Source: an uncultured bacterium
GTDB taxonomy: Bacteria; Chlamydiota; Chlamydiia; Chlamydiales; VGMA01
Assembly: GCA_964655475.1 (NCBI GenBank)
Contig: CAZZMO010000003.1
Coordinates: forward strand, 1,329-65,328
Reading direction: 5' to 3'
Length of the DNA stretch: 64,000 nucleotides
Shown: one piece after another, positions 1-64,000 of the stretch
How the letters are laid out: each line of letters begins with the position of its first letter
Numbering within the stretch: the first letter of the stretch is position 1
Translations under genes and position numbers: made by a program
The notes under the pieces: model-generated
Database searches by the model: none
What the model was told of the DNA's origin: nothing
Seen by the model: the letters and a program-made list of their open reading frames with translations, nothing else

Positions 1-17391: not shown

Positions 17392-18399
17392 TTGATATAC
17401 CGTTTCTGTTTTTTCCTTCTATTATTTGTTGTATCAGATCTAACCGCAAAGCCTCAATCTATTGTTGTGATTGGAGGAGGTCCTACAGGACTTGGGATTG
17501 CGATTGAAGCACGCCAATTAGGCATAGAAGTCATTTTAGTTGAAAAACGGAGCTCTTATACCCGGCAAAACGTCTTATTTCTATACCCTTCGAGTCTAGC
17601 TTTGTTTGATGCTTGGGGAGTTTCTGTTCCTATGATGGAAAGGCCCGAGTATAAAGGGGAAGAGAGAGGACTTGTCCTCATTCATTATTTAGAAGAAGCG
17701 CTCAGAGAAAGAGCAGAGATTCTAGGGGTTGAAGTCGTTGAAGGGGAGTATATCGATTTTATTGAAGATGCCCCTATCGCTTTGATCCAGACAGAAGCAG
17801 GTAAAAAGCGAGTTTTTTATGACCTTCTGATCGGAGCTGATGGCACGCATAGCAAAGTGAGAGAGCAGCTGCAGATTGATAATCTCTTGCTTGGAGAGGC
17901 GATGGGAATCATCTCTGATATCCCTAAAGAAAACCTCGATAAAGAAGTCACCGTCGAAAATTTGATCCATGATGATGCGTTTGCAAAAAGGGTCTTTGTA
18001 CCTCATTCTACTTTGGTCTTTATGCAAACGGTTCCGAAAAAGATGACACTTGATTTTGCATTAGTGAAGATGATTCAGATTGCTTCAGAGCTAGGATGGA
18101 ACGAGGAAGTTGCAAAGATGATGCAAGGGGAACTTTCTTTAATAGAAAATGTCCCCATTTATCTACAGCGCTCTAGCACCTTTTCAGACCCTAAAAAAAA
18201 GGCCATCATCATCGGCGATGCTGCCGCTTCCGCAAGTTTTTACCAAGGAACAGGGGCAAATTTTTCTCTGAAAACAACACAAATAGCAAAAGAGCTTTTA
18301 GAAAGCGATCTCGACCTAGCCTCTTTTGAGAAATTCAATCAGATGATGTCCAAAGAAGTCGATTGGCTCATTGATATCAGCCTCCCACTATTTCAATAA
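17392..18399 (+). CDS. FAD-dependent oxidoreductase/monooxygenase with a signal-like leader
   Basis: The dinucleotide fold IVVIGGGPTGLGIA comes directly after MIYRFCFFLLLFVVSDLTAKPQ. Also contains GADGTHSKVR and GDAAASASF. TTG start. Confidence 0.65.
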   Translation: MIYRFCFFLLLFVVSDLTAKPQSIVVIGGGPTGLGIAIEARQLGIEVILVEKRSSYTRQNVLFLYPSSLALFDAWGVSVPMMERPEYKGEERGLVLIHYLEEALRERAEILGVEVVEGEYIDFIEDAPIALIQTEAGKKRVFYDLLIGADGTHSKVREQLQIDNLLLGEAMGIISDIPKENLDKEVTVENLIHDDAFAKRVFVPHSTLVFMQTVPKKMTLDFALVKMIQIASELGWNEEVAKMMQGELSLIENVPIYLQRSSTFSDPKKKAIIIGDAAASASFYQGTGANFSLKTTQIAKELLESDLDLASFEKFNQMMSKEVDWLIDISLPLFQ

Positions 18400-19011
18400 G
18401 ATCCTCATCACCGTCGCTTCATGATTTTGAAAAGGCCGCTTTTCCATTACTTCAGCGCCCCTTTTGACGTACCAATCTACTCTCTCGGGGTTAGACGTAT
18501 AAAAATAGAGCGTTTCGTATCCCATTACTTTTATGGCATCTTGTGCAAATTGCAACAGCTCGTTGCCGATTCCCTGATTTCTTGCTTCAGGAGAGACATG
18601 TAATCCCCCAAGCCAAAGAGACTCTGCTGGAAAATCCAAAAATTCAGGCTCTTTTCTCCTCTTAAGAGAGATTGCTCCCACAGGAAGTAAGCTCTTGTTT
18701 AAAACAACAAAAGTCATCGGAATCTGATCAACATTCAGCCGCTTATTCAATGATTGAATTAGTTTTTCCATAGTGAGCTCTGAGCCATAAGGAGTCCATT
18801 CATCATAGGTCCACTTGGCTAAGTGAGGGATCACCTCAGGTGCATTTTTCAAAAAGTCGAGCTTAAGAGCCCTCGGAAAAAAGAACCGCTCATTGAACTG
18901 CTGGATCATCTTCTCTAACATAAGCCAATTATGTGTAGAGGAACCCTTTTTTAGGAACCAGATTTTTCCTTTGAAAAAATCGACCGGCTGCCTTATATAA
19001 ATTGGAAACAA
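18388..19011 (-). CDS. GNAT-family N-acetyltransferase
   Basis: Acetyl-CoA motif HVSPEARNQGIGNELL. The start is uncertain: TTG at 19011, first ATG at 18921. Confidence 0.65.
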   Translation of the reverse strand: MFPIYIRQPVDFFKGKIWFLKKGSSTHNWLMLEKMIQQFNERFFFPRALKLDFLKNAPEVIPHLAKWTYDEWTPYGSELTMEKLIQSLNKRLNVDQIPMTFVVLNKSLLPVGAISLKRRKEPEFLDFPAESLWLGGLHVSPEARNQGIGNELLQFAQDAIKVMGYETLYFYTSNPERVDWYVKRGAEVMEKRPFQNHEATVMRILLK

Positions 19012-19029
19012 TCTGATTAGGAGAGAGAT

Positions 19030-19890
19030 ATGCGCAGTTTAGGGATCTTTTACTTCACATTACTTTGCACTTTTTCACTGAATGCAGAAAAAGTTGTTTT
19101 AATTTCAGGAAGTACTGGTGGGATTGGAGAGGCTACTGTGTGCGCTTTTCAAAAAGAGGGGTGGAGTGTTTGGGCTGGATATCGTAGTCACATTCCCGAT
19201 TCCTTTAGAGATCAAAACAATATCCATCCTATCTATTTGGATGTCAGAGATCCTGAATCGATCAATTCTTCTATCAAAGAGATTATCAAAGCAGAAGGGA
19301 AGATCGACCTTCTCATTAACAATGCAGGATATGGAATCCTTGGATCAGATGAACTCATTGCTCCTGAAGAAATAGAAAAGCTCTTTGAAGTGAACTTTTT
19401 TGGAGCGCTGAGGCTGATCCAACAGGTTGCCCCTTTCATGAAGAAAGAACATTCAGGCCATATCATTAATATCAGTAGCACCTCAGGAGTGAGAGCCGTT
19501 CCAGGTCTTGGAGCCTACGCTGCTTCTAAATTTGCTCTTGAAGGCCTTAGCGAAGCGCTAGCCGTCACCCTTTCTCCATGGAATATCCATGTAGTCGTTG
19601 TCGAACCAGGAACAGTCAAGAATGATTGGGCCTCCCATTGTCAATCTGACCATTCAAAACTCGCAGCTAATCTCCTTCAAAAACTCACCACCCTCGCAAA
19701 AAATGGACAAGAGCCGAGAGATATTGCATCCCTCCTCCTCCGTATCGCTAATGATCCTCATCCTGACATGCGCTACCAAACTTCCCCCCAAGTGCAAACC
19801 ACCCTCAAAGAGAAGCTCGTCGACCTCTCAGGAAACGCCATGCGAGAGAAGCAAACCACATTTTTCGACTCCCTTATGAAGGATCACTAG
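19030..19890 (+). CDS. SDR-family oxidoreductase with a signal-like leader
   Basis: ISGSTGGIG (TGxxxGxG), NNAG and YAASK are the classical SDR motifs. They are preceded by MRSLGIFYFTLLCTFSLNAEK. Confidence 0.8.
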   Translation: MRSLGIFYFTLLCTFSLNAEKVVLISGSTGGIGEATVCAFQKEGWSVWAGYRSHIPDSFRDQNNIHPIYLDVRDPESINSSIKEIIKAEGKIDLLINNAGYGILGSDELIAPEEIEKLFEVNFFGALRLIQQVAPFMKKEHSGHIINISSTSGVRAVPGLGAYAASKFALEGLSEALAVTLSPWNIHVVVVEPGTVKNDWASHCQSDHSKLAANLLQKLTTLAKNGQEPRDIASLLLRIANDPHPDMRYQTSPQVQTTLKEKLVDLSGNAMREKQTTFFDSLMKDH

Positions 19891-20194
19891 AGACAATATC
19901 CTCAAGCAGCTCCAGCCTGAGCCCCCACAAGGTGTTAGCACAACTCGTGATCTTCAGCCCACCTTTCATCATATTTTCGACCCAGGGGTCTAATTGCAGC
20001 GAGACAACTTTGAGCCCCGTTTCTTCAAGTAATTCACGCGTTGCAGAAGTTTCAGTCCTTTCCCCAAATTCTAAGTGCCCCCCAGGAAATCCCGAGCAAC
20101 CAACAACATGCGATTCCATTCTCTTCCCGAGAACTACCTTATTGTCTTTCTCTACCACACACCCAACCCCCACCCGCGGCCGTCTCTCAGACAT
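19874..20194 (-). CDS. NUDIX hydrolase paralog, shortened C-terminal half (possibly degenerate)
   Basis: The Nudix box GGHLEFGERTETSATRELLEETG is intact. It is collinear with the NUDIX at 33798-34217 up to WVENMMKGG, then lacks about 20 aa. Its ends overlap the neighbouring genes on both sides. Confidence 0.5.
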   Translation of the reverse strand: MSERRPRVGVGCVVEKDNKVVLGKRMESHVVGCSGFPGGHLEFGERTETSATRELLEETGLKVVSLQLDPWVENMMKGGLKITSCANTLWGLRLELLEDIVSSDPS

Positions 20195-20756
20195 CACTCC
20201 CATCCACAGTAGCACAAATGTTAGACACAACTCCCTTCAGAGCTTCCTCATAAGACTCGATTAAACATGGGTTTTTTATATTAAATTCAGGCATCCCATA
20301 GTAATATTTTATACAACCTCTCCGAGTCACAATAAAACTTATGTTGGGGACATCGACTTCAGAGTAGTCTGGCTTAAAAAAAAGAAGAGAAATTTCAACA
20401 TTCTTCGCAATAAAAGGGTAATTCGCTAGGTAAGGACGAACTTTTTCATTCCTATTCACCTCATTTACAAAGGTTTCAACAGCATAAACAATCAACTCTC
20501 TCGCTTCATCAAGCGATACATCTCTAAATCCTTGAAAGCTTAAGGCAAGCATTTGAATTTCATTCATCATTTGCCCTCCCGTTCCCACGAGATAAAGCTC
20601 TTTTTCAGTCGTAATTTGACGAGCAACTTTCATCATAATTCGATTAGTAAGAGTTTCTTTTTTTGATATCATATATCCCAAAGGAGTCAGGGGCAAGGTA
20701 TAGAACAACACTCCAAAAACAATGCACCCTATTATCCACCACTTATTGCGTTTCAA
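20187..20756 (-). CDS. Rhs-associated immunity-like membrane-anchored protein, array copy 3
   Basis: Paralog of 20770-21330 and 21344-21904. TM anchor WWIIGCIVFGVLFYTLPLTP. TTG start preceded by GAAGGA. Its C-terminus diverges from the other copies. Confidence 0.6.
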   Translation of the reverse strand: MKRNKWWIIGCIVFGVLFYTLPLTPLGYMISKKETLTNRIMMKVARQITTEKELYLVGTGGQMMNEIQMLALSFQGFRDVSLDEARELIVYAVETFVNEVNRNEKVRPYLANYPFIAKNVEISLLFFKPDYSEVDVPNISFIVTRRGCIKYYYGMPEFNIKNPCLIESYEEALKGVVSNICATVDGSDV

Positions 20757-20769
20757 CGGAATGTCCTTC

Positions 20770-21330
20770 TTAATTGGCTAAGGCCTTATCCTTTGCAGTG
20801 GTAAGAATTTTTAAGCTTTCATCATACTTTTCCACGAGCATTGGATTCCAGAGGTCATATGCGGGTCTTCCCGGATAGTACTCTATTTTTCCTCTGTTAT
20901 TAAAAATGTAAAAAATATGATTTGGACCCACACTAGTGTAGTCATTATTGTAAAACCAAATGCGAATTTCAATATTCTTCGCAGTAAAAGGGTAATTCGC
21001 AAGGTAAGGACGGGTTTTTTCATTCGCATTTACTTCATTTACAAAAGTCTCTACAGCATAAACAATCAGTTCTCTCGCTTCATCAAGCGATACATCTCTG
21101 AATCCGTCAAAACTTAAAGCAAGCATTTGAATTTCATTCATCATTTGGGCTCCCGTTCCGATGAGATAAAGCTCTTTTTCAGTCGTAATTTGACGAGCAA
21201 CTTTCATCATAATTCGATTAGTGAGAGTTTCTTTTTTTGCTATCATATATCCCAAAGGAGTCATGGGCAAGGTATAGAACAACACTCCAAAAACAATACA
21301 GCCTATTATCCACCACTTATTGCGTTTCAA
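20770..21330 (-). CDS. Rhs-associated immunity-like membrane-anchored protein, array copy 2
   Basis: The N-terminal ~100 aa are nearly identical to copies 1 and 3. TTG start preceded by GAAGGA. Confidence 0.6.
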   Translation of the reverse strand: MKRNKWWIIGCIVFGVLFYTLPMTPLGYMIAKKETLTNRIMMKVARQITTEKELYLIGTGAQMMNEIQMLALSFDGFRDVSLDEARELIVYAVETFVNEVNANEKTRPYLANYPFTAKNIEIRIWFYNNDYTSVGPNHIFYIFNNRGKIEYYPGRPAYDLWNPMLVEKYDESLKILTTAKDKALAN

Positions 21331-21343
21331 CGGAATGTCCTTC

Positions 21344-21904
21344 TTAATTGTCTAAGGCCTTATCCTTTGCAGTGGTAAGAATTTTTAAGCTTTCATCATA
21401 CTTTTCCACGAGCATTGGATTTCTGAGGTTATATGCAGGTTCTCCTGGATAATATTCTATTTTTCCTCTGTTGTTAAAAATAAAAGAAATGTAATTTGAG
21501 TCAACCATAGAATAATCTAGTTTATTAAACCAAATGCGAATTTCCACATTCTTTTCTGTAAAAGGATCGTTTGCTAGATAAGGTTTAATCTTCTTACATG
21601 AATTGACTTCATTCACAAAGGTTTCTGTAGAGAAAACGATTAATTCTCTTGCTTCATCAAGCGATATATCTCTGAATCCATCAAAACTCAAAGCAAGCAT
21701 TTGAATTTCATTCATCATTTGTGCCCCAGTTCCTACAAGATAGAGCTTCTTTTCAGCTGTAATCTTACGAGCTACTTTCATCATAATTCGATTAGTGAGA
21801 GTTTCTTTTTTTGATATCATATATCCCAAAGGAGTCAGGGGCAAGGTATAGAATAATACTCCAAAAATAATACACCCTATTATCCACCACTTATTATTTT
21901 TCAT
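21344..21904 (-). CDS. Rhs-associated immunity-like membrane-anchored protein, array copy 1 (cognate position for the orphan toxin)
   Basis: Its ATG overlaps the stop of the orphan Rhs-CT ORF (ATGA, 4-nt overlap). It is homologous to 23460-24002 (shared LVG.G.QMMN.I.MLAL.F, Y...PF.A.N). Confidence 0.6.
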   Translation of the reverse strand: MKNNKWWIIGCIIFGVLFYTLPLTPLGYMISKKETLTNRIMMKVARKITAEKKLYLVGTGAQMMNEIQMLALSFDGFRDISLDEARELIVFSTETFVNEVNSCKKIKPYLANDPFTEKNVEIRIWFNKLDYSMVDSNYISFIFNNRGKIEYYPGEPAYNLRNPMLVEKYDESLKILTTAKDKALDN

Positions 21905-23271
21905 TTAAAATCTCCTGATTGGTCGATAAACTGGTTTATGTGGTTAGATATTTTTTTAGTAAATGTTGGGCTGTTAAAGGCGTGGTCGAATTTGGGGGCA
22001 GAGGGGTGGGAATCTAGGAAGGTGATTTCGTGCGCATGAAAAGGGTCGTTAAATATTGCATGCCAAACAACAAAGTCCCATTTTGTTGCATAATTAAAGG
22101 ATAGATAACACAGCTCGTTAGGGATGATCGCACCGGGGGCAATGGCGAGGGAGATGACGCGATTGCGAACTTCGGGGGAGGCCATCATGAGGGCATTTCT
22201 CACTTGGATGGAACCTCCGCTGTGACTGCCTAAAAACATTTTTGCGTCGGGTGGGGCGGTTTTGTGAAACCGTTGCATTTCTCTAAGGATCAAAAAGCTC
22301 ACATTTGTTGGCATGATTTTTGATGCTAGTAGGCATTCGAGGCTATCGATGGGAGCGGAATCTGTCTGATTGTGGATGCCACGCACTAAGACTCCACCCC
22401 CAAGATTGCTGAGCATTTGCGCGTGTTGTTTGGCGTCTTTCAAACTAGTATTGATACCATTTACAAAATAGATTTCAGCGAATGTTAGCTTTTTTGTCCC
22501 TACTTCGTAAAGAGAAGAAGTTAGGGGTTCAGGGGGATTGAGGTTAAAGCGGAACTGATCGTTAAGGTGGTTGAGATTGGTATTAAAGAGGACAGAATAG
22601 AGCCCTGTGAAGTCGGTGAAGCGGAAGGGGTTGTTGCGGACGAAGGTATAGAGGTTGACGACATCGATAGGGCCGAGGGGATCGGGGGTGGCCCAGCGGT
22701 TTGTTGTGGGGTTGTAGTAGCGTTTGCCGAAGTAGATGAGGTTGGTTTCTTTGTCGTGGTGTTTGAAGGCATAGCGGTAGGGGTTTTCGATGGATTCAAA
22801 GATGTAGATGGGGATGCCAAAGGGATCGAATTCGTAAGAGTTAATGATGGTGTGGGTTTTGGGATCGACGAGATAGCGGAGGGTGTGGGTTGCATCGAAG
22901 AGGGGAATAGCAAGGGTTCCATGGAGATCGAGGAGGACGTTTGCTATTTTTAGAGTAGTGGTCGTGCCGATCTCTTCGAGGCCATCGTAGAGGTAAAGCT
23001 CATCTCCTTTGGAGAGGCGCCTACCGAGGGCATCGTAGGTAAAGTGGATGAGGCCTGCTTGGATCAATCGATCATGTTCATCGTAGGTGAGGGGAAGTCC
23101 GTTAGCGGCTCTGAGATTACCCGTTGCTGGAACGTCAGGAAGATCGTAGTGGGAATCAAACTCACCTCCTAGCTGAGAAAGTTCATCATAGTTATAGGAA
23201 TTAGGGGTAGCAAAGGTGAGATTTCCAAGGGGATCGTAGTGACACTCCTGGGAAAGATGGGGCATGGTCAA
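21901..23271 (-). CDS. orphan Rhs C-terminal module: last ~220 aa of the Rhs core plus a divergent alpha/beta-hydrolase-like toxin domain
   Basis: Residues 4-228 are near-identical to the full-length Rhs core end (PHLSQECHYDPLGN...NPFRFTDFTGL). The tip then differs, carrying VNGINT, GSHSGGS and DHAF. TTG start at 23271, or ATG at 23265. Confidence 0.7.
   Translation of the reverse strand: MTMPHLSQECHYDPLGNLTFATPNSYNYDELSQLGGEFDSHYDLPDVPATGNLRAANGLPLTYDEHDRLIQAGLIHFTYDALGRRLSKGDELYLYDGLEEIGTTTTLKIANVLLDLHGTLAIPLFDATHTLRYLVDPKTHTIINSYEFDPFGIPIYIFESIENPYRYAFKHHDKETNLIYFGKRYYNPTTNRWATPDPLGPIDVVNLYTFVRNNPFRFTDFTGLYSVLFNTNLNHLNDQFRFNLNPPEPLTSSLYEVGTKKLTFAEIYFVNGINTSLKDAKQHAQMLSNLGGGVLVRGIHNQTDSAPIDSLECLLASKIMPTNVSFLILREMQRFHKTAPPDAKMFLGSHSGGSIQVRNALMMASPEVRNRVISLAIAPGAIIPNELCYLSFNYATKWDFVVWHAIFNDPFHAHEITFLDSHPSAPKFDHAFNSPTFTKKISNHINQFIDQSGDFK
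22591..23262 (-). repeat. 672-nt Rhs core-end repeat, orphan copy
   Basis: Aligns nucleotide-for-nucleotide with 24716-25387, with long identical runs across roughly the 3'-proximal 400 nt. Visibly more G+C-rich than its flanks. Confidence 0.85.
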
Positions 23272-23459
23272 ACCAAGAAGCGTCTGGATGAGGATCTAAA
23301 AAAGTCATTAGGAATTTTCCGATGCACTGATTAAAATGCTTCTTATTTTAAGAATTCAATCTTGACTTCCTTGCTCTGCCTTAGAAGGGTTTGCAAAAGC
23401 AATCTTAAAGAAGTGAGAGTGGTTAGTTCCTTTATACTTACTGATGTGTAAAAATAACT

Positions 23460-24002
23460 TTAATAAGTAGTCATGATTTTCACTGCTTCTTCGTAACTTT
23501 CCTGATAGAAGAGGATTCTTGGATAATTTTTAATAATATTATCGCGGTAATAAAAAAGTGTGCCATCAATAGCAGATATGTAATAAAGTTTGTGCTTTTC
23601 CACATTAGATCCATCAGGTTTGTGAACATAAATACCAATGTTAATATTATTGGCTGTGAAAGGGTATGGCTTTAGATAGCGGCGTAGTTCTTTGCTTTGA
23701 TTGATTTGATTGAGATAGGTTTGGACAGCAGTGATTAGAAGATGTCTTGCTTTCGGTAAATCTACCTCTTCCGCATATTCGAATTTTAATGCCAACATTT
23801 CAATTCCGTTCATCATCTGCCCACCGCTCCCTACCAATAGCAACTTCTCTTCAATAAGTAATTTTTTTGCTGTAACCTCTCTGATTTGTGCTACGATCAA
23901 ACTTTCTCTGGACGCAGTATTTTTATGTGGAGTCAGATTAGGTAATCCCAATAATATTGTGTTATTTACAAGAAATATTGATAAAAATAGATAAATTTTC
24001 AT
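23460..24002 (-). CDS. immunity-like protein cognate to the full-length Rhs toxin (signal/anchor plus conserved core)
   Basis: Its ATG shares one nt with the Rhs stop (TAATG). 180 aa. It is homologous to the three array copies but divergent. Confidence 0.6.
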   Translation of the reverse strand: MKIYLFLSIFLVNNTILLGLPNLTPHKNTASRESLIVAQIREVTAKKLLIEEKLLLVGSGGQMMNGIEMLALKFEYAEEVDLPKARHLLITAVQTYLNQINQSKELRRYLKPYPFTANNINIGIYVHKPDGSNVEKHKLYYISAIDGTLFYYRDNIIKNYPRILFYQESYEEAVKIMTTY

Positions 24003-27000
24003 TAGTTTTTCCTGTTCATATATTCTTCAACGTTGTCTTTTAGTTGGGGTTGATAAGTTTGGCTATCCCAATTGTGGTCGTTCCATTTATTCGAACTAGG
24101 GTGTGGGTTAAGGTATATAAGTTGAGGTTTTAACTTAGGGGTCATTACAGTTGCCAACAACGCCACTAGATCGTTCGTACTAGCATAATTATAGGCTCTA
24201 TAGCATAGCTGTCCATCGATAATTGCGCTAGGACCCAGAGCTACGGTATAAAGACGATTGCGAATGATAGAGGGAGAAAAATATAGCGTATTCCTTATTT
24301 CTGTTGTGCCACCACTGTAGCCGCACAAGAAAAATTTCGCTGAGGGGGGTCTATAGGCATGTTCTACGGTGAGAGTACCGAAGAGGTGTCTTTCTACAGG
24401 GGATAGCGGCATGTAAATAGGCCGAGCTCTTACCGAGTACTCAAAAAGATCACAAGCACCGCCGTTAGATGGGTTATAGATTCCAATGGTCTTTGTATCT
24501 CCAGCATATTCACTAATTGTTTGTATGGCGTGCTCTGTTCTGCTAATAGGAGAGTTGATTCCATGTATGTAAATCAGACATTTATCTATACGGTTAAAAT
24601 TTCCTGCGTAGATGGATTTGACGCGATCAGCTTTTTGCTCTGAAAGTGCAATAGCGTGGCTGTAGGGATACTTTGTGTGGTCGATATTGTGATTGAGTTC
24701 AAATTGTTGATAGGGGACGGAATAGAGCCCGGTGTAGTCGGTGAAGCGGAAGGGGTTGTTGCGGACGAAGGTGTAGAGGTTGACGACGTCGATGGGGCCG
24801 AGGGGATCGGGGGTGGCCCAGCGGTTTGTTGTGGGGTTGTAGTAGCGTTTGCCGAAGTAGATGAGGTTGGTTTCTTTGTCGTGGTGTTTGAAGGCATAGC
24901 GGTAGGGGTTTTCGATGGATTCAAAGATGTAGATGGGGATGCCAAAGGGATCGAATTCGTAAGAGTTAATGATGGTGTGGGTTTTGGGATCGACGAGATA
25001 GCGGAGGGTGTGGGTTGCATCGAAGAGGGGAATAGCAAGGGTTCCATGGAGATCGAGGAGGACGTTTGCTATTTTTAGAGTAGTGGTCGTGCCGATCTCT
25101 TCGAGGCCATCGTAGAGGTAAAGCTCATCTCCTTTGGAGAGGCGCCTTCCGAGGGCGTCGTAGGTAAAGTGGGTGGTTCCGGCTTGGATGAGGCGATCGT
25201 GATCATCGTAGATAAGGGAAAGTCCGTTGGCAATGGAAAGGTTTCCTGTCAAAGGGGCGTCAGGAGGATCGTAGTGGGAATCAAACTCACCTCCTAGCTG
25301 AGAAAGTTCATCATAGCTATAGGAATTAGGGGTAGCAAAGGTGAGGTTACCGAGGGGATCGTAGTGACACTCTTGGGAAAGATGGGGTGCTTTGATCTTT
25401 AGGATTTGCCCTTGGGCATCTCGCGTATAGGTCGTCGGGCCACTTTTTAATAGATGTCCTGCTTGATTATATGAGTATTCATGAGTGTAGTCTTTGTATG
25501 AAATGCTTTTGAGTCGAAGATCGTAGGTGTAGAAAACAGTTCCCGTTGGTAGCTTCATGGTAAGAGGGCGGTCGAGATCGTCGTAAGTTTTAGTGATCGA
25601 GAGTCCATTCGAAAAGGTTTCTTGAAGAACATTTCCAAAAGGGTCTATGTTCCGAACAAATCCAGTCCCCTTAATGAGATGTCCTAATTTGTTGTATTCA
25701 AAGGTGTCAGAACCGTTAGAGAGAATGTTCCCTAAGCGATCGTAGGTGTACTCAATCGAAGTCCCGTCTGGTTTGATTTTTGTTTTGCTTGCACGGTCAT
25801 ATAGGTAGGTTGTGATCTCCCCATCTCGGTTGACTGAAGCGAGTTTATTCGTCGGGGTGTAGCTATATTCAGTAATGAGCGTTTTAAGGAGAGTCCCCTG
25901 TTTATAGACCTCTTCTTCTTGGCGGATGAGATTACCCGCAAGGTCATACGTATATCGGAAGGTTTGGATGTTCGGGATCACTTTCGAGATGAGGTTTTCA
26001 TAGATGTCGTATGTTTCTATCGTGACAGTTCCCTTGGGATCTCTCGTGATTTTTTGAAGACCTTGATACTCAATCGTTGTAGTGTTTCCGAGGGGATCAG
26101 TATGAGCGATTAAACGTTTTAGAGGGTCGTAGGTAAAGGTTTCTGTTGAGTCACCATTTGTGATGGAAGATTGATTTCCATCTTCATCGTAGGTGTATCG
26201 GGTTTTTGAGTAGGGAGTCGATTCTTCGATGATGCGATCTAAAAAGTCGTAGGTGTAAGTAGTGGTGATCCCACCTTTATTCATGTGGGCCAAGCGGCTG
26301 AGGGAATCATATGCATATTCAATCACCCGATTACACCGCTCTTCTCTGATTTTGCGTCCTAATTCATCATAGGTGTATTCGGTTCTATACCCTTCAAGAT
26401 CGGTCCATGACAGTAAGCGGTAGGGATCATATGTGTAAGTCTCTTCGCCAATCCCTTCATAGATCTTCGATGTGACTCTTCCAAAAGAATCATATTCATA
26501 TCTAATCCTATTTCCATCGAGATCGGTGTGCTCTTTTAAAAGACCGTTTGGATAATAGCTGTAAGATTCTGAGGTGTTGTCAGGGTAGTCGATTTTTAGT
26601 GGTTGGTTTCTCGCATTGTACGAATAGTAGGTGGTATGTCCATTTCCATCTGTTTTACTAATCTCTCTTCCGTAGATGTCATAAGAGGACTCTGTCACCC
26701 GGTTTCCATGAATGGTTTTGATGAGATGCTTGTCTTGATAGGTGTAATAGGTAGTGCCGAAACGATCTGTTTTTTCTATTAGATTGTCAGCTTTATCGTA
26801 CTTATAGGTAGTTGTATAAAGAGCATCGGAGAATTTTTTTAGACGACCCCGTTTGTCATACTCCATCTTCTGGTAAGGTTTTGAAGAAGAAGTCATTCTC
26901 CCTTCGTGGTCGTAAGTATAGAGAAACTTTTGACCTAGAGCGTTCGTCTCTGAAACGACATTGCCCCTTGGGTTATACTCTCGATAGATCGAATAGAGAA

Positions 27001-35408: not shown

Positions 35409-35957
35409 CTATGGAGTGATCAACCAGGAGCCATTTTGTAGGGGGCTATGGAGGAAGGGTGTACAGTTGGGGATGGGTTGATCAGAGGGGCGGTGTTGAT
35501 CGATGGCCTTCTCGACGGCTCGGTAGGTGCCGCCATGCGCTACGATAAGCACAAGGCCTGGATGAGCAAGGGCTTTGTTAATTCCCGCGAGCGCCCTTTC
35601 GAGAAAGGCAGAATAGGGTTCGGCTCCAGAGAGGGGCTCTCCTTGTTTCCATTTGTAAAACCATTCCCCTTTGGATTGACCTGCATGGGGGCCTAAGTCA
35701 AATTCTTGTAGCTCGTCAATCGCTATGAGAGGGCAGTGGAGCACTTCTTGAAAGAGCTCGGCTGTTTGTTTGGCTCTTTGTAGGGGGCTATAGCAAATGG
35801 TTTGGATGCCTGCATGGATAAGGGTCTTCCGAGCCTCAATTGCTTGGCTGATGCCCGTTTGGTTTAATGGGATATCAAGCTTACCTTGGACTCGGTTTTG
35901 CCGGTTGTAGTCGGTTTCTCCGTGGCGGGCGTAGTAAAAAGGTTTTGGGTCTAACAT
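35409..35957 (-). CDS. histidine phosphatase (phosphoglycerate-mutase-like) family protein
   Basis: Catalytic RHGETDYN motif and a downstream H in VAHGG. Confidence 0.8.
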   Translation of the reverse strand: MLDPKPFYYARHGETDYNRQNRVQGKLDIPLNQTGISQAIEARKTLIHAGIQTICYSPLQRAKQTAELFQEVLHCPLIAIDELQEFDLGPHAGQSKGEWFYKWKQGEPLSGAEPYSAFLERALAGINKALAHPGLVLIVAHGGTYRAVEKAIDQHRPSDQPIPNCTPFLHSPLQNGSWLITP

Positions 35958-36676
35958 GGTATGCCGATTTTACTGAATAGTGTTTTTAATACGATAGCCC
36001 TCTCTTCTTTTGACGTAATGAATCCATGCCGAGCTTCTGTTTTTTCTGAGGAAATTGATGTTTGCAAGGCCCGAATAGTGGGGGTAGGGCACCATTTATC
36101 CCGATCGCAGTAGAGCATATGGAGTTTATTAGAAAGGTGCTGAGGGATTTCTAAAGGGCCACTATATCTACCTATCACTGTATATTCATGATCAATCAAT
36201 AATAAGCTCGTTCTTAGTTCTTGATCGGTTACATAGGGGAGCTCATCAAAAACCCTTTCGAGTTTTTTACGGTGTTTAAGTAATGCTTCCTTAAGAAAAG
36301 AAAGTCTTACGATCTGTCTCATTGACCTCAAAACAATCCTTCCCTTGAGGCTTGGCCTCCTTAGGAATGGGTAGAGTAGAAGACAGTTTTCAATGAGGTC
36401 GGGGTGGTTTTCCAAAAGGCGAAGCGCCATCCAACCTCCGAGTGAGTGACCTATCACGGTTACCTGAGCCTGGGCCTTTTTCTGGAAAGTAACAAGGTTT
36501 TCCCTATGAATAGCTGCCACCTGGTTCAAATAATCGAGAGAGTCTTCCCTATTTGGAAGAAAAGGGTAGGGGGATATGTAGACCGAAGAGGCTTTATATT
36601 CTTTCTTGATCTCCTCGGCCCATAACTCGTAAAAATGGAGAGCGGGAGGGTTTCCTGGTATGATAAACAAATGCAT
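35951..36676 (-). CDS. alpha/beta hydrolase, LDAH/DUF2305-like
   Basis: N-terminus MHLFIIPGNPPALHFYELW and nucleophile elbow GHSLGG. This resembles the eukaryotic lipid-droplet-associated hydrolase family. Confidence 0.5.
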   Translation of the reverse strand: MHLFIIPGNPPALHFYELWAEEIKKEYKASSVYISPYPFLPNREDSLDYLNQVAAIHRENLVTFQKKAQAQVTVIGHSLGGWMALRLLENHPDLIENCLLLYPFLRRPSLKGRIVLRSMRQIVRLSFLKEALLKHRKKLERVFDELPYVTDQELRTSLLLIDHEYTVIGRYSGPLEIPQHLSNKLHMLYCDRDKWCPTPTIRALQTSISSEKTEARHGFITSKEERAIVLKTLFSKIGIPC

Positions 36677-36724
36677 AGATCACCACTCAGCTACTCTAAC
36701 ATAAAGAGAGGTATAGATCTATCG

Positions 36725-37318
36725 CTAGAATGTATTTTTCACAATGGTAAGTCCACCGGGACATACGCAGCTGTAAAATTCTGTTTTAGCTTCTATAGTT
36801 TCTAAAATACTATTTTGATCCAAGTCTATAACAACAACATTTTTAGAACAAGAGACATAGGCGCGTCTTTCTTTTTCTGAAAGAGCGATTGTAGTTGGCC
36901 ACATGTAGGGAGAAGGAAGGGGAATGGTTGCTGAGACTGTTTGGGTCGCAGTATCGATAACTGAAATAGAGTTAACATAATTACTTACGTAAATATAAGT
37001 GTGTGAAGCAGCAATGCCAGATGGTTGGTTCGTAGGTATTGTTGCAACTACTTCATTGGTCGGGATCGACAAGACAACGATTTTATTGTTATCGTAGCCT
37101 CCTATATAGGAGTAACGACCATCAGGTGTGATAGCAATGCTACAAGCTTGAGGTTTTTTATCAAAAATTGGCCATGTTGTTGCAGTATTTGTGGCTATTT
37201 CTATGATCGATATATATGTGCTCCAACCATTAACTACATATGCATAGAGACTATCTGGAGTGATTGCAATTGCAGAAGGGAAATTTCCAATATTTTCTGT
37301 AATTGTTTCTGTAACCAT
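36725..37318 (-). CDS. YVTN-type beta-propeller repeat protein
   Basis: Repeated ITPDxxYxYV.N....ISVID....V..TI units. The ATG at 37318 is preferred over the TTG at 37363. Confidence 0.6.
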   Translation of the reverse strand: MVTETITENIGNFPSAIAITPDSLYAYVVNGWSTYISIIEIATNTATTWPIFDKKPQACSIAITPDGRYSYIGGYDNNKIVVLSIPTNEVVATIPTNQPSGIAASHTYIYVSNYVNSISVIDTATQTVSATIPLPSPYMWPTTIALSEKERRAYVSCSKNVVVIDLDQNSILETIEAKTEFYSCVCPGGLTIVKNTF

Positions 37319-37560
37319 TAGTAAGATAGCCTCACATGATCGATCCACATTATTTTGGAACAAAAATTGAACAAGAGGGGTATACTCTCTCAGGAGACTG
37401 CAGGGGGGGGAGGCTATCTTTTGAGTCCACTTGGGTATAACTTTACTTGAAAATGCAAATGCATTTGGGTATAACCGAACAGTGGGTATATTAGTTGTTA
37501 GAGACTGTCTCTTATGTTTGGGTTTTCAAATAATATTGAATTTATGGAATAGATTGATTT

Positions 37561-38277
37561 ATGGATTTTAATTTACAAAGACAAGAAATTAGTGAAGAGC
37601 TTCTGTTATTTTGTGTGCAGAAAATCAAACAGAATAAGATCAAGATCCCTGCGGCAAGTGAAGAGGTCATAAAAGGACTTCCTGCTATTCTTCAAGCGAT
37701 TAAAAAGGATGGTCTTCCTACTCATTTACTGATCAAAAAATTGAAAGGCAACTTGGGCTCTGGTGTGTTTCTGCATCACAAGGCTGAACCTATCTTGAAA
37801 GGGGAGCCGATTGCTCCATACGCAGGAGAGGTATACATATGTCCTCAACATATGGAGAATGATTCTAATTATGTCTTTGGCCTGATTCCAGACCTCCAAT
37901 TAAATAAAGTGGAGCAGTGCCGCTGGGATCCCGATCGATGTTATCACCCACGCCGCCTTTATTCGGTCGATTTAGACGCTGAAAAAAAGGGGAATTTTAC
38001 CCGTTTTATCAATCATTCGGAAGAGCCAAATATTACGGCTCAATTTGTGCGCATCCCTAAAAATTCAGAAGGTCTTGAAGCATCACCTTTTGAGCTCATC
38101 TATGTAGCTAAGCGAAAAATCTCTCCCGGAGAGCAACTTTTAGTTTGCTATGAGGGGAATGAAAGGAGCTATTGGGGCGCTCTTAAAATCAAACCTGTTC
38201 ATATGACACCCAAAACCTTTTGCCTGAATAAACATGGGGATGTTGTGGAAGAAAAATGTAAGGAATTTGACGAATAA
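37561..38277 (+). CDS. SET-domain protein (lysine methyltransferase-like)
   Basis: GNFTRFINHSEEPN (NHSxxPN), ELIYVAKRKISPGEQLLVCYEG and the earlier YAGEVY are the core SET motifs. Confidence 0.8.
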   Translation: MDFNLQRQEISEELLLFCVQKIKQNKIKIPAASEEVIKGLPAILQAIKKDGLPTHLLIKKLKGNLGSGVFLHHKAEPILKGEPIAPYAGEVYICPQHMENDSNYVFGLIPDLQLNKVEQCRWDPDRCYHPRRLYSVDLDAEKKGNFTRFINHSEEPNITAQFVRIPKNSEGLEASPFELIYVAKRKISPGEQLLVCYEGNERSYWGALKIKPVHMTPKTFCLNKHGDVVEEKCKEFDE

Positions 38278-38336
38278 ATTTATCCGATGGAAAAAACAAG
38301 AATGTGTTAATATCAGCCCCTTTAGAAGAGGGATTT

Positions 38337-38636
38337 ATGTTAAAAACGGTTGAGTCAGTGATGCAGGGTAATCAATATTATCCTGTAGTAACGGAGACTA
38401 TTGGTGCAGGGATGATGGCGGTTGGCATATTAGGAGTTGGATCTGGTACTTGTTTTAAAGTCGAAGAATTTTATATGGGCCACCCGCAGTCCTTACCCAA
38501 TGTTGCCCCAAGTGGAGCAGATTTTTGTATAGAAGCGGGAAGGGTCCTCTTTTTAAAGGGATTGAAACTCGCTCTTCCAGGAATGGTTGTAGCTGCATCC
38601 GTTTATTTTCTATTATCTCAAGCAGAGATACTTTAA
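38337..38636 (+). CDS. small membrane protein
   Basis: Two hydrophobic segments. ATG at 38337 follows a GAGGG SD-like sequence. The GTG at 38304 is also possible. Confidence 0.4.
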   Translation: MLKTVESVMQGNQYYPVVTETIGAGMMAVGILGVGSGTCFKVEEFYMGHPQSLPNVAPSGADFCIEAGRVLFLKGLKLALPGMVVAASVYFLLSQAEIL

Positions 38637-38650
38637 AGTTTCATTTAGTT

Positions 38651-39622
38651 ATGGCTTCCATCGATGTTCGTCCAAGAGAAATAGCTAGCGGTCTTTTTGG
38701 AGCTACTGTCTACAGAGATGAGGAGCCTATCTATCTTCGAATGGAGCTCCTCACAGAAGAAAATGCTCCAGGGTGGTTCAAGTTTTCTCAGATGAGTAAA
38801 TGGATGTCAAAAACAGACAATAGAGGTGTACTGAATCATATTGTTGAGTACCTCGATCCGAGATGGACTCCGTTTGAGGAAAAACATCAAGAATATTCAG
38901 GATTTAGCAATGAAGAATGGAAGGGGTTTGTGAGGAATATCCTTGAAGGAAAGGAAAAGGCCCCTAGATTAAAGGAGATTCTCTATCATCATGAAGTAGG
39001 GGTCGGTCATCTATCTACAACGTTTGAGCGTGGTAAACTTAAGTACATTCTCTATGCATCCAAAACGCCCAATTTTTCCATTAGAGATCATAGAGACCTA
39101 GATTGGAATGACTTTACGATAAAGAAATACATTGAAGCCTATGGAAACCTTTTGATGACGGTCGGTTTTGATGGTCACAAAAGGGAGTTCAGAGGAATCT
39201 CTCGAAGTCCCTATTGGGTCGCTCAAGGGAAGTATCAAAAGATGTCGATGTGGCTGCCAGCATTTATTGGCGCTGTTATGGCTAAGTATTTTCCAGAAAA
39301 TAAAGAGATCAGCGTGAGACCTATAGGGGTCATGGGGCGCATTATTCAAAAACATCTCCATCGAGGGGAAGCTTTTGTTGAAGCAGATCATGGTAAAGTA
39401 GATCTCATGGACTATAAGATTCCAAACTGGGAAAACTCTAGATATTGCATCCGAGTTACTGCTCTAGTTCGCGTTTATCTTCAAGAAATCCTCTATTCGA
39501 TAGACCCCTTTTTAAGACCACCTGAAAAAAAACTAGTCTCACTTCCCCCTTTTCCCTCGAATCTAACTACCCAAGTGAAGTCAAAAATTGGGTTCTGGCG
39601 ACGCCAAAACTACTCGATTTAG
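38651..39622 (+). CDS. hypothetical protein
   Basis: Long ORF. The first ATG after the upstream gene's stop is at 38651. The track's 38525 start would overlap the previous ORF by 112 nt. Confidence 0.5.
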   Translation: MASIDVRPREIASGLFGATVYRDEEPIYLRMELLTEENAPGWFKFSQMSKWMSKTDNRGVLNHIVEYLDPRWTPFEEKHQEYSGFSNEEWKGFVRNILEGKEKAPRLKEILYHHEVGVGHLSTTFERGKLKYILYASKTPNFSIRDHRDLDWNDFTIKKYIEAYGNLLMTVGFDGHKREFRGISRSPYWVAQGKYQKMSMWLPAFIGAVMAKYFPENKEISVRPIGVMGRIIQKHLHRGEAFVEADHGKVDLMDYKIPNWENSRYCIRVTALVRVYLQEILYSIDPFLRPPEKKLVSLPPFPSNLTTQVKSKIGFWRRQNYSI

Positions 39623-40119
39623 GGGGAATCTGGAAAAGGAGCTTCAGCCACTACTTTTTCAATAGATGCAATGAATTCAGGCTTATAGATTTCTCTTGCA
39701 TAGCTACGATGAGATTTCCAAGCATGTTGAATAGAAGGTTTGGAAAAGAGAAATTCCATCCTTTTTGTCCAACAAGATTTGACTTCTGAACCCAGCTCCT
39801 TAAAGTGGCTTTCTAATAAATTGACAGTTGCAAACAGTTCAAATAGTTCATACATGAGGTATTTGTTTTTCTGCATGGAGTCTTGATCTGTTTTTTTGAA
39901 AACTTCAGAGTCGTTTTCCAATAGGGTAAACAGTATTTGGTGGTATCGATCATTGAGGTGAAGATGTGAATTGATTTCACTTTCAATGTGCTCTGCTTTA
40001 AGAGTTTTTGCGTGATAATAAATCGAGGTAATGAGTCCGATAGCCATACAGATAATAGCAACCCACTGCAGTCTGATTTCTGTTTTGGAGCTATGAAGGG
40101 GATGTTCTGTTGGATTCAC
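39619..40119 (-). CDS. hypothetical membrane-anchored protein
   Basis: One N-terminal TM (WVAIICMAIGLITSIYY). GTG start. Confidence 0.45.
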   Translation of the reverse strand: MNPTEHPLHSSKTEIRLQWVAIICMAIGLITSIYYHAKTLKAEHIESEINSHLHLNDRYHQILFTLLENDSEVFKKTDQDSMQKNKYLMYELFELFATVNLLESHFKELGSEVKSCWTKRMEFLFSKPSIQHAWKSHRSYAREIYKPEFIASIEKVVAEAPFPDSP

Positions 40120-40137
40120 TGGGCGCTCCTTTTAGTT

Positions 40138-41076
40138 CTATGATTCTATAGCGAGTTTAATATAAGCAGGGATGCGATCTTCGAGCCAGTGGGTAGCTTT
40201 CCAAGGGACACTACCTGTCATGAAACCGACGTGGCCTCCTTTATCGTAGACCTCTAGCTCTACGTTAGGTGGAACGTGGTCAGGAATAGCATCTTTTGGT
40301 AGGAATGGATCGTTCCTAGCCTGGATGATGAGAGTTTTCTTTGTAATCTTTGGGATGTAATAACAAGAGCTTGAGTCCTTGTAATAGTCTTCCCCACTAG
40401 AAAAGCCGTAGACAGGTGCTGTGAAATGGTGGTCAAAATCTCGGAGAGATTTGAGGCTTTTTACATTTTTGAGGTGCTCTGGGACCTTCTTTTTGGCAAT
40501 TTTCTTTTGGAGACTAGAGAGTAGATGTTTTTGGTAGATCGAGGAGAAGCCTTTGTCTAGTTTATCGGCAGTGCGGCTCAGATTAAAAGGAACAGAGACG
40601 GCAACTGCTGCAGAGATGGGGTTATTCAAGCCCGTTTCTCCGAGATATTTCAACAAGACGTTTCCTCCCAGGGAAACTCCTATGGCAGCGATTGTAGGAT
40701 AGCGGGGTTGCAATATTTCTAATACATACCGAAGATCTTTAGTATCTCCCGCATGATAAGAGGGGAGGTTCCGATTCATCTCACCACTACAGCTTCGAAA
40801 ATGCATGAATAGGCCTCTCATGCCGTTTTTTTGAAGAGCTGCCAGCATCCCTTTTGCATAATGGGAATGGATAGATCCCTCAAGGCCATGGAGCATCAAG
40901 ACTAGAGGATCTCCCTCATTTCCCGTGGTCCAATCTAGATCAAGAAAGTCCCCATCAGGAAGAGTAAGTCTTTCACGAATGAGGTCAATTGCCACAGTTC
41001 GTCTTGTCTTGCTCGGCCAAATCGTTTGTAAGTGGGGGCCAGGGAGCCACCAAGCTGGTTTATAAGGAGTACTCAT
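40138..41076 (-). CDS. alpha/beta hydrolase, YheT/ABHD1-3-like
   Basis: N-terminus PAWWLPGPHLQTIWP, then HGLEGS and GVSLGGN, are typical of the YheT family. Confidence 0.7.
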   Translation of the reverse strand: MSTPYKPAWWLPGPHLQTIWPSKTRRTVAIDLIRERLTLPDGDFLDLDWTTGNEGDPLVLMLHGLEGSIHSHYAKGMLAALQKNGMRGLFMHFRSCSGEMNRNLPSYHAGDTKDLRYVLEILQPRYPTIAAIGVSLGGNVLLKYLGETGLNNPISAAVAVSVPFNLSRTADKLDKGFSSIYQKHLLSSLQKKIAKKKVPEHLKNVKSLKSLRDFDHHFTAPVYGFSSGEDYYKDSSSCYYIPKITKKTLIIQARNDPFLPKDAIPDHVPPNVELEVYDKGGHVGFMTGSVPWKATHWLEDRIPAYIKLAIES

Positions 41077-41143
41077 ATTCACTATAAAGAGTACAACAGA
41101 GAGAAATTTAGCATGGTATCATAATTTTTTTTTGACTATACTA

Positions 41144-41605
41144 ATGGTCATGAAACGGTATATCCCATTATTCATGCTGATCGTTGTTGCGGCTCTTGGA
41201 GCTCTAGCTCTGAGTTATAGAATGCCTATGTGGATGCCCTTTTTTATGGGGATGCTCCTTTGCCAATTTGCCCTCTTAAAGCTCTTTCACCTCGGACAAT
41301 TTGCTAATGGATTTCAAAAATATGACTTTATAGGGAAACGTTCTAGCCATTATTCCTACCTTTACCCTTTTATTGAACTTGGCCTCGGCCTTGGTTACCT
41401 TTCAGGTTTTAAGCCATTCCTCATCAACATCATTACGATCATCGTTACAACACTCGGGGCTTTCGGCGTCATCCAAGCCCTTCGTAAAGGGTTAGATGTC
41501 CGCTGCGCTTGCATGGGCACCATACTTGATGTCCCTCTCTCGACAGTAACCCTTACAGAAGACATCGGCATGGGTCTCATGGCATTCTTAATGCTCTTTT
41601 TTTAA
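41144..41605 (+). CDS. MauE/DoxX-like integral membrane protein
   Basis: 4 TM helices. The C-terminal CACMG resembles the MauE-type CxC motif. Weak call. Confidence 0.4.
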   Translation: MVMKRYIPLFMLIVVAALGALALSYRMPMWMPFFMGMLLCQFALLKLFHLGQFANGFQKYDFIGKRSSHYSYLYPFIELGLGLGYLSGFKPFLINIITIIVTTLGAFGVIQALRKGLDVRCACMGTILDVPLSTVTLTEDIGMGLMAFLMLFF

Positions 41606-41607
41606 GA

Positions 41608-42207
41608 TCAAAGAAGAAAGTGAAAAGATCCAGGTGAGGCTTGTAATAGCTCTTCAATGAATATTGGAAAAGCTTGTCTACGTCGCTTTAAATCTTCTTC
41701 AGTCCAAGGATAAATACCCGTATCTGTGAGGAATTGAACTGCTGAAAGAATAAACTCAGCACATTCGAGAGGGGCTTTTGTTTTGAAAATTCCCTCATCA
41801 CAGCCTTGTTGGATGATTTCTGCGTATAGCGGTGCCTGCTTCATCAAAGTCGCCGCAAGGAGTCTACTATGCAAGGCATCATTAGCGGGTTTATGAAGCT
41901 GTTCTAAGATCTTTTCGTTTTCTTGAGATGAGTTCCCTGCTTTCACCAGAAGCTCGATTTTTTCTAGGGCATTTTTTGAGCTATTCTTGACCAAAGCCTT
42001 CATGTGTTGAATATTTTCTTGAACGATGTCTTCGATGACCGCTTCAAATAGAGCCTCTTTTGACCTAAAATAATGATAAATAGTGCCTTTAGCAATTTCT
42101 AAAGTCTCCATGATGTCTACCATGGTTGTTTTATCATAATCCTTAGTCAAGAAGAGGTTTCGAGCTACTTTGAGAATCTCATCTTTACGATTTACAGGTT
42201 TGATCAC
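41608..42207 (-). CDS. TetR/AcrR-family transcriptional regulator
   Basis: N-terminal HTH: ILKVARNLFLTKDYDKTTMVDIMETLEIAKGTIYHYFRSKEALF. Confidence 0.85.
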   Translation of the reverse strand: MIKPVNRKDEILKVARNLFLTKDYDKTTMVDIMETLEIAKGTIYHYFRSKEALFEAVIEDIVQENIQHMKALVKNSSKNALEKIELLVKAGNSSQENEKILEQLHKPANDALHSRLLAATLMKQAPLYAEIIQQGCDEGIFKTKAPLECAEFILSAVQFLTDTGIYPWTEEDLKRRRQAFPIFIEELLQASPGSFHFLL

Positions 42208-42236
42208 GTGTTAATCCTTTTTTAATGAATGATAGC

Positions 42237-42259
42237 ACTTGACCGACCGTCGGTCAAGT
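42237..42259. promoter_or_regulatory. 23-bp perfect palindrome, candidate TetR operator
   Basis: ACTTGACCGAC-C-GTCGGTCAAGT lies in the divergent region between the TetR gene and the FAD monooxygenase gene. Confidence 0.5.
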
Positions 42260-42300
42260 AGTATGATGCTCACGATGATTTACATGGAGAGACAGTAATT

Positions 42301-43431
42301 ATGAAAAATGAAAAAATCCTTATCTCAGGTGCTGGAATTGCTGGTTATACACTGGCCTACTGGTTAAAGCAACGGGGTTTTTCTCCAACTATTGTTGAAA
42401 AATATTCTTATGTAAGAGGGGGTGGTTATAAAGTTGATGTACGTGGAACCGCTCTCGAAGTGGCAAAAAGAATGGGGATTTATCAAGATCTCTTAGACGC
42501 GAATGTGAATATTATATCCTCTAAATTCGTCTCCTCTGATCAGAGAGTTTTCGAGTTTGATGGGGATATTTTAGGGCACTCATCGGAGGGGGAAATTGAA
42601 ATAAATCGATGGGATCTTGCTCAAATCCTCTCTAAAAAAGTGGGTGAGATTGAAGTCATTTATGGTGATTCCATCACAAATATCGATGGAAAGATGGTGC
42701 ATTTTGAGAAGATGAGCTCGAGAGAGTTTGATATTGTGGTGGGAGCTGATGGGCAGTATTCGAATGTGAGACGGTTGGTTTTTGGAAGAGATGCTGCATT
42801 TCTCAAAAGATATGGTATTCAATTTTGTGTCTTCCCGATCCCCAATATCTTTGAACTAGAGCGTTCGGAAATTGTCTATTTTGATAAAGGAAAGCTCGTG
42901 ACAGCTTATGCTGTCGGGAGCCATTCTTATGCGTGTCTTGCATATAAATCAGAAGAGGAGGGCTTTCATGAAACAGAGTTTCAAGGGTTAGGCTGGCAGA
43001 TCCCTCGTCTCGTTGCTCTAATGAAAGAGAGTGATCAGTGTTACTTTAATTCGATCGCTCAAGTGAGAATGCCTCATTGGTCAAAAGGCCACGTTGTCTT
43101 GATAGGAGATGCAGCCCATTCGGTTCAAGCGATGGGAACGAGTCTTGCAATGCTCGGAGCCTATATTCTAGCACGGGAAATTGAGAGATCGAATGGGGAT
43201 CACCTCTTTGCTTTTAATGAGTATGAAAAAACGATGAGAGGAGTTGTCGAAGCTTCACAAAAATTGGCTGAAGCGAACCAAGAAGCTTTCAAAGAGTCTA
43301 CATTCACTATGAAGTGTAAGCTCTACTTAATGAAAATGATGCCCAAAAAAATCATCCAATTTTTCAATGAAAAGGGAAAAAGGGAGATGAAAAAAGTAGC
43401 TCATCTTTTGACTTTAGAGAGCTTTACCTAA
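42301..43431 (+). CDS. FAD-dependent monooxygenase
   Basis: ILISGAGIAGYTLAYWL, GADGQYSNVR and GDAAHS are the class A flavoprotein monooxygenase motifs. Confidence 0.75.
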   Translation: MKNEKILISGAGIAGYTLAYWLKQRGFSPTIVEKYSYVRGGGYKVDVRGTALEVAKRMGIYQDLLDANVNIISSKFVSSDQRVFEFDGDILGHSSEGEIEINRWDLAQILSKKVGEIEVIYGDSITNIDGKMVHFEKMSSREFDIVVGADGQYSNVRRLVFGRDAAFLKRYGIQFCVFPIPNIFELERSEIVYFDKGKLVTAYAVGSHSYACLAYKSEEEGFHETEFQGLGWQIPRLVALMKESDQCYFNSIAQVRMPHWSKGHVVLIGDAAHSVQAMGTSLAMLGAYILAREIERSNGDHLFAFNEYEKTMRGVVEASQKLAEANQEAFKESTFTMKCKLYLMKMMPKKIIQFFNEKGKREMKKVAHLLTLESFT

Positions 43432-44559
43432 TGAATAAAAAATATGGCTCGACCGCTCACAAAGCTCGAGGAATCTCTCTTCTAGTTCTTTTGTCGTCAT
43501 ACTAGGTGCGGTCATATAGCCAACTGGATCGATGCAGTTTTTGTTACATTTCATAAAGTAGCCATTTCGAGCTATGCTTTCTGAATTTTTTGTGGCGATT
43601 TTTGTGTGAGCGTGGAACATTTCACCATCAGAGAGGAGCTGGATAAAAGGGTGTAAGGGGCCTATCCGGAAAAGGTCTCTCATCTCCTCTGGAGAGACTC
43701 TCAGTGCCATGAAGCTATGAATCGATGGCATGTCTGGCTTAGCATAAGTAATGGCTGCAGCTTCAAGAGAGAAAAAAGCACCTCCAAGTAGAGTCGATCC
43801 AAATGAAAGGGCATGGCTACTTGCAGCATTTAATTGTAGTGTTGAGGGATATCCCGATCCAGAATAACCTCGATAGAGGACCCACTCCCCATTTTCATGC
43901 GCTCTCCTTTCGATCTTGATCACTTCAGACAATAAATTGATATCCCTTATGGCGCTATAAAAGAGCTTTACAGCATCAAGATTATGAATCCAAGATGAGC
44001 GCCAAAATGGAAACTCTCTTTCGCGCCATTCACGGAAAGGGGGGAGCTTAGAAATAATGAATTGTAACATTTCTATATCAGAGCTATTTGCTCTTTGATA
44101 AAGAGTAACCAGTGATTGGTTCATCTGGAAGAAAAGCTCAGACAGATGGGGTCGAGATAGTGAATGATGATCGAAACATTTTACAATCTCCTCTAACCTT
44201 TCAGCTGTAGGTAATAAAGAATGAATGACCTCTTCATATTCCAAAGGTTCCCATTCCTCATGGCAATAAGCTAAAATTCCCTCTCTAATCATCGGCTCAT
44301 GAAAAAAAAGGTACAAAACACCAAGCTGCCAAATAGAAGGGGGAATCCACTGAAGAGAAATACTAGGTACTAGTTGATGACATGCCTGCTTCAAATCGAT
44401 CGGATCAGAGTCATAAAATAGGCGAGGGGCTTCTCCTTTCATAATGAGCTCAAATAGTTCTAACTTTTGCTCTTCTTTTAACTCTTCTTCAAACTGAAAA
44501 AGATAAGTAGCTGACAAAGAATGCAATGTGAGAATGAAGAGGAACAATATTTTTTTCAT
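43414..44559 (-). CDS. secreted hypothetical protein
   Basis: The signal peptide MKKILFLFILTLHSLSA starts at the internal ATG 44559. No secure domain call. Confidence 0.5.
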   Translation of the reverse strand: MKKILFLFILTLHSLSATYLFQFEEELKEEQKLELFELIMKGEAPRLFYDSDPIDLKQACHQLVPSISLQWIPPSIWQLGVLYLFFHEPMIREGILAYCHEEWEPLEYEEVIHSLLPTAERLEEIVKCFDHHSLSRPHLSELFFQMNQSLVTLYQRANSSDIEMLQFIISKLPPFREWREREFPFWRSSWIHNLDAVKLFYSAIRDINLLSEVIKIERRAHENGEWVLYRGYSGSGYPSTLQLNAASSHALSFGSTLLGGAFFSLEAAAITYAKPDMPSIHSFMALRVSPEEMRDLFRIGPLHPFIQLLSDGEMFHAHTKIATKNSESIARNGYFMKCNKNCIDPVGYMTAPSMTTKELEERFLELCERSSHIFYSLGKAL

Positions 44560-44603
44560 ATCAATTAGGAAAAAGTGGGATAGTCTCATAAACATTTACA
44601 AAT

Positions 44604-45602
44604 CTATGATCTTTTGAACGCAATGTCTACGACACCTTGAGGTTCAAACATAGCTATGAAATGTCTGTACATTTCTATCCTACTTTGACCACCAGTTCTT
44701 TTCAAAAGGAGCTCCTGGCTGTAGATGGCCATATCTTCTACAATTCGTTCGTGTCGGTAGTAGGCTAGGGCTATCGGATGAATTTCCGTTTTCCCATAGC
44801 CCTGATAGAAGTGCACTTCTTCAGTGGGGTGATTCCAAACGTTCCCAACGCCACCTCCTATAAACATGAGGTCGCGCTCTTTTGGTGCCATGATAGGCTC
44901 ATCCCAATCTACTATGTAGATATTAGAGTTGTCATGGATGAGCACATTGCCTCCATGAATATCAGAGTGGCATAAGACAAATTTGGGTGGGTGGCTCTGA
45001 AGTGTTTTCCCGAGCTCTTCGGCGCGATCTACGAGGCGATGAATGTCTGGCATCGCTTTTTTCATGAACTTTTGCAGTTTTAAGCCTATTTCATCAGTGG
45101 TGAGGCTACTTTCTACATGAGGGTATATTGCTCGCATGGCATCTTGCCATTTTGGTGAGAATGTCTCTTGTCTAATCCTCTTTTGTAGAGATAATGGGAC
45201 ATCAACTTCATGAACAAGCCGCAACGCTTTGCCAAGCTCTATCCATTGACCATCTGTTAGACTGCGACTGAAGCCATCTTCTCCTTTGATAAACGGGTAT
45301 ACAATAAGAGTGTAATCATCAATGGGTTGGCTTGATTTCCCGTGAATTGTTGGAATAGGGGGAATGATCTGATCGATCCCTCTTTGCTTCAAAAGTTTTA
45401 CAATTTCAAGACCTAGATCATGATGATACCCCAATTTCACTTTGATAAAGTAAGATCTCTGATCAAGTGTCTCAGCTTTATATATTCGAGCGTTTATGTC
45501 AGCCCCTATTGGTAGAAACTTCAAGCTCGCAACCAGAATACCGTAATGAGTTTTTAGGCACTCGGTGATGATTGAATCAGGCAGGGTGTGCTCTTCTAAC
45601 AT
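44604..45602 (-). CDS. APH/choline-kinase-fold phosphotransferase
   Basis: CHSDIHGGNVLI and IVDWD are the catalytic loop and the DxD-equivalent. Confidence 0.75.
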   Translation of the reverse strand: MLEEHTLPDSIITECLKTHYGILVASLKFLPIGADINARIYKAETLDQRSYFIKVKLGYHHDLGLEIVKLLKQRGIDQIIPPIPTIHGKSSQPIDDYTLIVYPFIKGEDGFSRSLTDGQWIELGKALRLVHEVDVPLSLQKRIRQETFSPKWQDAMRAIYPHVESSLTTDEIGLKLQKFMKKAMPDIHRLVDRAEELGKTLQSHPPKFVLCHSDIHGGNVLIHDNSNIYIVDWDEPIMAPKERDLMFIGGGVGNVWNHPTEEVHFYQGYGKTEIHPIALAYYRHERIVEDMAIYSQELLLKRTGGQSRIEMYRHFIAMFEPQGVVDIAFKRS

Positions 45603-45704
45603 TTGGCAAACAGGCCGTTGGCTTTACAAAGGTATAGCAGGAAAAAGCTTTTAGTGGAAACAATTCAGAATCTAGTTTATATTCAAATAATTAAAAGGTT
45701 GGAA

Positions 45705-46946
45705 ATGAGCTCATTTTTTAGAAATAAATTTCAGGAGATATCGTTTATAGGGATCATTCTTTTTGCCTTTATTGCATTTTACATTGAGACTGATATCTAT
45801 ACTCCTAGTTTTCCTCAGATGATCAATTATTTCGGAACGAATGAAGATACAATACAGATGCTTTTAAGCATGAACTTCTTGGGGCTCTGTTTGTCTTGTC
45901 TCTTTTTTGGTCCAGCTTCAGATGCATATGGAAGAAAACCGATCCTCTGTAGTGGATTATTTATTTTTATGTTGGGAAGCGTAGGGTGTGCAGTCACTGA
46001 TTCATTGAGCTGGATGATTGCCTTTCGCTTCTTCCAAGGTCTAGGATGTGGATCGATTGCAAGTGCTGGGTTAACTTTATTTTTTGATGTGTACCCTTCG
46101 GACCAATCATCACGACTTGTATCAGTGTGTAATGGTACTATTGGAGGGATGATGGCCTTAGCGCCAATGTTAGGAAATTGGATCAGCCTGTATGTGGGCT
46201 GGAGGGTGAACTTTTACTTGATTGCTCTTCTTGCAATTCTTGCATTTTTGAGTGTCTGGTTTTTTATTAAAGAAACATTGCCAGTAGAAGGAAGAACAAA
46301 ATTTAGCCTGTCTACGATTTTGAAAAACTATTCAGCCCTTCTCACAAATTTTCCATTTATGGCTCATACGCTGATCTGGTGTTTAGCTTTCAGTATGGTG
46401 ATTGTTTTTATTTCCAACCTTTCTTTGATTTTTGTTGATCATTTACAAGTTTCAAAAGAAATTTTTGGATATTATCAGACTGCGATTATGGGAGCATTTT
46501 TTGTAGGTAGTATGGGAGGTGCCTCCTTAATTAAAAAAATCGGGATGATTGCTACTAAAGCCATTGGAAGTTTTACATACATAGTGGGTGTACTTTTTCT
46601 TGTATTACTAACGTCGATGGAGCCTGCCTCTCCACTATTGCTTATTATTGCGATGTCAATAACTAGTTTGGGCAGTGCTCTGGCAATGACAATCTACTTT
46701 ACCTATTCTATGACATATCTAGGTGGTAATCTAAAAGGTGCAGCAATGTCGTTGACACAGTCACTTAGGTTGTTTTTAACATCAGGTTTAGTATGGATTG
46801 CAGCAAGTAAGTTTGATGGTAGTACTGGGCCAATAAGTGTGCTTGCCTTAATTTGTACGTGTTTATGCATAGTATTTTATGTCGTCTTGTATGTAAGAAA
46901 GCAACATCAACCTACTTTGTCGCACGGCATAGAGTACTCGAAGTAA
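45705..46946 (+). CDS. MFS transporter (Bcr/CflA-like drug efflux)
   Basis: 12 TM helices. The loop 2-3 motif GPASDAYGRKPIL is present. ATG at 45705. Confidence 0.8.
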   Translation: MSSFFRNKFQEISFIGIILFAFIAFYIETDIYTPSFPQMINYFGTNEDTIQMLLSMNFLGLCLSCLFFGPASDAYGRKPILCSGLFIFMLGSVGCAVTDSLSWMIAFRFFQGLGCGSIASAGLTLFFDVYPSDQSSRLVSVCNGTIGGMMALAPMLGNWISLYVGWRVNFYLIALLAILAFLSVWFFIKETLPVEGRTKFSLSTILKNYSALLTNFPFMAHTLIWCLAFSMVIVFISNLSLIFVDHLQVSKEIFGYYQTAIMGAFFVGSMGGASLIKKIGMIATKAIGSFTYIVGVLFLVLLTSMEPASPLLLIIAMSITSLGSALAMTIYFTYSMTYLGGNLKGAAMSLTQSLRLFLTSGLVWIAASKFDGSTGPISVLALICTCLCIVFYVVLYVRKQHQPTLSHGIEYSK

Positions 46947-46972
46947 GCTTATAAAATTCTACACTTTAGATG

Positions 46973-47467
46973 TCAATCTGCAAAATGGATCACATCACCT
47001 TTGGCGGGGATTTTTTCAGGGAGTGTTTCGAGAAATTCGATATGGGGGGTGTATCCATTGGGATTTATGGTTTTTGGGGTGGTTTTATCTGTAAGGGGGC
47101 AGAATGATTGAGCAATGAGAAAATCGTACAGCATGCTATTTATGCTTGCAAATCGATTCGTTGTATCGGGGTTTACTTCTAGGATGTGATATCCATTATT
47201 AAAACAATTTGTGTTGAAGGATTCTACGATAAAGCCTTGATAGACGGATTGTTCTAATAGTTCTTTGTGATCATTGTTAAATGTATCCACTGCCTGTATC
47301 AACTTTGTAGCATCTACATTCTTAATATGGCCAATCGTCATATGCGTCTGATTTTCTGTCTGCCAGAATTTGTTATCCTGATCAGTGACGAGAAGCTCCA
47401 CGACTATGTCACTTCCAAATAGGAGACGGAAATGGCAGAGAAAGAAGATCAACTTTATAGATCGCAT
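46973..47467 (-). CDS. secreted hypothetical protein
   Basis: Signal-like MRSIKLIFFLCHFRLLFGS. One HxTx motif (HMTIG). See the rejected note on 2H phosphoesterases. Confidence 0.45.
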   Translation of the reverse strand: MRSIKLIFFLCHFRLLFGSDIVVELLVTDQDNKFWQTENQTHMTIGHIKNVDATKLIQAVDTFNNDHKELLEQSVYQGFIVESFNTNCFNNGYHILEVNPDTTNRFASINSMLYDFLIAQSFCPLTDKTTPKTINPNGYTPHIEFLETLPEKIPAKGDVIHFAD

Positions 47468-47471
47468 AAGA

Positions 47472-48527
47472 CTATCTCAAGCACGTTCCTAGAGAAGCTG
47501 TAAGAGGATCTAGGGGTATATCCCTCAAGAGAGAACACTTAAATAAGGATACAGGGGTAAATTCGTCAACTTCATTGAGGAATATAGAGGTCATCATTGA
47601 GAGGTGAACCCAACCTTTATCAAGGATATAGGCCCCTTTTAATTTAAGCAAAGGATCACCGAGGCGCCACTCTTTTCCCTTAAATATAGTGGATGTGGCT
47701 TCAAGCTTAAATTCTGTCTGGGGTGAATCAGGTTCTACAGTCAGTCGAATGCATCTATCTGATTTACGTCTTTCAGCAGTGACTTTTACTGTACGATCAA
47801 GTATTTTTAATAAGGTGAATCCAGTGTGAAGTTCTTGGCCGTGTGCTTTATATAGTAGGGGTTCTGGTAGCATTTTCGTTTGCTCAAAAAAGGTTTTCCA
47901 AAGATTGCGTGCCTTTATTTCTATCTCGGGTGAGGTATTCTTAGGTTGGAATAAAAAGACGCGAAAAACAGCGCCACTTTCATGATTAAGACCAATAAAG
48001 GCCGTATCGATTTTGTGATTTTCACAAGTGCCTTGCATGATGCAATAAGGGTAATGGCCCCAATCCCCAAAATGTAAAGAGAGCTTTCCCTGGTCAGATC
48101 GGTTGAATTCATTACATTCAGCTATAAGTCTAGTTTTGTCTAAATGACCATATTGAGGCTGCATCATTTCAGGGCACAATCCTAAACTAAAGATAGGTTC
48201 AGAGAGTGATCGGCGATCTGTAAAGAAGGCGAGTAAAACTTTTTCGGGACCCCAGTAGAGATCGTCATTTTTGAGTTCCCCAACAAGGCTAAATGTTTTT
48301 GATTCATCAGCCCCTCTAGAACTTAATGCAGCAAAATTCTCTGGAATAGCAGGCTCTATAGCGAGAGAATACATGCGGTTTTTTAGAGGTAAAAGGCTTT
48401 CTATCCGAAGTGGTTGAGTGACATCGATTTCATCGGAGTAGAGAGGAGAAAATATGAAACAACAAGAGGCGAATAAATATTTTATGAGCACCTGCCTTAT
48501 GGGTAGTTGTCTTGGCTCAGAGGACAA
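47472..48527 (-). CDS. secreted hypothetical protein
   Basis: Long ORF. Hydrophobic leader LIKYLFASCCFIFSPLYS. Start uncertain: TTG at 48527 or GTG at 48491. Confidence 0.45.
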   Translation of the reverse strand: MSSEPRQLPIRQVLIKYLFASCCFIFSPLYSDEIDVTQPLRIESLLPLKNRMYSLAIEPAIPENFAALSSRGADESKTFSLVGELKNDDLYWGPEKVLLAFFTDRRSLSEPIFSLGLCPEMMQPQYGHLDKTRLIAECNEFNRSDQGKLSLHFGDWGHYPYCIMQGTCENHKIDTAFIGLNHESGAVFRVFLFQPKNTSPEIEIKARNLWKTFFEQTKMLPEPLLYKAHGQELHTGFTLLKILDRTVKVTAERRKSDRCIRLTVEPDSPQTEFKLEATSTIFKGKEWRLGDPLLKLKGAYILDKGWVHLSMMTSIFLNEVDEFTPVSLFKCSLLRDIPLDPLTASLGTCLR

Positions 48528-48626
48528 GATGATGAAATGTTAAAAAAAACTATGTTTTATTATAGTTAAAAAATATTTTACAATAAGTATGAATGATCTG
48601 TTTTTGATATAATCATACATTATTAA

Positions 48627-50294
48627 ATGGATTTATTTATGATTAATCATGCTCAGTTGTTCAAACCCGTGGTTTACTATAATAATGAGAGAAGTAGTAC
48701 TGTAATCTTACGGGACTCATTAGAAGAGGAGCCAAAGTGCCACGGGGCTGCAACCTATGCCTCTAGGGAGGCCATGTTGGAAGCTGAAATGGCAAATAGG
48801 GGGCAGAGTGGGGAAATTAAGAGTATTTGTGGTAGCGATATCCCTCGTGCAGGGTTTTATGCTAGCATTGATCCAAAGGGGCTATTAGGAGTTAACAAAA
48901 TTCTTGATCTTGGCAATCAGTATTTTAGTCATAGTTCTTTGAATGGAATGACTTTTATTGGCAGTGATGGCAAGGTCCACCAAGTGTATAATGCGATCAC
49001 CCCAAGCTTGGATGAATCTTCTCTCGACCTCATGATGGCCCGCGTTTTGCAAGATGAGCATGGCTCTATTTGCTACGGAGGGCGCCCTGACAGCAATAGA
49101 AAAGCCAGACAGCAAGCAGAGGATATTTTTCGCACGGAAAGAGCTTATGGCAAACATAGCAAAACTTTAGTCAGAAGAGGGGATGTATACGAACTTACCT
49201 ATGTTGTTGACTCTCTTACTAGTGCTGGAGTCATTCAGCCTCCTGGAATGCCGAATGAGAGGAAAGAAATTCTTGATGAACATCAGGCCCTAAAAGATCT
49301 CAAAGATGGGGATATCATTGAAGTGGATGGTTGCCGTGTGCGTTTACATCCGATCCATGTGCATCATATGCTTACCATCTGGTCGCGCATTGCACCACTG
49401 ATACCTGAAGAGACTTCCGGGATAGCGCTAGAAAAAGAGATTAATGCGGCTGGTTATCAAGAGTTGAAAAGTGCCGCTCAGGCACGTTGCCATTTTGCCA
49501 ATCGATCAATAGAAAAGCAGCTTGTAGATGACACTATATTCCACTTAGATAACCCGGACCTCGCTGTTCATGAGAGACTCATACTCGTTGACTTTTTGGC
49601 TAAAATGTCTGGACTTCCTATTGTTCACCACTGCCACTCTATTATTGACCGTACTTCGATAGCTACTGGGATCGCAGCGATCAACCAACTCATCGTTCAC
49701 GGAGATATCCCAAAGGATCGCATTCCTAAAGATAGTAATGGAAAGTATGCCGTTCATCTTCTTTGTCGTGATGAAGAATACAAGCATCTTTTCCTCGCTA
49801 TGCTCAATTTACAGCATCAAGTATCCAAAGATGCTTGGATAGGGGTCCATCCGAATGGAACAATTGCTGGGCGCAGCAAGCTTGGGCTCAACTATTTCGT
49901 CCCGTTTATTGGAACGACAGTTGGTTCAGCTCTTGATTTACTTCCCTCAAGCACTCTCAAACTAGTAAGCTGGGAGACATATGCCCTCCGCGTCACATAT
50001 GCGGTCGTTTTTCTTACTTTAGTGATAACGCTTGTTTATCACATAGCAGTTCTAATACTAAGCCTTTGCACACAGGATTGGGAATTCGGTAAACACCTCG
50101 CCATTCTTCCGTTTCAGATTAAATGGCTGAAGCTAGGGGAGATCGATGCTTCTACGACTCTTGATCTAGAGTCTTTAGAGATCAACGGAGGAGAACGAGC
50201 TTTGATCCTTGGAGCGTCGACCACTCATACACTGACTAGAGACATTTTTCCTCCCCACCTTTCGAGACCCTTAGAGACTGTTAATGAATTCTGA
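48627..50294 (+). CDS. putative CX5R phosphatase (SopB/IpgD-like phosphoinositide phosphatase motif) with a C-terminal hydrophobic anchor
   Basis: LPIVHHCHSIIDRTSI fits CxSxxDRT (SopB/IpgD/4-phosphatase CKSGKDRT). At 555 aa its size is similar to SopB/IpgD. The hydrophobic block ALRVTYAVVFLTLVITLVYHIAVLILSLC spans aa ~452-481. Confidence 0.45.
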   Translation: MDLFMINHAQLFKPVVYYNNERSSTVILRDSLEEEPKCHGAATYASREAMLEAEMANRGQSGEIKSICGSDIPRAGFYASIDPKGLLGVNKILDLGNQYFSHSSLNGMTFIGSDGKVHQVYNAITPSLDESSLDLMMARVLQDEHGSICYGGRPDSNRKARQQAEDIFRTERAYGKHSKTLVRRGDVYELTYVVDSLTSAGVIQPPGMPNERKEILDEHQALKDLKDGDIIEVDGCRVRLHPIHVHHMLTIWSRIAPLIPEETSGIALEKEINAAGYQELKSAAQARCHFANRSIEKQLVDDTIFHLDNPDLAVHERLILVDFLAKMSGLPIVHHCHSIIDRTSIATGIAAINQLIVHGDIPKDRIPKDSNGKYAVHLLCRDEEYKHLFLAMLNLQHQVSKDAWIGVHPNGTIAGRSKLGLNYFVPFIGTTVGSALDLLPSSTLKLVSWETYALRVTYAVVFLTLVITLVYHIAVLILSLCTQDWEFGKHLAILPFQIKWLKLGEIDASTTLDLESLEINGGERALILGASTTHTLTRDIFPPHLSRPLETVNEF

Positions 50295-50432
50295 CTTGGT
50301 CAAGTTTTTGGATTATTTTAGCCAATTTTCTTTTCAATCATAAGGGGTAATATCAACAATCGTATATTACCCCTTATGATTGAAAAGAACCGAAAAATTG
50401 ACAGAAGCCGAATCCGTTAACAGTCTCTTAGA
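50268..50432. repeat. nested inverted repeats (outer ~19-bp arms, inner 24-25-bp perfect hairpin)
   Basis: Inner arms: TCTTTTCAATCATAAGGGGTAATAT (50329-50353) and ATATTACCCCTTATGATTGAAAAGA (50364-50388). Outer arms: AGAGACTGTTAATGAATTC (~50270) and GAATCCGTTAACAGTCTCT (~50411-50430). Confidence 0.7.
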
Positions 50433-50512
50433 TATTCACTAAATTTCAATTGAAACAATGTATCTCTGAAGAGACAATAAACGGATATGCAAAATAGAGA
50501 AGAATAAAGAAA

Positions 50513-51955
50513 GTGGAAAACCAAGAGACTTGCTGGACTATTTGTCCGAAATGTTGTGGATGTGGCAAAAAAAACTTGAAGCTTCGGAAAAATGCGAGAA
50601 TTCGCTACCTAATAGCAATGAATGAATTTGAAAAAGCTAAGAGTCAGGGGATCTCTTCGGTTCGACCTAAGATCACTCAAGTTTTATGCGATCATTGCTC
50701 TGGATCAGGCTTAATTTCTGGCGCTCATTACCCGAAAGCAAATTCAGAAAAATATCCGCATCTAGCCATTATTGGTGCAGGTATAGCAGGCGTCGCACTT
50801 GCTGTAGCTTGCTTGCATCGTGGTATTCCATTCACTCTTTATGAGCGCGATAGCAATGTCGATGCAAGGGCTCAAGGATATGGACTCACCTTGCAACAAG
50901 CAAGTAAGGCTATGAGAGAGTTTGGCCTTTTCTCTTTAAAAGAGGGGATTTATTCCACCCGTCATGTAGTGCATACTACAGATGGAAAGGAAATCGTTGA
51001 ATGGGGAATGAGGACGCATGAGAACATCAAAAAATTTCCAAAGCGTAAAAATGTGCATATCCCAAGGCAGGCCTTACGCTCAGCATTGCTCGAGCAATTG
51101 AAAAATCACACTCCCGTAGAGTGGGGACACCGCTTAGTCTCTTTCAAACAACTTGAAGATAAAAGTGTTGAACTGAGCTTTCAAGTGAACGGAGAGATGA
51201 AGAATGCTAAGGCAGACCTAGTGGTTGGTGCCGATGGCATTCGTAGTGTTGTGAGAAGCTTATTGATTGGTGAGGATACGAATCCTTTGCGCTACCTTGG
51301 TTATGTGGTCATTTTGGGTATTTGTTCTTTAGAGGCTCTGAAGGAACTTCAGAGTTCTTTGCTCGATTCAGCTACCGTCTTTCAAACAGTTAATGGTTAC
51401 GAGCGGATCTACATGATGCCATACTCGTTAGACTCGGTCATGTGGCAATTTAGTTTCCCTATGCCTGAGGAAGAAGCTAAGGCCTTAAGTGCAAAAGGAC
51501 CTCAAGCTCTTAAAGAAGAAGCATGCCGTAGAGCCACATGGCACCAGCCCATTCCTCAAATCTTATCAGCAACCCTAACCACACAAATTACAGGTTATCC
51601 CTTGTACGACCGCGAGCTACTCAAGCCAGAATCATTGGAAAATGTGGGCTCATTTACGTTGATTGGAGATGCAGCTCATCCTATGAGCCCATTTAAAGGA
51701 CAAGGGGCGAATCAAGCTCTCCTAGATGCACTAGCTCTCGCCCGGAGCATCTCAATAGCATGTACAAGCTGGTCTAAATGGCGAGAAATTGGGCTAAGGG
51801 AAGTAGTACTCTCTGACTTTGAAGAAGAAATGCTTGCACGCAGTGCCACCAAAGTAAAGGATTCAGCCGAAGCCGTAGAGCTATTACATTCCAAATGTGT
51901 GCTCCGTGAAGGCCCCGAGCCCAAAGGGCGCTCTTTACGAGCTGACAATCAATAA
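50513..51955 (+). CDS. FAD-dependent monooxygenase with an N-terminal DnaJ-type CxxCxGxG zinc-finger extension
   Basis: CPKCCGCG and CDHCSGSG lie in the first 65 aa. They are followed by IIGAGIAGVALAV, GADGIRSVVR and GDAAHPMSPFKGQGANQALLDA. GTG start. Confidence 0.7.
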   Translation: MENQETCWTICPKCCGCGKKNLKLRKNARIRYLIAMNEFEKAKSQGISSVRPKITQVLCDHCSGSGLISGAHYPKANSEKYPHLAIIGAGIAGVALAVACLHRGIPFTLYERDSNVDARAQGYGLTLQQASKAMREFGLFSLKEGIYSTRHVVHTTDGKEIVEWGMRTHENIKKFPKRKNVHIPRQALRSALLEQLKNHTPVEWGHRLVSFKQLEDKSVELSFQVNGEMKNAKADLVVGADGIRSVVRSLLIGEDTNPLRYLGYVVILGICSLEALKELQSSLLDSATVFQTVNGYERIYMMPYSLDSVMWQFSFPMPEEEAKALSAKGPQALKEEACRRATWHQPIPQILSATLTTQITGYPLYDRELLKPESLENVGSFTLIGDAAHPMSPFKGQGANQALLDALALARSISIACTSWSKWREIGLREVVLSDFEEEMLARSATKVKDSAEAVELLHSKCVLREGPEPKGRSLRADNQ

Positions 51956-51976
51956 TTTGATAGAGGGCAATATACG

Positions 51977-53080
51977 ATGATGCATAGTTTATTTTCTGAA
52001 GAGTTATTTGGTTTAAAGAGGCGTAAATTAGGTAGAAGTGGACCTGAAGTCTCTATGATTGGATTAGGTTGTATGGGCATGTCAGAGTTTTATGGCCGAG
52101 CAAATATACCTGACAGCATAGCAACGTTGTATAGAGCCTTGGAACTGGGGTGTAATTTCTTCGATACCGCTGCCATATATGGATTAGGACACAATGAGAG
52201 ATTGCTGGGTACATTTTTGTATGGCATCTCAAGAGAGACCTATTTGGTTGCAACAAAATGCGGAGTAAGAAGGGATCCAGAGGACTTAACTAAGCGAGTG
52301 ATAGATAATAGCCCTGAGCATATTCTAGAAAGTTGTAGAGATAGTTTAAATCGTCTTGGGATCGGTTATATAGATTTATTCTATCTACACCGTATTGCAC
52401 GTGATGGGGCAGATATTGAAGCTAGCATGCATGCTATGGCTCAATTGCTCGCAGAAGGTAAAATTCATCATGTGGGTCTTTCAGAGGCAAGTCAGGAAAT
52501 TATCGAAAGAGCTAATAACGCGCTACTCCGTTTTACCGAAGGAAGGCATCAGATTGCTGCTTTACAGACAGATTATTCCTTAATGAGCCGTACACCAGAA
52601 ATCGATGGAACCCTAGAGGTATGTCGTAAGCTCGGGATAGCTTTTGTCCCCTACGCGCCACTTGGGCGTCAATATCTTACTGCTTTAGGTAAGACATCTG
52701 ATGTCTATGATGAAGGTGATTGTAGAAAAATGTTCCCCCGTTTTCAAAAAGAGCATATGGAAAAAAATCAGAGTATTGTTCGGCAGATTGTCGAAATGGC
52801 AGCTGAAAAAGCGTGCACCCCAGCTCAGCTTTGCTTAGCATGGGTACTAGCGCAAGGAGATAACCTCATTCCGATTCCAGGCACTAAACATGTTAGCCAT
52901 TTGGAAGAAAACCTATCAGCAACCATGGTTAAATTAACGGCCGAAGATCTACAGAGGTTAGATACAATAGCTCCCATAGGTGCATTTTCTGGCACACGAT
53001 ATCCTGAGAAATTCATGCAATCGAATCGCTTGAAAAGCGACGAAGAAGTGATGCAAGAGCATGCCAGAAAAAGAACTTAA
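51977..53080 (+). CDS. aldo/keto reductase
   Basis: RKLGRSGPEVSMIGLGCMGMSEFYG, LVATKCG, IDLFYLHR and IPIPGTK are AKR family hallmarks. Confidence 0.85.
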   Translation: MMHSLFSEELFGLKRRKLGRSGPEVSMIGLGCMGMSEFYGRANIPDSIATLYRALELGCNFFDTAAIYGLGHNERLLGTFLYGISRETYLVATKCGVRRDPEDLTKRVIDNSPEHILESCRDSLNRLGIGYIDLFYLHRIARDGADIEASMHAMAQLLAEGKIHHVGLSEASQEIIERANNALLRFTEGRHQIAALQTDYSLMSRTPEIDGTLEVCRKLGIAFVPYAPLGRQYLTALGKTSDVYDEGDCRKMFPRFQKEHMEKNQSIVRQIVEMAAEKACTPAQLCLAWVLAQGDNLIPIPGTKHVSHLEENLSATMVKLTAEDLQRLDTIAPIGAFSGTRYPEKFMQSNRLKSDEEVMQEHARKRT

Positions 53081-53288
53081 ATATTCTTTAGGGACGAAAC
53101 TACGTCCCTTCAGCTACCTAGGTATGGCTGTTTTCTGTCTTTTCTAAAGATTATAACTGTTTAATAGCTAGAATATTATGGTTTGTATCGTTGCTGTTAC
53201 ACGGTTTTTTGTTAAACCGTGCATTGACAGCGCACGGTTTTTCCTAATGTCAGTGGTGCAATACAGAGATTGCTGATTCCCAAAGCAC

Positions 53289-53969
53289 TTATTTATCCTT
53301 TTGATATGCAATCGAATGATCTTCTTGGACATCGCTTATCCAGTTTTTACTATCCCATGAGGAAAGAAAGTTTTTAGTAATTGGTAAATGCTTTTCCAAA
53401 GGATTTCCTGCCTGCCATTTTCCGATTAGTGTAGCGAATGGAATTTTGACTGTGTACGGCCTATCAGCAAATCCGCCCACTGCATAGGGTTGAAAAACTA
53501 AAATCAGAGACTCATGATCTACCACAAATACTTTGATGAGTTCTTGATCTAGGTAGTCAAGTAATGGATCAGAGGGTTGAAAGTAGTTACAACCTCCATT
53601 CTGTTTAAGGAAATTTTCACAATAGCTCCTTAAAAACTCTTTTTGACTAGGTTGAGGGAACAGATCATTGAGTGAGATCTCTTTGAAAAAGCTGTTTATT
53701 TTGATGTATGTTTTGCCTTCGTATTGCGTCCAACCATGTGGTACATGATCAAATACAAACACATCTCCTAAAAGGCTTACCACATTGTCTGAAAATAAAA
53801 TGGTTCTTAAATGATAATTCATTTGAAATGGCCCTTCATCTAACACGCTTTCCTTCAAAATATTAGTGATGAAATTCTTTTTGATTCCTTCAAGATTATC
53901 AAATCCCTTATTCGAATCTGAAGAGCAAGCTAAAAAAATAAAAGGCAAAAACAGATAAATGAGCTTCAT
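53289..53969 (-). CDS. lipoprotein, function unknown (possible immunity/partner of the upstream gene)
   Basis: The internal ATG 53969 gives MKLIYLFLPFIFLAC|SS (lipobox). It lies 14 nt downstream of the stop of the preceding gene. Confidence 0.5.
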   Translation of the reverse strand: MKLIYLFLPFIFLACSSDSNKGFDNLEGIKKNFITNILKESVLDEGPFQMNYHLRTILFSDNVVSLLGDVFVFDHVPHGWTQYEGKTYIKINSFFKEISLNDLFPQPSQKEFLRSYCENFLKQNGGCNYFQPSDPLLDYLDQELIKVFVVDHESLILVFQPYAVGGFADRPYTVKIPFATLIGKWQAGNPLEKHLPITKNFLSSWDSKNWISDVQEDHSIAYQKDK

Positions 53970-53982
53970 AAAATATCCATTT

Positions 53983-54573
53983 TTAATTAATGGCAACAAA
54001 GCTGTGCTGTCCATGTTCTGGTCTTAGATAATGATTTCCGTTTTTCATATGAACAAGAATGGCGTGCAATTTGCTTTCCAAAGTCCATTTGATGGCTTCT
54101 TGTTTTGGAAGCCATCTAGAATCTTGGTTGATGCAAACCAAGTACTCTGTGATCACACCCCTTTTCTTATGTACTCCTGAAATAATCCATTTTGGAATGA
54201 AATCTTCATTCCCTTCTTTCCATCCTTCAATGCGTTCAATAGCCATACGCAGTCTTTCAAATTCTTCAATAGAAAGGTGTTTAATAAGCTTATTAGGATC
54301 AAGTTTTGAAATGGATAGAAGCATACGTCGATATTCAATCGCATTATGTTTATCATATTTCTCAGGTAGATAAGAAACTGAAAGTTTTTGATAGTCAGCA
54401 GTTTTTAATAAAGAAATTAAAGCTTGTCTTCCTGTTGATTCATCGGAAAAAACAGCCATTCCACCAGCTGATCCAATCGCTCCATGACGCGCGGCAAATC
54501 CCTTGGAATTATAAACCATATTTCCTGGGTTGTTATTTCTCCACGCCTTAGAGCCATCGCTGCGGATAACCAT
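53983..54573 (-). CDS. two-domain protein: N-terminal WRNNNPGN-motif domain plus C-terminal DUF3892-like domain
   Basis: The C-terminus WIISGVHKKRGVITEYLV...WLPKQEAIKWTLESKLHAILV..GNHYLRP resembles DUF3892. The frame stays open ~160 nt upstream without an ATG. Confidence 0.5.
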   Translation of the reverse strand: MVIRSDGSKAWRNNNPGNMVYNSKGFAARHGAIGSAGGMAVFSDESTGRQALISLLKTADYQKLSVSYLPEKYDKHNAIEYRRMLLSISKLDPNKLIKHLSIEEFERLRMAIERIEGWKEGNEDFIPKWIISGVHKKRGVITEYLVCINQDSRWLPKQEAIKWTLESKLHAILVHMKNGNHYLRPEHGQHSFVAIN

Positions 54574-55057
54574 ATTTCCATTTTCATCAAAATATTGAAC
54601 AGTATAAATTGTGGAGCCAATATTTGGGGGACCTTCTTTTGCTGTAATGAATGGAATTTTAAGCTCCTTTAGAAAGTATAAATGTAGCTTTTGGTTTTTT
54701 TTGGAAGAAGCTATCCGGTGAATAGTTCCCTCTTCCTTAGTCCGTTGCTCACACTAAGGGTTGTCCTAAAAAAAGTTATTCCAACTTTAAGATATTGGAA
54801 ATTTTCACCTAGGTCAAGATGGCTGTGAGCGGTTGAATACTTCTTAAAACCTCCTCTAAGATATTGCTTTATTGATTCTACAGCAATGCCAAAACAATCA
54901 ATAAAGCTTTACAGAGCGGAGTTTTTCGATGTGCAATTTGTAGTTTATCTGACTAAAAACAAAAGGCTTCAGTCGTAAAACTGAAGTCTTAATTTTGATT
55001 GGATAAAATTGCAAGAACGAGTGCATTGTTTTTATCTAGAATTTTATGGAGGTTGTT

Positions 55058-55444
55058 ATGTTTAAGGTGTTAATATCGCTTATTTTCTGTTGTTTCACCC
55101 CATCTTTTCTTATGTCTGAAGAGTTAACGAACCTACAAGAGATGCAAAAATTTCAGAAAGATTTTGATGAAAAGTATTTTGAGATCAATCGAGATTTTGA
55201 AAAATTAAGGCATGTTCTGCTCCATCTCGTAAAAACTACAGGGAAGATGGCTACCTATTGTGAATCTATGGAACATGGTAAAGAAACAAGTTCTTCTCAA
55301 GTTGTAGACGAAGTCCTTCCAGATTTACTTATCCATGCATTCCAAATTGCGAATTATTACGATGTGGACATCAGTAAAAAATACGATGAAAGAATTCAAT
55401 TTATCGCGAATAGGTCTGAAGCGAATCAGAAAGAAAAACCTTAA
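55058..55444 (+). CDS. MazG-like nucleotide pyrophosphohydrolase-fold protein with a signal-like leader
   Basis: A GGAGG SD lies 4 nt before ATG 55058. Leader MFKVLISLIFCCFTPSFLMSEE. The helical core LRHVLLHLVKTTGKMATYCE...PDLLIHAFQIANYYDVD is MazG-like. Weak call. Confidence 0.4.
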   Translation: MFKVLISLIFCCFTPSFLMSEELTNLQEMQKFQKDFDEKYFEINRDFEKLRHVLLHLVKTTGKMATYCESMEHGKETSSSQVVDEVLPDLLIHAFQIANYYDVDISKKYDERIQFIANRSEANQKEKP

Positions 55445-55460
55445 TTTAGTGGATAAAAAA

Positions 55461-55486
55461 GGCTAGATCGTTTGATCTGGCCTTTT
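55461..55486 (+). terminator. rho-independent terminator-like hairpin
   Basis: GGCTAGATC-gttt-GATCTGGCC forms a 9-bp stem with one G.U pair, followed by TTTT. It is flanked by A6 upstream, so it could act bidirectionally. Confidence 0.5.
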
Positions 55487-55506
55487 CTGTCTTGGAGGTG
55501 GAGAGA
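55479..55506 (-). repeat. direct repeat of the tmRNA 3' end plus its downstream flank (att-like)
   Basis: ggccttttctgtcttggaggtggagaga recurs at 56066-56094 (one extra c), where tggaggtggagaga is the true ssrA 3' end. A partial third copy, ggctgttttctgtctt, is at 53126-53141. Confidence 0.8.
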
Positions 55507-55547
55507 CGCTATTTCAGAACTTTTGACTGGGAATTATTTGCTATAAC

Positions 55548-56012
55548 TTAAAGCTTTTTTCTCATTCGATAATTGATAAATTCTACGCCCTTGAAGATTT
55601 TGGTTTGTTTCTCAAGGATTTCAAAACCTACTCTTTTGGCAAGAGGCATAGCCATGATGCTTGCTTCAGTTGTCATCTCATGTAGGCCAAGCTTTCTTGC
55701 TTCTTCCTCGAACTTTTTAAAAATTCCTAGAGAAGCGCCCTTACCTTGATAGTTTTTGTGAACAAAAAGATGGTCAATGTACCCATCATAGGTCATGTCA
55801 CCAAAGCCAATAATTTGGTTCTCTTCCTCTACAACATAAGTAATATTGGCTGATAAGTTCTTGAGCCAGCTCTCACGATTGATAGCCAGTTGGTCAGCCC
55901 AGGTTTCTATCTGCACAGAATTGTAATATCTATTTGCAACCATGCGCACAGAGTCGCAAAAAAGAGCTATTACACCTTCTAAGTCTTTTGGAGAAAATTT
56001 TCGAATGATCAT
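55548..56012 (-). CDS. GNAT-family N-acetyltransferase (cargo between the tmRNA-end repeats)
   Basis: HLFVHKNYQGKGASLGIF matches the acetyl-CoA motif. The internal ATG 56012 (MIIRKFSPKDLEG) is preferred because the longer ORF to 56123 would overlap ssrA. Confidence 0.7.
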   Translation of the reverse strand: MIIRKFSPKDLEGVIALFCDSVRMVANRYYNSVQIETWADQLAINRESWLKNLSANITYVVEEENQIIGFGDMTYDGYIDHLFVHKNYQGKGASLGIFKKFEEEARKLGLHEMTTEASIMAMPLAKRVGFEILEKQTKIFKGVEFINYRMRKKL

Positions 56013-56040
56013 ATGAGCGATAAATCTACCTGAAGTGATA

Positions 56041-56070
56041 AAAAAAAGGCCAAAATTTTCATCTTGGCCC
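56041..56070 (-). terminator. tmRNA terminator
   Basis: On the minus strand, GGCCAA-gaugaaaauu-UUGGCC is followed by U7, ~11 nt after the tmRNA 3' end. Confidence 0.6.
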
Positions 56071-56080
56071 TTTTCTGTCT

Positions 56081-56503
56081 TGGAGGTGGAGAGAATCGAA
56101 CTCTCGTCCTTAGCAAGATTCACACTGATGACTACATGCTTAGCCTCTCAAGGTGTAAAGTCAGCGTTGCTATAAGAGGCCCTACTGGGCGCTGACTTCA
56201 CCCGTAATTCTCGGGTGTTACCTTACGAGTGTCTAGGGTAACACTCACACCAAGTGGTATGACGATGAGAAGAAGGCCCTTGGTCCAGACTTCAGCCATC
56301 GGCTGGTTAAACTATTAAGTATTAAGCAGCAATTTTTTTAAGAGCTTCAGGTTGAGCATCTCCGAAGAGAGAAACAACCTTTGTGCTCTTTTGACGACGT
56401 CTATTAGCGACAGTTATCAATTTACCGGATGATTTAGGAGGCCAACCGATATCCTCCGCATGCCACCATTGTTGCACTTCAAAGTCGAAGCCATTACACC
56501 CCC
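56081..56503 (-). ncRNA. ssrA: tmRNA (transfer-messenger RNA)
   Basis: 5' GGGGGUG pairs with 3' CACCUCC-A, including the G3.U pair that is the alanine identity element. T-arm GAGAGUUCGAUUCUCUC. An internal frame from GCU (56408) to UAA (56322) encodes ANRRRQKSTKVVSLFGDAQPEALKKIAA. CCA is not encoded. Confidence 0.9.
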
Positions 56504-56630
56504 ACTGAGGGAAAGGGGACCCTTTCCCTCAGCTAGAGTGTAATAATTACCTTTATTGTAGGGGAAATAGTATGAATTTTCAATAGAAATAAAGAGTTTA
56601 TCCCGGTATAGTGTGAGGGGTGAGGTTTAT

Positions 56631-59600
56631 ATGTTTGAGATAGAGAAAGAATCGTTTGCAGATCAGGAAAAAGTTGTACTGGAGTTTTGGCAAAAGGAAA
56701 AGATTTTCCAAAAGTCCATCGAGAATCGAAAATCAGCTCCACTGTTTCGTTCCTATGATGGCCCCCCTTTTGCAACGGGTTTGCCACACTATGGACACAT
56801 TTTGGCAGGGACTATTAAGGATGTGGTTCTCCGCTATAAGACGCAGAGAGGATACAAGGTCCCGAGACGTTTTGGATGGGACTGCCACGGACTTCCTATT
56901 GAGAACATGATCGAAAAGGAAAAGGGTCTTTCTGGTGCGCAATCGATCGAAGAGTATGGGATCGGAAAATTCAATGAAGACTGTAGAGCTTCTGTCATGC
57001 GCTATGTGGAGGAGTGGAAGTCGACAGTGGACCGGATGGGGCGCTTCGTAGACTTCGATCAGACCTATAAAACCATGGATCCGACTTTTATGGAGTCTGT
57101 CTGGTGGGTTTTTGGAGAGCTTTGGAAGAAAGGTCTTGTTTATGAAGGGTATAAGGTTATGCCCGTCTCTCATCAGATGGGTACACCACTATCAAATTTT
57201 GAAGCGAATCTTAACTACCACACGGATACCGATCCATCCTTAACGGTAAAATTTCCTTTGAAAAAAGGAGAGAACACCTATCTTCTCATCTGGACAACGA
57301 CACCATGGACGCTCATTTCTAACTTGGCTGTAGCAGTCTCTCCTGATATTGACTATGTGAAGATCAAGAGTGGTGAAGAGACCTACATCCTCGCAAAAAG
57401 TCGTGTATCGCACTACTTCAAGGAAGAGGTTGAAGTCCTTGAAACAATGAAGGGGAGTGATCTTGTTGGCCTTTCATACATCCCACTTTTTGACCACTTG
57501 AAAAAAGAGGCTCCCCGCAAGGCTTTTCAGGTCTACGGAGGGGCGTTTGTCAGTGATGGGGATGGTACAGGCCTTGTCCACATGGCTCCTGCTTTTGGCG
57601 AGGATGACTTTGAGGTTTGTGCGAAGAATGGAATTGATCCAATTTGCTACGTTGACCAGCACTGCCGTTTTACAAGTGACGTGCCTGAATATCAAGGGCA
57701 ATTTGTGAAGGAGGCGGACAAGGACATCATGCGCCGCTTGAAGGCGAGAGGGCTTGTATTCCACCAAGGAACCATTCAGCACCGCTATCCACACTGCTGG
57801 AGAACTGATGAGCCTCTCATCTACAAAGTGGTCAATACGCTCTTTGTCGCTGTCGAAAAAATCAAAGACCGAATCATTACTGCGAATGAGCAAATCCACT
57901 GGGTTCCAGGACACATCAAGCATGGCCGTTTTGGAAAGTGGCTAGAAAATGCCAAAGATTGGGCGATTTCGAGAAACCGCTTTTGGGGGACGCCAATCCC
58001 TGTTTGGAAGTCTGAAGATGGAGATGTGATCGTTATCAAGAGTTTAGAAGAGCTCGAAAAGTACACGGGTGTAAAACCTGGTGACATTCATCGCCACTTC
58101 ATCGATGATCTCGTGATCAATAAAAAAGGGAAGATCTACCGCCGCATCAGTGAAGTGTTTGATTGCTGGTTCGAGTCAGGTTCTGTTCCTTACGCTCAGG
58201 ATCATTTCCCATTTGAGAATAAAGAGATGGTAATGAAGAACTTCCCTGCGGACTTTATTGCAGAAGGACTCGATCAGACGCGTGGCTGGTTCTATACATT
58301 GACCGTTCTTGCAACAGCTCTTTATGACAAGCCTGCTTTTAAACACTGTATTGTGAATGGGATCGTTCTTGCAGAAGATGGGCAGAAGATGTCGAAAAGG
58401 CTTAAAAACTATCCTGATCCAAGCTACATGTTTGATAAGTATGGTGCAGATGCAGTAAGGCTTTACTTGATGCATAGCCCAGTGGTCTACGCTGATGATC
58501 TCCACTTCTCTGAAAAAGGGGTCGAGGGAGTTTTAAGACAGTTTTTGATTCCGCTTTGGAATAGCTATGTGTTCTTTGCTACCTATGCAAATATCTATCA
58601 ATGGCGCCCCTCAGGTACATTCGATGGAAAGCCAAAGGCAGACATCGATCGCTGGATCTTGTCGAGAATGCAGCACCTCATCAAGAATGTGACAAAGGGG
58701 ATGGATGAGTATAGCCTTTCTGAAGCTGTAGAGCCATTTGTCGACTTCATCGATGAGCTTACCAACTGGTACATCAGACGGAACCGTAGCCGTTTTTGGT
58801 CTACTGAAGATACGCTGTCGAGAAGGGAAGCGTTTGAGACGCTCTACTACGTCATGATTGAGCTCGTAAAGTTAGCCGCGTCGTTTGTTCCATTCATTAC
58901 AGAAAGAATTTATCAACAACTACGAACAGATGACATGGTTGAATCGGTCCATTTGACTGATTTCCCAGAATATAAAGAAGATCTTTTTAATGAGATGCTC
59001 GAAGAAGAGATGACTCTCACGAAGATTGTTGTAGGTCTTGGTCATTACCTCCGAAAAGAGCACAAATGCCGAGTCCGTCAACCTCTTGCCTGCGCACATA
59101 TTATTTGTAGCGACTGGAACCGCATCGATGTTCTGAAAAGGCAGAAAAACCTGATTTTAGAAGAACTGAATGTGAAGGATGTTGTATTCCATCTCGATGA
59201 GACAGACTTTGTCGATTACCTCTGCAAGCCTAACTTCCGCGTACTAGGGAAGAAGGTGGGGAATAAGATGAACATAGTGAAGAACATTGTCGAAAATTTT
59301 GATGCTCACATGGCCCATAGGTTCTTGAATCAAGAAAGTGTGACCATTCGTGTTGAAGGGATGGAACTCGAGCTTCTTCCCGAAGATATCATTGTGGAAA
59401 GGAAGGAAAAAGAGGGGCTTGTCGCATGCTCTGAAGATGGTATCACCGTCTCTTTGGATCTTTCCTTGAACGATGCGCTCATTACAGAAGGGCTCGCTAG
59501 AGAGATCATCAATAAGATCAATACCATGAGAAAGAATCAAGAGTTTGAAGTAAGCGATCGAATCCATGTAACTGTCTCTGGACCTAAAGAGGTAGAAGTC

Positions 59601-59732
59601 GCCTACAAAGCCTATAAAGAACTCATCGACGGCGAAGTATTGGCCCTTTCATTCACCTTTGGAAAAGTGAAAGAGGGGACAGAGTGGGATCTCAACGGTC
59701 ATACAGCGCTCTTTTTAGTGGAAAAAGCGTAA
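56631..59732 (+). CDS. ileS: isoleucine--tRNA ligase (type 2, eukaryote-like)
   Basis: HIGH-type motif PHYGH and KMSKR are present. WDCHGLP and the overall class Ia layout match IleRS. ATG at 56631 follows GAGGGGTGAGG. Confidence 0.9.
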   Translation: MFEIEKESFADQEKVVLEFWQKEKIFQKSIENRKSAPLFRSYDGPPFATGLPHYGHILAGTIKDVVLRYKTQRGYKVPRRFGWDCHGLPIENMIEKEKGLSGAQSIEEYGIGKFNEDCRASVMRYVEEWKSTVDRMGRFVDFDQTYKTMDPTFMESVWWVFGELWKKGLVYEGYKVMPVSHQMGTPLSNFEANLNYHTDTDPSLTVKFPLKKGENTYLLIWTTTPWTLISNLAVAVSPDIDYVKIKSGEETYILAKSRVSHYFKEEVEVLETMKGSDLVGLSYIPLFDHLKKEAPRKAFQVYGGAFVSDGDGTGLVHMAPAFGEDDFEVCAKNGIDPICYVDQHCRFTSDVPEYQGQFVKEADKDIMRRLKARGLVFHQGTIQHRYPHCWRTDEPLIYKVVNTLFVAVEKIKDRIITANEQIHWVPGHIKHGRFGKWLENAKDWAISRNRFWGTPIPVWKSEDGDVIVIKSLEELEKYTGVKPGDIHRHFIDDLVINKKGKIYRRISEVFDCWFESGSVPYAQDHFPFENKEMVMKNFPADFIAEGLDQTRGWFYTLTVLATALYDKPAFKHCIVNGIVLAEDGQKMSKRLKNYPDPSYMFDKYGADAVRLYLMHSPVVYADDLHFSEKGVEGVLRQFLIPLWNSYVFFATYANIYQWRPSGTFDGKPKADIDRWILSRMQHLIKNVTKGMDEYSLSEAVEPFVDFIDELTNWYIRRNRSRFWSTEDTLSRREAFETLYYVMIELVKLAASFVPFITERIYQQLRTDDMVESVHLTDFPEYKEDLFNEMLEEEMTLTKIVVGLGHYLRKEHKCRVRQPLACAHIICSDWNRIDVLKRQKNLILEELNVKDVVFHLDETDFVDYLCKPNFRVLGKKVGNKMNIVKNIVENFDAHMAHRFLNQESVTIRVEGMELELLPEDIIVERKEKEGLVACSEDGITVSLDLSLNDALITEGLAREIINKINTMRKNQEFEVSDRIHVTVSGPKEVEVAYKAYKELIDGEVLALSFTFGKVKEGTEWDLNGHTALFLVEKA

Positions 59733-59737
59733 GTTTT

Positions 59738-60166
59738 ATGAAAGAACTTTGCACTCTACATTACGAAGAGCAAAATAAAGCGCAAAGTTGTGAAGAGATT
59801 CTCTTTCATGGTATCAATCAAAATGCTTTTGAAGTTAAAGGGATGCAGCCTATGCATCCCTTTTGTATTTCACTAAAAACTTCTGATAGAAATATTGTTG
59901 GAGGTATAAATGGGGTAACATACTACGGTTGTCTTTATATCGACATGTTATGGATTGCAAAAGAACTTCGACATCAAGGATTTGGCGTTCAATTAGTTAA
60001 AGCTGCAGAGAAGATTGGTCTAGAAAGGGGATGCACCTTTAGCACTATCAACACGATGGATTGGGAAGCTCTCCATTTCTATGAAGGTCTCGGTTACTCT
60101 ATTGAGTTTATTAGAGAAGGTTATGAAAAACAATCGAAGATGTATATGCTTCGCAAAGGTATATGA
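59738..60166 (+). CDS. GNAT-family N-acetyltransferase
   Basis: LWIAKELRHQGFGVQLV matches the acetyl-CoA motif. ATG at 59738 comes just after the ileS stop. Confidence 0.65.
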   Translation: MKELCTLHYEEQNKAQSCEEILFHGINQNAFEVKGMQPMHPFCISLKTSDRNIVGGINGVTYYGCLYIDMLWIAKELRHQGFGVQLVKAAEKIGLERGCTFSTINTMDWEALHFYEGLGYSIEFIREGYEKQSKMYMLRKGI

Positions 60167-60492
60167 AAACGATTTTACTCTTGATTTGCTCGAACCTGTT
60201 CATGACATTTGCCTGGTATGGGCATCTGAAGTGGAAACAGTCGCCTCTATTCTTGACCATTGTTGCCAGCTGGGGGATCGCCTTCTTTGAATACTGCTTC
60301 CAGGTTCCTGCAAACCGGATCGGCAGCTACCAGTTTACCGTTACTCAGCTCAAAACCATCCAAGAGATCATCACGCTATCAGTCTTTTGTATCTTCTCCT
60401 ACTTCTATTTTGGGGAAAAGATCACCATGAACCAAATCCTTGGTTTTGCCTGCCTTGTCCTAGCCGCTTACTTTATGTTTAAACCCAACTAA
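60163..60492 (+). CDS. DMT-superfamily small membrane protein (DUF486-like)
   Basis: 109 aa, 4 TM helices. MKTILLLICSNLFMTFAWYGHLK matches my memory of DUF486. 4-nt ATGA overlap with the upstream GNAT gene. Confidence 0.6.
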   Translation: MKTILLLICSNLFMTFAWYGHLKWKQSPLFLTIVASWGIAFFEYCFQVPANRIGSYQFTVTQLKTIQEIITLSVFCIFSYFYFGEKITMNQILGFACLVLAAYFMFKPN

Positions 60493-60518
60493 TTCTTGTT
60501 GTAATTTTGATCCATCTT

Positions 60519-62402
60519 TTACTCCTTTTTGAAGTCGATGGGGAGGTGGTAGCGCTTTCTGTGGAAGAGGCTCCAGAGGCTGAAGATGAGGAGTGCAGAG
60601 GACCAGATGATGAGGCGAGGGGTGGTGAAGATCTCGTAGGCGAGCTGGTTGGGATAGCCGTAGCGTGAGCCAGATGCCCAGAAGATAAGGGTGGGGACGC
60701 CGCGGATGTTTTCTTTGGGAACGAAGCCGAAGTCGCGACTGTCGGCGCTCATGGCGTGATTGTCGCCGAGTACGAGGTAATGCCCTTCGGGAACTGTAAG
60801 TCCGAGTTTTTCTATCTTAGCGCGATCGATCGAGCCGTCAGGTTTTAGGGGGGCTCCTTGGTCGATGAAGGGAACGTACTGTCCATTCTCGGCTCTCATG
60901 AGCTCTGTTCTGACAAACTCTTGTAAGATAGGATCATCTTTAGTAAAGATTGGGGCGCCAAGCAGGCAGAGCTCACCATCTTTAAAGTATGCATATCTCG
61001 CAGGGCTCAGTGTCTGGTGAAAGTACTGAGGGAGGAAACGGACATCAAATTCCATTCCAACATTGAATAAGACGTAAAAGCGATCTGGGTCAAACTGTGC
61101 AAGAGGATGGGACTCTGGGAGTTCTTTGGTGAGTCCTTGCCACTTCACTTGATAAGCTTTCCCATTTTGATATTCATAAGTTCCATCGGGAACAAAGCCT
61201 CGCAATTTAGGAAGGAAGCTGTGGTAGGTGGTGGCGTAGGCTGAGTCAAGGCCATAACGTTTAGCGTAGCTGTTTTTGACATCAAAACGGGCGGTGTAGA
61301 GGTGCTCCCAAAGTTTTCTTAGGTGTTTTTCTTCAAGTGGGATGAGAGATGTGTAAGAGCCCACGATAGGTCTTGTTCTTCCTAGGAGGTCTTCTTTGAT
61401 TTTTGCATGTTCTAAGTTCGCGTGGTGGGTAAACTCTAAGTAGTAGTCAGCTTTTTTGATCGATGAGGGGCGATAGAGGTCAACGAGTTGTTCATGTGTC
61501 AGCATGCGTACGGTGGCGTAATTGCCCATTCCCCAAAGATCATAGAGATCAAAGCGAGTCTGCTTCTCCATGGGAGCGCTTTTAGGTGGGGATAAGAGCT
61601 GCTTTGTCAATTCCCCTTTCGAGGTGGAAGAGAGTTTAGCAATGGGGATATTCATCTGGTGGAGGAAGATGTCGAGAGGTCCCCCTTTGCCTGCAGCTTT
61701 TGAAGCAATAACCTTCCCTTCTAAATGGATGAAGGGGATGTGTTCGAGTGTGTTAAAATGGGCGTTATGGTAGTGGGAAGAGATGTCCTTTCCCTGTTTG
61801 TCGATCCCATAAATTTCTCCTCCATAAAAATAGAGGGTATCCCCAGGAAGTCCGATCATCCGTTTGACGTATTGTTTAGTTCCAGGGAAGACGTAGAAAT
61901 AGCGAGTCTTGACATCAGGGATGTCCATGTTCTTGCCTGTAAAGATGATGATGCCACCACGAGCTACTTCTTCTTGATCAAAGAGGAAATGGGACGCTTT
62001 TAAGGGGAAGTTAATGCCAAACTGCGTTTTTGAAACGGCCAAGAGATCGTGCTCTTTTAAAGTAGGTCTCATCGAACCAGAGGGAATTTCGTAAAATTCA
62101 AACCAAGTTTGACGGATGACTACGGCTATAAAGAGTGCAAAAACGAGAGCTGAGCTCATCTCATAGAGGTGATCGAAGAGGGATTTTTTGAAAAATTGGG
62201 AGCGGAGCTTTTCAAGAATTTGCAGTCTTTGTTTGGCAAGTGTTGCATCAGACTGTAAAACTGCATTTTGAAGACTTTCCATCGCTCCTTTGAATTCTGT
62301 CACTTGAGCGGCAGTGAGGCGACCCTTTCTCCGACGGTATGTGCGAAGGGATTGCTTTAAAACATTTCTACATTTGCGGAGTGTAAAATAAGAGAAAATC
62401 AT
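60519..62402 (-). CDS. lepB: signal peptidase I (long form)
   Basis: PSGSMRPTL (catalytic Ser box), VKRMIGLPGD (Lys box) and GDNHAMSADSRDFGFVP (box E). 627 aa, as in chlamydial LepB. Confidence 0.9.
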   Translation of the reverse strand: MIFSYFTLRKCRNVLKQSLRTYRRRKGRLTAAQVTEFKGAMESLQNAVLQSDATLAKQRLQILEKLRSQFFKKSLFDHLYEMSSALVFALFIAVVIRQTWFEFYEIPSGSMRPTLKEHDLLAVSKTQFGINFPLKASHFLFDQEEVARGGIIIFTGKNMDIPDVKTRYFYVFPGTKQYVKRMIGLPGDTLYFYGGEIYGIDKQGKDISSHYHNAHFNTLEHIPFIHLEGKVIASKAAGKGGPLDIFLHQMNIPIAKLSSTSKGELTKQLLSPPKSAPMEKQTRFDLYDLWGMGNYATVRMLTHEQLVDLYRPSSIKKADYYLEFTHHANLEHAKIKEDLLGRTRPIVGSYTSLIPLEEKHLRKLWEHLYTARFDVKNSYAKRYGLDSAYATTYHSFLPKLRGFVPDGTYEYQNGKAYQVKWQGLTKELPESHPLAQFDPDRFYVLFNVGMEFDVRFLPQYFHQTLSPARYAYFKDGELCLLGAPIFTKDDPILQEFVRTELMRAENGQYVPFIDQGAPLKPDGSIDRAKIEKLGLTVPEGHYLVLGDNHAMSADSRDFGFVPKENIRGVPTLIFWASGSRYGYPNQLAYEIFTTPRLIIWSSALLIFSLWSLFHRKRYHLPIDFKKE

Positions 62403-62427
62403 AGGGGTATTTTATGTTAGAGAATGA

Positions 62428-64000: not shown

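Follow-up and report, generated by a model that had tools for sequence, protein, structure and literature searches.

A mosaic tandem array of three immunity-like genes behind an orphan Rhs toxin tip in an environmental chlamydia

The three tandem genes c1, c2 and c3, located behind an orphan Rhs toxin tip in the window (the whole 64,000-nt stretch of chlamydial DNA analysed here), are old paralogs that have exchanged pieces by recombination or gene conversion, and they diverge in a mosaic pattern rather than just in a variable C-terminal third. We consider it probable (about 0.72) that they represent a small homogeneous polyimmunity array of old, recombining paralogs, set in a polymorphic-toxin locus of the Rhs type in an environmental chlamydia. 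The array pattern is already known; the protein family is uncatalogued. The array comprises the following features (coordinates of the window):

21344..21904, minus strand: c1, immunity-like gene copy 1, ATG start, 186 aa
21331..21343, minus strand: 13-nt spacer c1/c2, carrying the GAAGGA ribosome-binding site of c2
20770..21330, minus strand: c2, immunity-like gene copy 2, TTG start, 186 aa, mosaic
20757..20769, minus strand: spacer c2/c3, second 13-nt copy with GAAGGA
20187..20756, minus strand: c3, immunity-like gene copy 3, TTG start, 189 aa

All three open reading frames are intact and lie on the minus strand. The start-to-start distances are 574 and 574 nt, which bears out the regular period proposed in the initial annotation, together with the TTG starts of copies 2 and 3 and the conserved spacer with its GAAGGA Shine-Dalgarno sequence: the same 13-mer (gaaggacattccg on the coding strand, cggaatgtccttc on the plus strand) occupies both junctions, with GAAGGA 7 nt ahead of each TTG. 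Tandem Repeats Finder, whose longest period (500) is below the 574-nt unit, reported no repeat. The ATG of c1 overlaps the stop codon of the orphan Rhs tip (ATGA), and the stop codon of c3 overlaps the start of the next gene (NUDIX-like). No tip remnant was found between the copies, and their identical orientation and 13-nt gaps imply that they probably share one transcript. Terminator-like sites were absent from the coding strand from the Rhs gene through to c3, and a promoter scan remained at the level of shuffled sequences (22 sites vs 18 ± 4). The hydrophobic N-terminus of c1 corresponds to a membrane anchor or signal. One gene call for c3 places the start at Met29 and so loses the membrane anchor, a point of relevance to annotation.

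Upstream of the array, on the same strand, the locus contains two Rhs toxin genes and a further small gene:

21901..23271, minus strand: orphan Rhs C-terminal cassette, core end plus tip B, 456 aa
22591..23262, minus strand: 672-nt repeat in the orphan cassette, common to the main Rhs gene (24716-25387)
23460..24002, minus strand: imm4, a fourth, distant family member, 180 aa, 34% identity to c1
24002..28555, minus strand: full-length Rhs/YD-repeat protein with tip A, 1517 aa

The 1517-aa protein matches RHS_repeat (E = 1.2e-56, 13 stretches) and starts with a hydrophobic, signal-like N-terminal leader. Its YD/RHS repeats are followed by a conserved core end (...DPLGPIDVVNLY...TD[YF]TGLYSV) and, beyond it, by a variable C-terminal tip, and a small same-strand gene comes right after the tip, a pairing that is kept across loci; this is the organisation of an Rhs module. 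The repeat shared by the two genes is 93% identical overall and 100% identical over about 22680-22980. Tips A and B are homologous; G55, S134, D182 and H213 are invariant in the tips, S134 being part of HSGG/YSGG, and the triad of tip B is Ser134/Asp182/His213 (numbered along the residues translated from 21904-22620). The AF2 model of the tip (pLDDT 85) shows an α/β-hydrolase fold with a Ser-Asp-His triad, and Foldseek matched it to cutinases, esterases and lysophospholipases (E ~ 4e-6, probability 1.0). The term 'lipase-like', which had been applied to the toxin, is therefore appropriate for the fold and catalytic residues but not as an assignment of substrate. The gene imm4 lies directly behind the full-length Rhs gene and is presumably the partner of tip A. 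VipB/TssC (PF05943), the type VI sheath gene, had no match in the genome of this bacterium (88% complete).

Searched against Pfam and NCBIfam, the four small proteins and the two tips returned only noise (none at E <= 1), neither family profile had a match under E = 0.28 among PDB sequences, and the confident immunity model had no Foldseek match in the PDB at E <= 0.001 (best E = 0.054, TM about 0.3; pLDDT of the AF2 model of c1 is 87.8). The family is large, comprising 3,293 clusters at 50% identity. An N-terminal hydrophobic segment is present in 104/111 members examined and a lipobox in 49, and from their sequences the members are predicted to be exported. The family has a core motif, GTG(G/A)QMM, whose conservation is unusual for an immunity family. 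We surveyed 69 loci in other genomes, mostly chlamydial and taken from reference genomes: 66 of the 116 family members are located directly behind a homologous Rhs tip, and 35 more come right after another member. Tandem arrays of 2 to 6 copies each occur in 23/69 loci, and repeated tip-fragment/immunity cassettes are also found (e.g., L020, L027 and L032). The distances of tips and adjacent genes co-vary (Mantel r = 0.75, 0/2000 permutations as high), a correlation that has linkage and common descent as confounders. Four-domain fused versions of the family exist (P0021, P0024), and MORN_2 fusions come after the other Rhs gene of the genome. Since the family occurs behind homologous Rhs tips and its members appear to be exported, spare immunity paralogs are the best reading of c1, c2 and c3, whose immunity role is putative. 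The stockpile of immunity against variant toxins suggested by the initial annotation thus remains the preferred interpretation, and it matches the published concept of polyimmunity.

In-register ungapped comparison gave nucleotide identities of 84% for c1/c2, 74% for c2/c3 and 69% for c1/c3; at the protein level, c2 and c3 are 82% and 70% identical to c1. The N-terminal ~100 aa, previously described as near-identical, are indeed 87-94% identical among the copies over residues 31-100, but the marked difference described for the last ~70 aa applies to c3 vs c1/c2 and not to c1 vs c2, which have only 4 mismatches across unit nt 471-574 and none at all in a 70-nt stretch of it. Over its 5' ~330 nt, c3 is about 82-97% identical to c2, and in its 3' third nucleotide identity to c1 and c2 is near-random (30-58%); the C-terminal module of c3 (residues 120-178) is 51% identical to c1, 39% to c2 and at best 43% to members from other genomes. 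The middle copy, c2, sides with c3 up to unit nt 360 (informative sites 47:13) and with c1 beyond unit nt 367 (96:6), which yields the breakpoint table [[47,13],[6,96]] (coding part alone: Fisher p = 3e-20). Two features of c2 follow from this comparison:

20964..20971, minus strand: best-supported breakpoint, unit nt 360-367, about codon 120-122, maximum chi-square 90.1
20757..20860, minus strand: youngest shared tract, 3' end of c2 plus spacer (unit nt 471-574)

The c1 counterpart of the youngest tract is 21331-21434. Divergence between c1 and c2 is greatest at nt 241-470 (codons 90-145 in the codon comparison), and within the c1-like part of c2 it is so uneven (27 mismatches in nt 361-470 vs 4 in nt 471-574) that at least two exchange events are needed. 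Two simpler accounts of c2 were rejected: a two-parent chimera, on the strong heterogeneity of its c1-like part, and an assembly chimera, on its 41 private sites. Recombination is deduced here from the mosaic of one genome and not from a comparison of strains; the family was absent from the sole same-genus genome sampled. Other arrays of the family also show a mosaic at synonymous sites, e.g., L063_3/4 (pS 0.12 vs 0.88).

The array could also be taken for a recent triplication after which a C-terminal specificity surface came under positive, diversifying selection while the N-terminal 100 aa just stayed conserved, a reading that we regard as unlikely. The protein divergence of c3 is higher in the C-terminal part, entropy across the family peaks in residues 131-186, and identity of the N-part exceeds that of the C-part in 49/69 within-locus (within-array) pairs vs 37% of between-locus pairs, an excess that could include some selection on the C-terminal module. 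However, the divergent blocks of the array are saturated at synonymous sites (pS 0.75-0.95), whereas the closest pairs have pS 0.11-0.28 in their shared blocks, and for c1/c2 pS is 0.20 at codons 145-186 vs 0.75-0.82 at codons 90-145; the blocks are therefore of different ages, which means recombination or gene conversion. Because of the saturation dN/dS is not computable in the divergent blocks, and pN vs pS is reported in its place. In every segment of c1, c2 and c3 pN is lower than pS, so that positive selection is not shown, and purifying selection acts on all three copies. The windowed comparison, carried out as pN vs pS by segment, speaks against the recent duplication and surface diversification originally proposed, as do the sharp phylogenetic switch at nt 360-367, the near-identical 3' ends of c1 and c2 with differing middles, and the opposite polarity in some related arrays (e.g., L043_2/4). 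The exact period, and the first impression of c2 as c3 (5') joined to c1 (3'), which a loop in a de Bruijn graph could create, might also suggest dosage amplification (a 'gene accordion') or a two-copy locus misassembled into three, the copies being functionally alike. We consider this extremely improbable, given the 41 private substitutions in c2, its differences from both c1 (27 sites, nt 361-470) and c3 (29 sites, nt 1-360), protein sequences that are 18-30% different among copies, and the purifying selection on each of them.

It is also conceivable, albeit very doubtful, that the proteins are helpers and not antidotes, i.e., membrane-anchored folding, activation or export factors of the hydrolase tip, comparable to lipase-specific foldases or to those Tli proteins for which an activating role has been reported. 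Tight linkage and translational coupling to a hydrolase tip, the predicted membrane anchor and periplasmic location, and the unusually conserved GTG(G/A)QMM core would all be compatible with such a role, but a one-to-one helper leaves unexplained the arrays of up to six copies without an intervening tip, the four-domain and MORN_2 fusions, and the orphan tip-fragment cassettes that each have their own copy; furthermore, the PDB and Foldseek searches gave no similarity in sequence or fold to solved proteins, foldases included.

Under the polyimmunity reading, each copy would be a small membrane-anchored, exported α/β protein whose most likely role is to bind and block the Ser-Asp-His α/β-hydrolase tip of an Rhs protein (an esterase, lipase or phospholipase-like enzyme) on the periplasmic side of the envelope. 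The coupling of c1 to orphan tip B makes it the probable partner of that tip, and c2 and c3 would be extra variants, most likely directed against the tip variants of rival strains or held for a future tip switch. Unequal crossover or gene conversion, acting via the conserved 5' half and via the common 3' end plus spacer, would continue to move segments between the copies; such exchange would preserve the 574-nt register and would have made c2, which is c3-like to about codon 120 and c1-like beyond, its youngest tract being the one at the very 3' end. Tip binding, neutralisation, differing specificities and co-transcription of the array are all inferred. More speculatively, and in our opinion rather improbably, the family might consist of two exchangeable modules, with recombination at their boundary generating new immunity specificities: the N-terminal module (residues ~31-119), including the GTG(G/A)QMM core, would dock on the hydrolase tip at its invariant catalytic face, and the C-terminal module (~120-186) would set variant specificity. 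If true, this would provide obligate intracellular chlamydiae without type VI secretion with an evolvable defence, serving in Rhs-mediated fights among co-resident symbionts.

The results add a large uncatalogued family, without Pfam, NCBIfam or PDB relatives, to the putative toxin antidotes, and they indicate that the recombination-driven shuffling of arrays known for type VII immunity genes of Firmicutes also takes place in Rhs loci of environmental chlamydiae. Where a 'variable C-terminus' is observed in such arrays, synonymous sites should be inspected before positive selection is invoked.

Homogeneous polyimmunity loci are tandem paralogs of one immunity family in polymorphic toxin systems (Zhang et al. 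2012, PMC3482391) and have been proposed to act as a backup against toxin variants of non-kin (PMC3482391). The array described here resembles them in its tandem paralogs of a single family, in one orientation, with tiny gaps and no toxin cassette between copies, and multi-domain 'polyimmunity proteins' are found in the chlamydial family too. Polyimmunity loci, however, lie apart from toxin genes, and extended ones contain four or more genes, whereas here only three copies are attached directly to an orphan toxin cassette, and the family is outside the Imm families represented in Pfam. As the array adjoins the orphan tip and has three genes, it is better described as a small polyimmunity array that forms part of a regular toxin locus. 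Extended arrays, of at least four genes, were reported only from proteobacteria, bacteroidetes, firmicutes and actinobacteria (Zhang et al. 2012, PMC3482391), in contrast to the four to six copies that relatives of the family reach in chlamydial-type MAGs (L043, L049, L063).

A parallel in recombination behaviour is provided by type VII secretion systems (T7SS), in which the tandem immunity paralogs esaG and tipC recombine (Garrett et al. 2022, PMC9484751), as do the TilA/DUF576 lipoproteins encoded beside the TslA lipase (PMC10730906); conserved blocks in these arrays are substrates of homologous recombination, by which the array is shuffled, expanded and contracted (PMC9484751, PMC10730906). 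In both cases strings of non-identical immunity paralogs adjoin a polymorphic toxin, and in TslA/TilA a lipase toxin is paired with immunity proteins exported as lipoproteins. The likeness is one of organisation and recombination behaviour only, because the protein family is unrelated (no match to DUF576 or any other Pfam family), the T7SS arrays belong to Bacillota and not to Chlamydiota, and the carrier here is an Rhs protein with a putative Sec signal. With the Tle/Tli pairs the locus shares a serine-hydrolase toxin with the catalytic Ser in a small-x-Ser-x-Gly nucleophile elbow and a partner protein that is exported (as predicted from sequence) or lipidated, which would fit periplasmic action. 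It differs from them in its delivery, the toxin being the tip of an Rhs protein with a hydrophobic, signal-like leader in a genome (88% complete) that gave no match to VipB/TssC (PF05943), in the nearest folds of the tips, which are minimal α/β-hydrolases of the cutinase, esterase and lysophospholipase type, and in sequence, neither the tips nor the small proteins having a Pfam or NCBIfam match at E <= 1, Tle1-5/Tli included. Finally, the enterobacterial Rhs-CT/RhsI systems (PMC3150448) show the same succession of a full-length Rhs gene, its immunity gene, and an orphan cassette of core end plus tip that has a long repeat of the main gene and is followed by its own immunity gene; what distinguishes the chlamydial locus is that two extra immunity paralogs come after that of the orphan, and that immunity is predicted to be periplasmic, not cytoplasmic.

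The immunity-like genes lie on the minus strand behind two Rhs genes, in the order Rhs, imm4 (a fourth, distant family member), orphan cassette, c1, c2 and c3:

24002-28555, minus strand: full-length Rhs/YD-repeat protein, 1517 aa, hydrophobic N-terminal leader, RHS_repeat E = 1.2e-56
23460-24002, minus strand: imm4, 180 aa
21901-23271, minus strand: orphan Rhs C-terminal cassette, 456 aa
21344-21904, minus strand: c1, ATG start, 186 aa
20770-21330, minus strand: c2, TTG start, 186 aa
20187-20756, minus strand: c3, TTG start, 189 aa

All elements of the array anatomy in the initial annotation were recovered: the start-to-start distance is exactly 574 nt both from c1 to c2 and from c2 to c3, both inter-copy spacers are the same 13-mer (gaaggacattccg), and GAAGGA lies 7 nt 5' of each of the TTG starts of c2 and c3. 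The stop codon of the orphan cassette is overlapped by the ATG of c1 (ATGA), and the coding strand from the Rhs gene to c3 has no terminator-like site. The orphan cassette and the main Rhs gene have a 672-nt repeat in common (93% identical, 100% across ~300 nt), and repeats of this type are the usual substrate of tip switching. The gene that comes next on this strand, listed at 19874-20230 as a short NUDIX-like ORF, has a candidate ATG that overlaps the c3 stop (window 20187-20194), so the distal end of the array directly abuts a housekeeping-type gene, and the final residues of c3 may derive from this junction. The TTG starts are credible because they are in register with the ATG of c1, follow a conserved ribosome-binding site and precede codons in which pN is far below pS (c2/c3, codons 1-30: pS 0.11, pN 0.014). 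In the public protein collection c3 is present solely as a 161-aa protein beginning at Met29 (P0003), which leaves out window 20673-20756 (codons 1-28); such a call entails loss of the membrane anchor conserved in c1, c2 and c3.

Ungapped in-register nucleotide identity is 84% for c1/c2, 69% for c1/c3 and 74% for c2/c3, and is distributed very unequally along the unit. Between c2 and c3 it is 88-97% in nt 1-300 but only 30-52% beyond nt 360; between c1 and c2 it falls to ~62% near nt 271-330 and reaches 97-98% in the final 90 nt with the spacer. The earlier statement that the last ~70 aa differ markedly between copies is true only of c3 compared with c1 and c2, and fails as a generalisation. 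Three-way informative sites group c2 with c3 over the other grouping by 47:13 before nt 360, and with c1 by 96:6 after nt 367, a mosaic switch (maximum chi-square 90.1; Fisher p = 3e-20, coding part alone) with its breakpoint in c2 at 20971-20964, about codon 120-122. A simple two-parent chimera was rejected for c2, as its c1-like part holds 27 c1/c2 mismatches in nt 361-470 vs 4 in nt 471-574, including a 70-nt identical run, so that two or more exchanges, differing in age, are required. The C-terminal module of c3 (residues 120-178) shows 51% identity to c1 and 39% to c2; in other genomes the closest members have 43%.

Nei-Gojobori counts, made segment by segment, gave for c2/c3 a pS of 0.19 and a pN of 0.04 in codons 30-90, and 0.95 and 0.48 in codons 145-186; for c1/c2, pS was 0.75-0.82 in codons 90-145 and 0.20 in codons 145-186. 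This contrast at synonymous sites means that shared and divergent blocks differ in age, beyond protein constraint: old divergence is retained in some blocks, and the similar ones were homogenised via gene conversion or unequal crossover. The copies had been read as a recent duplication followed by diversification of a specificity surface, a history with positive selection that is disfavoured by the synonymous-site data; old paralogs with ongoing segmental exchange take its place. In every segment pN is below pS, and dN/dS over the whole gene is 0.15-0.34, so c1, c2 and c3 are under purifying selection and selective diversification is unsupported; the segmental pN/pS comparison showed no positive selection, although saturated synonymous sites in the divergent blocks could mask some. 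Dosage amplification or an assembly artefact, either of which might yield so regular an array, is likewise disfavoured, since the copies diverge by 18-30% in protein and c2 has 41 private sites, on which its origin as an assembly artefact was rejected.

We surveyed one genome per GTDB species, mapping loci by tblastn with three queries: tip, Rhs core end and small protein. The 69 loci encoding relatives are nearly all from MAGs labelled Chlamydiae, Simkaniaceae, Parachlamydiales, Neptunochlamydia or Rhabdochlamydia, and a few carry other or doubtful taxon labels. Of 116 members, 66 stand immediately behind a homologous tip, 35 immediately behind a fellow member, and 15 are the first item of their locus or contig. 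A tip with one gene is the pattern of 32 loci, with two genes of 10, with three of 2 and with four of 2; L043 (CAMDHO010000019.1, 4308-7099) has one Rhs tip and then six copies, and L020, L027 and L032 repeat tip-fragment/gene cassettes. At least two adjacent copies occur in 23 of the 69 loci, the gap between neighbours being -16 to 123 nt in most cases. Tip-to-tip distances correlate with those of the adjacent genes (Mantel r = 0.75; 0 of 2000 permutations as high), as is expected of interacting partners and also of any linked pair. In L014 (CAMBTZ010000095.1), the closest tip to tip B, the orphan cassette's tip (45%), adjoins the closest outside relative of c1 (46%). L043 and L014 are both labelled 'MAG: Chlamydia trachomatis', a doubtful-looking name for these metagenome bins. 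In arrays of other genomes, identity is higher over residues 31-100 than over residues 101-175 for 49 of 69 within-locus pairs, vs 37% of between-locus pairs. Mosaic pS was also found in other arrays (L063_3/4, 0.12 vs 0.88; L026_1/2, 0.33 vs 0.78; L032_2/3, 0.08 vs 0.36), with reversed polarity in L043_2/4 (0.16 vs 0.00), showing that exchange among array members is recurrent and not strictly 5'-biased.

The bacterium's own genome (1.69 Mb, 88% complete), in which no type VI sheath gene (VipB/TssC) was found, holds three tips, six intact family domains and two fragments. The third tip, a distant version of the hydrolase tip (E = 1.7e-21 to the tip profile), belongs to a second Rhs gene on a different contig (C5:38667-41490; L005 165-3093) and is followed by two tandem paralogs of 372 and 374 aa, which combine MORN_2 repeats (27.5 and 22.3 bits, under the Pfam cut-off of 29.6), a PPPPP linker and an immunity-like domain. 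The fragments are neighbours at C23:6778-7424, with no tip detected nearby; an internal TGA interrupts one of them, and they probably represent one or more decayed copies.

The immunity-like proteins had no family match in Pfam or NCBIfam and no match in a PDB sequence search, and a literature search found no paper on this chlamydial family. A family profile search of 1.84 billion cluster representatives returned 3,293 matches at E <= 1e-3, of which 2,314 reached E <= 1e-10. The AlphaFold2 model, from an alignment of 17 sequences, is confident (pLDDT 87.8, pTM 0.78), with an N-terminal anchor helix (5-20), a helix, β-hairpin and helices (32-109), and four strands followed by a C-terminal helix (120-185); Foldseek against the PDB gave no structure at E <= 0.001. 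An N-terminal hydrophobic segment is present in 104 of 111 members examined and a lipobox in 49; c1-c3 have the anchor-like segment without a lipobox cysteine at the usual position. In P0021 and P0024 a signal peptide precedes four tandem immunity-like domains. P0029, the nearest outside relative of c1 (L014 3967-5262, 431 aa), carries an additional ~250-residue C-terminal region behind the domain, and in the metagenomic P0016 (246 aa) the domain continues in frame into a remnant of a hydrolase-tip C-terminus (...LEPHLNANFWDHEFLSPTF...), apparently a fused orphan cassette junction.

In a 40-sequence tip alignment exactly four columns are invariant: G55, S134 (HSGG/YSGG motif), D182 and H213, numbered on the translation of 21904-22620. 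The tip model (pLDDT 85) resembles α/β-hydrolases (E ~ 4e-6, probability 1.0; 243 matches at E <= 0.001), among them PETases, cutinases, esterase D, acyl-protein thioesterases, lysophospholipase and carboxylesterase, so 'lipase-like' is fair at the level of fold and no further. The family thus combines export signals with linkage to a Ser-Asp-His hydrolase tip, and the genomic context supports well the proposed reading as immunity paralogs. That the proteins are instead helpers of folding or activation is disfavoured, since some arrays are toxin-free, some members are fusions of four domains, and orphan cassettes occur. As immunity proteins, c1-c3 and their relatives would be antidotes facing the periplasm, imm4 probably pairing with tip A, the hydrolase tip of the full-length Rhs protein, and c1 with tip B, while c2 and c3 would most likely serve as spare variants, directed at non-self tips or available for a later tip switch. 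Homology blocks would be provided by the 5' half, which is conserved, and by the 3' end that the copies share together with the spacer; unequal crossover or gene conversion through these blocks would shuffle modules and preserve the 574-nt register.

One-family tandem paralogs in the same orientation with tiny gaps define the homogeneous polyimmunity locus of Zhang et al. 2012, for which a role as backup against non-kin toxins was proposed (PMC3482391). The c1-c3 arrangement is of that kind, but it has few copies and lies embedded directly after an orphan cassette. Extended arrays were listed in four other phyla only (PMC3482391), whereas in chlamydial-type MAGs relatives of c1-c3 form arrays of four to six. 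Tandem immunity paralogs also recombine through conserved blocks in esaG and tipC (PMC9484751), and so do the DUF576/TilA lipoproteins next to the TslA lipase (PMC10730906). By sequence the family belongs to none of these (Zhang polyimmunity families, esaG, tipC, DUF576/TilA); the closest functional parallel is TslA/TilA, a lipase toxin with multi-copy exported immunity.

Follow-up and report, generated by a model that had tools for sequence, protein, structure and literature searches.

Genes of the locus and their host

The window analysed is a stretch of 64,000 nucleotides from an uncultured bacterium (GCA_964655475.1, CAZZMO010000003.1:1329-65328). On its minus strand lie, in order of transcription, a full-length rhs gene, a putative immunity gene (immA), a 197-nt spacer, a 5'-truncated rhs fragment (the orphan) that carries a second C-terminal toxin domain or tip, and three further immunity genes (imm1, imm2 and imm3):

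24002..28555, minus strand: full-length rhs, 1517 aa from GTG 28555 (alternative ATG 28552)
24005..24715, minus strand: main tip of the full-length rhs, 237 aa, predicted alpha/beta-hydrolase with the nucleophile motif GYSGG
23460..24002, minus strand: immA, putative immunity gene of the main tip by family membership, 180 aa with a hydrophobic N-terminus
23263..23459, minus strand: unique spacer, 197 nt, containing both candidate starts of the orphan
21901..23271, minus strand: orphan rhs-CT orf, 456 aa from TTG or 454 aa from ATG, with 227 core residues and a 229-aa tip
21904..22590, minus strand: orphan tip, 229 aa, predicted alpha/beta-hydrolase
21344..21904, minus strand: imm1, 186 aa, presumed to encode the cognate immunity protein of the orphan tip, with the Shine-Dalgarno sequence AGGAG
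20770..21330, minus strand: imm2, tandem immunity paralogue, 186 aa, TTG start, ribosome-binding site GAAGGA, 81% identity to imm1
20187..20756, minus strand: imm3, tandem immunity paralogue, 189 aa, TTG start, ribosome-binding site GAAGGA, 74-77% identity to imm1 and imm2

The ATG of immA shares one nucleotide with the stop codon of rhs. The start of imm1 overlaps the stop codon of the orphan (ATGA), and these two genes are translationally coupled. That the immunity genes after the orphan are three tandem paralogues (20187-21904) had been overlooked in the first-pass annotation. The best named matches of LepB are from Chlamydiota (about 48-50% identity), and the host is an environmental member of this phylum. 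A 454-aa protein identical to the orphan product is already recorded from an NCBI genome, and a search of genome and metagenome collections found no sister strains of the host.

The Rhs shell and the direct repeat

The full-length protein has multiple RHS/YD repeats (PF05593, E 1e-56; TIGR01643, E 1e-45) and an Rhs_assc_core domain (TIGR03696, residues 1202-1277) that ends in a motif of the PxxxxDPxGL type, which in both the main gene and the orphan reads PFRFTD[Y/F]TGL, the P being replaced by Y or F. Its N-terminus, VMHYFLVLFLLLQGLCFA directly followed by DDPF, reads as a Sec-like signal peptide, so that the predicted order of domains is signal peptide, RHS/YD-repeat shell, Rhs_assc_core and alpha/beta-hydrolase tip. 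A Pfam search detected no PAAR domain in this protein, and no secretion-system genes among the 20 other orfs that were screened.

The orphan shares with the main gene a gap-free direct repeat, in the same orientation and register and offset by 2125 nt, of which the following parts can be distinguished:

24712..25387, minus strand: main-gene copy, covering the final 225 codons of the Rhs core
22587..23262, minus strand: orphan copy, 676 nt
22670..23022 (equivalent to 24795-25147), minus strand: identical block, 353 nt with zero mismatches
23023..23141, minus strand: hypervariable patch, 119 nt with 33 of the 45 mismatches, dS 1.06

The repeat had been placed at 22591-23262 and 24716-25387, which is correct except that its tip-side end (the 3' end in gene orientation, the genes being on the minus strand) was set 4 nt short. 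The copies are 93.3% identical (93.4% by blastn), and the long identical stretches that had been described include the run of 353 nt, which was not matched in any of 200,000 random placements of the 45 mismatches (permutation p < 5e-6). In gene order, dS is 0.18 in the 5' segment, 1.06 in the hypervariable patch, zero in the identical block and 0.30 in the 3' segment. Such mosaic divergence of the two sequences points to past recombination, with the identical block as the most likely crossover or gene-conversion tract, although its perfect identity could be inflated by the handling of repeats in short-read assembly. The ratio dN/dS over the whole repeat is 0.19, indicating that both copies evolved as coding sequence. 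Amino acid differences lie in the first third of the repeat, as previously stated, but not exclusively there, since the Y/F position of TD[Y/F]TGL also differs.

The repeat does end at the core/tip boundary, as had been reported. There the TIGR03696 domain stops with the L of D[Y/F]TGL, which is residue 1277 in the main protein and residue 224 in the orphan (where the domain spans residues 149-224 with E 7e-20), and nucleotide identity stops three codons later; the upstream boundary (23262/25387) is abrupt, with identity at random level from 23263. The frame of the orphan is intact, and its 227 core residues include the Rhs_assc_core domain.

The predicted toxin tips

The two tips are homologous yet strongly diverged, as had been proposed (29% identity, E 1e-31), and neither has a significant match in Pfam or NCBIfam, DUF2235 included. 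The triad predicted for the orphan tip consists of Ser124 (22219-22221), Asp172 (22075-22077) and His203 (21982-21984), and the Ser, Asp and His columns are invariant in an alignment of tip homologues. An AF2 model of the orphan tip (pLDDT 85) was matched by Foldseek to esterases, lipases and cutinases (E 6e-6, TM about 0.5). Both tips are predicted, from alignment and model, to be diverged members of one esterase-/lipase-like alpha/beta-hydrolase family with a Ser-Asp-His triad, and we infer that they are enzymatically active. Given its open frame, the invariant Ser124, Asp172 and His203 and the confident model of its hydrolase tip, the orphan appears not to be decaying.

Homologues of the orphan-type tip number 925 representatives, in which the domain is always C-terminal. 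All six of the long homologues tested are RHS proteins, and two others (P0245 and P0260) resemble further orphans; judged from these relatives, the orphan-type tip is a recurrent Rhs tip. In one relative (L001) it is carried on a full-length shell; this protein and the main protein share 53% identity across 1308 aa.

The putative immunity proteins

ImmA is 34-39% identical to the products of imm1-3. Members of this family carry lipoboxes, and no neighbour of the immunity fold was found in the PDB. They are predicted from their sequences to form an unannotated family of exported proteins, membrane-anchored or mostly lipoproteins, and export of the immunity proteins implies that the toxins would act on the periplasmic side of the envelope. 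The same toxin-immunity pair recurs in other chlamydial loci; pairs with overlapping stop and start codons are present at six loci, of which one is Rhs-type (L001), one is a 3.6-kb contig that starts at the end of an Rhs core (L021) and four are non-Rhs (L003, L006, L008 and L014). Some tip homologues (L012 and L013) have no recognisable adjoining immunity gene.

The tandem paralogues imm1-3 could be the main reason why the region is kept, as a reservoir of immunity against neighbours armed with related tips, with the orphan tip carried along as a remnant that seldom or never comes back into use. All three are intact and under purifying selection (dN/dS of 0.14 for imm2 against imm1, and 0.16-0.28 for imm3 against imm1 and imm2), their divergence is old (mutual dS of 0.6-1.3) and concentrated in the C-terminal half (that of imm3 is divergent), imm2 and imm3 each have their own ribosome-binding site, and tandem immunity pairs are also found at L003, L005 and several other contigs. 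The orphan tip, however, is itself intact with all catalytic residues kept, and its core fragment is under coding constraint. A role mainly as an immunity reservoir is rather unlikely. A reservoir function is compatible with the orphan being a module for tip exchange and does not exclude it.

The predicted switch and the origin of the layout

The region is probably an orphan rhs-CT/immunity module downstream of a Sec-signal Rhs toxin and a substrate for a predicted switch of tips. The claim that the orphan cassette is a recombination substrate is borne out by its intact second tip, its coupled imm1 (an adjacent downstream immunity gene homologous to immA) and the 676 nt that it shares in register with the main gene. 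RecA-type recombination within the repeat, for which the 353-nt block offers the easiest site, would remove the current tip together with immA and the spacer; the orphan tip would then sit on a complete delivery shell and retain its coupling to imm1. When a crossover in the identical block was made in silico, 2125 nt were lost and the result was one open frame in register, encoding 1509 aa with the orphan tip and followed directly by imm1. The geometry of the 2125-bp deletion that had been predicted is therefore sound, but a simple deletion is incomplete as a model, as immA is lost too. A recombinant that had lost immA in this way would be exposed to the main toxin of its siblings, imm1-3 being only 34-39% identical to immA. 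Before the orphan recombines, imm1-3 may still protect against neighbours armed with related tips.

The layout most likely originated, we infer, by C-terminal displacement: an incoming tip/immunity cassette would have recombined into the core and displaced the older tip downstream, and later gene conversion would have made the repeat a mosaic. Since both tips belong to one family, the alternative is a local tandem duplication of the rhs 3' end with its immunity gene, followed by divergence and conversion of the core, with neither displacement nor functional switching. The mutual homology of the tips, and likewise of all four immunity proteins, fits such a duplication, and imm1-3 demonstrate that tandem duplication has occurred at the locus. 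Nevertheless, at both ends of the repeat an identity of 93-100% gives way to random similarity over only a few bases, nothing else in the window matches the 197-nt spacer, and tips that are 29% identical beside a core that is 93% identical would call for extreme divergence together with continuous conversion that halted exactly at DxxGL. Origin by local duplication is thus unlikely, and displacement is the preferred history.

Expression of the orphan

The first-pass annotation proposed that the orphan had acquired a potential start just inside the boundary of the repeat and may be expressed on its own. The candidate starts, ATG (23265-23263) and TTG (23271-23269), are in frame and abut the repeat but lie outside it, in the unique spacer, and independent expression is not supported. 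No Shine-Dalgarno sequence precedes the junction ATG, whereas immA, imm1, imm2 and imm3 each have one; no sigma-70-like promoter site was found in the spacer (23263-23459), and promoter-like matches across the locus are at the level of chance (22 observed against 17.7 +/- 4.5 expected). The orphan product also lacks a signal peptide. As long as no recombination has taken place, the orphan tip is probably either silent or not exported.

A contrary reading is that the orphan is translated from the junction ATG or TTG and acts within its producer as a toxin-antitoxin-like module, in the way that the main and orphan Rhs tips of Salmonella are reported to act inside the producer cell (PMC7043789). 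Public annotation places a 454-aa gene at this junction, where both codons border the repeat in frame, and no terminator or stable fold was found in the spacer between immA and the orphan, so that transcription could read through. This reading is quite unlikely, considering the missing translation and promoter signals and the lack of a signal peptide on a product whose immunity proteins begin with signal or anchor sequences, which makes neutralisation in the cytoplasm implausible.

Finally, it is very improbable that the tandem layout or its perfect identity is an artefact of assembly, for example of two strain variants joined through a shared core: the genome is a singleton record whose proteins occur once only, on a 152-kb contig, and the 353-nt exact repeat exceeds typical short reads, but a strain bubble would not give rise to the unique spacer by which a core fragment, truncated internally, is linked to the end of immA, differences in the repeat flanks (45 mismatches) indicate that the two copies were resolved separately, and the arrangement is the canonical one of orphan modules.

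Comparison with known systems

The locus belongs to the kind of orphan Rhs-CT/immunity locus described in Salmonella and Serratia. In Salmonella Typhimurium (STM0291/STM0292; PMC3967940, PMC7043789), a full-length rhs and its immunity gene are likewise followed by a 5'-truncated orphan, and the near-identical core repeat is 522 bp at 95% identity there and 676 nt at 93% here. The displacement mechanism invoked in the first-pass annotation is indeed known for that orphan: recombination joins the orphan tip to the delivery shell, and the main tip is lost along with its immunity gene (PMC3967940). The Salmonella switch required prior duplication of the locus (PMC3967940), because the deletion also removes the main immunity gene. 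In contrast to the present locus, the Rhs of Salmonella is associated with type VI secretion (SPI-6) rather than bearing a predicted Sec signal peptide, and its tips are mutually unrelated and act in the cytoplasm, whereas here one hydrolase family is predicted along with exported immunity proteins; three immunity genes after the orphan and a chlamydial host are further differences.

Orphan cdiA-CT/cdiI and rhs-CT/rhsI modules (PMC3150448) are also tip/immunity cassettes downstream of a main gene, each retaining a conserved piece that ends at a PxxxxDPxGL-type boundary. Unlike those arrays, this locus has a single orphan, whose tip shares its toxin family with the main tip, and no tip fragments accompany the extra immunity genes. 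C-terminal displacement is a model of rhs evolution cited in PMC3150448 and PMC8125069.

The tips resemble the type VI lipase effectors with periplasmic immunity proteins (Tle/Tli), and the Tox-ABhydrolase domains of polymorphic toxins (PMC3482391), in the predicted alpha/beta-hydrolase fold, the GxSxG-type nucleophile motif, the predicted Ser-Asp-His triad and the association with an immunity protein that is exported and often a lipoprotein, which suggests attack on the envelope from the periplasmic side. They differ in having no significant Pfam or NCBIfam match, in an immunity fold without a PDB neighbour, and in that no type VI context was seen. Membership in the Tle families was considered and rejected because neither tip has a significant Pfam or NCBIfam match (DUF2235 included) and a predicted signal peptide replaces the type VI adaptor.

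The mechanism proposed here is ordinary, and the locus is of moderate interest on account of its host phylum and of its unannotated toxin-immunity family. Tentatively, an environmental chlamydia of the obligate-intracellular type may keep a switchable anti-bacterial arsenal, in which a Sec-exported Rhs shell can be re-tipped, through recombination, with alternative envelope-attacking hydrolases and is accompanied by diversified exported immunity proteins. The hydrolase-immunity pair would then be a large unannotated polymorphic toxin family (925 representative clusters), used by chlamydiae not only on Rhs shells but also on a separate carrier anchored in the membrane. If so, frequent conflict of chlamydia against chlamydia within shared hosts would be implied.

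As for the delivery shell, the predicted design resembles that of Sec-dependent Rhs/YD toxins such as WapA of Bacillus subtilis and of the polymorphic toxins in the signal-peptide ('T2SS') class (PMC3482391), which combine a signal peptide, in place of PAAR or VgrG-binding domains, with an RHS shell, a variable tip and an immunity gene; WapA differs in belonging to a Gram-positive bacterium and in having tRNase tips. RHS toxins have been listed in chlamydiae by Zhang 2012 (PMC3482391).

Layout of the rhs locus

All genes of the rhs/orphan/immunity locus are on the minus strand. A full-length rhs gene (main) and its immunity gene (immA) are followed by a 5′-truncated rhs fragment with a second C-terminal toxin domain (orphan) and three tandem immunity genes (imm1, the presumed cognate, to imm3); the toxin domain that follows the Rhs core is termed the tip.

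Features of the locus (window coordinates)
24002-28555, minus strand: main rhs, 1517 aa, with RHS repeats (PF05593, E 1e-56; TIGR01643, E 1e-45) and a Rhs-associated core domain at residues 1202-1277
23460-24002, minus strand: immA, 180 aa, its ATG overlapping the rhs stop codon
23263-23459, minus strand: spacer, 197 nt, without a match elsewhere in the window
21901-23271, minus strand: orphan, 456 aa from TTG or 454 aa from ATG at 23265, with 227 core residues and then a 229-aa tip
21344-21904, minus strand: imm1, with an ATGA overlap with the orphan stop codon
20770-21330, minus strand: imm2, tandem paralogue
20187-20756, minus strand: imm3, tandem paralogue

The Rhs-associated core domain of the orphan is at residues 149-224 (E 7e-20). 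The N-terminus of the main protein (VMHYFLVLFLLLQGLCFA/DDPF) reads as a Sec signal peptide, and neither PAAR nor any other trafficking domain was found in this protein. The spacer contains no core or immunity remnants detectable by word-7 blastn.

Orphan rhs-CT/immunity modules were defined in Salmonella, Serratia and other proteobacteria (PMC3150448, PMC3967940, PMC4524185), and every feature that marks such a module at the level of sequence is found at this putative chlamydial counterpart. It differs from the proteobacterial modules in four ways: a predicted Sec signal peptide takes the place of a link to type VI secretion, the two tips come from one hydrolase family, the immunity proteins are predicted to be exported, and there are two additional stand-alone immunity paralogues. 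Signal-peptide-bearing RHS-type polymorphic toxins of chlamydiae have been catalogued before (PMC3482391), but the literature found on Rhs orphans in this group consists of general surveys, and neither the main-plus-orphan layout nor the hydrolase/immunity family was found described in Chlamydiota. Because orphan Rhs cassettes and their recombinational mobilisation are established in enterobacteria, the mechanism itself adds nothing new; the locus documents a complete main-plus-orphan layout and sequence evidence of past recombination in Chlamydiota, where polymorphic toxins have been listed but hardly studied, and it points to an unannotated family of hydrolase toxins with exported immunity proteins.

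The direct repeat

Comparison of the window with itself, shifted by 2125 nt, aligned 22587-23262 with 24712-25387 over 676 nt with 45 mismatches and no gaps, within 4 nt of the coordinates in the first-pass annotation. Identity is 93-100% inside the repeat and changes abruptly from and to random on both sides, in agreement with the sharp upstream boundary previously drawn; at the other end it stops three codons past the end of the Rhs core (PFRFTD[Y/F]TGL), confirming that the repeat terminates at the core/tip boundary. The repeat is far beyond chance.

The mismatches are clustered, with 33 of the 45 in a 119-nt patch (23023-23141) and none in a 353-nt block (22670-23022, identical to 24795-25147); no mismatch-free run of 353 nt arose when the 45 mismatches were placed at random 200,000 times. 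In gene order, dS is 0.18 in the 5′ segment, 1.06 in the hypervariable patch, 0 in the identical block and 0.30 in the 3′ segment. Such unevenness would be expected if the copies had undergone gene conversion with each other or had exchanged sequence with other alleles, and it points to recombination in the past. If the assembly is from short reads, the perfect identity of the 353-nt block could be due in part to repeat collapse. The orphan is not a decaying duplicate, since dN/dS is 0.19 across the whole repeat and the orphan tip is intact. Neither one duplication nor one acquisition event can give a dS that varies by segment in this way.

Expression signals of the orphan

The orphan had been proposed to be expressed on its own from start codons just inside the repeat boundary. 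The ATG and TTG codons exist and abut the repeat, but they sit in the spacer rather than inside the boundary, and independent expression found no support: there is no Shine-Dalgarno sequence upstream of the ATG, a scan of the spacer detected no sigma-70-like site and no terminator (sites over the locus occur at chance frequency), and the product from the spacer start codons would lack a signal peptide, unlike its predicted exported immunity protein. Shine-Dalgarno sequences precede immA (AGGAAA), imm1 (AGGAG), and each of imm2 and imm3 (GAAGGA, with a TTG start in both), and upstream of the main rhs start there is no more than a weak purine-rich stretch (GAAGAG). The fold of the spacer is no more stable than that of shuffled sequence (z -0.32), and Rfam gave no match within 19800-29000. 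With neither a terminator nor a stable structure between immA and the orphan, read-through transcription could reach the downstream immunity genes.

Toxin tips

The two tips are homologous but strongly diverged (29% identity, E 1e-31), as the first-pass annotation had it. Both share with a few database relatives an NGI motif, a nucleophile motif (xHSxG or GYSGG), and invariant Ser124, Asp172 and His203. No Pfam or NCBIfam model matched the tips significantly; for tips and immunity proteins alike, searches of Pfam, NCBIfam and PDB sequences yielded only sub-threshold hydrolase matches (DUF687, E 0.086; cutinases, E 0.003-2). AlphaFold modelled the orphan tip with confidence (pLDDT 85), and the Foldseek neighbours of the model are proteins with the alpha/beta-hydrolase fold: esterases, lipases, cutinases and thioesterases (E from 6e-6, TM ~0.5).

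Among 1.84 billion representative proteins, searched exhaustively, there are 925 tip homologues, in which the domain is always C-terminal; all six of the long ones that were tested are RHS proteins. Two mid-sized homologues (P0245, P0260) look like further orphans because they consist only of partial core and tip. P0235 (261 aa) consists of a signal peptide, ~55 residues similar to the main Rhs N-terminus (40% identity, E 2e-6) and, with nothing in between, a tip of the orphan type (51% identity); it resembles the toxin in a "shell-less" form. Two loci (L012, L013) encode tip homologues of 40-44% identity with neither a Rhs core nor an immunity gene recognisable in the vicinity; the lack of a neighbouring immunity gene suggests that the hydrolase family may not be exclusively antibacterial and that some members may target hosts.

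Immunity proteins

The tandem imm1-imm3 array (20187-21904, minus strand) has a 574-nt period and was absent from the first-pass annotation. Its products are 74-81% identical to each other and 34-39% identical to ImmA, and all four proteins have hydrophobic N-termini. The family has at least 77 database members, most of which start with a lipoprotein signal peptide; none has a Pfam domain or a functional name, except one labelled a ribosomal protein by its source. The model of Imm1 is confident (pLDDT 92), and Foldseek found no PDB neighbour below E 0.08. Two homologues have C-terminal extensions: one of ~250 aa in L001, the locus of a distant relative (3967-5262, 431 aa in total), and one of ~100 aa in P0072 (280 aa in total).

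Among imm1-imm3, dS is 0.6-1.3 and dN/dS 0.14-0.28, and the C-terminal halves are much more diverged. By these values the two extra paralogues are old and under purifying selection, which suggests a small repertoire of immunity specificities. The predicted export of the immunity proteins implies that the toxin may act on the envelope from the periplasmic side, the same reasoning as for lipase effectors with periplasmic immunity proteins.

Predicted toxin switching

When a crossover is placed in silico within the identical block, 2125 nt are lost and a single 1509-aa frame of complete shell and orphan tip results, with imm1 still attached to that tip. The geometry proposed in the first-pass annotation is sound: the repeats are direct and in register, and recombination between them would place the orphan tip on the full Rhs shell. 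The simple deletion model holds less well, as it would cost the cell immA too, and in Salmonella the switch was seen only once the locus had been duplicated, owing to loss of the immunity gene (PMC3967940; PMC7043789). The same constraint of prior duplication should apply to the chlamydial locus unless imm1-imm3 cross-protect, which their 34-39% identity to immA gives no basis to judge. The predicted switching mechanism is plausible and well precedented.

Host and related loci

The host is, judging by its closest protein relatives, an environmental chlamydia. The best named relatives of the 627-aa signal peptidase I encoded in the window are all assigned to Chlamydiota, Parachlamydiales or Rhabdochlamydiaceae (~48-50% identity), an identical copy occurs in one sequencing-run assembly only, and the closest Rhs relatives also bear chlamydial labels. 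Exact look-ups of the orphan and immA matched no indexed contig, a first metagenome scan gave no match, and a scan of species-representative genomes gave one distant locus (L001, 56% identity); an alignment-based rescan gave 13 distant loci, none with the main-plus-orphan layout.

The toxin-immunity pairing is, from gene order, conserved in other loci. In L001, a Rhs protein that shares 53% identity with the main protein across 1308 aa ends in an orphan-type tip and is followed by an immunity homologue. L002, L003, L006-L010 and L014 have this hydrolase domain at the end of another type of chlamydial carrier (470-570 aa), whose other parts are an N-terminal domain, a single transmembrane segment and a linker rich in proline. 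An immunity homologue, usually a lipoprotein, directly follows such carriers (including those of L003, L006, L008 and L014), with two in tandem in L003; in L005, where the contig edge truncates a hydrolase gene and leaves its carrier off the contig, two tandem immunity copies come after what remains of that gene. The toxin/immunity family appears to be common in environmental chlamydiae, and it could be examined as a possible means of competition among co-infecting symbionts.

A stand-alone 675-aa Rhs fragment is encoded in L011 (6282-11246), with a core 61% identical to that of the window, an unrelated tip and no full-length rhs upstream. The eight small ORFs after it, one with a weak Imm32 match, resemble a poly-immunity array.

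Other features of the window

GC skew of the plus strand is strongly positive (0.26-0.29) over 22001-26000, the 3′ part of rhs and the orphan, and G+C content is 34-36% in the immunity genes and spacer versus ~43% for the window. A 31-nt inverted repeat (21455/28583, 71% complementary) was put down to chance. A truncated NUDIX paralogue (19874-20230, minus strand), which shares 54% identity across 79 aa with the intact copy at 33798-34217, abuts and overlaps the 3′ end of imm3 and may mark the edge of the inserted toxin island. The tmRNA gene (56081-56503, minus strand) has an unusually long predicted tag peptide, VANRRRQKSTKVVSLFGDAQPEALKKIAA.
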